Shown: positions 1 to 63,069, counted from the first letter of the whole stretch. The stretch is 63,069 bases of DNA, filler included, from Reticulomyxa filosa (GCA_000512085.1; 16 parts of 16 records of this genome joined end to end with filler, not necessarily neighbours in it), one strand, 5' to 3'. The notes: a model not told the origin generated them from the sequence alone. Program-made: numbers and translations.

Positions 1-110
1 ACACAATATATGCTGTTATACAATAGCAATGCAGTTCGTAAATGTATCCCGTCCGTTAAAAAAAATTTACACAAAAAAAGCTTGGTGTGAAATAAAGCTC
101 AGTGAAAGAT

Positions 111-2101
111 ATGAGTGGAGCGGAGGACGAGAAAACTCCAAAAGAACCAAAAATTACAGTACTTCCAGTTTCTTTTGAACAATCGTGCTTTGATAAAAAT
201 TGGATCTTGCAATTGAATAAACAAGAACAATTTGAAAACTTTATTTGTTTGATTTGCAAACAAGTTGCCAATTATCCTATCGAAATTGATTGCCCACAAC
301 ATAAAAGTATTAATGAGTCACCAATTGTTGGTGAAAATTGCTTGAAACAATTTTTGAAAGTAAATCCGAATTCATGTCCTATTCTACCTCATGACAATTG
401 TATTTATTATCGGAGTGTTGTGATACAACGATGTAATGATGCCTTGAAGGTGATATGTCCACTACAATTTCAACAAGGGGGTGAAAGTATTACATGTGGT
501 TTTAAAGGAAAAATTAAAGAATTAAATGATCATTTGAGCAATGTCTGTCCATTGAACATGTCAGATTGTTGGTATAAGCCATTTGGATGTGAACACAGTT
601 GTCACAAACACAAACTAAGTGATCATTTGTCTTTAGAATGCAAGTTTCATTTTGATTTGGTTGTGAAATTCATTGAAACATTGCAAGCTAAGTTTATATA
701 TATGTATATACATACATATATAAAATATTGGAATGAAATAACATAAAACATCAACAAAAAAAAAAAAAATAGAAAGAGATAAAACAATTGAAATTACAAA
801 TTCAATTGAATGAAAAAAAGAATGAAACTAATGCAACGTTGATAAATGAAAATATTGTATCGAAGAAAGAAATTGAACAACCTCAACAAGATAATGAAAT
901 TAAAAAAATTCAAAGGGAATTACACAAACTTCGTGCTGATATTGAGAGTATGAAAAAAGAAACAAATTCTAATGGATTCATCAAATCATTACAAGAAAAG
1001 AATGATACTTTTTCTTTTGATTTATTTTGTTCATCATCCAAATTATTTAGGACATTCAGTGGACACACTAGTGTTGTATGGAGTGTGGATTACTCAATAT
1101 TCGATGATGGTCAATATCTTTGCTCTGGATCACATGACGGTACAGTTTGTGTATGGGACGTAGAGACAACCAAGCAAATTCGATCATTCAAAGGACATAC
1201 ATCTCATGTGTATTGTGCAAAATTTGCACCATATTATCAACATTACCATGGAATAAATAATCGTCGTCCCGTTATTTGTTCTTCATCACATGATAAAACT
1301 ATTCGTTTTTGGGATTTCGAAACGTGCAAAGAATTTCAAATATTGAATGGACACACTGAATGGGTTGCTGGAATTGCATTTTCGCCATTCAATAATGGTA
1401 AATATTTGTGCTCTGGATCACATGACAAGACAATTCGTTTATGGGATGTTGAAGCATCCAAATCATTACATGTTTTCAATGGACATACAAATTGTGTTTG
1501 GCATGTGGAATTTTCACCATTGCAAAATAATAACAACAGTAATAACGAAAATAATAATGCTGGTGTGATTGGTGGTAATGGTTATTTCATTTGTTCTGGA
1601 TCGTATGATAATACCATTCGTTTGTGGGATGTTGAAACAACCAAAGAATTGACTGTTTTCAAAGGACATGAAGGTTGTGTGAGGAGTGTAAAATATTTAC
1701 AATATGAAATAAATACAATATGTTCTGGATCACATGATAAAAGTATTCGTTTATGGGATATTCGATCAAACAAAGAAATATATGTATTTAAGGGGCACAC
1801 ACATTGTGTATATGCTATTGAATGCTCACCATTTGTGAGAAGTAACAATAATAATACAATTATTAATTCAAACATAATATGTTCTGCATCACATGATAAT
1901 ACAATTCGTTTTTGGGACATTCGAACAAATAAACAATTACATGTAATAAAAGGAAATGAAAATGAGGAAGGTGGAATATCTTCGATTACATTTTCACCAT
2001 TGAAAAATAAAGTAAAAGCAAGCAAAAATACTGATGGGCGTGTTTGCAGTATTAATTTGTGTTATGGTTCGTATAAAGGTCCCATTTGTATTTGGGGATA
2101 A
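111..2101 (+). CDS. RING-like / TRAF-type Zn-finger / coiled-coil / 7x WD40 protein (TRAF7-like architecture), 2 exons (111-686, 773-2101)
   Basis: N-terminal CLIC..CPQH..GENC..CP RING-like motif, then TRAF Zn-finger motifs (CP..CGFKG..DHL..VCP; CWYKPFGC..DHL..C..H), a coiled coil and seven GH...WD blades. The two ORFs join in phase 0 across 687-772 (ETLQ|KEIKQLK). Confidence 0.88.
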
Positions 2102-2469
2102 CCTTAGTCTAGGATTGTTATAAATTCAATTCAATTCATTGATTCTTTTCCATTTTATGCAGGTCAGTTGAAGCGGATAAAAACATGAATACAGTAAAAA
2201 AAAATTTTTAAAAGAGTCTTGAAGAATTTGTTTTGGAATATGATCAAATGTGTATTCTACATTGTTGCATATGCATTTGATTTATACTTTGTTTATTTTT
2301 TTTCAATTAGAATATTTTTTGAAATAAAGCAAAATTTGCACCTTTTTTTTTCAAAAAGAATCAAAATATTTCTTATTGTTGGAAAGTACACTAACCCCCA
2401 AAATGAATCAGACTTTTTTGTGAATCATACACATATTAACCTTACAATCACAATTGCCATGCCTTTTTT

Positions 2470-2745
2470 GTTCGTTTTTAATGGTATATTGTTGCATGCT
2501 TGCAAGATAATACAATACGATTATGGGTGTCATTCTAGAATAGAAATAAAACAATTATTAGTATATGCAAAACATTTATTAAGTACACGATTTTTATCAG
2601 ATGGTAAATTATTGCATCATGTTCTCTGGATAATACAATTTAAATATGAAATATTGATAGTATAAAATCTTGAAAGAATATTCAAACCATGCGAATAATA
2701 TAAAACATTTTTCAGATGGTCGAACGATTGTATTGTGTTCGAATA
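2470..2745 (+). pseudogene. Decayed WD40 repeat remnant (about 3 blades)
   Basis: Frameshifted or stop-containing pieces read QDNTIRLW (~2503-2526), FLSDGK-IASCSLDNTI (~2591-2640) and FSDGRTIVLCS (~2708-2740). Not in the ORF track. Confidence 0.7.
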
Positions 2746-2924
2746 CATTTTTTAAATTGTGACCTTGTAAACAAAATAAGCATTATTATTTACTTTGATT
2801 TGAAACATTTTTTCAAGTTCACCGAAAAGTAAACAGAGAAAGCCGTTGTTAATCTTGAAAGAAAAAGTTCAGTCATTTTTTCATCTTGCATCATCTAAGA
2901 CAAACTTAAAAAAGAAAATTAAAA

Positions 2925-4155
2925 ATGACCACTCATCGCAATGAAAAACAAATTTCAACTAAATCAGCATTGGTAAATAGAAAGTTGCTAGTTTTTAATT
3001 TTTTTATTATAATATTTGTTGTGTGGCTTGTGGTTGGGACAGTTAGAAGAAGAAATCCAAATAATCATTCAACATTGGATCAGAATATTACATATTAAAT
3101 TTGGATGGGTCTATGATCTTGATAAACTTATTGTCAACTATGTATGTTTTTTTTGTTGATTGTTTTTCATTCAATAGCAAATATTTATTCGTTAATATTA
3201 TGTATAATTACAATTTAACATAGTCAGGTATATTATTTATGCTTGATACGTTCCTTTCATCATCCAAATTACTCAATACGTTCAATGGACATACTCGTAT
3301 GGTGTGGAGTATTGATTATTCAACATTTGGTGATGACCAATTCATTTGTTCTGGATCAGGTGATAATACAGTTCGTGTATGGGATGTAAATACCAATCAA
3401 CAAATTCAATCATTCGATGGACATTCAAAGGCTGTAGGCTGTGTGAAATTTTCACAGTATCATCACCATTATCATCGTCGTAATGCCATTTGTTCTTCAT
3501 CAGATGACAATACAATTCGTTTTTGGGATATTAAAAATAATCAACAATTGAAAATATTCAATGAACATACGCTTTGGGTCAATAGTATTGTGTTTTCACC
3601 ATTTAATGGTGGTAGATATTTGTGTTCTGGATCTGGTGACAAAACTATTCGTTTATGGGATGTTGAAACATCCAAATCATTACATGTTTTTTATGGGCAT
3701 ACAAAAGAAGTTTGGTGTGTGGATATTTCACCATTGCAAAGCAATAACAATAATGTTGATAATAAAAGTAATAATATTGGTGTGATTGGTGGAAATGGAT
3801 ATACAGTTTGTTCTGGATCAATTGATACAACTATCCGTATGTGGGATATTGAAACGACTAAACAATTGAGTGTATTCAATGGACATATAGGAAATGTGAG
3901 AAGTATAAAATATGGATCAAATGAACTAGGAAATAATGGTGCAAATACAATATTGTCTGGATCATATGATAAAAGTGTTCGTTTGTGGGATATTCGATCT
4001 GGTCGACAAATTCAATTGTTTGATACACATGAACAATTGGTTAGTGCTGTTGAATATTCACCATTTATTATAGAGAATTGTGAAGCTGGTAGTAGTTCAA
4101 ATGTAATATGTTCTGCGTCGTTGGATAATACAATTCGTTTTTGGGATATCCGATC
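2925..4155 (+). CDS. WD40 repeat protein with a short helical N-terminal module; 3 exons, 3' truncated by the contig end
   Basis: Exon 1 MTTHRNEKQISTKSAL, exon 2 LEEEIQIIIQHWIRILHIKFGWVYDLDKLIVNY, exon 3 SGILFMLDTFLSSSKLL followed by six WD40 blades collinear with the upstream gene. Introns are GT-AG. Confidence 0.88.
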
Positions 4156-4255
4156 NNNNNNNNNNNNNNNNNNNNNNNNNNNNNNNNNNNNNNNNNNNNT
4201 TAATTAATTAANNNNNNNNNNNNNNNNNNNNNNNNNNNNNNNNNNNNNNNNNNNN
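4156..4255. other. Artificial contig linker N44-TTAATTAATTAA-N44 (first of 15)
   Basis: Identical 100-bp spacers with an all-frame stop core also occur at 12766-12865, 14677-14776, 15865-15964, 19084-19183, 21169-21268, 22392-22491, 27388-27487, 29129-29228, 37334-37433, 39318-39417, 45926-46025, 47036-47135, 60620-60719 and 61936-62035. Confidence 0.98.
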
Positions 4256-4302
4256 AAAAAAAAAAAGAGGAGGGAAGGTGGGGAGAGAAATACTGTTTTT
4301 GT

Positions 4303-6438
4303 GTGACGTACATGTGGGCAAAGGTGTCACTATGGATGTACACATTGGGCGCAATATCGGCAGCGGTGATTATTACAGGCATTATATATCGTCAGTTTAA
4401 TCATATGGAAGCAGACTTGAAGCGCAGCTTGGAATCGTATCGATCCTGGGTTATGATGGACACCAAAGAGGAACCTAAAAAGTCCACTGGACAGTCTGCT
4501 GTAGGAATGGCTGTTGCTAAACTTGCTGGTTTTTTTTTTTTATTATTAAAAAATGCATGAGCAAAAAAAAAAAAAAAAAATTCCCCCCCCCCCCCCTTTC
4601 CCCTCCCCTTTATCACGACCCTTTTTTTTTTTTTCCGTCTCTCTTTGTAACACAGTCCCCCAAAGCGTGGTAATGCTAGCAGAGGTATTGGAAGAAAACG
4701 AACAGAAAACAAAAGGAAACAATGAAGAAGAAGAAGAAAAAGAAAAAACGAAAAAAATAGTGAAGATGGAAGAAGAACGGAAAGAGAAAGAGAGACAACA
4801 AGCACAGTTGTCATCGTCACAGGAGCGATCGAAAATGTTCGTCAAAGAGGAAATGTGGTATCGTCTATTCCCTTTCATGGATATAATGATGACTTTCTTT
4901 TCGGCACTGTCGTGTCGAGACAGTATCAACATCACCCTGCTATCACTGGGAGTAAAGCCCGATTCAAGTATTGGGGTTGGAATTCAGTGGATCTATGCCA
5001 TTTGCACGTTTTCGTTTGGTTCGTGTAAATTTTTTTGACGCGTGAAATAAAAAAAAATAAAAGGGGGGGAGAGGTCGGGGGGGGGGGGTCAAATTCTGCA
5101 CTCAAATTTTATACTCACAAAAAAAAAAAAAAAAAAAGGGTTAGACCGTGGCGATAATGGTCGTTTGGCGAGTTCAAAAATATACACACCGAATACGCTT
5201 GCTACGTAGAAGATGCGTGCGATTGGAATACTTGTACCGCATGCAAGAACACCGAAAGGAATACCGGAAGTTGACGTCGAGCAATTTGCGAAGTCAGTAT
5301 ATGAACGATGGACAGCCCATGGCAGAGCACGAAGCAGAAAAAGAGTCGGAGGAGTCGGGGGAAGACAATGGTCAGTCGCCACGATTATTGGAAGAAGAGG
5401 AAGAGGAAGACGAAGAAGAAGAAGAAGAAGAAGAACAAGAACAAGAACAAGAACAAGAGGAAAAAAAAGCGGAAAATGTTGAAAAGAAAACGAAAAAACG
5501 AACAAGCATGGAAGCGCAAATGCAAACACAAATTGAAATGCAAATACAACCCACCAGAACAGAAACAAAAGCAGAAGCCGAAGTAGAAATAGACACGGAA
5601 AAAGCTACCTCACAACCCGAAAACGTGGTAGATATGGCTTTGATACCAAAGACGAACGGACATGAAGACGACATGTTTACGCCGGCCATGCAAGTGAAAA
5701 TGGACGATGGAGTAATGCGACCCACATGGAGCGACAGCCCAAGAGCACAACGGTCATTGCCGATGCGACAGCAGAGTGTCAATGTCAATGATTGGTACAA
5801 CCATTTCAAATACGAATCCGAACCCGATTTGATGGTAAAGTTCACTGCCAATGACTTGTTCCAAGAGCCCGCCATGGAGTCCACCCCGGCCGCCGATGCA
5901 ACCGCACAAACAGAAGAGCAAGAAACGAACAAATTGAAAGAGCCAGCCAAAAGTGATGTCGCCCATAGTTCATTGCTGTCCATCAAAAAACCAAAGAAAC
6001 AAAAAGAAATTGACAATGAAAAATTGATGAAAGAAATTCATCGCATTGAAAACAGAATTATTGCGTTGAAACTTAAAGTATGCTTATTTTTTTGTTTGAA
6101 TTAATAAAAATCATTTTTTTTTTTTTTTTTTTTTAAAAATATATTTTTTGAAATGTGCAAATAGAAACACGGATTTTCGATCTTAGTAGCAGCGTTGTCG
6201 TTTATCTGTGGGCTGTCATTGTATGACGCAGCAAACGAATCATTCCACCGTGCATTGCCGAATAGCTTGGTTGGCCGCGAAGTTGGACTGCTGATTTTTG
6301 GATTGATAACCTCGACCTTGGCGGTGACGTGCATTTTATATTTGGATAAAATGACCACCGGATTTGTGTCATTTTTGAAAAAAATAACGAAATTGGAAAA
6401 GAGCAAACCATCCGAGGAAGAGAAGAACAATGGTAATG

Positions 6439-6469
<31 letters not shown>

Positions 6470-6875
6470 CAAAGACAAAGAAAATGATGACATGGAGGAG
6501 GCATTTGGTAATGAAATGAGAAATAGAAGTTGGATATCCACAGCCTTACCTGTTTGCCGTTGTTGTTCTCGCTTTTATCGTATTCAATATGAAGAAAGTA
6601 TCATGGCGTCTTGGTCTCGTAGACAATTGAAAAAAAAACGCCGTGAACAAATCCAAAATATTGAACTCACATTGTTATTCGGAAGATACATTACCAATGT
6701 CATTTCGTTGATCACTGCCATCAGCTATGTGGCATTCGTCGAATCGTTATTCAAACTCATCTTCACCTCAAATGGAGAGGTATGGTCTTCCTGGATCTTT
6801 TTTGCTTTACATTTGGGTATTGCTATAACAGTCTCCACGACTTTGGCAAAATTTGAACCAAAAAAGAAAAAGTGA
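4303..6875 (+). CDS. Multi-pass membrane protein with repeated hydrophobic hairpin units and long acidic loops; multi-exon, 5' truncated
   Basis: ORFs 4303-4560, 4553-5038, 5148-6104 and 6195-6875 are separated by GT-AG homopolymer-rich introns. They contain repeated TM pairs with poly-E and poly-N linkers. Confidence 0.7.
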
Positions 6876-8556
6876 AACACTGATATTTTCAATAGAAAGT
6901 TCTTTTTTTTTTTCCCCCTACCCTTCCAACTTTTTTTTTACTTTTATTCTGCAAAAGTTGTAGTTTTGTTGGTTTGTGGGGCTGCAACGTTGCCAATATT
7001 GCAAAAAGTGATAGGACGTGAACTGGTATATGTAAATACTTGTGCGGATGTTTTTGTTTGAGATGTTTGTACGTGCGTGCATTGGCGTGTTTGTTTGTGC
7101 CATTGCAAATGTTTGGAGTGCGTTATGAATTTTTTGGCGTGTTCTTTTGTGTGCCTTTCCTGTCATTCTTTGTCTTTTTTTCTTTCCCAAGCGTCTTAGG
7201 GCAGTCTTGTTAATTCGTGCATCATGAGGCCAAATGCTTTTATAATCAATCGTACCGCTGACATGAGATTCATTGCTGAAATATTCACAAACACTAATTT
7301 GTGTCACACTTGCCAATCTCCAAATTTCTATATAATCTTCCATGGGCATTTAGAACATTTTACTATAATGTATGATATGCTCATACAAACATTAACGTAA
7401 AATTTTTATCAATGATGAGAAAATACACAAAGAAGCAATAGCATGAAATACAAAAGTAGACGACAAATTGCTGAATCATTTTATTTCATTGTGCTGGAAG
7501 GAACATAAATGGAACAACTGCATTTTAAAGAAAGAAAGAAGCGTTGCTGAAATTACAATATCAACTCATTATGCTCCTTTCGGCTCTGAATTCTATAAAT
7601 TAGAAAATGATTGGCAAGTAGATGGCAATGTGTAGTCTTTTTATAATTAAGCTGTTCAAACTAAATAAAAAATAAAAACAACATACCATAATCGCGACAA
7701 AGTTAAATGAGCTGTTAAGAGATAAGTGAGAGATATACATTATATATCAATGGACAAGAACATTAAAAACAGTACATGGAACAATGTACATGATATACGG
7801 CGTCTCTAAAATACATTATGCACATAAAGTCCGAAAATACAACATATACAGAAACGATATCAAATGGATCAATATACGAAGCAAGTAAAAATTATTGTTT
7901 CTTGAAACGTTATATCTAACATTGAATATAATTTGTACTTTTATTTTCTCAAATTTTAAAAAGTTAAAAGTTGATATTGTTTTGGCTGTGTCATTATAAA
8001 TAGATTATGCTGATATCACATTACATGTCGTATTATTAGATGTTGACATATTTACATTATAATTTGGAGTATTTGTTTGTATTTTTAAACTTTTGCTGAC
8101 ATTTATTATGTTTATTTAAATTAAATTTGTGTTTTTCATTTGTTTTTATGCTCTTTGTCTGTTAGTACAATACGTATAAACATGATTTGCAAGTCTAGTG
8201 TTTCGTTTCGTTCGAAAAAATGTAGTAAGCAAGTTATCTAGACTAACTTAAAAAAGAAATGAAAATGCGATAACGAAATAACTCGACTTTGCTAATTTTT
8301 GGCATATTCATTATGTTATCGAGTTTGATTATCATTTTGATTGTTTACCGAATATTGAAATTAACCGTTTTTCAATCAAATTTCAAAATAATTTTTTAGT
8401 TGCGCTTGTTCTTAAATGAATACTTTCACTTGTGAAATATTGTATCGATATTTGTTAAATTAAAGAAAGTGATTCTTACACAACAATCATAAGGCATGCG
8501 TCTGCGTTTACTGCAGGAACTCTTTTCAATTTTTTTAAGAGGCAGGATTATTGAAG

Positions 8557-10033
8557 ATGATGCAATCTAATAAAAACCTATGGCGAAAATGGTTTGAACT
8601 AAATGTGTACGAAAAATTGTCTTTGCTCCTTGAGAGCTGGAGCCGTGTTCTTCAGCATTCAGTGTTTCGCAGACCCATTTCAGTTCCTCCAGAACTAATG
8701 CAGGTTATAGCGCACTTTTATGGAAGCCTTTCATTTGGAAAAAATACGGTGTTTGTGATTGGAGAAATACCATCAGAAGAAAGTAGGAACAAAGTGGGAA
8801 GGCGCTTAGAAAACCAGTGTTTAATGGCATTAACATTGATGCCAGACATTTCCTTGGGTAAGGGCGAAGTAAGATCAGCAACAGTGCATAACATCGTTAT
8901 CCCGTCAATTTTTAAAGAGCAAGCAACGTCTTATCTGGACGTAAGGAATGGATACCGAGACTACGCAATAGCCTCGTCTATTCCCGCAGAGACACTGCGG
9001 AAATGGCAATTTGACGAAAAACAGCAACAAATTTTTCTGAGGAATAATACGTATACTGTCCTATTTGGAACTTCGAAAAATAACGGATTGATATTGGACT
9101 TGAGCAAGTTAAAAAAAAAAAAAAAGGGGGAGAGGGAAAGGATCTTGAGAAAAAGAGAGGAGAGAAAAAATGACAATATTTATTATAGTGACGAATCTCT
9201 TTTATTGGATGAGCGAAAGACATTAGTAAAATGGAATTACCCGACAATCGGATTGAAGCATCCGGATGTGCTGATTTATGACAAAGTATATGGACTGATA
9301 GCAATGGACGGGACAGCCGGCGACGCAAAGCAATTGGCATGTGCGAGTAAACAGTTCAGATCGTTGCCGACTTTTCTGCACAGTCCCGGGGCGTTTCCAA
9401 GTGCTTTGATAAACAACGACCATTTAGTTGTTTGCGGCGGACGGGGTCTTTACAATAAACGTGTCCAAATACTTTCGTTGAGCAATGATGATCCCACCAA
9501 GAAATGGACACAGTTGCATGATATGAATTTTGGACGCTCTTACTTTGGTTGGTGGCATATTTGTATATTTTCAAATTTTTTTGTTTGGTAGTTTTTTGAA
9601 GTTCATGCAACGCACTTTTTATTATTATTGAAACACTAAAAAAAAAAAAAAAGGACTTGGACATTACAACAATGGCAATAATTTACTCGTGGTGGGGGGG
9701 TATGATCTTCACAATGAAAAAGTGATGAAATGCGTGGAAAGTTATGATTATGTGAAAGACAAATGGGCGCCTTTATCAAACACCAAATATTGCCATTTTC
9801 AGAGATTCAATCGCCCATTAGTGTTCACTTTTGATCAACAGCCTTCCATTGTTTTTTTAATTAGCAGCTGCAGTCAACAAAAGTTCCGAAAGCAGGACAA
9901 TTTCGTTGTCTGCGAAATGTTTGATTTCCGTGATCCACGGAATGAGTGGCAAATTGTCAACGACTCTTTACAAAAAACCTTGTTTTTAACTACTCAACAA
10001 ATGGATTCCATTACCTATAGATTTCTCCGATAA
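8557..10033 (+). CDS. Kelch-repeat protein with an N-terminal F-box-like helical motif
   Basis: Kelch motifs LVVCGG...VQIL...KWTQLHDMNFGRSYFG and LLVVGGY...VESYDYVKDKW..L. Introns lie at about 9108-9188 and 9548-9653. The N-terminus contains VPPELMQVIAHFY. Confidence 0.75.
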
Positions 10034-10458
10034 CTTCGCATTTTGCGATTTGCATACTTTTTTTTGTAACATTGTGGTTAACTTTCCATATATTTTTTGG
10101 AACATTATCTTTATTCTTTCCAACATATTGTCTCAATTGGAGTGAACACACTCTCTTCAATCTAAAAAAGAATAATCTATATCGTTATAATTTTTTGGAG
10201 CCTTAATTCAAACTTTTTTGTAATTTTAATCGCTATTGTTCGTTTTTTTGGTAAAGTAATCTAAAAATGGCAATTTAAACAATTTTTTTCTAACTGTCAT
10301 CAATTTTGTTTATTTTTTGTAGAAATTAAGTTTTGAAAGAAAAATTCTTTTATGAAAGAAATTTTTTGGTATCATTGTGACTTTATTTCTTTTTTTGTCT
10401 TTTTTATGTGCAGTGATTTTGAAATTGTTCCTGCCACACTCGATCGTGGTGCAGTACT

Positions 10459-11217
10459 TTATTCAACTTTTTTAGTAAGTTTGCATGCTTGTGCAATCCA
10501 GTCTAAACCTTCTTTTAGTCCTTGCCCTGTTTTTGCTGAACATGTTTGAATCACCCAGGGATGGGTTGTGATTATGGACAACATCAACTTGTCTTGGATC
10601 TGTTGTGGGTTCATTGCATCGAGTCAGTTGTGTGTACTTGCTTTTTAAGTGGAAGATAAAAAGAAACATCAAACATCTGTTGGTGGTAAAGCAGCTGCCA
10701 AATCCTGTTTGTTTGCGAGCACAAGAAGAGGCACTTTGTCCAGCTTAGAACTTTTCAATAGGGTCAACAACTCTTCTCCAGATTCTTCCATTCTTTTCTT
10801 GTCACAAGAATCGATAACATACATCTGTGTAAAACAATACAGTGAAGTGAAAAAACTAAAGACTTCAATCTGTTTCCAAGCAATGTTAAAGTCCTACCAG
10901 TGCATCAGTTTTATCCAAATAATGAGACCAATACGGTCGAATCGTTTTCTGACCTGTGAAAAAAAGAAAGAAAGCATACTCTGACAAAGTATTTTTTAAA
11001 AATACTGTGCTTACCCCCTAGATCCCGAACGGTGGCCTTTATTCCGGACTGGTGCACGTTTTTGATGTTAAACCCTTGAGTGGGCATTACATGAGCAATC
11101 TGATCATTGGTGAGACACTTTAAAATACATGTTTCCGGCATTGTCAAGGCCTAGAAGGAGAATTTTAACATCTTGTTCAATTTTGTGCTCTTTGCGGAAA
11201 AAATCAAATAATTTCAT
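10459..11217 (-). CDS. ARF-like small GTPase (ARL3/ARL2 family), divergent, with a frameshift in the P-loop as assembled
   Basis: Spliced translation: MKLFDFFRKEHKIEQDVKILLLGLDNAG/TCIL...PTQGFNIK...DLGG|QKTIRPYWSHY...YVIDS..KKRMEESGEEL...LVLANKQDL...IQTCSAKTGQGLKEGLDWI. G1-G5 motifs are recognisable. Confidence 0.85.
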
Positions 11218-11806
11218 TTAATAATTAATAAATACAGAAATAAACTAGAAGCTAAAAATTATGAAATAAAAGCTATGAGCTCACAGTACTGAAAATTAGT
11301 AAAAATATTTTGCAGCATTAATTTTAACAATATTTGTAAACTTTTGAAAGAGCAAATAATACGTTCTCTACGATATTACAGAACGAGCATTCACTATGTT
11401 TCATCAAACCAACTAAACAATTTCTATTGGAGTTTAAAATGGGCGCGATAAATCACTAATGTTTTCCCTAATAAATTTAAAGAAAACATCTCTAGCATTA
11501 ACTCGGCACAGCACCAAGAACAAAAATATTCAACTCCTGGAAACACAAGGAAATGTTAATATAGAATGATCTAAAAAAGATTGAGTTTTGCAGATTATGA
11601 AAATGACATCAACTAATCTTTTCGACCATATTTTGATTTTAATATTAATTTTTTATTTGATCCTCAGGAACGTTAATTTAGAGTGATTGCATATGTTATA
11701 GTTGCTTTCTCAAATATGAGATTTTAGAAAAGAAGGAAAGCTTTACCTTGAGATGATGAAAAAAAAGCTTTAATTATTTAAATATCAAAACACCATTTTG
11801 AAAAAA

Positions 11807-12765
11807 TGAGCTATGAACTTTTCTTAAAATCACGGTATGTTTCTTGGGCTCTAAGATCATTGTATGTACTTGATTGTGTCCAAAACAAAAATCAATCAAA
11901 GTGAACAAACACCAGACACTGGCGTCTCAAATTGCAATCCTTTATTTTATTGATTTACTCTGTGTACCATGGTAATGGCTTGGTTCCAGTATTTCGAATG
12001 GTGATGCTGTGTTTTGTGTGTTGTATATAAAAGTATAAAAACCTCGAATTTAGATCAGAAAAAAGAAGAAAGAGAGGGAATGTATGTATGCTCGATGGGA
12101 TTGTTGAAACAAACAAAAAATAGTTTATAAGCAACAGTCACAGCTCGTCGTTGGACTTTTTTCAATTCGGACACCGAGTCGGCCTGGCATTTTATTGGGC
12201 ATTCTCTATCCTGAGCATAGGATTATGGTGGTGGTTGAGCTTCCGAATTTTATGTCATTTGCACTGGTTTTATGAGAACAAAATCTGGCAAAGCAAAAAC
12301 AAGGTGATTGCTTTTATCAGTTGTGCTTCATGGTTGCTCGGACTATTTTCTTGGACACTGTCTGTCTTGCTAACAGTTGCGCTTTTTCGGTCCCTTTTTT
12401 TTTTTTTTCCTCCACATCGCTCCTCTCTACCCCCCCCCTCCCCCCTACTATGCACTAAAAAGATATAAATGGGATTGGTTGTATATATACACATACATGT
12501 ATACACATATACGTATGTGTATTTTAGCATTCATTAGATACTACCGTTGTCGCAGCATCCATTCTTCCATTGTGGAATAAGTGGTTACCTGTGAGTTTAG
12601 TGGTGGTGATATTACGAGAGTTTGATACAGATGTACAAAGAGAGCGCCGAGTGATATTCTGGATCAAAATGCTCAGTGTGTTCTTGGCTCCTTATGTTGT
12701 GCTGGCATTGCTGAGTGGAATTTATCTTTTAGTTATTACTTTTTTTTTTTTTTTTATTTTTTTTT
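11807..12765 (+). CDS. Uncharacterised multi-pass membrane protein, multi-exon, 3' truncated
   Basis: ATG at ~11807 followed by GT-AG introns; hydrophobic ORF segments at 12151-12468 and 12570-12765. Confidence 0.5.
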
Positions 12766-12865
12766 NNNNNNNNNNNNNNNNNNNNNNNNNNNNNNNNNNN
12801 NNNNNNNNNTTAATTAATTAANNNNNNNNNNNNNNNNNNNNNNNNNNNNNNNNNNNNNNNNNNNN

Positions 12866-14676
12866 ATGAATTACTGACAAAGTCATTGAAGACATGGTTT
12901 AACGAGGATGATTTCGAGGAGTCAACCCCCATCAATTGCTATCACCGCAAGGCATTATGGTTATTGACAGAATCGCGATTGAGTCTTTTGCCTGATTCAT
13001 GTCGCAATGAATTTGAGACATGTTTGAAGTCCAAGTCAGAATATTTTGACTTTAATAATGAGTGTTGGAATGACAAAGACCGCAACCAGCTGGGATTATG
13101 TATTAGAAATCCTCCTTGGAGTTTGGATTGGTTTTTGAAACTAATTTTCAAAGACTCAATACAACAGTTTTACTTTTGTAATGATTAAGATAACACAATA
13201 TAATCTTTGATGTTGTGGTTATCATGTGAATAGAGAAATATCCCCATCTGATGTCAGTGTTGACGAAAAAGAAGAAAAGACTTTCCGACCTTCACCTGTT
13301 GCCAATGAATCGATATCAATACGAATGGGCTTATTGATTGGTCAATTGCGACAGTGCATTTCTTATGCTAAATGGAAAGACATTCTCATCAATCACCAAA
13401 ATATGGATATCCTCAAAAAAATATGGAGTTTCATACAAGATACAATGAAGACATTGATGAAAGATATAAAAGAAAACGAAATCAACTTTACACTTTGCGA
13501 ATTTCTCAAAGCAGATGAAAATGAGACACACATCAAAGAATTATCAAACTCATTTGACCAACAAGCATGGTCCACAACAATCGAAAAGTTTAACAAATTC
13601 AAAAAATGGGAGGCCATTCTCCAACAGCTTTTATCCATGAAATATTTAGAAGAAGTTCCGAGTGACTTGGAGTTACTACATGAATTTTTAAAAGATCCAA
13701 AGAATTTTTATCTTTCCAAAGCGGAACTACAGTTTGGAAATGAACTGAAATTGCTGGAGTGTTTTCAAGATGAGTTTCAAGCAATGATTGCTCGAGAAAA
13801 AAATCAAGCATTTCGTATAAAGTGGAATAACTGCAAGGCACAATTCCAAAATTGGAAATGTTTACAAATGAACGTTCAGCCCAACCGATCAAATCTAACA
13901 TTAGATTTGAAAAATCAATTGTCTCATTTTGTTGAAAAGACAGCCAAAAAAACAATTCGAAGGATAATGACAGCATGGAGACATGTGGCAAACACAGAAA
14001 GCAGAATTCAAGCGCAGCCATCAAAATTGATCAAAGATTATTTGCAAAACACATATTTCTTTTCCGAGGAATTAAATTTTTTTCCACATCAGTTATTTAC
14101 TTGGGACTATTGTATTACCGGATACAGTTTTGTTGTTTTATGCTATGAGAACCTTGAAACGAAAGATATCAATTCAGCTCCAACTGCCACGATCGACTTT
14201 ATGGAAGTTTTTGAACATGCCAATTCACAATGGCAAAAAGGAGCAAAGGTAACTTTTTTGAAAAAGAGAGTGCGAGGGAAACTCATTCAATAAATAATAT
14301 TAAAAAAATATAATTTTGTTGTTTGTGATAAATCAAGTCTTCGGAACAATGGGAAACAAAATTCAATACATTATGGGAACTGCATGTAACCTGGCAAAAA
14401 TTTAAGCAAGGCATAGAGACAATTCGGAAACATCACAGAGCAAAGGATAAAATAACCAATGATGAAAAATGGGAAATATTGCAAGAAAAGTTTGATATGA
14501 GTAAGCAATTAATAGAAGATAATGCTAACATGTCAATTGAAGATGCAATTCGTAATTACAATTGGTGTGTGGAATACTTTGGAGATATTAAAGAATGTGT
14601 ACACATTTTTGACTTGATTGTAAACAATGAACAAAAAATTCAAACAATTGCAAGCAATGAAGTGTTTATAAAAAGC
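12866..14676 (+). CDS. Internal fragment of a large alpha-helical protein (possibly the stalk region of an RNF213-like protein)
   Basis: Long same-strand ORFs (12886-13188, 13226-14293, ~14338-14676) run to both contig ends. They are helical with no diagnostic motif, so the family call is tentative. Confidence 0.55.
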
Positions 14677-14917
14677 NNNNNNNNNNNNNNNNNNNNNNNN
14701 NNNNNNNNNNNNNNNNNNNNTTAATTAATTAANNNNNNNNNNNNNNNNNNNNNNNNNNNNNNNNNNNNNNNNNNNNTTTTTTTTTTTTTTTATATTGATT
14801 TATTTAAATCAGTAATAATAAATGAAAGAGAAACGAATGAACAAGAAGCTTTTATTGATTTTTGAGTGGACGATTTTTGTGATCAAAAGAAAAGATGGAG
14901 ATAGTGTAAGCGTGAAA

Positions 14918-15729
14918 TCATGCAGAGGAAGGTGAAGTTTCGAATATTGCGGCGATCCAAGAAGCTGGAAAATTGTTAACATTACATGGGACTAGCCAAA
15001 TGGTTTGAGAAGGAGAATTGGAAATGATATAAGGCTTGATAAGAAATGATAGAGGAAAGACGAGACGAAACTTGAAAGTATTATAACTCCACTTCACAAT
15101 GAATGTTTTTTGCTTCGATAATCGAGTTTCATTCGTGCGAACTTTCCACGTAAAAGTATTTGAACGATTACGATCATCACTATTATAATTTTCTTTTTTA
15201 ACTGTCTTGGGTTTGGTAATACTCAACTTTCCCAATACCTCAATCTTGTCACGTGTTGATCTTATTTCATAGGGATCGTCCATATCCACGTACGCATTAT
15301 TCTTTTTTTCGTCTTTCTCACGCATATCCAAATCGACATCGAACGGTATCGTGGACGCCTTATCATAGACAAAATCGAAGCTGGGCCGAGTCATAAGCGA
15401 TGGGTCAGCATTTGTGTCAGCGAGGAGGCGATTCCACCCAATGGGTCTGATCGCGCAACTGAAAGGATGTTTCAGATCGAAGTTATATCGAATGATGTGT
15501 GTGGTTAAAAAATTACGAAACGGCACTTGCATTCCCATGGAGAACATGTGGTCCACAAATCTGTCATTCGTCACAACAAACACTTCCGTTCCATACAGCC
15601 GAGTGCTGTACAGCATCGCCCATAAGCATGCCAAGTCATCGCTCAAACCACCGGGCGTCTCCAAAAGGATCTTCTCACGTTCCCATCTTTGTATCACTCC
15701 AACAATTTGAGGAAGTTTGGAATATCTTA
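14918..15729 (-). CDS. PRORP-like (protein-only RNase P) NYN metallonuclease, last exon
   Basis: IQRWEREKILLETPGGLSDDLACLWA and VFVVTNDRFVDHMF match the PRORP motifs TP.GSNDDWYWLYA and LVTNDEMRDH, with four catalytic Asp retained. The C-terminus has W.VP and W motifs. Confidence 0.75.
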
Positions 15730-15777
15730 CTATTCAAAAGATCATACAAAATATGTATACGTATACGTATTATATAT

Positions 15778-15809
<32 letters not shown>

Positions 15810-15830
15810 CATATGTTTAGTTTTTTTTTT

Positions 15831-15864
<34 letters not shown>

Positions 15865-15999
15865 NNNNNNNNNNNNNNNNNNNNNNNNNNNNNNNNNNNN
15901 NNNNNNNNTTAATTAATTAANNNNNNNNNNNNNNNNNNNNNNNNNNNNNNNNNNNNNNNNNNNNATATATATTCTTTAAATTTTTATGACAATAGATAT

Positions 16000-17263
16000 A
16001 TGATATATGATACCATCATTTGATATTATAAATATTAGATATAATTAAATGAAAATTCAAACTTTAAAAATTTTTTTGGAAAACCAATTACTTAAAAAAA
16101 ATATATATATAATCCCATTCAAAATTATTGATAATCTTTGTAAATGTGCCATATTTTATATATTTATCTGATATAGACGATTTGTAAATATTAATTGTAC
16201 AATTTATCCACTCAATATATTACTACAGTTAGATAAAATTCTGAGTAAACATAATATTCTAATTGTTATAATTAATTATAATAATTTTCTTCCATATTTA
16301 TCATAAGACAGCTTACAAATGGACTCCGCTAGATTAGGCAAATTGTCATAACACATGTCCTAATTGTTATGAAATATGTTTGCAAAATGACTTCTTAAAG
16401 ATAAATTCAGGATATAATTTAACTTTATTAAACTGAAACCCCATAATATTTTGATCGTTTTCATTTGCAGTCAATGTATTGGTTACATTCACTGAATCAA
16501 TGATATCCACTGCATTTTGTAATAACAAATTGGTTAATTCATTTTTATTGCAATATATATCAACGCTAGATCGCTTTATTAGATTGTCATAATAATCGCT
16601 CTGGTCGTTGATTTCTTCAATGTTTTTTGTGAAAGTACAAATATGTTTTAAAAAGGTTGTTTTGCCCTGTCGTTTTCTATCACACGATTTAACTTTCATT
16701 TTCAATGTCGCCTCGTATGTAGACGAGTATTTCGCCATTGTGACGGAAAGCTCCTATGACAGGATTTTCAGTTGAATCATATCTTGAATCGCACAAATTA
16801 TTTGCATAACCAATAATTGAAATTCGTAAAATCCATTTAGGATTTTCTTTGCTGTCATAAAAAAGGATTTCGTTGTTGTTTTTTTTTATCAGCGTAAACA
16901 TTTTGTCTCCTGCAGTCTATTCACACAAAATATAAATTCTTTCAACAAAAAAAAAAAATTATTAAATAAAGATTTTTCAAATGCAATGTCTTTACAAATT
17001 TCTGATAAATCTTCAAAAAATTTCAAAAATAACTGTTTTCCAATGACGATTACAACTTTCACCAGAATTAATTACTAACCCAATGTTCAACAGGTCAGTG
17101 CCACTGTCTGCTAATTTAAGTTTGATACAAGCTTTTGTATCCTTTTTTCCATCGTGTGTTAAATGTCCTAGTCTTTTCCCACACTTGCCAAAGGAAAACA
17201 ATGAATATGATCTGTGATCCCATTCGTAATCAAGATCTTCAATAATTTTTCTAAGGTTTTTCA
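16000..17263 (-). pseudogene. Decayed, apparently intronless ORF with a Walker A-like motif (P-loop NTPase remnant)
   Basis: Consecutive minus-strand ORF pieces (17013-17288, 16689-16901, 16367-16738) are broken by frameshifts. DRKRQGKTTFLKHI lies at about 16640-16685. Confidence 0.4.
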
Positions 17264-18847
17264 TTTTTTTTTTTTCAAGTAAGTTCACAAAATAAAAAAC
17301 AGGTATTTACACAACACAAACTTTGGACAGATATCTTGACATTCTTGCATTTGTTGCGTGCAATAATTAAATATAGTGTGTTTGCAATTGAGCTTTGGCA
17401 AGTATTGTCGCTGTGACATAGCTTTTTTAATGCAAGGAGCTCCAACTTACATGTACGAAAGAAAAACACTAAGCCAAAAGTGTTTTTTTTTTTGAAAAGT
17501 TAGTCAATTTTTAAATGTAAGTAATTTATCTTAGAAAGTGGATTTAGTTGCAAGCAAACAAATAAGATAAGCATTTTGAAAAGAAATGGTCAATATTATC
17601 ACGTTTTTTTTATCAAAATTTTTAACTAATATTTGACTGTGTTTTTGTCTTTGAGTGATCGTTGTCAAAGCACTTTTCTTGTTCTTATGGATTCATCCAA
17701 AAAAAATCACGAACCGAGTTACAAAACTTCAACAGCAAAGGGAACAGCTCCTTTGCGCTCAGTCAGAATTATTTCTATTCGGAAGTGGTTAATACACCTT
17801 TTAAGTGAATTATTTGCATGTCACAAAGCTAAAGAGCTAGGCACGGTAAAATTGCAAAAGGCAAAAATACAAAAAGAGTAAACGTAGTTCGTCCTCCCCC
17901 CAACGTTGTAAAAAAAAAACAAGAGTAAGACAATATAAGCCAAAATAGGCTCGTTCGATTCCAATTGATTGGATGTTTCCGTGATGACTCATCTGGTTCA
18001 CAACAAACATCTTTTCTTTTTATCCTAACAAAAAAACTAAATGAAAACATAAAACTAAAAATAAAAATCATTTCAAATTGTTTACTGCCGTATTGGATCA
18101 CGGCTTTTCCTGAAACGATCTTACGTAGATTTTTTTTTTGACAAGTTGGATGCACCTTCACGAGACAGAAAAAAAAGAACTTTCTTTTGCTAAAGTATTG
18201 AAATAAAGTCTATTTGAGATTTAAAAACATGCAAAATGTGCATTTTCTTGTTTCGTTTCACAATGTCTTGAGTTGTTTTTTTTGTAGAATAAATATTCAA
18301 ATAGTTTTTGATTTAATTGTGCTATGTGTACACCTCATTTCATTTATGTTTCTTTTTGCATTCAAAAAGCAACAAAATCCTGAAATTTTGCTGTGAAAAT
18401 GTCATTGGAGCAAATTTTTTAGATTGATTTTTGCCATTATCAATTGCATTTAAAAAGGATAACAAAGCAATTGTATTTCCATCAGAATATATGTTGAATA
18501 CCTGCATTTATATTCTTAATAACACCCCACAGCCACGTTGTGTGATCCCCTTAAACAGTTTGTTCACATTCCTGATAATTCATACATATAATGAAGAAAT
18601 CATCGAAGTTTATATTTTATTTTATTTGAATTTTACACCAATGACAATCAAACTTGAATTTCTCCCAGTGAGGCGCTTTGTACTTTTGGGAGCGCAGAAG
18701 GTTGCAACCAAAAAAAACACTGCAAAAAAAAACCCAAAAAAAAAAATGCATTTTGAAAATAGCGACCAATTTATTTTTAGGATCAAAAAATATTGGTCTA
18801 CGCAAATCTAAGAAAAATACAAGTTGTGCGGGAGAAAAAGGATGTGC

Positions 18848-19083
18848 CTAAGATGACCAAAAGATTACAACAGCAACAAGCAAAATGTCGATCCAGGCCA
18901 AGGGTACAGCGCGCAAAAGAGAAGAAGGAACGGTCATTGAACAAGTGACCTTGTACATGCTATACTTAGGGTCAGGATAGCGCCGGGATATGTTACATCC
19001 ATCCGAGTATGCAAAGGAAGCATCAAAGTTTCGTACGTTATCTGGACAATCCGTATCAAGATAGCTGTAATAACAACACACAC
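18848..19083 (-). CDS. 3' end of a Cys-rich surface protein with a hydrophobic C-terminus (GPI signal or TM anchor)
   Basis: The frame is open from the contig edge, Cys-rich, and ends ...VPLAWIDILLVAVVIFWSS*. Confidence 0.4.
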
Positions 19084-19183
19084 NNNNNNNNNNNNNNNNN
19101 NNNNNNNNNNNNNNNNNNNNNNNNNNNTTAATTAATTAANNNNNNNNNNNNNNNNNNNNNNNNNNNNNNNNNNNNNNNNNNNN

Positions 19184-20200
19184 GATTCTTTTCGTTCAAC
19201 CACCATATATCCCATTCGGAAACTCCATCCAAATAGGAATACCAATGAATCAATCATTGCATTGCCTCCATTCTTAAGCATTTGGTTGTGGATGTTATCA
19301 GGACCTTGAGCTTTGTACGGAGACAAATGTCTCAATGCCTGCCTCTTTCGTAATGTCACTTTGATAGATATCAACTGACCAAACTAGTTTTATCCAATTC
19401 CAATGGTTTCGATATAGCTTCTCATCAACACCTTTTGGAGTCTGAGGTGATCTTGCGACTGAATTAGCTTCTTTATTCATCAATACTGGAATGATGTATA
19501 TCTTATTACCTTAAATTGCGTGAATAAATTTCTGGTAGCGAATTGATTTTATTTACCATATGTTGATGCTTTTCTAATTGTGATTTCCTTCGTAATTGCT
19601 TGGAAGCTCTCTTGTAAGCTTCAAATTCCTTGGTGTCCTTTGCTTACGAAAGCAATTCTTTGATTTCTGAACTATCTTTCGTAATCAACTTAAACTGTTA
19701 CTCCATCATCGTCCTGATACCAATTGTTGCCTATCCAGTATCAACAACACATTTGGTCCAAGATTCAATTGCTTTGTCTAATGTCTCTGTGTTATCCAAT
19801 ACAATAGATCCATAGATTGCATCCAATTATCAATGTTTCTTTTCACAGATTCCAAGTCTCAATCTTTTGTTATGTTGAAGAGATTTACATTCCGTTTCAC
19901 GATCATTCAATACTGATATTTAATGTACTTGGTTATGGACCGTGTTGGATGGAAATCTCACGTCTGATCAAAAGAAATCGTTATTGTTCTGCAGTTTCTA
20001 TCGAAAGCAGATTAAGATCCAAGCATTTGAGCAAGAATTACAATCTGCTCACGTTCAATATTAAAATTACGTGGTCTTCAATCCTTCTTGCAATAAACAG
20101 ACATGGGTTGTTTATGATGCAATTTTTGCTCTAATATTTCTGCCTTGGAATAAAATCCTGGAATATTAATAGACTGCTGACCATAGATTAAATATCATGT
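19184..20200 (-). mobile_element. Decayed non-LTR retrotransposon, 5' part (APE endonuclease start and RT N-terminus)
   Basis: NIPGFYSKAEILEQKLHHKQP.VCLLQE (APE motif, ~20170-20085) and ALRHLSPYKAQGPDNIHNQMLK (LINE RT domain-0 motif K.PGPD, ~19345-19275). Many stops and deletions. Confidence 0.8.
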
Positions 20201-20359
20201 CAGTGTTTCCTCGATTTCCAATCCCCATTTGCGCCATCATTGGACTGATGTTTTTTTTTTTTAGATGATGGCTTCAAAGCCAAAGAATTACAGTTTGTCG
20301 TATTCTTGGTGTGATGAACCAGACTGCTTATGATACAGTCAATATTATATCTTGAATGG

Positions 20360-20978
20360 CGACGAAAGTGATTATCTTGACTGATTTCAAGTTTGTCATT
20401 AATGCGTTATTTAATAAATGATATCTATAAAGTACCAATTAATTGTCAAAAGATCCTAAGATCATTTGATGAGGATAATGTTCCAGAAGTGGGTCTTATT
20501 GCAAGCAATGCTCGCAAGCAATGGAACAGACATTTGATTTGTTGATAATCCAAGGCATACGATGCCATGATATTTCTTATCTAACCTGATGGAGGCTCAA
20601 TCATTTGAAAAGATTGTATTGCATTCATTGATATTTAGTGAACGCAAGATTATTTGTCGGTTGATTACTGGCAAAGTTGGATTAATGATTATTTGTACAA
20701 CGTCCAAAGATCAGATTCTCCTGATTGTATTTGCTGCAAGGGAGAAGATGCTGTTGAACATTTCTTGATGGACAGTGAATTACGTCGCAATTGGTGGACA
20801 AATGTCCAAGAATTGCTTCAGATATTAATGTATTGTCCCTGCCAATGAAACAATTCATTATCACAAAAGTTTTGAAGGTTAAATTGAAATGATTTATTTT
20901 CTAAACAAATTTTAAAATAAAATTATTGCTTGGCTTTTAGCTAGCCAATGATTAAGGGAAAAAAATAATAATAATAAT
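20360..20978 (+). mobile_element. Decayed non-LTR retrotransposon, 3' part (RNase H, C-terminal Zn knuckle, (AAT)n tail)
   Basis: KVIILTDFKFVINAL (RNase H TDS-like strand, ~20365-20410) and RLITGKVGL/DYLY..SDSPDCICC..EDAVEHFL (C-terminal CCHC region, ~20658-20770). An A-rich/(AAT)n run lies at ~20959-20978. Confidence 0.72.
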
Positions 20979-21270
20979 CCTTCATCATCGAGTAAACTTT
21001 TGAAAAAAAAGTTGTATTTTGAAGGAAGGCAAGCACAGAACAACTAGATACTGCAACATCTGAAAGTTCGAAGTTAATCTTCGATTATTAACAACGATCA
21101 GATATATATAATTTGTTAAAAGATGTGAATTGAATCTCAATATTTCAATGAGACTTCAACACTTCGAANNNNNNNNNNNNNNNNNNNNNNNNNNNNNNNN
21201 NNNNNNNNNNNNTTAATTAATTAANNNNNNNNNNNNNNNNNNNNNNNNNNNNNNNNNNNNNNNNNNNNAA

Positions 21271-22391
21271 ACATGCAAAGAGTGTTGGAAACGACGACTA
21301 ATTCAATGGAAAATACAATGCCTCAAATTACGAGAAAAATTTCCTGCACTCAATTATTTCTGTTTCAATGAAATACACTATTTAATTCATCAATTTAACA
21401 CTTTACTTTCACCCAGCTGTCATAATCGTCCATTTCAAGCATTTAAATCTATTAAATCATTTCTTCAAAAAATTAATTGTCAAATCACTGACCAAGATGT
21501 CGATAAGGTTTTAAAAGAATGGCAAGATTTGAAGGCATTGACCTATTCCAAGATTTGGAAAAATCGCAATGCATCAGATGTTGACAGTGATGAGGATTAT
21601 GGAGAGCACATTGCAAACGTTGGAACGATTTTGCATTCAGTGTGGCATGCATCTAAACACAATTGCGTTATTGAAAATGTTTTTTCTGTTAGATTACACG
21701 CTGGAAAACCTAATTTGATCCTTTTTCAGAATAAACCACTATTGTCTGAAGTACTTGTCTTATTTGAATTGCAGCAGTATATTCCACGGGCGGAACATAT
21801 TCTGATTTGTAATAAAAATACAACTGAAGAAGAAGTAATATGTTTGATATTTCGGGCGATCACCAATGATAAGCGCATAAAAATGGCAATAACAACAAAA
21901 ATGGATTGGAATTCAGCGAAGCCATTGTACTGTTTAGTGTATCCAGAAAAGTTGGCACTGTCAACATTAAAGCAAGTTTGTGATGTTGTACAAGATTTAT
22001 TGTTGAATAGTGTTCAAGTGGAAAAACTAAAACATTGCCTTTACACGTTTGTTGTCATGTCCTGTGATTCTGATAACTCTTTATGTAAAATTTTGGAACC
22101 GTTTGAGCTTTCACTTTCAAATAAATCATTCCAAACACTTCCAAATCAACTGTTGTCCCAACTTTATCGTAACCTATGGACCAATAATCAGAAGCATGAT
22201 ATTGGCACAAAGCCACCATGGATACAGTTGTATACGTCTGAACAAGTTGCAATGGGAAAAAGTACACTTATTCAAAGAGATATTCAAAGAATTCGAGAAA
22301 TACACAGAGCCAAAACGGTCCATAAAATTTGTGTTGCATTTAATAGTAAAGATATTGATTGGGATCAGATTATGAATAGATTTTGGAGTTA
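21271..22391 (+). CDS. RNF213 (mysterin)-like giant AAA+ ATPase/E3 ligase, internal fragment
   Basis: The frame is open across the whole contig. LREKFPALNYF, LHAGKPNLIL, HILICNKNTTEEEVICLIFRA, LYCLVYPEKL and YTSEQVAMGKSTLIQR are collinear with RNF213 motifs recalled as GQPNLVV, EVLLCTPATTFEEVALLLRRC, VYSLLFADQL and ASERAGVGKSLYVKR. Confidence 0.82.
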
Positions 22392-22491
22392 NNNNNNNNN
22401 NNNNNNNNNNNNNNNNNNNNNNNNNNNNNNNNNNNTTAATTAATTAANNNNNNNNNNNNNNNNNNNNNNNNNNNNNNNNNNNNNNNNNNNN

Positions 22492-22643
22492 TGGTCACTG
22501 AATATCAAGATAAACAAGATGTTGTTGTTGATATGGAAAATGCTGAAAACGCAGAAAATGCAGAAAATGCCGATGAAGCTCCTGCTGAAGAAGAAGCTCC
22601 ACAAGAAGATGCACCAGCTGAAGAACAACCAGCTGAAGATTAA
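22492..22643 (+). CDS. C-terminal end of a foraminiferan/Retaria-type beta2-tubulin
   Basis: A frame missed by the ORF track reads (L)VTEYQDKQDVVVDMENAENAENAENADEAPAEEEAPQEDAPAEEQPAED*. EYQDKQD replaces canonical EYQQYQD and is followed by an acidic tail. Confidence 0.72.
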
Positions 22644-23845
22644 AAACTTAAAACAAAACAAAACAAAGCAAAACATTTGTTTGTTGTATTCAACAGAAAA
22701 AGAAAAATAAATTGGCTTTTTTTTTTTTAATTTTTGGTGTACAGCAATGAAAAATCTCTTTTTGATGCCAAAATTTTTTTTTGACCAAGATTCTAAAAGC
22801 CAATTTTTTTTTTTTTTTTTTTATTCGATCTTCCGAAAAACCCTTTATGTTTTTCAAAATAGTTATTATTTTTGAATTTTTTTTCAAATTTTTGCATGGT
22901 TGTGTTGTTTCAAAAACAACTTTTTTTTTACTCCTCTTTTAATTTGAAAAAAAAAAAAAGTAATTAAATAATTACTATTTTGTTTGGTTTGATGAAAAAT
23001 AATACTCCTTCTTTATTCATCTTTTCGCATCTCGTGCATAAAAAAGTGGCACATGTCAAAAAAATAAAATAATTCCTTTTTGCGATATTTCGTTCCGTAA
23101 AACTTTTTTATACGTTTTTATACGTTCTTAAAAAAAAAAATATCAAAATTACTTCACTTAATGGCTAAAAATTGCACTCATGCTTTTGCTCTTCATTGCA
23201 AATACGCTTGCATCTATTTTCTTTCCTTGTTATTACAACAAAAATTTACATTCGTAATTTGCTTTCCTTTTTATTCACAATTTGTCCATTGAACACTTCA
23301 AATGTATTGTGGCCTTTCTTTGCAACGTGAACAACTCGAAAAAGTGATTTGTAAGTGTGCATACATTATTCAAAGAACAAATATTGCCAGCACTGAAAAT
23401 AATTATCATTTTATTAATTGATGCAAATTATCTGTTAAATGGTATTGATTGTGATAGCTTGTATTTGCTTCAATGTTGTAATAATTGTGCTGTTGTTCAA
23501 ACAACATAATACTGTGAACAAATTTAGAACTACATATGGCATTCGGCCATATATTCTAATTTGTCTGTTCTAATTTCTTGTGTAAACACTAAATATGAAT
23601 TATCCCCGAGCAATAAATATGTTTATAAAACATATAGCATAGTTTGACAAGGAATTGGATATTAATATTGAAACTATTACTGAATGTAAAGTAAAGAATC
23701 AGTTACTACGGTAAGTGTGATGGGTCAAACTTGATTGCAGCCTTAATTTTATACGGATTCTCACAATTTACGTAGTAGTGATCTCAGAGAGTTGTTAAGT
23801 TGAAAAGAAAAAGTGCTAACTTAAAAAAGGATTATTTCATTAACA

Positions 23846-26724
23846 ATGTCCGTTTTCGTATTGAAAGAACTTGCAAGAGGAATTCCTTTGAATCCTCTTC
23901 CACCTCCACAAAAAACAAGAGATCCAAGCGTGCCACATGCTCCGAAGCGTACCCCCAAACTAACAGCAGAAGAATTTCGAGTTCATTGAACTGAGATGAA
24001 TTACTTTACACATAGACAAAAAAAAAGAGGATTTTTCAACTATACATGCAGACTCGATGAAAGAACTGTGTTGTCGATTGTAAGAAAGAAAGCAAACAAC
24101 AAACAAATAAACAAACAAATAAAAACTAAAGCTTTGTGTTACAAATGCACTGCGATACTTTCCACCTCAATACCACGAAGAATTAGCATTGGAATTTGTG
24201 GAAGAGATGAAGAGCTATGGCCATATCTACATGTACCGATTTCGACCAACATCTTACCAAATGAGGGCATATCCAATCGACAATTATCCAGCTAAGTGCA
24301 AGCACGCGAAGGTGATTCAATTGATGATCATGAACAATCTGGATGCCGAAGTCGCTCAATTTCCACATGAACTTATTACCTACGGTGGAAACGGTTCCGT
24401 TTTCAGCAATTGGTTTGTCTAAAAAAAGCTGCAGCAAGAGACTAAACAAACAAAAAAACATGTCACATTAATGCACAAAGAACTTCTAAATTCAAAAAAA
24501 AAAAAAAAAAGGGCACAGTATCACTTGACAATGCAATATCTGTCCATATTAACTGAAGAGCAAACTTTGGTGATGATGTCTGGACATCCGCAAGGCCTGT
24601 TTCCCTCACGAATTGAAGCTCCTCGTGTTGTAATCACCAATGGCTTGACAATTCCCAACTATTCCACCAAAGACGAGTTTTGCATTGCATTTTGTGTGCG
24701 TGTGTGTGTGTTCGATCTGTTTATTGGTTGGGTTAGTTTACATTAACACTACAAACTGGATCCGTTTGGATTTGTGTGTGTGTGTTGTGTTGCGTGGTGA
24801 AACTAGTTATGATCGTCTCTATGCACAAGGCAACAGTATTTACGGCCAGATGACCGCTGGGAGTTACTGTTATATTGGCCCGCAAGGCATTGTTCATGGA
24901 ACGGCTATCACTATTTTGAATGCTGGTAGAAAATACCTTGGCTTGGTAAGTTTTCCCCCAAATAAACAAAAATAATGTTCCCTCGCCTCTTTTTTCATTA
25001 AAAAAAAAAAAAAACTCTCGAAAGATTCAAATATGTTTGTGTTGTAGCAATCCTTGGCCAAAACTGGTACAGTATACGTATCTTCTGGATTGGGTGGGAT
25101 GAGTGGTGCACAAGGCAAGGCGTCAATGGTGTGTGAATGCGTTGGCATAATTGCTGAGGTGGATGAACAGGCAGTAAAAAAACGCTTCAAGCAAGGATGG
25201 GTCCAAGAAGTGATCAGCGATTTGGATAAACTCATTCAACGGGTTCGAATTGCGAAACAAAAAAAGAAACCATTGCAATTGCATATCATGGGTAAAGAAG
25301 AAAAGAAGAATAGGAAAAGGGGGAAGGTTTTTTTTTTTGGTTCATTTTATTTATTTATTTATTTTTTGAATGTGTATGCACATGTGGGACGTAACAAGCA
25401 ATGTAGTCGATTTGTGGGAAAAATTGGCTGGCTTGGATGACATGTTGGTGGAATTGGGATCCGATCAAACGTCATTGCATAATCCATTTAATGGTGGGTA
25501 TTACCCGGTTGGCTACTCACTGGAAGAAGCACAAAAGCTAATGATGAATGATCCCAAGCAATTCAAAATTGCCGTAGAAAAATCGTTGCAAAGACAAGTG
25601 AAAGCAATCAACAAACTGGTCAGTCGTGGGATGCGCTTTTGGGACTATGGAAACTGCTTTTTATTAGAATCGAGTCGTGCTGGAGCGGATGTCATGAATC
25701 CCGATAACAACAAACTCTTTCGATATCCAAGCTATGTCCAAGACATTATGGGGGATATTTTTTCGTTAGGGTTTGGACCATTTCGATGTTATGTGTGATC
25801 TACTTGTTTTTTTTCATTTGCTTGTTGTAAAACATATACCTAAACATATACATTTACATATGTTTATTAAAAAAAAAAAGGGGTTTGTACAAGTGGAAAG
25901 GAAAGCGACTTAGCAAAATCAGACGTCATTGCGGAGAAAGTGTTGCGTGACCTGCGAAAAAAAGAAAAGGAGATACGTGTCCAAGGACAGTTGGATGATA
26001 ATATCTTTTGGATACACAGCGCGATGCAAAATAAGCTTGTTGTGGGCTCACAAGCACGTATATTGTATGCCCATGCAATGGTATATTTGTTTTTTTTTCC
26101 TCTTCCAATCCCAACTATCGAAATGCAATTTGCTTATCTTATTGGAAACAAAAGGGACGAGTAAATATTGCCGTGGCGCTGAATGAAGCTATTGCGCGTG
26201 GTCACATCTCAGGACCGATTGTCTTGTCTCGTGACCATCATGACGTCAGTGGTACGGACTCTCCTTTCCGAGAAACGTCCAATATTTATGACGGCTCCGC
26301 ATTTTGTGCTGATATGGCGGTTCAAAACTTTGCAGGCGATGCATTTCGAGGAGCAACTTGGATTGCTTTGCACAATGGAGGAGGTGTCGGTTGGGGCGAG
26401 GTCATCAATGGAGGATTTGGACTGGTCTTAGATGGCACCAAAGAAGCTCGAAAAAGGGCTGAAGAAATGCTGTATTGGGACGTAAACAATGGCATTGCGC
26501 GAAGAGCTTGGTCTGGCAATGAAAATGCTCAGCTCATGATCACTAGGTATTGACTATGTTTCGCTCAATACAAATTATCATTGCATAAATCATTTAATGC
26601 TAAACAATTGTTTGTGATTTTTTATAGAGTGATGAACGAAAATCAGAAAGTGAAAGTTACAATGCCGAATTCGGTCACAAAGAGCATTTTGGATAAGGCA
26701 TGCAACAATCATTCCAGGCTCTGA
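23846..26724 (+). CDS. UROC1: Urocanate hydratase (eukaryotic UROC1-type), 9 exons
   Basis: Motifs HAPKRTP, NALRYFP, YGHIYMYRFRP, NNLDAEVAQFPHELITYGGNG, YGQMTAGSYCYIGPQGIVHGT, SSGLGGMSGAQ, GSDQTSLHNP, SRDHHDVSGTDSPFRETS and LHNGGGVGWG. Eight GT-AG introns were resolved, with one apparent frameshift near 25275. Confidence 0.97.
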
Positions 26725-27570
26725 TAGAAATGACAAAAAGAAAAGAACAATCCTTTTTTGGCGTCTATTTTCTTGACTTTTTTAAATTCTTAGATTAGAG
26801 AAATTGCATTCTTATTTTTTTAATACATGCGAATCATAACACGAACGAACTTTGGTACTTTTTGCAGCTTCAGCCCACGCAAATTTTCTTTATTGCTTAG
26901 TCATTCTAATATGCTTTATTCTCATAGAAACTTTGATAAAATTTTTAATTTTTTATTGTATGAGCAAAATTTTGGATTACATATAACATTAGATATAATA
27001 TATTTATCAGCTAGTATTGCGTAAATGTATTAATCCAAATTGCATATGATTTAGTATAGTTGCAATATAAACTAACTGTTTGATGACGGCAATGCTGTTA
27101 TACATTGAATATGATTGTCAATTGTATAACATTAGTTTAAGATTAATATATTAGACACATAGTATGTCAACATCTATGTAATTACTATATGTAATTGATA
27201 GCATGTGGATAGTTGGGAGGATTCAATGTTAAGTCTTAAACTGCAACTAATCATTAAAAACTTATATTTTAAGATATGTTGCTATGTGCAGAAAAGAAAA
27301 AAATTAAAAATTTTTTAAAAATCAATTAAAATGTTTGTAATTAACAAAAAATTGTAGAAAAAAATGAAATAAATTTTGAAATAATTGNNNNNNNNNNNNN
27401 NNNNNNNNNNNNNNNNNNNNNNNNNNNNNNNTTAATTAATTAANNNNNNNNNNNNNNNNNNNNNNNNNNNNNNNNNNNNNNNNNNNNGACAATAGGTTTA
27501 TAGTTTAATGTTTATACTACTTTTTGGCTCGTCCCACCTTTTTTAAATTGTGTTTGTGTCAATTGCATAC

Positions 27571-27951
27571 TTCTGATGGAGGAAGCATCAAATTAATGAG
27601 GATATTTAAGCTCAAATGCAAAATATTCATGTCCGTTTGTAATTCTGTGTTTCCCAGCACATTGTTGCATAACGTTGGTATCACTTGTTCACCTGTTTCC
27701 TTTTTTTTTCATTTTATGAAATATTGAAGATATACTCACTCACTTTCCACAATCTTACTCTTCCTCCCCCCCCCCCCCCCCCCTTCTGCTCGCTTGTCCC
27801 TTCAACTTACCAACGGATGAGAAGATGACAGCTCCTTGAGCTTTTCCAACGATTGAGCTTTATCTTCTAAGAGAGTACTGCTTTCTAGGGTCGAGAGCAA
27901 AGAGACAAGTTGATTTTTCAGAGCAGTATTCCCAAAAAGCCAGCTTGTCAT
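27571..27951 (-). CDS. USO1: USO1/p115 vesicle-tethering factor, first two exons (27951-27811, 27699-27571), 3' truncated
   Basis: Spliced MTSWLFG...LLSTLESSTLLEDKAQSLEKLKELSSSHPL|ETGEQVIPTL...DMNILHLSLNILINL resembles the p115 head N-terminus (SSTLLDDRRNAVRALKSLSKKYRLEVG...DSEIIGYALDTLYNI). Both introns are phase 0. Not in the ORF track. Confidence 0.72.
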
Positions 27952-28313
27952 TTCCGAAATTATTTAGTTTTTCCCCCTCTCCCCTTCGCCCGGCGTCCAA
28001 ACATCAATTTCTCCTCTTTCCGTTTTTCAGAAAAAGGATGAAAAACATTGGATAAATATTGTTTTCGTACAGACAAACTTTTGAATAAACACAATTTTTA
28101 TTCGCATAAATAAACGTGATGTATCAATGGACAAAAAGGAACTATTAAATTTCACTTTTCTTCCGGCGCGTACTTTTGAACTCCCTGTAAAAAGTTCACG
28201 GTTTACATTTGGCTCTACATTTTGTCGAAATTTTTTGTATTTGAATAAGAAGAACTATTCTGTCAAAAAGTTTATTGTTTAAATTTTTTTTGTTAATTCT
28301 GTGGTGCTCGAAG
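27952..28313. promoter_or_regulatory. Probable bidirectional promoter between head-to-head genes
   Basis: About 360 bp between divergent ATGs (27951 minus, 28314 plus), with two short GC-rich patches (CGCCCGGCG, TTCCGGCGCG). Confidence 0.45.
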
Positions 28314-28731
28314 ATGACAGGCAAAGAGGAAAACAAAAAGCATCCTTTGTTTCCTTTCAATGCTAACACCAGAAACCATCCCAAATTGACAAAAGCTATG
28401 CCATTACCGGCAATGCATGGTGACCAATTGAAGTATGTTTTGTGTTGTTTTTTTTTTTTTTTTTTATTTTATTAAAAAAAAGTAAAGGAGAAAAGTGAGT
28501 ATATGACTCTTTGTTATTGTTTTTTTTTCCAAATGAAAATGTGAGAACAGTGATGACTTGTTATTGTCGCATTCTGGAACCAATGGTCGGACACTGTACA
28601 ACAATAGTAACGGTATGAACGATGGCAAGAAGCATTCCGCTCATTCGTCAGAGGGGTGGTATGTTCCTTTGGATGGTTATCTTGGAAAAACTCCCGATGA
28701 TCCAACCACCACACTTGACAAAAGTAATAGC

Positions 28732-28763
<32 letters not shown>

Positions 28764-29019
28764 TGATAACAATGATAACAATAGTAACAGCAATAACAAC
28801 AAGAATAACACGAAAGGCAATAATACAGCCAATAAGAATGCGAGTCACAATTCTCATTCGAATAAAAATAGTGATGATGTTCGAACGACAGCAAGTGCAG
28901 GGAAAGATAATGGCAAAGAAAAACTTGACATTTATCGTCAAAAATTAGAACAGCATCATCTCTATTCACTTTTGGTTTCTGACGGATCCTTCTTGCGACC
29001 AAAGGCTCAAGCAAATCAG
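28314..29019 (+). CDS. Uncharacterised Asn-rich protein, 5' exons, 3' truncated
   Basis: ATG at 28314, a GT-AG intron at ~28433-28550, a poly-Asn exon and a GTAAAA donor at 29020. Confidence 0.55.
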
Positions 29020-29228
29020 GTAAAACAAACAAGCAAAAAAAAGTATCAGGAACTACAGCACAAATATTTTACTACTTTTCGCATTTTTTTTTTTTTTTTT
29101 TTGGAAATTTAAAAAAAAAAAAAAAAAANNNNNNNNNNNNNNNNNNNNNNNNNNNNNNNNNNNNNNNNNNNNTTAATTAATTAANNNNNNNNNNNNNNNN
29201 NNNNNNNNNNNNNNNNNNNNNNNNNNNN

Positions 29229-32200
29229 TGTGTGTGTGTGTTATGGTAACATGTGTTATCAATGAGATAAAGAAGGAGTTATATGTACACAATAATGGCA
29301 AGAAATTACACTACGTAACACTTTGGAATCTGACAGAAGAATCAAAAATTGATAAGCGGATTGCAAGTCTTCTCGAAATAGTGTTTGTGTGCGTTGGGAC
29401 CAAATATCTAATGTCGAGGATTGTGATTGTCCAATGTCGTCAATACTGAAACTTTTGGGTCGAATAACAGCCTGATGGTATCGACATACTGTGTCAAACA
29501 GAAACGACAACAGGAACTTGGTGCGTTTGTTGCTTATTTCCAAGGGTTCAAATATGTCTGCAGAGCGTCTACGTGTGTATGTGTATGTGTGTGTATTTGG
29601 ATATTTCCATTTAAACACAGTACAATACAACGTATGAATAGGACAACATCAAGATAACTGTTCTGATGGCTTTTGCAGGAACAGAAGCCGAGGGTTGAAA
29701 TGAAATGGGAACTGAGCGATTGTGTAAATCAATTGCTTATGCAAGTCCAAGAAATTGTTAACGAAAGTGAGTAAATCATCGTCCAGCCATTGGCAGATGC
29801 GAATAAACTCTACGTTTTCCAACCACAGTCGTCGGGATATCTCTTCCAAATGGTGTTTGTCATCGGCATTGGGAATTTCGAGTTCGCCATTGGCATCTGT
29901 GTCTTCGATATATGGAGGCAGAGATGTGCACTTTGCTATCTCATCCTCTCCATTGGTTGTATGACAGTTGAGAAGATGTTCTGAGTAATGTCCAGTCGAT
30001 CCATTCACGTATTGACTTTGGTCCACAGTTTTATTCTACCTCCACACATTTTTGACAATGCAAAGCAAAATAGAGGAGTGAGCATATAGCACAATAGTGA
30101 CAAATATCTAACTTGTCACACTGAACTCGTTTTTTAGGAGGAAGTTGCTCTTGATAATCTTGATAATCGCTCGCATGTAGTTCGTCTTTGTTCAATTCAG
30201 AAAGAGGACGCTTATTCTATCAAATGAGATTTGCCAGTGCAAAAAACATATATAAACTTTTTTAACAGATCAAACAAAGAAAAAGAATACTTTTTTATTT
30301 TATTTTATTTACAGAAAGTGACTATTTATTACTCTTGCAGGATTTCGTTCAGTTGGTGAATTTTCAATTTTGTCTTTTGCTTTGGTCTCTTCAGTTGACT
30401 TTGCTTTGCATGCCGCGTTGATTGACTTCATGGCCATATCCTCTTCATTGCCTTTTTCATCACTGTTACAGATCATATCTGGTAAATCGTGACTGGTTTT
30501 CACGGATGGGGACAATGGTTGAGGTACGCAGGTTCGATGTATTTGTCTATGCTCTTCCCATTTCTTCACATCAATTTTGCGATGAAAAAGGTCGGAATTT
30601 AACTCAAAATAGGCATTTACTGGCTCCCTTCTTTGATACACAAGCAAATACGCGCTGTATGTTTTCTCGACGTGTTTGGTCACGCATTGGTCGTTCTTGT
30701 CTTTTATCACAATGCATTGCGTGCCGCCATAGCACTTTTCAGGAATTTGGCTTTCGTCAAAGTAACTGACGCTCTCATCGTTAAACTCGAGCCACCGACC
30801 TAAAGATCCGTCGTCGAATTGTTCTCGAATGAACCTAATTGATCAAACCAAGACACGACAAACTGAATATAAATAATGTACACAATCTCAAAAAACAAGC
30901 AAAAATGAAATGATAACGAGTAATAATGCCCAGTATCGGCAGTGCCAGAATGCACCAGCACTCCTACGAGTTCGTATTCTTGTGGAGAGATGGAAACGGA
31001 TGCATTGTCCTTGTCCGGCTTTTCGATCGCGTCTAAATACTCTTTGCAATATTTGGTCATTTGCAGTTTCATTGGAAACTCCAATTTGCGATTAACTTTG
31101 ACACGGGCCAATATTTCCAAATCGAATTCAAATCTCTTGAGTTGGATCATCAAAGTGCGTGGCAAAGTGCTAAAGCACGAGCGTTTCAAGGCGGGAACTT
31201 TCGCATCGCATTTGTTACAGCTATACGCATTGCAGCCTTGCAGCCATTCGCCGATCACATGGGACTGCAAACTTTCTTCCAATGTCGTGTGGTTTTGAAT
31301 CTGCACAGGCAAGAAATGCATCGGTTCGGCGTGTTCGCTGATCGAATTAGCACACTTTGCAAATTACTTGGTTTATTGTTTTCCCAGAAAATTCCTCTTT
31401 TATCAGTTGTTCCACAAGCGTGCCTTTCATTTCTTTTCAATGTTGTCGAACAAATAGTTCATAAATTCTTGTGCATCCATTCTTTTTTTTTTTTTTTTTT
31501 TTTGAACACGTCATTTAAATTTAGTTTCTCCTTTGATTTTTTTTTTTTTTTTTTTAAAAAAAGGAGGGGATAAAAGATCAGAGGGACGGAAGGAAAGTCA
31601 GATGATGTGAACAACCTGTTCGTACACATCAATCTCTTTTCCTTCGGGATTCCGATAATTCTGTCGAAACGTGTCTGGAGAATATGCTCGACGATTAGAA
31701 TAGCGCAACGCGGTAAACATTTCTTGTAAAGCAAACATAACCGAAGACTTCATCTTCGACGTTTTGATCGGCTCTACTTTTTCCTCTGTGCTTTGCTTTT
31801 TCTCGGTTTCATCGGTGTCACGTTGATGATCGGCATGCTCCGACACGGGTTGTGCAACAGCTGTGTTGTCCGGCTTTCCGGGTTCGTCGCAAGTTGTTTT
31901 TTTACTCTCTTTTTTTGTTCCTCTTCCGTCATCTTTTTTTCTTTCCCTTCTTCTTGTTCCTTTGCAATCAGTGGAAATCTTTTACGTAAGTCCGTTCCCA
32001 ACATAATTTTCCGCAGTATTGGATTCGCGTACAATTGTTGCATCGACGCATTGCAATAGCACGTGCAGCCATAGTTTACGAGTCCAGCGTAACCAGTGTT
32101 TGAACGCGCATTAGAATTGGGATCAAAGTTCCAACCCACTTTGTTTTCGCCCAATTCTTTCACATATTTTTCATGCAATTGTTCTAAACACATGAGCACC

Positions 32201-35200
32201 TCGTACCAAACAGCTGCATTGTCTTTGCACAGTTCGAATAGAAGATCAAATGCTGCCTATCAAAGAGAAATAAATAAGCAAATGAAAGGGCGCATAAATG
32301 TATATACATACATATATGTATATGTGTATATAGACATAATTCAAAAAGCATACTTTGCGAGATGTAGAAGTCTTGCATTTTGGGATAGGTGGGAGATGAT
32401 CTGCAGTCAAATTTTCTTTTGTGTCTTTTTTTGGATCTGGAAAATCAAATAAACACTTTAACAATAGCTCGTTTTGCAACTCGGTAATCTTCTTTGGAAA
32501 CCAACGTTTTATTTGTGGAAGTCCAGCGACGAGAGATTTCAACACAACGAGGGTTCCAGTGAGACAGCAATCGGGTGACTGTTGACGAGCATATTCAACA
32601 CTTTCGTGCTCGCATAATTTTTTCACGGCAAATTCGAAAATGGATTGAAACACTTTAAAATGGCTGGCCTTTTTCATAGTGATGTGTTCGCAGACGACAT
32701 AATGTGCGCAATGATGTTTGATTATATCACCAAAAAATTGAAAAAATTCCTCAAATATAGTATCAGATTCCTGCCAAGTCGCTTTCATCAACTGTAAAGT
32801 AGCGCTGTATTTGTGTAGTCATGCACAACAACCCCTTTTTTTTTTTTTTTTTAATAATTGACTCGTGCATAATCTTTGAACACAAGCAAATGGGATTGTG
32901 CACATATCAACAAACATCAGAAACACAAATGTGTGATGCATGCAATCTGAACTCTTTGAGAGTATCATACTGGATTCCATTATATTTTGCGTACATTTCA
33001 ACCAAATAGGGTCGGCTTTTTTTGCGTATGTTTGCACTTTTGCAAAATAATAATTTTTCAATCAATGGTTTCCAATCTTCAATTGGAAAACATCCTCCAA
33101 TCCTGGAACCATAGGCATAAAATAGTAAAGTCAATTGATGCAACAGTAATTCAACGAGATCAGATACTAACTTATAGTTTTCCCATTGATTTTTGTTTGT
33201 GTATTCCAGTATTTTGTTCAATAAATTGCAAATTACCTTCCCAAACTTTGTTTCATCAATAGTAGTCAGCTGAGAGATATTTCCAACCCACGTGAAATGA
33301 GGTACTTGCTTACGAATGCAGATTGGAATCGTGTGTTGCGGCATGGCATGCGCACGTAACAGATCACGTCCAACCATCATCTATGGTCAACATCGCCACT
33401 CGTTCAAATTCATTGGCGTATGCAACAGTTCCCTCCCTCCTCTTCCTCCCTCATTATCCCCTCTGTGTGTTCTGTGTTAAACCAATACAAAACGGTAGGT
33501 AACTGAAGTTGACAGCCAGCCAACGATTTTGAGCCACACATACAATGCGCGAAAACTAGCAAAGGTAAGTACGTCATTCTCTGTTGAAGAACAAAGGTGA
33601 GTGTTTCGAGATCAAAAGGCAACAGAAGAAGCAAATAAATCAACAATTTTTTTTAAAAAAAAAAGATCAAAACTAGTGTCAATTTGAAAGTCTTTAATTA
33701 TGTCGAATAAATGCTTAATTCCACCCAATTGATTGAACGCACTTAACCATTCCTGCTTGCATCCTTCAAGAACCTTTTCCAAATTCAAGAGGTGATACAA
33801 CGTTGTAAAACTGGATTTCTGTTGATTATAACTTTTCCAATCAAATATTATTGTAGATTTTGGTAATTGTTGACTGTTGGTTCTATTTTTTTTTTTTTTT
33901 AACAAGAATAAGCAAAGCATTGAAATTGTCCTCTGTCAAATGAGGGGAAGAAAAAAAAAAACGAAAATAAATAAAACATACATACTGCATTATTTCTTGA
34001 ACACGCTGAGTTAAATCTTTCAAATATCTTGCGGTTTGTGTCGCGGATGGAAGTCTCATCTGATTGAATGATTGAACCAACAAAAATAGATCTTTCTTTT
34101 CTCGACATTGAACAGAACAAAAACAAACAAACTAACAAAATTGAGGATCACTCAACAAGCAAATTCCACACTCTTGCAGCCAATGCTCCTCCGTGTTTCA
34201 ACAGACCAAACAACAGCTCAAAGAAACCATCGCTTTCCATCAAAATGGACGCGCCGTCAGGGACATCCCCACCACTTGGATTTATGAAAGAGATTGCATT
34301 TAAGTTGCAGCTCAAACTTATTCCGATAGCTTCCAACGTCGACATCATATTGGCACGGGTCAGATCCAAATTTTGGTCGGTTGTCAATTGAAACAAGCCC
34401 TTGGTATTGTATGTCAAAAAAAAAAATAAAATACACACATGTATATATAAATATGTATATGTATACGTATACGATGTGATAATTTGATTTTCAAACATGT
34501 CTTAGTTTGATAAGCAAAAAAAAAAAAAAAAAAAAGTAGCTTCGACAACCAAACTTTAGGGACTTTGATAACCGCAGCAACCAATTCAATGAGTTCATCG
34601 ACAGTAGATCGATTACTGATAATCAATTTGAAAACTTTCCGATTGTTGCTTAAGTTTGAAAATGTCAAATCAACATGCACGAATATATTTCGGCCCATTG
34701 GCAATTCCCACTTGTTAATAGAGAACTTTCCAAGATCCCATTGATTTGCATTTTCGTCAGTTTCGTCAATAACTGCAGACATTGTCCCAGGACGAGTGCA
34801 TTCCACAAAAGTTTCCAACAAATCGAAGCACCTTTTTTTTTTTGTTTAGAAAAGTTCATATGTAAATAAACATGTATGTATACGTTATACAAAAATTAAG
34901 ATAAATAAGCGCGTACAATGTAAAATAAAAACCTAATCAAAATCTTGAAGCTGGAGGGATCGTCAGGATTTTGGAGTTGCATGCAATCAATGCATTTTTT
35001 AACAAAGTGATATCGCTCAGACCACTGACGTGGCGACGAAAGTTTGAGTTCGAGATTGGAGCTCCCTGTGTTGGAAGTGGAGCCAACCTGTTGAATGAGA
35101 CGCTCCAAAGTTTGAACCAGTTGATGGTTGGTGGAGCCAAAGAGGAACGGAATGTTGAGACTACTTGGTATGGGCTTCATATAAAAGGTGGTGACGAGAA

Positions 35201-37257
35201 CACCACAGCGTTCGGCGACTTGACCGTCCTTGGCCATGATGGAGATGTCCCACATGACGTCAATGACATTAATAGGAATGGGTTCGCCGAGACCGGGCTC
35301 CGAGGCCTTGTTCATGAACAGAGAGTATGTTAATTCAAAGTATCGATGCAAGCACTCCAAAGCTGAGGTGTCATGGTTGTTCCTGGCATACGGGACAGTA
35401 GGCGTTGAAACACGTGCGAGGCATCTTCCAAACTCATGGGCTGCGGCGTGGTGCTGTTCATTCTTTTTTCGCTCGGACAAATCTCTTTGAGCCAATCAAA
35501 GAAATAGCTATGTATCAATTTGCAAAGCGGCGGTATTTGTTCCGAATCCAATTGGCTGCCGATCACCATTTGCCATAATGTCTCGATCTGGTCATAATTC
35601 AACTGCACCGTCGAGTTTTGCAAGAGAAAGCGAAAAAAGTCAAGCTGCGCTTTGAAACTGTCAAACGTCGCGCGTTCGCGAGCAGACAAGATCGCACTCG
35701 TCAATTCCTTTGTCGTCGTTGTATTGAGATGTTTTGTTTCCGCCATTGTTACGTCTGATCCATTGTCCAAAGGCATGTCATCAACTTTGCTTCTTATCTC
35801 TATGTTTTTACATGTTATTATAGAGTTATATTTGTGTGTGTGTGTGTGTGTGTGTGGATGTAATCATATTTTTATTTTATTTTTTTTAAAAAAAAAAAAA
35901 CAACAACTGAGAGTACATAATAACCATTCATAAAAGTTGTCAAATTATGGAAAAGCAAACCCATAATGTTGTCGTTATTGACTAATTTCTCCAGAATTTC
36001 TTCTCGACTTTGCTTTGGAATGGCGATCTGCGTTTGCATCGGATCCTCCTTTTCGTCCACGATATTGTCACATTTTCCTTCCTCTACAAAAGGCGCTCCT
36101 CCCGTCGATGAACAGCTCGGATGGATTTGGATAAGCATCATTAGAAGTGTCAACGCATTGGCGACGGACTTGCCACTATGTAGCTTTTGCACGCAAAATT
36201 CCCGGAACATTTCTCTGTCATATGATAAATATTCGTATCAGATGAAAATAAAATATACCACATATACATATATGTATATATAATGAAGCAAGTGTTTATA
36301 TTTAGGAAAAACTGATAGCTACAGCCACTTTCGAATTGCAGACAATTAATCAGTTGCGTTATCGCTTCGGCTTGAGCTTGTGTCATTTCCAAAATCGCGC
36401 GTGGGTCTTCGGTAATGGGGTCCCTTTCTTCGATGGCTTTCCAGAAAAACGACAGCCCGCATAAATGCTTCTCCATGACGGCCGACATCTGCGACGAGGA
36501 TTGGAAGCGCAGACATCGCCGTGAGAGTCCAAGGATGAGCTGAATCACGGGCAGATTGTAACGATTGACGGGAATGGTATCGACTTTTTTCAAAATGTAC
36601 TCAACAATGGACAATGGGATAACGGGACAGAGTTCGTATAGCACTTTGTACGTCGTGTCGGCAAAGGTATTGCCGCGCAAGGCATGCCTCCATAACAAGT
36701 CAATGTATTCGTAATTCAGTTTGGATTGTGCCGCCAAAAAAAGGAATATGTCAAGAGTCCGTTTGATTATGTCCTCATGGGCGTCCGGCGCTAATGCTTC
36801 GTACAATACTTTCTTCGTTTCAATGAACTTAATCAGTAGGCCCTCGTCCAACTCTTGGACACAAAGCGTTTCATTGCCGCTGTCGTTGCTATTACCACTA
36901 TCGGCCAAGTCAATGACGGCCTCGTCGCCAATGTCATTGCCATTTACATAGTTTGTGGCTTTGCCTTTATTTGGTGTTGCTTTTTTCTTGCTTCGATTTT
37001 TCTTCTTATTCACAGCGTCGATCAAGTCCTTGAAATCCTTCATCCCACTGATCTTCTTCGGCAAACTGTCGCATTGCACGCATTTCAATGCGATTATCAG
37101 TTGTAAGTTTTCACATTTCACCATCAAGTCGCGTCTGGGGTACACTTTCTTAAAAAATAACTTTAGCTTCGATAGCGCTGTGGCGACTTGATTCATCGAG
37201 AATTTTTTTAGTTTTGACAGTTCCACTTGGTTACACCAGGCGGATACGGCCTTGGAT
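29229..37257 (-). CDS. Large ubiquitin-specific protease (USP9X/USP24/USP34 family), many exons, truncated at both ends
   Basis: Cys box GYAGLVNYGCTCYCNASMQQLY, QLKRFEFD...KVN..LEFP, His box YELVGVLVHSGTADTGHYYS and SAYLLVYQR. The N-terminal helical region has LPKKISGMKDF and YIDLLW motifs. Confidence 0.92.
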
Positions 37258-38397
37258 TGGGGTTGGAAGTTCCCAAAAAAAAAATAAAATTTGTATGTGA
37301 TTTTTTAATTCCATATTGTTCCGATTTTCCTTTNNNNNNNNNNNNNNNNNNNNNNNNNNNNNNNNNNNNNNNNNNNNTTAATTAATTAANNNNNNNNNNN
37401 NNNNNNNNNNNNNNNNNNNNNNNNNNNNNNNNNTTTGCATTCTACTGTATATTATGCACATAGAGTATTCGAGATCCGCATCGTGTTCTGTGTGTTTGTG
37501 TGATGAAAAAAGTTTTAGGCAATTCATCGAATGGTCGCATGCATTGAAGCAATTAGCATGTTCCTAAAATCCGATGATGTATTTTTGTCATTGACTATTA
37601 TGACATTTTGTAATTGCTTTTTTTTGATAAATTTTGTCTAATTTTAATTTAAATTTTTAAAATTTAGTTTTTCAAATTGTGTTTCATTCTTGGCTTCTTT
37701 CTTTCAGCTTCAAGTTCTTTTTTTTAATCGAAATATAAATTATACATTCATTTTCTGCGATTGCTTTCTTTATATTATTTCATAACTTTATTTTGTTAAA
37801 TTTTAAACAAAAAACAAAGCAAAAAGTAATCGACTCTGAATTAAAAAAGGTGGAACATATTTTGTTTGTTGTCCTACTCGTGAAATTTGAGCAAATAGAT
37901 TTAATCAATAAGTGTTAGATGACTTTTCCAACTTGTAAAAAAAAAAATTGTCTTCATAGTCTAGATTTTAATTATATTCGAACATAATGCAATGATCAAA
38001 TGAGGCATGTGACACTTTGTTCAATGTTTTTTGTCCCAAGATAGAGCACAACAACAAGAGTAATAGTGTATCATATCAACTCAAAATTATTAAAACAAAA
38101 AATCAATTCAACATTGATTAGTGCAAAACATCATCATAAGGTAGTTTTCCACTTGTCAAAGTCGGAAGCTCATGTAGTGTTTTTTTTTTAATTCGGCAGC
38201 TTTTCGCAATTAAAAAAAAATACATACATAAAAAATACACAGTTGTTTAACTAGTGGCAGAACTTCTATTCGGTTCCAAAACCAACACAAAAAAAACAAC
38301 TTTGAATATCACACCACTACCAACAATAAAAAAGGACCATTTTAAACACCCCTCCCCATTCAAAACACAAACAAACAAAAAAGAACTTTTTTTTATT

Positions 38398-39193
38398 TCA
38401 TTGTTGCGTGGGTGAGGAAACTTTATCATCATTGTTTCCCACAAGTCGTTCTCTGGAAAGCGTTTTTTGATGAACAAGAGAAATCCTGGGTGGCTTTTCT
38501 AAATTTTTCAGGTGGTCGATAATGATTTCCTTTTCGCGTTTAAATTCGGCATCAGATTCTTCGCGTTGTGTCTGAAACTCTTCCAATAACTTGACCAACT
38601 TATCACGGTTCTTGAACAAAATGATGTGGACTTCCTCAGACTTATTGGGATTGGCAACAAAGATTTTGAAAATATGGAACGACTCAAAGCTGATCAAACG
38701 CGACGAGTTTTTCAGCAAAGTCATAACAATGCGCAGATTATTTTTGTTTGTAATATAAACCATTCGAATTTTGGCATTGTGTTTGGATAAAATTACATCC
38801 CCTAACAATTTCAGAAATTTCCCTTGCGTTACAAAGTTTTCACTCATCACTGAGCCATTAAAAAATTGGAACACGACATCAATATGTTGCTCAATGTACT
38901 TTCGACTAATCGTCTCATGTTTGTTCAACAATATGCTCAGCACTTCAAACGCATCGCTGGATATTATCAAATTCGGGTTGTGCGCGTACACAAACAATTG
39001 CGTTACCGCGTCCGTCGCCGTCAGCACCACCTCTCCTATATCATTCCCATACTGCGTCGGCACTTCCAAAATACTCGAATTTGGTTCATTTTTAGTCCCT
39101 TGCTCTTTGCTGGCTACCGCTGCCAGTTGTGTTGGTGCAGATACTGCGTTTTCCACACTTTTCTCTTCGACAATTGCATTTGCAACAGTATCT
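38398..39193 (-). CDS. MO25: MO25/CAB39 scaffold protein, last exon
   Basis: ISSDAFEVLSILLNKH, SENFVTQGKFLKLLGDVIL, NLRIVMTLL, ISFESFHIFKIFVANPNK and FKREKEIII. Confidence 0.9.
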
Positions 39194-39282
39194 CTATTTT
39201 TTTTTTTTTTTTTTTTTTTTTTATTTAACCAAACATTTAGCACGTGCATTACACTTTTTTTGTTTTTTCTCTCCCCCCCTCC

Positions 39283-39317
<35 letters not shown>

Positions 39318-39558
39318 NNNNNNNNNNNNNNNNNNNNNNNNNNNNNNNNNNNNNNNNNNNNTTAATTAATTAANNNNNNNNNNNNNNNNNNNNNNNNNNN
39401 NNNNNNNNNNNNNNNNNTTTTTTTTTTTTTTTTTTTTGGCAGAATGTGTATATTTTGATGAAAAATTGGAATGTTGTAGTTTTGTACATATATATATACG
39501 TATGTGTGTATGTGTGTAAAATGGTGCAGAATGCGGAGGGAGAGAAGATAGAAAAAAT

Positions 39559-40587
39559 GTGGATATAAAAAAACATGTACAAATACAAAACCGTTCTATA
39601 AACAATGAAATGAAAGAATTAGCGACAAATGAACCGTTTTCATCTGTCAATCCAATTGTTTCAAAAGGTGACGACTTGGCCTACTTAAAACAAAACTTGC
39701 ATCAAATTCTCCCTTCCACCAATGAACTAGTGCCCTCCAATCAATTTACATTCGCTGATATTGTCCCCAAATCTGGTTTTGTCTTCTTTTGTTTCTGTTG
39801 TTTTTGTTGTTTCATTTCTTTTTTTTTTTCTTTTTAGAGCGTGGGAGAAAAAAATTGGAGTTTAAAACATGTGCTAAAAAAAAATAAAATAAAAAAAATA
39901 AAGATGCGATCAACCCAATAGTAAATGGTAATCATGGCGTGTTGACAAATCTTCCAAAACAGACGAATGGTAATGGCTGGAACGAAGTAAATTATTTCAA
40001 ACATAATTGTAACAATGCAATTGTGTCTCAGAGTAATGCCAATTCATCAAACCAATCCTCGATAATCAAATCCGATGGCTATATTGATTTGGACAACATT
40101 TGTAGTACATCATCAATCCACAACAAAGAAATTTTTTTTGAGAGCGACGCATTATTTCAGTCCAAACAACATGAACATGCTGCAGACAAATTATTACTCG
40201 ATAATTTGTCTTCATCCCAATGGACTGGCTGTTTGGTTTTCATTTTGTCTAAGAGGACAGAGCGAGAGGTGGGAAAAAAAAAACATTTTTAAAAATTTAT
40301 ATCCAAAAAAAAACAAAACAGGCTCAACTTCTCCGATGAGTTGCAAACCAAGCAATGACAAACCACACTTGAACAATCGGGAAGTAATCGAGATGAGAAT
40401 CACAAAAGACGATGAAATGATCGAAACGCAGCCTGACATATGTTCATCCTCGCCTGTTTTTCAATTGAACTTGGACTTGCCTCAAGCAGTCGATGATCTA
40501 CAATTCATTGATCCTGACTATACAGAAGACATATTCGGGCCGTCGCAATATACTTTTGGCTCTTCGTTTTTATCCCAAAATAGCTGA
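39559..40587 (+). CDS. Uncharacterised Ser/Asn-rich protein, about 3 exons
   Basis: Three same-strand ORFs separated by T-rich/A-rich GT-AG intron-like segments, with no recognisable domain. Confidence 0.45.
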
Positions 40588-41711
40588 CACAATGAAAAAC
40601 TACACAAACAAACATATACTTTTGGTACTATGAAATGAATGTAAGTTTTTTTACATTTGTTTGTTTTCTGTTTCATTGTGTTGAGTTTTTGTTTGTTTTT
40701 CTTTCTTTAGGAAAAAAATTGAGTTTCCTGGGCAAACCAATCTTGTTTTATTTACTTTTAGATTTTTTCTTTTTGGTTATTGCTTTTAGTGTTTTCGTGC
40801 TTATTGTTGTTTGGTTTTTCTTTTATAAAAGACTCGATGAGTTATATTCTGGCTTTGTATATAACTTAATGAAATTTGTGCCTCTTCGATTCTTGTTGCA
40901 AACTGCGATTTTTGTTTTTGTTTTTTTTAAGAACTTTTTTGTGTTTTCTTTTATATTTAGTTTATTAGTAGTTTAGTAACCTTTTTTGAGAAATATTTGT
41001 TTCACAGCCACTACATTTTATCTGTTGCAAAAGAATAAGGAAAGAGGCTGCTTAATCCTATGTTATAAATACTTTAACTCTTGACAATTATTTCACACAA
41101 TAGAGGCTGGAAAACGTTGCACTTTTTTAGCTTCAAAACATCGAGAATATATTTTGAGACTAAAAGCAGTCCATTAGTAAATTTTATCATTTTAGAACCT
41201 TTTGCAACTATTTTTCAGGTTACAACCGACCTAGAACATCTTACAAATTTAAAAACATGTTTGTTGACACTGCTGAAATTAACATTTTGAGGATGCTTAT
41301 TTCCATAAAAAATGGTAGCTACTTCTTTGAATTAGAGAAATCTATTTATCACTTTATTCAAAATCAAAGAATGATTACAATTATCTTTTCGTATTTATTA
41401 CAACTCTTACACGCTGCGGCAATTTGCCCTTTTATATTGCACACAATGTTGAAACATTACTGAAGAAAGAATAATGCTTTGGATGTATTTCTCATTTGAT
41501 AATTTTTTGTTTTTTAAAATCTTATATGATTGATTTTTGCATCAATAACATTTTTGCACGTTTAACAACATGTTGATTAACACAAACCTGTTCAGCAACA
41601 AAGATTTATTTCAAATTAATCGAATGAGAAAAAACAATATATAGAAACAAGCATCTAGCCAGTATCATGTCAATAGTTTATACAGAGTTGTGACAGTAAT
41701 AGGAAAAGCTA

Positions 41712-44700
41712 CTACCAATTATAAGCGTCTGGATGTTGCATACACATGCTGCAATCTAATTGTTCTCCTTTTGAGCTGTTATACAAACCAAACCGAATTC
41801 CAATGCTATATAAAAATTCATGGAATCCAATTACTTGGTTGTCGTTAGTATCTAATTGAATAAACATATCGCTACAAGAGATATTTGAATTGTGACTTAT
41901 AAGCAACGAAGAAGAGACAAAGTCATCCCAGTAATAACACAGTTCATCTTCCGTTATTACTTCCAGGGCATATATGTCAGTTTCATTTGGAGAGTACCAG
42001 GGGTTGGAAATTCGTTCAAAGTATTCATATGATTGTTCGCAATTAGCAGCACAACCATAGCAGTCATCCTCTGTGTGGTAATTAACAATTTTATTTAAAA
42101 AAAAATCCATCGTGTATTGATTGTAAAAGTGGTAATAAATAGATGACGGTATAACTGTCATTTCCACAATTACTCGACTGCCTGCAAACATTATCACACC
42201 ACCCATCGCTGATCCAACTCTCATAACACGAGATTGTTCCATTTGTACCATTCATTTGATTACATACGCGGTCTTCAATGCATTTTCCAAAATCATTCGA
42301 ACAAACCTTTTCCAAAAAAAAAAGTATACGTATACGTACACACAATACAAAGAAAGTTCTGCCCCTTTGTCTACTCTCAGTTAATACTGAGAACAAAACA
42401 AATGTAACAACAATAGCAACAAAATTACACCGTTGTATTGCAGTTTATCGCATCACATTCGCCATCAACGTTAAGTGGACAAGTGGTAGTATCACACAAT
42501 TGGTTGCAATCACCGCCATCAAAATCACATGCCAGATTGTTGCATTCTTTTTCACAAAAAAAAAAAAGAAATGGCTACGTTGCCATCGGACTTCACAACC
42601 AAAAAGATATTACCTGTATTGCAGACCCCGTCTTCGTGTAGATAGGGTCTACACAACAAGTTCCAAGCCGTTTCAGGAGTGCACATAACGTCACAGCACC
42701 CGGTTTCATTGATGAACTGGATCAGCTTTTGCGGATAGAGGTCTCGACTACTCGTGCATAGGAGCGTGTCTTGGAACCAGTAATTGGTATTCGAGCCTTT
42801 CCAAGCCAGACTTAGGTTGAGATTGCGAACCCAGCTATGGTTCGTGTGATGGATTGAATCATGGTTCGGAATGAACGTCAAGAAGGAAATACTGGTCCAA
42901 TACATTGATAGTTCCAGTAGTGATGGGCTGCTCAACAATTCCATTGGGAAATATCGTAGCGTCATACCACCTTTTATGTTTTATACAAATTTCTTTTTGT
43001 TACGTATACGCATATACATATATACGTACATATGTACAATTTTTTGGAATGTTCTTACCTGATACCATAAACGATTGCAAACGAGGCAAATTGACAACGC
43101 AAGCAGGTACAGCAGGGAATTTACAAAACTAATCACAGGGATTACAACGAAAAAAAGCGCCCGATATATGTACATACATATTTATACGTATATACAACAT
43201 TGGCATTAGTTATTGAATACCGTGTGTGTATGTGTATGATAAAGGGTAGGTGGTGGACGTTGGAAGAGAATACCTCCAATTTGATTCCGGTTAATAGTGA
43301 CAAGTCGCAGAGTTGCTCTGGAAACGTCCACAGCTCGTTGTTGCTCAAGTCGGCGTATTTCAAGTTGGTCAGTGTGCGGAACGAGTCAGGCAACGTCGAA
43401 ATGAAGCCGTACGTGATCTTCAAATAATTGATATTCGACCATTTCGAAATGGCAGACGGAAGGGATGCGTCCTTAATTGTCACACGAGACAAATCGAACA
43501 CCAACATGAAAGCCCCCGCCGAATAAATACTCTCCGCAGTCATATTGAGAGTGATCCTTTACGTACAAACATAGCATTAGTATAATTCATAATTATAGAA
43601 AATGTATATAATATACGTATAACCCAATTAACAAGGGAGAGAGAAAGATTAAATACCTATTAGCTCTATCTTCAAAAAAAAACACTTGCAGCATATCCCA
43701 TTCGGCCAACACACGTTCCAAGATGTTAGCAGCAAGTCGGGAATGTATTTCAGTCTGATTGGTGGTATTGGCGTATAGCTCTTGATTATGATTGGCCACA
43801 AAATCGGCTAGTTGAAGATCTTCATCGCTTGCAGAGTTGATATCGAAGCGAAAGACGCGACAGTTGCAAGGGATTCTATCTTCGTTTGGATCGAATGTCC
43901 GTGATGGGAGGATGCGATGGTAGGGATAGACTTGGAGCTTGCACTTGTCCCAAACATACAACTCCGGATGTCGTCGCAGGAGTTGTTGATACATGGACGG
44001 AATCGAGTTCGACATGGTGAAATTTTCATTGAGATAGCGATATTTCACTCCGCTGTTGCAAATGGCCGCAGACTGATGAAAGTGTTGAAGCGGCAAGACG
44101 ATTTCAATTATTCCGATGATCAGATAAAACATCGCCAACGCCATTATCAGCATTTTGCGAATGAAATATTTGCGTCGCATATCCGGATTTCCCTGCAGTT
44201 CTTTTCTCTTCCGGGTTCAACTTCAACGTCTTTTCTTTTTCGTCGTGGTCGTTTTTCTTGTACACAAATGGGAGTGCCAGTTTCAATTGGCAAGCCCAAC
44301 TTGGAAGCCACGCTTTAATGATATCATTAGTCATTTACATACAATTACAATTGAAAGCTATTTTATTTATTTTTTTTTTTTGCAAGAGGTGGGAGGGTAA
44401 AAAAAAAAAGGGGGGGAGGAACATAAAAAAAAAATTTATACATAATAAGTTCCAACCACCACATTCAAAAAGTGCAAAAAAAAAAAAAAATTCAAACCGT
44501 GATTATCAAAGCCCTCAAGTTTACGGATGGTAATCTTGGAATTGTCGGGCAGCTCTTGCTGGAAATTATCTGTGTCAACGACAGATGCCAGCTCGCCCAT
44601 GCCTTGGGGATTGGGCAACATGTCCTCCAGAAACGCAGTTACGCGTTTGTGCGCGTTGTAGCTTTTGAAATACTGGCTCACAATCGCCAGTCGAAGACGT

Positions 44701-45900
44701 AACATTGCTCTGTCGTGCAGCAGCACATTGGAACAACGACGGACCAATAACACCAGAGGAAACCAGTTTGCAATGAATCGAAAGCTAGATTTGTCAACAT
44801 TTCCCCCCCCCCCCCCCAATACATACGTACACATATACGCAAATATTATTCCCCTTGTCTCAAAAAGAGAAAAAAAAAACTCAACCCATCGGTAATGGCC
44901 AATTGGGCCAAGCCGTCTCTAACATTCGACGTGGAATACACTTCCACGATCAATGGGAACAAAAAGAAAAACGTGTCGAAGATGGAATCCATGACGAAGA
45001 AGATATCTTTAAACAATTGCCCATGAAAGACCTTCCCCCACGATATATATAGCATCCACAACGAGAAATCGACAAGACAATTGCACCCAATCATTGTCGC
45101 GTACAGCACGATAAACCCCGGACTTTGACTCACTTGTCTCCGGTTATAGCCGTTGTACGAAAACAATGCAATCGTTTGAACAACTTTTAAACAACGCACA
45201 TAATTTGCCAATCCATTTTATTTATTTTTTTTGGATTGATTGATCCATCAGTACAGTTAACATACGTATCAAATATAAAATTGATTCATAAGCATATAAA
45301 TATATTAAACTATATTTATATATATTGTATATAACATACAATAAAAAGTTAACTAATTTCAAAAAATTCTTTGATAGTTTCCCAAACGATCCATCCTTTT
45401 GCATCAGTTGCAAAGTTTTTCTTCCAAAAACTTTTGACGGCGAGTAAAAGTTTGGCCATAGTTTCGCAGGCCGATGGGATTTTGGAGACGTCTTCTGGCA
45501 GCAAGGCATAGACGCAAGACACGTCCCAGCACAAGTTTCGCAGGTACGATTGCGAGACGGTCGACCTTCGAACCGAGACCCTTCTCTTGCGTTCTTGCTT
45601 CTGTTTGAATTGGATTTCACGAATGGTCCAGGGCAGCGCCTTGTTCTGCATACCCAATCTGCGCATAAACACATTGTGTTGGCTTTCCGCCGTGTGATAC
45701 TCGTAATATGGCAACTGTCCTTTCAAGTATTGCCACAAGTCCAATCCGAACGCAACCGATGTGTACAGTACGCGATACGCCAAAAGTGACGCACACGCAA
45801 AAAACAGCAGCGCAAACAGAACACTGCGTGCCGATGTCGGACGAAATTCACTCCAAAAGCCATTGTCACTGAACAGTGCATCTTCATTAGCTTTTCGTGT
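41712..45900 (-). CDS. Multi-pass TM / LRR / LNR (Lin12-Notch) repeat / EF-hand protein, 5' truncated
   Basis: Several hydrophobic helices (45900-44100) and LRRs (LPDSFRTLTNLKYADLSNNELWTFPEQLCDL). LNR-like repeats are DGVCNT|ECNNLACDFDGGDC, DGECDAINCN and WISDGWCDNVC..CGND. An EF-hand reads DTNDNQVIGFHE. Confidence 0.8.
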
Positions 45901-46094
45901 CAACAATGCATATATACACATATATNNNNNNNNNNNNNNNNNNNNNNNNNNNNNNNNNNNNNNNNNNNNTTAATTAATTAANNNNNNNNNNNNNNNNNNN
46001 NNNNNNNNNNNNNNNNNNNNNNNNNAAAAAAAGAAGTAAGTTAAATTGGTATTTTTGATTGACCATTTTGTGTTTTTCATATTGGGGAAAAAAG

Positions 46095-46254
46095 AGTTTG
46101 TCGGTAACGCCAGAGTTGCCCAACGAAGATATATCCGCAATAAAAATCAAGCCAACGGCGGCAATCGTCAAAAGCACTATTCCAAAAGGATTGAGTCCTT
46201 CTCGACCATCACACCGAGTTTTGCAAATGTTTTAAGCATATACATTATGTATAG

Positions 46255-46293
<39 letters not shown>

Positions 46294-47017
46294 TTCCTCC
46301 CTTTTTTTGAAAGATGATTGAAATACAATGAAACAACGAACGCATCAGATGATGACGACCCAAGATTACGAAAAGTCATTGACCACGATCCAAACGCCGG
46401 AGCTGCCGATGGAAGACACGGAAGAGATAAAGAAAGACAAGCTCCCCGAACTGCCACCCGAAGACTTGGATGACATAAAGAAGGGCAGCATTCCGCAATT
46501 GCCGGACGAAGACTTGTCCGAGTTGAGGAAGGGCAAGAAGAACTTTGGCAAGGTCAAAGGTGCCATCCCCACGCTCGCCAAGATCGACGATGACATCGAG
46601 TTGACAGCCGAGGGGAGCCATTCCAAAATCACGCCCATCGAAGTCGACGACGCGAACAAAAACCCGGACCATTTGCGATTGCATATTGAGCGCGTGCAGA
46701 CCCCGACTTACGCCACTAGCTCTGTGCGCGACGTGTCGCATTTGGGTGTCGGTGGAAAGACAGACTCGCCCAGCGCAGGAGGAGGAGGAGGAGTGGTTGA
46801 TCCAGCGTCGTTTTCTCTGGCCAGTGGATCCGATACACCTCGCGTCAAAGATGACACTGCAGGAGGCGAGCGCAGAGGCTCCAGTCGTAGTCGCAGTCAT
46901 AGTCCTCAACGCAACTCAAAAGGCACTGACGAAAACACCGCCTCGTCGGGACGTAGTCGGACCAGGTCGCCTCAAAGGCCGTCCAAAGCAGGCGATGCGT
47001 CTGCTGACGCTGATCAA
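46095..47017 (+). CDS. Low-complexity protein fragment with P[EQ]LPxED repeats and an RS-rich segment
   Basis: GC-richer coding sequence. An upstream exon reads LSVTPELPNEDISAIK, and ORF 46328-47017 carries three more copies. Confidence 0.6.
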
Positions 47018-47135
47018 GTTTACTTTTATTATTATNNNNNNNNNNNNNNNNNNNNNNNNNNNNNNNNNNNNNNNNNNNNTTAATTAATTAANNNNNNNNN
47101 NNNNNNNNNNNNNNNNNNNNNNNNNNNNNNNNNNN

Positions 47136-48020
47136 GTTTTGTATGTGGCATTAAACCAAAATAATATACTTGAAATTTAATAGATATGCTAAAAGCACAA
47201 GATTTTCAAGAAATGGTACAAAATGAACAATTTAATAATTCACTACAAATATTTGCGAGTACATGGAAGTTCTGGAGACCAATTTCATACATTCAATCAT
47301 TACAAAGTAAGAAATGTTTAGAAATAGTTTTAGCTCATACTATTTTAAATAAGAAAGTACAATTACTTTCAAAAGTGACAATACACGATACATGGAAAAC
47401 ATTAATTCAGAAAGGTATGATTCTTACAAAGCAGAACTATGGAGAAGAAGATGAAATAAGATACTCTATATATCCATTAGCTGTGATATCACTTGCGTTA
47501 GAAACTTTTGATGAAGACAGTATATTATACTGTGTTAAGAAAATGATTAATGCATGTCAAATGCTAACATCATCGTCATTTAAAGATTTGTATTTGTGGA
47601 ATTTTCTTTTTCGGATTCGTGCTCAATATATTCTTTCCAAAAATAATATAAATAGTGATGTCAAATTATTTCAACAAATATTTGGAACTAAAGATGAATG
47701 GGAGAAAATAAGTTGAATCTAATGGAATGTATTATAAAATCAATCAACCTTTTAATGAATGGAAGAAAGGAAAAACAAATCTTGAATTTGGAGCTTATCA
47801 ATTTTCAAATACAAATGAAGGATTTGATTTATTGTTTTGTCTTTCTCCAAATATTATTGCAATTGCAGATTTAAAAGAATTTGCATGGGATAAAGTAGCA
47901 CAAAATTTGCAAAAAAAAATTAGCTATAAGACAATTATAGAAGAACCATAAACACTACTAAGAAATTACTTTAAAAAAAATAAAAAACTAACATTTTGTA
48001 TAACTTCCTTTTTTTCTTCA
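47136..48020 (+). pseudogene. Disrupted NTPase C-terminal/wHTH plus PD-(D/E)xK nuclease gene (Crinkler/CR-effector-like)
   Basis: Intronless, with stops at 47714 and 47949. Motifs are STWKFWRPISYI, LIQKGMIL..IYPL, SFKDLYLW..R and NEGFDLLF...IAIADLK. Confidence 0.45.
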
Positions 48021-48805
48021 GTTCTAAAACACTCCGGCATACTGCTAATTAATTTCTGACAAAATTCTACAGTATTTTTCCCATTCATCTTGAACAATCT
48101 CCCACAAAAAAGAATTTAAACAAATTATTTAGCAAAGAAATGTTATGAATTAATTATTATTTTTAATATATACACTATTTTCAATCTTGCATTTTTGTTA
48201 ATTTAATAATATTTGATAGTACCATATCAATAAATATCCATTTTTCATTCAACTGTAATGTTGTAGGTCAAGCCCCTATTACACATGGCCGAACTCTTAT
48301 GGAACTGATGAGCTCCCTTTGGGTTAAACTTTTCTACAAACTTTCTTCACTTCTTGTTTTTGGTCTTTCTTTTTTACTTATTGAGTTATTCATTTTGGTT
48401 ATTTAGTTTACTTTGTTTTACTGAAAGCCACTCCCAATTTGAGTAAAACCTTTTCGTATTACATTTAGTGTAGCTCTCTACCACATTTTAATGATTTAAT
48501 TGCCAGTAATAATCATTTTACGTGTAGTACTAAGCATTATCGAAATCCAAGTGAATATCAGAACTATCTTTATTCTGGTTCACACTAACTTCAATCCTCA
48601 GTTTTTTGTTTTTTTTAAAGTTGATTTTCATAAAGTGACATTTCACGTTTGTATACCACTTGATTAGTGGAATACTGTTTTATTCTTTCATTTAAAAAAT
48701 ACTTAAAAGAAGTATGATCGTTTAAAAAGTACTAAGAAACGGATAACAAACAATGAAAAAACAAAGAAACTAATATGGAATGACTTCTAAAAATATTTTA
48801 AAAAA

Positions 48806-51536
48806 TTAAAGAATAATACAGCAGTAACAATTTTTTTTATTGTTAGCAGTTCGCAAATCTTTTATTTCTTTTTTCAATTGAGCAACAACTTGCTCGTTTT
48901 CGTCTTGGATTTTGACAATTACTTTTTGCAATTTTTCTCGTTCAACTTCGGTGTTAAGACAGCGAGTTTTTGTTTTTTCGAGTTGTCGAACATTTCGTTT
49001 TGGACCTCATTCAGCTTTGACTCGGCCTTTTGGGTGTTGTTATTTGTGTATGTTATTGAATAAATAAGTTTATAAAATGATAATATTAACATAATACCTC
49101 TGTCAGTCTTTGTCTCAGTTTTTTGTTACACATTTGTAATATAACGACATTGGCAAGATTTTGACAGTTACCGTCATCATCAACATTACACAAAAGGGGT
49201 ATGCTGTTCGTTTTATGGCGATTGTGACAGGGTTGAAATTCATTATTGCTGTTTCTCTTTTCTTTATCGTGCAACAGTTGCATTCTCTCTTGCGTTTCTC
49301 TGTCCTCGTTTTCTCTCGCTGTCATTAATTCAGCATCCTCCATATTCTGTGTTTGTTGCTTTTCGTTATCGTCATAATTGTTTAAACTATGTTTTTTTTT
49401 TCTTTTTGAAAGATAAAAAAGAAATAGATACAATTATACCTGCATAGTGTTCTGTCCTTGCACAGTTGCTTTGTTGTTTTCATCGATTACACAGTATATC
49501 TTGCTTGCTCCATCCTATATTGTGATTTTTTTTTTGCTTCTTTTGGATCAAAAAAAATGATAACATCACCAACTTTTTACCGTCAATTGTGTCTTGCATT
49601 TTTCACTCTGTTCTTGAGAATGTTTCGATTGCATATTGTTGTTATCACTCCATTGGATTTTTTGAGTATTGCCTCTACTTTCAGATTCGTCTTTTAGATG
49701 TTGAATTTGTTCTCGAAGCATTTTGATCTCTTCGCACTCTTTGTGTTTCTTGTTTAATTTTTTTATGCGTTTTTTTAAAAATAAAGTTGTCTTTGATAAA
49801 TTAGCTTTTGATCTCCAAAAAAAAAAAAAAATGACACCTGTTCTTTGGACATTGCTTCCATCTTTGAATAAACTTGTTGCAACTCATTGTTTTTTTGATC
49901 GGTGACTTTCAAAAGCTCTTGTTTGTGATGCATTTTGAGATCTTCTTGTGCAATGCGCATTTGATTTAATTGTTTTCGGAAATGCTTTGATTCGTGTTTG
50001 TATTTTGAATTGGAGTCTTGCAGTTTTTTAATTTTTGTCTGTTACCACAAATTAAGAAATCCGATCATCACTCTCCAAACTCTAGCTGAAGAGAGAAGAA
50101 GAGAAATTTTGGAGTGACTCTAAACTTGTAACATCCAAAGGTCTGCGTTGACCTTTTCTTTTTCATTTGCAAGAGTTTGAATTGTACTTTGCAACGTATT
50201 AATTTTATCACTCAATCCGTTTTTACAGACAGTGCTTTCTTTTAATGCAGTCTACAAATTCACGCACGGATTTGAAGAGACAACAAGGTTTTCCCAAAAG
50301 TAGCTTTCAAAAAAAAAAAAAGAGGAAGTTTTAATTTTTGCTGTCTGTCTAAACTTGGACACTTGTAATCTCTTGTTGCAATTTTTGATTAGTTTGGCTG
50401 GATTGTTCCAAACGAGTCTCTAAAGAAGATATTAGTGATTTTAATTCATTTTCATGAGCTGCTGACTTTTCCTTGATTTAATTGTTTGTTTATTTTTTTG
50501 GATTTACTCAGAGTCATTATTTTTATACGTTGCAAATGTGCAACATTCAACTACCTGCAAGATTCGGAGTCGCTCTTCAACTTTACGTTTTTCTTGTCGC
50601 AAGTGAATACATTTCATTTCCAACTCCGGTGCTATCTCTTGGTTTGCATTTGGAGTTTCTGTTGGCGATTCACTGTTGGTGTTCTTTTTGGACAGCTCTT
50701 CTGTCTGTTTTCAATTCATGCACACATATTGATACGAATTGGAGGGAGAAAAGGGAAATTTTGTCAATGTTATTGCTGTGATCAGGAAAACAAACCTCTT
50801 GCTCCTCTGAAATATCGGCAATATTTTTTATTTCATTGTATGAGTCCAACAATGATTTGTAGTCCTCCATTACCGATTTTTCATTTTGCAAAGCAAAATT
50901 TTCGTCTTGCAATCTTTGCATTTCTTTTACCAATCGAGTATTTTCATCTTTGATTTTTTGAAATTTCAATTGATGTATCTAACCAAAGAGAGATTAAAAA
51001 CAACATGTTTTAAGTTCGTGTAAAGAATTCGAGATGAACTTTTAAAAATCTTTCAATTTTACTGTCCCCATTTACTGTGTTGTTTTGTGTTCTAGTCATA
51101 CTTGTAAATCCTCGATAGTGTGTTCCAATTTGTTGATTTCAAGATATAGTTGTCGCTTTTCAGCGTCGAAATTCTAAGTGTCGAAAACAATAAAGATTTA
51201 TCCACTATCAAATAAGATTTTGTTTTTTCCTTAGTGACCTGTTCTTGAACATTTTTAATTTGTTCTTTCAACTTGCTATTCTCTTTTTTAATTAAATATA
51301 TATCTGGTGATCCCTGTTTATTTTAAATTGTGCATTGAAAATATTTTAGTAATCTTCAATTTGCGTAATTGATTGTTAACTTCATTGGTATCCTTAGAAG
51401 AAAGCGTGAATAAATTTTCTTTTTCATTTTGATCAATTTTCGACTATTGAAGTATTTTTTGGTGTATCGTTTGAGTATCAATACAATATCAAGAGAAAAG
51501 GCAATTGAACCATACAATCATGCGAGAATCAGACAT
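48806..51536 (-). CDS. Long coiled-coil protein ending in a CaaX motif, many short exons
   Basis: Exons start MSDSRMI|SKIDQNEK... and are heptad E/K/Q/L-rich. The last exon ends KEIKDLRTANNKKNCYCCIIL*. One apparent frameshift lies near 48990. Confidence 0.7.
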
Positions 51537-52158
51537 TTTGATTTTGGTTGAAGAAAATTTTTAAGCAAGTAACATTTTTTTGTCATTCGTCATTGCTGCC
51601 ATCATAATTTGTTAAACTTTATCGCTTGGATAATATAAAGTCATAAGTTGTTTTTAACTGTGAACATTGCAAAAAAGTAACAATGAAAATCAATACGGTA
51701 GTCGTAAACTTTCCAATACTTTTTTTATATAAAAATTCTATTTAGCTAACGAAATCAGCGGACAAATTAAAAATGTGGAATGATGCATTTATGACTTATC
51801 CTATGTCTTTTTTTCCTTCCATGGAAAAGTATCACATTACTGTCCATACTTTAAAGTTATGTTTAAAAAAGTAAACTTTAATCAATCTTTGATGCATAAA
51901 AAAAAGGCGTGCAAAAGATCAGAAGTTCTTAAAAAATTGAAGAAGAAAGATATTCAGACAAAAAATTTGTATGATTAATGGTACTAGTAAAATTAACATA
52001 ATCAAAATTGATATGTATACAATTCTAAAACTGAAAGTTTAAAGGGTAAAGGTGATATTTTTTTAAATGAAAAGGAAATTTAAAAAAGCTCATGTAGAGA
52101 TTTAAAAGAGTATCCGATTAAATGCTGGAGATTTGATTGCCTAAAGTGCAACAAATAT

Positions 52159-52841
52159 CTACGTAAATTTTGTTTGTTCGCTTGCAGAAAGAATACTATA
52201 TTTGACGTTTGCTTCTTTGTGTGACACTCGTGAATCATCTGTAATCTCGTAATTTCCAAAAACTTGGTTCTGAAGTTGAGCAATACACTCGGCCACATAA
52301 GTAACCTGGCCCTGGAGATGTTGGATCTCATTACTAGCTTTCGCATGTTCATTTCGAACCGATTCAATTTCATTTTCAAATCTTTTCATCGTTTTTTTGT
52401 TACTCTCAATTACATTTTCAATCATTCTTTTTAATTCGAACATTTTTTTATCCGTATACTTTTCCATTTCCATCTTAAACGGTTCAAATTTTCTGAGAAA
52501 TAACAAGGACCAAATTTTAAAAGAAAAGAATTTTTGGAGAACTACCTGTTCAATTGTTTGAAACCAGCTTCATAATTTTCTAAGGCGGCTTCTTGCCGAC
52601 TCGTTTTTTGTTCTAATTGACCAATTTTTGAGCGAATGCATGAGACATTTTTCAAAGCCTTTGCTGGCGGCAAAGAAGACACTGGTGCTCTTGCGCTTGT
52701 TTGAATCTCGCTTATGTCTGTTGCATCGTAACTTATGTCAAAATCAGAAATTTGTATGTCATTTTTAACAAGCACAAGTGTTTGTTGTTTAATATTCCAT
52801 TTATTTCTTTAACAAATCAAACCTGATTCTTTTTGTGCCAT
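52159..52841 (-). CDS. Short coiled-coil protein, about 3 exons
   Basis: MAQKES|EINGILK..., joined to ORFs 52542-52775 and 52159-52506 by GT-AG introns. Confidence 0.55.
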
Positions 52842-53520
52842 CTCTGACGATGCTTTTTAGTTAAAAAATTGACAAATAAATCTAAATTTCAAGAGAAATA
52901 ATTAACCATAAGAGATATCTTCATTTCATAATTTGAGTTATTTTTATGAATGCCAAAGTTCGAATTGAAACATACTTTTTTCGCACATTTCACCATCTTG
53001 AAGGATATAAAAAAATAAAAATTACTTTTTGTACAAATGTGATAATTTTACTAGCATATGTGAGACAATCAGCAAATTAAAATAATAAATACAGATATCA
53101 TTAACTAGAGTTGTAACATAATTCAAAGATTTATATTGTCCCACAAATTGAGAGACAAAAAAGTGATTGAAAGACTAAACAATACCAGTAACATAAAAAT
53201 ATAACAAGTTAGAGCATAGTTGATAACTGTGCTTTCAATAAAACACGCAAGAAGTAATCAATAACTAAGTGTAATACAAAAATAGTATCACTCTTTAAAA
53301 TTTAAAAAATGATAATAATAAACTGAAACAAAAAAGGAAAAAATAAATTTTAACAAAAATACAATAAAAACCAGCACGTTTCATTGTCCACAATAATGGA
53401 TATTTATCTTTTTTTAATAAAAAATAAAAACAAGGCACAAAATTCTGTTGACAACATGAACCTTCATAAGTTGTATCATATTTCATATATAATATAAAAT
53501 ATATATGCGAACAAGAGAAA

Positions 53521-54399
53521 ATGTTTTCATGGAGATTCTCTTTAGATGAATTGTTTGGAGCATTACTGAGTTGGGACTTGAAGACAGTCAGCAACGTGGT
53601 AAAGAAGCCGAGTATCCAAAATGCGTTGAACGCAAATTCTTTCCTAAACCAAGCGACGACAACCAATCCAAGCGGCATGGTCGGCCGTTTGAGTTCATTG
53701 ATTTTTAGTATAGAAGTGGTGTCATCTTTGTCGTCCGAATTAATAGCATATGAAAAGGAGAGGCCAAAGCGTGGTACTTTATCTAAGGAATTTTTCGAGT
53801 ATCTGTTAGCGAAGAAAATTCTAAAAGAAAAAGAAGAAAATGAAGAAAAAGAAGAAAAAGAAGAGCAAGAAAAAAAGCATTCCTTGGCCGTGCAATTGGC
53901 GTTGTTTATGTTGTATATTCGAAGTTTGTCTTATGACACAAACCCTTTCTTACCGTTGAGTCCATTTTTTCTGATAGCAATAACAACAACACAAAAAAAA
54001 AAAAAAAAAAAAAATATGTGTATATATATTTATATATATGCATATATATGTATATAAAAGAGTAATTTATCGTGACTACGTAAAGTTACCGAAAGCAGAA
54101 AAAGAGTGGAAAGACCTGTTAAGAAAAGAGTGTGTGGAATGGACGAAAAGGAAGAGCGAAGACTTGTGGAAGCTGTGTGTAGAAATGTCAGAAGGACGAG
54201 TGCGTTTTTGGGATTCGAATGCGATAAGCAGATATATGAACGGGATATTAATATACGAATACATGTCGATGTCGAAACAGGATTATGAGATCCTTGGTAA
54301 TGCCAACCAATTATTGACCAACTTGTCTACCGCAGCAAAGCACTTGATCGATTTCAAAGATTTTATAAAAATGTCCGATTCAACAGTAACAACAACGTC

Positions 54400-54452
<53 letters not shown>

Positions 54453-57400
54453 GCGATCAAAACAATAAAGTGATGAAAGAATCACCACCATCACCATCAC
54501 TAATCACAACAATAACAACAACGACAATGACGGTGATGAGTCGAGGTGAGTTTTATTATTGGTTGAATCATTTATGCCAATGTCTACATGACGTGGACAT
54601 GTATGGAGGAAGAGGACGCAGTAGAATGGGACAAGATATTCCTGCGCGTTCGTTGACGACCGAACAGAGTCACCACTTATGCGCGTTAATTGGCGAGCTG
54701 TTCGAGTATGTGCTGACTGTGTGTCGCCATTGGGCCGACCAATGCAACGCGCAGCATATCTCTGCGCTGAGCCAGCAGCATTTGCATGCAGCTATTCTCT
54801 CGCGCGCATTCAATTGGCCCAGAGATCTGTACTTTGTCCTGCATCGGTCTTTGTGGATCGCCTACCACTATATCAGCATCCAATGGCCCGATCACTTTCT
54901 GCACAAAGCAGAACAAGAAAAGCGACGAAAGACCAATCCGCTTGGCTCCATTACCAACGAGGAGCAAATGTTCCAAGCCTCGCTGTTGCCAACTTTGTTC
55001 AACGTGCATCGCATGCTCGCCCAATTTTCGGTACAGCAACAATCAGTAATTCAAGAAATGCAAACAATGAAAAAAGATCAGTTATTTAATAACAATAATA
55101 ATAATAATAATAATAATGTCGATTTGATAACGATGCGAGATGACTTGCAATGGATTTTGTTTTGCAACATTTCGCATTGCTTGCTTGTGTTTACGTACGA
55201 CTTGAAATGGAAAGAACAGCTATGGGGGGAGCTGTCCTCCTCGTTGCTGCAACACGACTTGCATCGCTGCAACGTCGTGTCACACACGGTTTGCTCGCAA
55301 AGCCATTGGTTTTTCTATCATTACGACACCACCGTTCAGACGCTGTACTACATATATCGAGGGCTGCCTTATTATGCCAACATGCGCACGCGGGCGTTTG
55401 CCACGCCGACGGACTTGGTTCGCACCTTGTTGCGCTTCGTCAGTCGACCACAGCGACAAGACAATGCGCAAGGAGAAGGAAGAGAAGGAAGAGAAGGAAG
55501 AGAAGGAGGAGCCCAGATGTTTGTCCATTTCTGGCATCACGAAATGAGTCCAGCCATGATTGGAAACAGTTCTTTGTTGTCGACTGTTATCTCTGTGGGG
55601 AGGTCCAAAATCGCATGGGATATTTATCTGTTGTTCCATGGGATCAATCGAATGGATACAAATATTGCCATTGATAGGAAATTATTGCACGATTTGGAAG
55701 TTAATCATGGTCATGATAATAATGATGATGATGATGATGATGATGTTGTCTGTATGGCTTGGATGCAACGAATGGCTTGGATTGCATTGCTGCCAGACTT
55801 TGTGGCGAAGCAAAACGAATTAAATGCAATGACAAGCCATCAATCCTTCAATGCGGAAATGGCAATGGAAATTGAAATGACACGCTCCACCATTGAAACA
55901 AAGCAGACCAAGTACCAATCTTCGTTGCGGCATCTTTCAAGCTATGTCAATACCAAGTCCAATGACAAGAACAACAAGAACGACGAAAATAAGCGTTGGA
56001 TGATGATAATGACTACGTTGGCAGCATGTCAGAATGAGTCATGGCTACAATTCTTTCTTTATGCCAATGAAAACCAATCAAATTCGCAGTCCACGACGCA
56101 GAACAATACAAATGTGGTCACATGTGACTTGGTGTCATTGCTGTCCAAACACGTATTGGAGATATTGACGCTGGTCGGCACACGGCCTGATGATAACGCG
56201 TACCAATTATATTCGTCGACCATTTGAGGGACTTGTGTCTGGAGGCGTCCAACTCCGTTGTTCGGGTGATGAAGAACCAGACCCAATGGATGGGACAGCA
56301 CCAACACAAAAAGGAGCTCGTCTATCAATGTCATTTGAATTGGATAGAAGAGCTGTGGACGTTTACTAAATCCAAACTCTGGAACTCGCAACACAAGCTG
56401 TATGGCTATGGAGCAGAAGGAGGAGGAGCAAGAGGGATAGATACAGAAACAAACCCGCATCATGCAAAGAGTGAACGGAGGAGAGGAGATGAGCTCATCA
56501 TCATCGCCTGGATGAAATGGGTGGAAATCATTCATTTCGTTGTTGATACGTGGGCCACTCATGACAAGCATGAGATCGAACAATCCGCACTCTTGGTTCT
56601 CGTACATTTGGATTATTTAGCCTTCCATTTCCCACAGAGAAATACCTTGCTTCTTTTATTGAACACTTGTGCCAAAAAACATGCACGGTTTGATCTTTGA
56701 CTACTTTTATACAACTTCGTCCCCCTCCCCCCCCCCCTCCTTCCTACAATAGTGTATTTATTCAACAAAATAAAAAAATATATCTCAATAGGGAAGTAAT
56801 CTATCCATTCTTAGAAACTATGGTTACATTGAAATCAAGTGTAAGTGCAAGCAAAGAGGTATCCTTGCTGCAACAAAAAATGGAGGGAACAAGAGATGGC
56901 TTGCTCATTTACTATTTGTACCACTGGATTGATCATATTTGCCGCGCTCCTTATCTTGTCAACACTCAAATCAAACCAATGTTATACAAGTATTTGATCC
57001 ATCGAGATGTTGCAAAACTGTCCCCAAATGTAGCGAATCAGAACCTTTTGAATCAATTGCTGCAGCTGTATCAATTGACTGTAAGACACAATGCATTGGT
57101 TTGGATTTATGTTTCTGCCAAAAACAGTAACTATGACAATACAACCGATTCGCAAACTCCTGACAATACAAAAAGCAATGCTGACACCAATAAAGAGGGA
57201 AACAATACTTCGCTCGCATTTATTAAAAAATTGATCGACGCTTCTTTGGAACATTATCCTCGACTTGTCACACATAGTGCCTTGTATTCCATTATTTTCG
57301 AGACATTGATATCTATTCGAATGAATATTAGCTCGAGTTCTAGTTCCGAGTTGGTGTTACATACGTGCAAAAAATGAAAGAGCGTGCAAGTATGGTCGAT

Positions 57401-57939
57401 CCCAAAGCCAAATCCATTCACGGAAATGACGTGTTCAGTGCCAAAGATGACTTTGTCAACATTTTCACTGAGTGCAGCATATTCATGATGGAGATGATAT
57501 GTAGTAACTACAATATTTTAGATTGGCCTTATATCACCTCATCTCTGAGTTATTGCGGACAAATGATTGAAATGGTTGCCAATAGTGAAGATAGCACCAT
57601 TTCCAAAAGAATGTTGAAACTTATCCTCTCCAAGTATGTCGTTGCAATAAGCAATTGCGATGACATTGTCAAAAAAAAGAGGATCTCCGAATGGTACTTT
57701 GACACTTGCTCACGAATAATTTTAATTTGGCATCTATGCTATAAACTTGACAACCACACGTAGTGGGGGGGGGGAGGTTGTTTGCTTGTTTTTTTCTCCC
57801 CTCATTTGCTTTGTCCTCATTTCTTATAACTTCCAATACTAAATTATAAAAAAACAAATTTATCACAACCTTTAGAAAGTAATTGACCAATGCTTATTCT
57901 AATCGTCAATTTGTACCTGCCCAAAATAGTTTAAAATGA
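53521..57939 (+). CDS. Large uncharacterised alpha-helical protein with poly-N inserts (3' boundary uncertain)
   Basis: Long collinear ORFs (53521, 54038, 56224, 56697, 57365) with two probable introns and apparent frameshifts near 56224 and 57370. No family was recognised. Confidence 0.65.
54401..54451 (+). repeat. (AAT)n coding microsatellite (poly-Asn)
   Basis: A perfect AAT run, with similar runs at ~6440, ~28732 and ~55094. Confidence 0.9.
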
Positions 57940-58152
57940 ATTCACAACATTTTTTGTGTTGATGGATTTGCTGTCTCTTTGACCAGCCGGATTATTAAGT
58001 ATTCTTCAGATTGACTTACTTTTCAAAAATTGCAGACCAAATGAGGAGTTGTAAAAGGAAAACTACAAAAAATGCCAAGCATTTATAGCAGAACAATCGT
58101 CAAGTCTTGTTGGCAATATTCAATCCGTTTTTCTTTGTTTATATTTTTTTTA

Positions 58153-59740
58153 TCAGACTTTATCTCCAAACAAATCTTTACCGACCATTTTGGAGCAAAT
58201 CGGATGATAGCGACGCTTATTCTTTTCATATGTAGTAATGGCCAGTTTCTTACGTTGTTCATTCGTGGCAAGCGCACGATATAACGGACGAACGAACTAT
58301 TTGCAGAAAATAAACACACATGTCATTGACAAAAGAGGACAAACAAGAACTTTCAAATATGTTATCTTATGTGACTATGTGAACATAATACTCTTGACCT
58401 TCATTCGGCCAATTGTCGAGAGCATATCGATCGTTGACGGATAATACTTTTCAAAATCGCATGCCAATGTCAACTACAGCATTGCCCAAAAAAAATAAAA
58501 AAATTGAACATCATATCCAACACAAACATAAATCGAACATACCAAATTCCATCGAAATTTCAACTCGGCATTTGAAGTCTGTTTCATACATCCCGTGGTA
58601 TACAATGTCAAAAAAAAAAAAAAAAAAATCAAGTCATAGCAAAACAAAATAAAACAAAAACAAAGCAAAACTTCAGCGAATTTGTATGCAACAGTAATTT
58701 TCTCTAACTTGCCACGTAATTGTTCTTTCACAACCAAAGCATCTTTTGCATTTTGAATTTTTTTTTCAAATTCGATCAACAAATCATCTAAAAACATTTC
58801 CCACTTTGTTTAACGATATGAACACCCAATATTTATCTTATTTTGAACAGCTAATTTCATTTGTTGTCATATGCGGATGAAATGTGAAAGAAATGAACAA
58901 AATGGAGCCCACCATACCTGTTGAACATACCAAGTGCGACACTCTTGAGGATCAGGGACAAAGTCGCTTTGCTCCCATTTTTGGACGAGCTCTTTTACGA
59001 TCTTCTTCAGTTTACTTTCGATAGGCTCAAGAGGTGGCATACCAGTGCTATGGAGCCACTTCTTCCAATCGATCGTATCCAGTTTCGTCACATCAAAATT
59101 TTTCACTTTTGCAAAGTATTTTCAAAAAGTAGTCACGAAATTCGTTCGAATCCACACAGGAAAACTATACATAGAGCAATTGCTTGTTTTGTTTTTTTTT
59201 TTTTTTGCAAAGAAGAGCGAACAAAAGAATCCAACAAACAAAACTTTGAAAGCTTGAAAATAATCTCGTGCAAAAGGTTCAAATACATCAGGACCCCCGA
59301 CAGTATTTTCCAAATAACGCAAGAAAGCAGCGCCTTTTTCATAAGGGACACCTGTCGATTATTATGTTTCATAGGGAGTAATGGCTCCAACCATACGTAT
59401 AAATAAATATACATAAGTATATATGTATTTATATATATATATGTGTATATATACTGGAAAAAGCATCGTCGGGATCAATGCCAACTAAAGATAAATTCAA
59501 TTTGGTAAATTGATGCTCCTCTCCAAAGTGCTTGACATCGATTTCCAAATCTCGAATTCCATTGGCTACTTTCAATGCCCAAAAATCGTCTCCTAAAATT
59601 CTTTGAAGGATTTTGCACTCGATGAATACCGTCCAGCCTTCATTTAGCCAAAAGTGTTCCCAGCTTTTGTTCTTTCATTTATTATTATTATTATTATTAT
59701 TACTCGTTCTTTTTTTTTTCTCCTCCCTTTCTCTTCCCCC

Positions 59741-59772
<32 letters not shown>

Positions 59773-60587
59773 GAGTGACAAACCGAAACCAAATTTCCAG
59801 TCCAACTATGGGCGATTTCATGGGCAACTACGCTTTCTAACGAACGGTCTCCAGCAAGTAAAGTTGGAGTGACAAACGTTAAGTTTGGATTTTCCATGCC
59901 TCCATCTTTGTTGTTTATTGGAAGAAGAGAGGGAGGGGAGGGGGGAAAAAAACTGATGATCAATATCAACTCTATTTTTTGTTACGTAGAGTCTTAACAG
60001 GGAAAAGATGGAGGCAGACATAAAAGATCGTATCGTGTCCACTCATATTTCCCGCAAATCTCTTCGGCGAGTTTCAAGAACCTTTCGGTGTTGGCAAATT
60101 CAAACACGGTTTTTTCCACCATTGCAGGCTCACTCCAAACTTTGCAACGTGGACTAATATCACGACTTTGCAAGTCGCCGACAACCAAAGCGACCAAATA
60201 ACTACTAATCGGGACAGGCTGTCGGAATGAATACGTCACTTGCTTAGTCGTTGTGTTTTCCTTTTTGCCCTCGCTTATGGCGCTCATTAATGCTACCAAC
60301 TCTGTTGCACAGGTCACTTGCGCAGTATACGTATACTTCACACCAGGAGTGTCGAAACACGGAAAAGCACTGCGCGACAATATCGGCTGGAATTGCGTAA
60401 ACAAATAAGGATGCTTTCCTCCCAATGTTTGCACTGGCTCCAACCATTGAATGCCAGTTGCATCTGGATCCGTTTTATACTTTATTCGTACTTGTAACGC
60501 CTTCTTCGACTCTTTGCACCAGTCTTGTGGCAATGCAATGTGCAAGGCTTCACCAAATGCACTCACTTTACCTTTTATCACTTTGAA
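58153..60587 (-). CDS. LTA4H: Leukotriene A4 hydrolase-type M1 zinc aminopeptidase, multi-exon, 5' truncated
   Basis: [28 protein letters not shown]|[20 protein letters not shown] (HExxH), [26 protein letters not shown]|FVRPLY and [13 protein letters not shown]. Confidence 0.95.
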
Positions 60588-62035
60588 CTAGATCCACATA
60601 TTTTTATTTTTATTTTTTTNNNNNNNNNNNNNNNNNNNNNNNNNNNNNNNNNNNNNNNNNNNNTTAATTAATTAANNNNNNNNNNNNNNNNNNNNNNNNN
60701 NNNNNNNNNNNNNNNNNNNTGTCGCAGCTAACATAAACGGTGGTTGCATCTCCAGTGGTCGACCGATATAATTGAATATATCGATTTTATTTTCAATTAC
60801 CACATTGAATGTCAGTTTCGTATACTTTATTTTTAAAAAATAAAAAAAAAAAAGAAAATAGCTTGACAAATAAAACTACTAGGAGCGACTGTCGTGATTT
60901 GAACAGTATCATTATTTTCATGTAGCACATTGGCGGCTATGGACAGAAAAACATGGACGTGGATGGTCCATCATACTGTAGGCTTTTGCCATGTCATCAA
61001 AGATATTATACATATATGTACATATATGTATATATTATTCGCGATATGGATTGCCACCTCAATTATCCATCGACCTTTCTTCGCGTTGACAGTACCCAAT
61101 ACCAACTTCCAGTTGTGTCCTTGGCCCTCCAATATTACCATTATCATCATCATTATTAATATCACTGACTCCGCTAACCATTTGGGATATCACATTATCA
61201 AAGACAATTCCCCAAAGGTTTTTGACGGACGGAGGTGCCAGGAACATGTACGAATATACAAAAAGAATTAGTGGTCAATCGAGAGCTGCATGATACGCAA
61301 AAAGATTGAGTTGATTGACGGTTTGGGCAGAAATTGTTTCGCAAACAGGATTTGTTGGGATTGCAAGTTTTGAATATGTTGTAAGTGTTTTGTTGGTAGG
61401 CATTGTGTTGGTTTTCCGTTCATTTGTATAACGTACGTAAAATATAAATATATGATATATATTTGAATAAATAGAAGAAAAAAAATTAAACATAACACGT
61501 CATTATAGCTCCAAGTTAATAAGAACGAGTTCATATTCGACAGGGTGTCGTGAATGGTACATTTTGGCGTCGTGTTGTTGTCATTGTCTCTGCACATTTT
61601 GACGAAGAGTCACAACAAGAAGTTATTTTTGATAATGATGGCATAATAAACAATATTTTGAGTATTATAACATTTGTTGTTGTGAATAGTAGTCTAAATG
61701 GTGCTCACGCGAAAAAAAAGAAGAATGTTGAAAGTTTAATGAGGAAATACAGCATATCAAACCAGCAAAGATTGAAATTGATTGGTCGGAACAATGTCAA
61801 AAGCACGTTCGTATTGCATAAGCAAAAAACAAAGAATGATTGAAGGCTAATCTATCTCTAACAATAATGTAATGATATGGAACGAAGAAATAACAATCAA
61901 TATTTCTTCGGTCTTCGGCGTTGTGTTTTAGTGTANNNNNNNNNNNNNNNNNNNNNNNNNNNNNNNNNNNNNNNNNNNNTTAATTAATTAANNNNNNNNN
62001 NNNNNNNNNNNNNNNNNNNNNNNNNNNNNNNNNNN

Positions 62036-62710
62036 TATTAATATTAATGTTGTTATTATTATTTGTAATTGTTGTTGTTGTTGCTCCTGTTACTGTTCCT
62101 ATTGTTCCTATTGTTCCTGCTGTTGCCATAGTCGACGTGGTATCGGCACTTGCGTCGCGAGCAGAACTGCTAATATCAATGTCCGTGTCGTTGGATCGCA
62201 ACAACTCTCCATTCACGACAGCCAGTCCAAAGTTGTGGTCGCTCCTCTCTTTTTGGTGTCTCCCAATCACCGCTTTGCTCGACGACGAGTGATCCAACGA
62301 GTTCGTGTTCGTGTGAATCGACCGCGTTTCATTACTGTTCTCTGGAATACTCTCGTCCACCACTGAGAGGGTCACTACCAATGGGTTTTCTTTTTCGCCC
62401 ATTGCTTTTTTTTTTTTTTTTTTATACGTTTTTGTATTGGACATTCAAAAGCAAAGACAAGGAGGGAGAATAAAAAAAGTTTTGGAACTCTTGATCCCCT
62501 CCCCCCTTTTTTTTCTTGCAAGAAAAAATGATAATAATTCTCTCTTCTCTCATATGCAGAACAAAAACTTTGGAGTGAAACATTGCTTCGAATACGACCA
62601 GACTTTGATTTGGGAGGGTCGGGAGTTTTTCCTGTCGCTTTGATGTTTTGTTTGTTCATTCAAATGTTACCAAACAAAATCCCATTACACATACATATGC
62701 ATATATATGT

Positions 62711-62747
<37 letters not shown>

Positions 62748-63020
62748 GTATTTATATAGATACATATATAACAACCTGTAGGCATTGTTTTGGTTCTTGT
62801 TATTCTTTTTTTTCGAATCCCTTTGGAGGATTTATTTCGTGCCGCTGCTGCGGCTGCGCTCGCTATTGCTGCGGCCATCGGATGTGGACGTAATACTGTG
62901 CTGCTGCTTGTCGAAGTGAGGGTACGCTCACTGCCTGCCAGTAGATTCGTCGCGTCGTTGTTGTTATTTCGTCCTACTATTGACAATCGATGCGTTACAC
63001 TGCGACCGCGAGTACCCTTC
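62036..63020 (-). CDS. Uncharacterised low-complexity protein fragment, multi-exon
   Basis: Minus-strand ORFs 62660-62986, 62375-62659 and 62036-62444 are separated by TA-repeat and poly-A introns. They are T/N/A/S-rich. Confidence 0.45.
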
Positions 63021-63027
63021 TTTGCAT

Positions 63028-63069
<42 letters not shown>

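Follow-up and report, generated by a model that had tools for sequence, protein, structure and literature searches.

Two neighbouring WD40 genes of the giant unicellular foraminiferan Reticulomyxa filosa raise the question of why a propeller scaffold should be held fixed while a few residues of its top face change from copy to copy. Both are encoded on the plus strand of positions 1-4155, which are the entire contig ASPP01023811.1 (assembly GCA_000512085.1), within the window, the whole stretch of 63,069 nucleotides (filler included) that was analysed. The sequence-only reading had taken them for members of a large family of variable binders that feed targets to ubiquitin ligases, as a system of non-self or pathogen recognition. 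All the residues that it listed for both genes are present in the sequence. It also found the WD domains, but its coordinates leave out the N-terminal portions of both (111-1009 and 2925-3141) as well as blade 7 of gene 1.

In gene 1 (111-2101), a RING-like domain is followed by a TRAF-type zinc finger, a coiled-coil-like linker and a WD40 domain. Its first exon (111-686), identified from the open reading frame, Pfam, the ESM Atlas and ligand conservation, includes the start codon, a variant RING-like domain and the zinc finger. It ends either at 659 (GT donor, NCBI model) or at 686 (GC donor, at a position homologous to that in the paralogues). Pfam matches the TRAF-type zinc finger at E=3e-5, just under its cut-off. 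Neither the RING profiles of Pfam nor the PDB match the RING-like region significantly (best Pfam C3HC4, E=0.2), and its assignment is based on the Cys/His pattern and on ESM Atlas features, which for this head are nearest to C3HC4 RING/zf-TRAF clusters (0.93-0.94), with a recognition score just below threshold. The Cys/His residues in gene 1 are 46, 49, 61, 64, 77, 89, 94 and 97, with Gly at 74 and an extra Cys at 26. Across the 22 paralogues with this domain the eight Cys/His positions are kept and the canonical ligand 5 is replaced by Gly in 21, so the domain departs from the canonical C3HC4 type, in which eight ligands hold the zinc. The extra Cys, 20 residues upstream, is invariant (22/22) and could complete the zinc site in place of the missing ligand. 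In one pair, the RING exon has a pN of 0.26 versus a pS of 0.76.

The NCBI model removes a GT..AG stretch (360-449) from this exon as an intron, and with it the last three putative RING ligands. The stretch is in frame and conserved in 20-22 of the 22 paralogues, and is skipped in P0001. It is probably coding; were the NCBI splice real, three ligands of the gene 1 RING would be missing. In two "synthetic metagenome" runs, one contig has 450-659 joined to 319-359 without any mismatch, in agreement with the NCBI intron calls, and depth over the gene 1 intron and the intergenic stretch is zero. We rejected these runs as expression evidence, given that their reads were most likely simulated from annotated coding sequences.

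The intron of gene 1 (687-772) is AT-rich, with poly-A and an AG acceptor at 771-772, and is placed by frame continuity and the NCBI model. The linker that follows (773-1009) is rich in E, K and Q, has homologues in the paralogues and, judging from its composition, may form a coiled coil. The WD40 domain (1010-2101, stop codon 2099-2101) has six stretches recognized by Pfam; its propeller comprises six canonical blades and a non-canonical seventh, which lacks the GH and WD motifs and is likewise hypervariable. The hypervariable sites are R1-3, R1-2, R1 and D-1, with the first set at codons 1070, 1073, 1079 and 1133. For P0062, a full-length paralogue, AlphaFold gives a seven-bladed propeller (mean pLDDT 87; Z about 41) preceded by two helices of lower confidence.

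Gene 2 begins with an exon of 16 codons (2925-2972, GT donor at 2973), supported by paralogues with similar N-termini. A 33-codon phase-0/0 exon (3043-3141; tblastn E=9e-12) then encodes a segment referred to here as the HWIR box. The NCBI model lacks both. The third exon (3224-4155; open reading frame, Pfam, conserved acceptor and alignment) encodes WD40 blades 1-6 and is truncated by the contig end at 4155, with blade 7 past the edge. Between the two genes lies the decayed remnant of an FSPDG-type WD40 gene (2485-2745, plus strand; tblastn E=2e-6 versus an intact gene of this type in locus L002), which has stops and frameshifts and differs in WD40 type from both genes. An NCBI gene at 2240-3098 was rejected; it has no Pfam match and overlaps both this pseudogene and the first exons of gene 2.

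Gene 1 and gene 2 fall into a lineage-specific family of seven-bladed WD40 proteins with at least 137 paralogues. This count of WD domains in the final tree is a lower bound and includes RING-bearing members added by further searches. Among homologues of the gene 1 WD domain, the best 120 all come from R. filosa; 119 of them are paralogues (54-79% identity), and all 120 remain singletons at 90% identity. The 1815 matches to this domain do not give the family size, since unrelated WD40 proteins are among them. Every named close match is from R. filosa. The nearest ESM Atlas cluster has 117 members, all eukaryotic and most commonly Foraminifera, and metagenome contigs, in which spliced genes were searched one exon at a time like elsewhere, contained no relative above 36% identity. 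We found no description of a variable WD40 family of R. filosa in the literature covered, which does not include the genome paper (Gloeckner 2014). The heads of the 137 domains comprise 66 HWIR boxes, 21 RING/TRAF heads, 12 coiled-coil fragments and 38 short, truncated or other N-termini. Like gene 2, most paralogues have an HWIR box in place of the RING/TRAF head. Caspase-like Peptidase_C14 genes adjoin two of the paralogues.

A blade-by-blade alignment of the two WD domains gives 64% identity, and the loops named in the earlier reading are common to both. Of their R1-2, R1 and D-1 sites, 14 of 18 differ, versus 97 of 281 others (Fisher p=5e-4). The claim that every blade differs at the same sites holds for these 14; R1 is identical in blades 1, 4 and 5, as is R1-2 in blade 3. 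On the scale of the family, a fixed scaffold was correctly foreseen (mean pairwise identity of 73%, versus 17% at hot sites), and so was a hypervariable top face. When the 296 non-loop sites of 121 paralogues are ranked by variability, the first 18 places all go to R1-3, R1-2, R1 or D-1. The 28 top-face sites, located through motifs and the predicted secondary structure and not from surface exposure on coordinates, have a median entropy of 3.16 bits, versus 0.67 elsewhere (p=4e-17). Sites that follow the WD dipeptides or lie in strand d mostly have less than 2 bits. R1-2, R1 and D-1 are established binding positions of the WD40 top face (PMC3419727).

Variability of the face is equal between the two head types (3.04 and 3.07 bits). 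A signature of 21 hot-spot residues is distinct in 121 of 121 paralogues, and the number of different residues at one site reaches 19. Tyr and Trp together make up 26% of hot-site residues, whereas Lys and Ile are depleted; Trp alone accounts for 12%, versus 0.4% under the neutral, AT-rich fourfold composition, a 34-fold enrichment. The composition, rich in Tyr, Trp, Gly, Ser and Asn, resembles that of general-purpose paratopes.

Selection was analysed in 20 genes, namely the two on the contig and 18 further paralogues from ten contigs, a sample that leans to annotated genes; three unselected neighbours are likewise intact. The WD exons are stop-free in all 20, with a conserved acceptor and stop position. 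In model-free counts, pN is 0.56 at hot sites and 0.14 elsewhere, versus a pS of 0.35, and pN at hot sites exceeds pS in 183 of 190 pairs. Site models over 296 codons, fitted with our own GY94-type implementation (NEB posteriors, relative branch lengths from M3, no multinucleotide-mutation term), gave 2dL values of 155 (M1a/M2a), 166 (M7/M8) and 121 (M8a/M8) under F3x4, and of 155, 151 and 108 under F61. They assign 5-7% of sites an omega of 3.7-6.7. The 12-14 sites with a posterior above 0.95 are all within the 28 top-face sites (chance 1e-16), and under M8/F3x4 every blade has selected sites. Diversifying selection, which had been proposed from the sequence, is borne out by these codon tests, and we have little doubt that it acts on a binding face of the WD40 propeller.

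The HWIR box has 33 residues and two predicted helices, and its 20 copies in the fetched loci are under purifying selection (dN/dS 0.34). Searches of Pfam, NCBIfam, PDB and the ESM Atlas returned no meaningful match, although a 33-residue query has little power, and the box was not found in viral contigs. PDB profile matches (rBAT and P2X3, E 0.09-1.5) were dismissed as chance. Folded alone, the box is modelled as one long helix (pTM 0.43). It is N-terminal to two unrelated WD40 families, the gene 2 type and the FSPDG type, and is also found downstream of a Kelch-like gene in L002, of which it is probably the last exon. It is a conserved, mobile and unannotated module. F-box, BC-box and SOCS modules are similarly short, conserved and common to several propeller families, at either end. 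The presence of the HWIR box on several propeller families, at either end, therefore suggests a comparable docking to a cullin adaptor. The hydrophobic spacing of the box may recall a BC-box/Cul2-box or the first F-box helix.

Taken together with the heads, these features suggest a mechanism in which both genes would encode Reticulomyxa-specific intracellular substrate receptors. The conserved propeller presents about 28 top-face residues that positive selection has made different from copy to copy, so that the family forms a library of distinct binding sites, each of which may bind a different peptide or protein. Gene 1, with its RING-like domain, TRAF zinc finger and coiled coil, would act as a single-chain E3 similar to TRAF7, whereas the HWIR box of gene 2 most likely docks a shared adaptor of a cullin-type ligase; in both cases the bound proteins would then be ubiquitinated. 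The proposed link to ubiquitin ligases receives indirect support from the RING-like domain and zf-TRAF of gene 1 and is weakened by Gly at RING ligand 5 and by a gene 2 box that matches nothing known; on balance we consider such coupling of the family probable. TRAF7 itself is a single conserved animal gene. Gene 1 and about 20 paralogues have its order of RING-like domain, TRAF zinc finger, coiled coil and seven-bladed WD40 domain (PMC11218536), but their RING is a Gly-for-Cys variant and their family is amplified and hypervariable. TRAF7 was absent among the sequence matches, with R. filosa proteins alone in one of the searches, and the likeness put forward here is one of domain order.

The most likely driver would be biotic conflict, in which, by analogy to the F-box families of nematodes and plants, the targets would be proteins from viruses, from bacteria inside the cell or from ingested prey. 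Unstable F-box and MATH-BTB families of ubiquitin-ligase adaptors were reportedly described in nematodes and plants by Thomas in 2006. A later paper that sums up and retests that work (PMC8665587) describes, for the nematode families, a conserved docking domain and a substrate domain under positive selection. The R. filosa family likewise combines a lineage-specific expansion with a small docking module under purifying selection and a substrate domain under positive selection, and foreign proteins have been proposed as targets there, as we propose here. It differs in having a WD40 propeller as its substrate domain, where selection is restricted to defined top-face sites. No F-box or BTB can be recognized in the docking module, one further subfamily has a RING-like head of its own, and the host is a rhizarian protist. 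Given both a selected binding face and coupling to ubiquitin ligases, this analogy makes foreign targets quite likely. For the whole chain of variable substrate receptors, ubiquitin-ligase coupling and foreign targets, we estimate a probability of about 0.5.

The face could also vary without any positive selection, if the family were amplified but mostly dead and its variation came from relaxed constraint, local hypermutation or an artefact of recombination. Pseudogene remnants do occur (2485-2745, and a frameshifted RING gene in L008), there is a weak recombination signal (PHI p=0.025), and a less refined test with a single class distinguishes hypermutation from omega>1 only weakly (2dL 4.9). 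Against this, the excess of pN over pS at hot sites is independent of any model, 20 of 20 WD exons are intact, and the Trp enrichment runs opposite to the AT bias. Synonymous rates in a two-class fit are flat (1.19x for hot sites and 1.07x for the codons beside them, without significance in either case), as is fourfold-site divergence near and far from hot sites (0.27 and 0.26), and hot-site variation therefore does not come from local hypermutation. When blades 1-3 and 4-7 are fitted separately, each half on its own tree with branch lengths left free, both are significant (2dL 35.6 and 86.7), and a blade comparison between genes found no near-identical tracts. Simulations remain far below the observed statistic, with a maximum of 5.6 in twelve null runs and of 15.9 in twelve runs with tips shuffled in seven blocks, which mimics extreme recombination. 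Largely refuted in this way, an origin by artefact is highly improbable; the tests rejected hypermutation, whether DGR-like or local, as well as recent gene conversion and repeat homogenisation of the HET-E type. If selection is accepted, the propellers could still be variable adaptors for endogenous targets (signalling, cytoskeleton or motor cargo, protein turnover in so large a syncytium), with neofunctionalisation after a burst of duplication as its source. The timing of diversification is consistent with this. The tree has the shape of a star, with terminal and internal lengths of 22.4 and 2.7, and the closest pair (pS 0.14, pN at hot sites 0.12) has kept its hot sites and shows no excess. 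The next-closest pairs (pS 0.16-0.19) already reach 0.53-0.67, which indicates that the face diversified fast after duplication. With a star-like tree, no pair below a pS of 0.14 and no excess in the youngest pair, selection may date from an old radiation; an ongoing arms race is not required by the data, and young copies could be hidden by assembly collapse. Gene duplications are very numerous in R. filosa overall (PMC11069148), and the WD40 domain of TRAF7 binds host kinases (PMC11218536). Nevertheless, all 121 faces differ, with as many as 19 residues per site and a paratope-like composition, and more than 100 unrelated ligands for one scaffold are hard to name, so we regard endogenous targets as rather unlikely.

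Doubts about the heads lead to a further alternative, in which the proteins are variable binders that do without ubiquitin ligation, and the HWIR box and a degenerate RING/TRAF head work in signalling, in oligomerisation or in targeting to membranes or the cytoskeleton. The RING without one canonical ligand, the box without a known homologue and with a single helix when modelled alone, and the annotated splice that would remove half of the gene 1 RING all fit such a role. But the invariant extra Cys may replace the missing ligand, the order of RING, TRAF zinc finger and coiled coil is the layout of TRAF E3s, and the HWIR box moves among propeller families as a cullin-adaptor box does; we judge a role outside ubiquitination unlikely. 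R. filosa is syncytial, and the same faces might instead govern plasmodial fusion, an allorecognition similar to that of het-d/het-e in Podospora. In Podospora anserina, HET-D/HET-E are under positive selection at top-face codons 7, 9, 25 and 27 (PMC1805685), and three of the four selected positions (R1-2, R1 and D-1) are common to both systems, so this part of the likeness first drawn from the sequence stands. R1-3 is selected in R. filosa, however, whereas D+1 is variable and not significantly selected. Peptidase_C14 genes beside two paralogues would also suit allorecognition. Unlike in HET-D/HET-E, no NACHT or HET domain was found in the gene models and Pfam scans of the family, and each blade has its own character, being neither homogenised nor shuffled: blade cores are 46% identical within genes and 69% identical for the same blade between genes, which indicates no concerted evolution. 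Podospora has about 10 HNWD/NWD genes versus more than 100 paralogues here, and allorecognition needs allelic polymorphism at few loci, whereas this diversity is among paralogues of one genome. The family is not a member of the HNWD/NWD receptors, its likeness to them being confined to the sites, and a function in fusion is quite improbable.

Variable substrate receptors coupled to ubiquitin ligases and directed at foreign proteins thus remain our preferred reading. An expanded repeat repertoire under diversifying selection, in a eukaryote that is neither animal nor plant, is also known from the brown algal LRR-ROCO proteins, candidates for immune receptors (PMC11378527), in which LRRs are joined to a GTPase and diversified by exon shuffling, whereas the R. 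filosa family has a single WD exon and varies by point substitution. We would tentatively go further and suggest for this foraminiferan an intracellular immune repertoire free of NLRs, in which hundreds of germline WD40 binders with antibody-like faces may be used against parasites or engulfed microbes, with ubiquitination through a new adaptor box encoded by its own exon and a variant TRAF7-like RING.

How protists recognize intracellular invaders is largely open, and almost no receptors have been described in Rhizaria. The family is a candidate repertoire with statistical support and with named positions to mutate. It would mean that the WD40 top face was recruited for diversifying recognition independently of the fungal NLRs, and would extend the idea of a ubiquitin-adaptor arms race from nematodes and plants to a distant branch of eukaryotes. 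More than 100 natural binding faces on one stable scaffold may also be useful for binder design.

NCBI's annotation of gene 1, which couples a variant RING-like domain and a TRAF zinc finger to a seven-bladed WD40 propeller, places conserved RING ligands inside its first intron (window 360-449), and the corresponding 90-nt skip is present in two synthetic-metagenome runs. Further along, the GC donor at window 687 is the counterpart of the intron donor of the paralogues, and an alternative GT donor, in frame, lies at window 660. A RING/TRAF head on contig L008 (133-728, minus strand) carries a frameshift near an A-run and represents either a pseudogene or a sequencing error. The variant RING/TRAF head seen in gene 1 is also present without WD40 repeats in two R. 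filosa proteins: P0272, which joins the head to an FKBP-type domain (PF00254), and P0278, in which no Pfam domain was found.

Among the hypervariable top-face sites of the propeller, D-1 is His (CAT) in five of the six canonical blades of gene 1 (codons within window 1121-1894), a His-rich set found in none of its nearest paralogues. This ring of histidines might have a metal or an acidic ligand as its binding partner. The closest paralogue pair (pS, the proportion of synonymous differences, 0.14; L009 2235-3317 vs L010 2385-3452) keeps 18 of 21 hot-spot residues and has its differences clustered in blades 1-4; they may represent two alleles of one gene, or one copy may have arisen by recent duplication.

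Between gene 1 and gene 2 lies a decayed WD40 gene of the FSPDG type, with stops and frameshifts (window 2485-2745). The 238-aa gene annotated by NCBI at window 2240-3098 overlaps both this remnant and the first exons of gene 2, and looks spurious.

Caspase-like Peptidase_C14 genes neighbour family members on 2 of 11 contigs (L006 3851-4387; L011 1-1144), and an IBR-domain gene is found on L003 (10381 onward). These proximities may reflect chance in a gene-dense genome.

The HWIR box of gene 2 is also associated with other propellers. A second, FSPDG-type WD40 family (L002 6378-7548 and 10450-11570, minus strand) has the same HWIR exon at its N-terminus, and the internal likeness of its repeats looks higher. 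A Kelch-like propeller family is found among the WD40 genes (L002 2083-3292; L092 2241-3314), with an HWIR box downstream of the L002 gene and, on L011, a remnant (about 1500-1740) followed by a partial HWIR box. The surface of this Kelch-like family may be diversified too.
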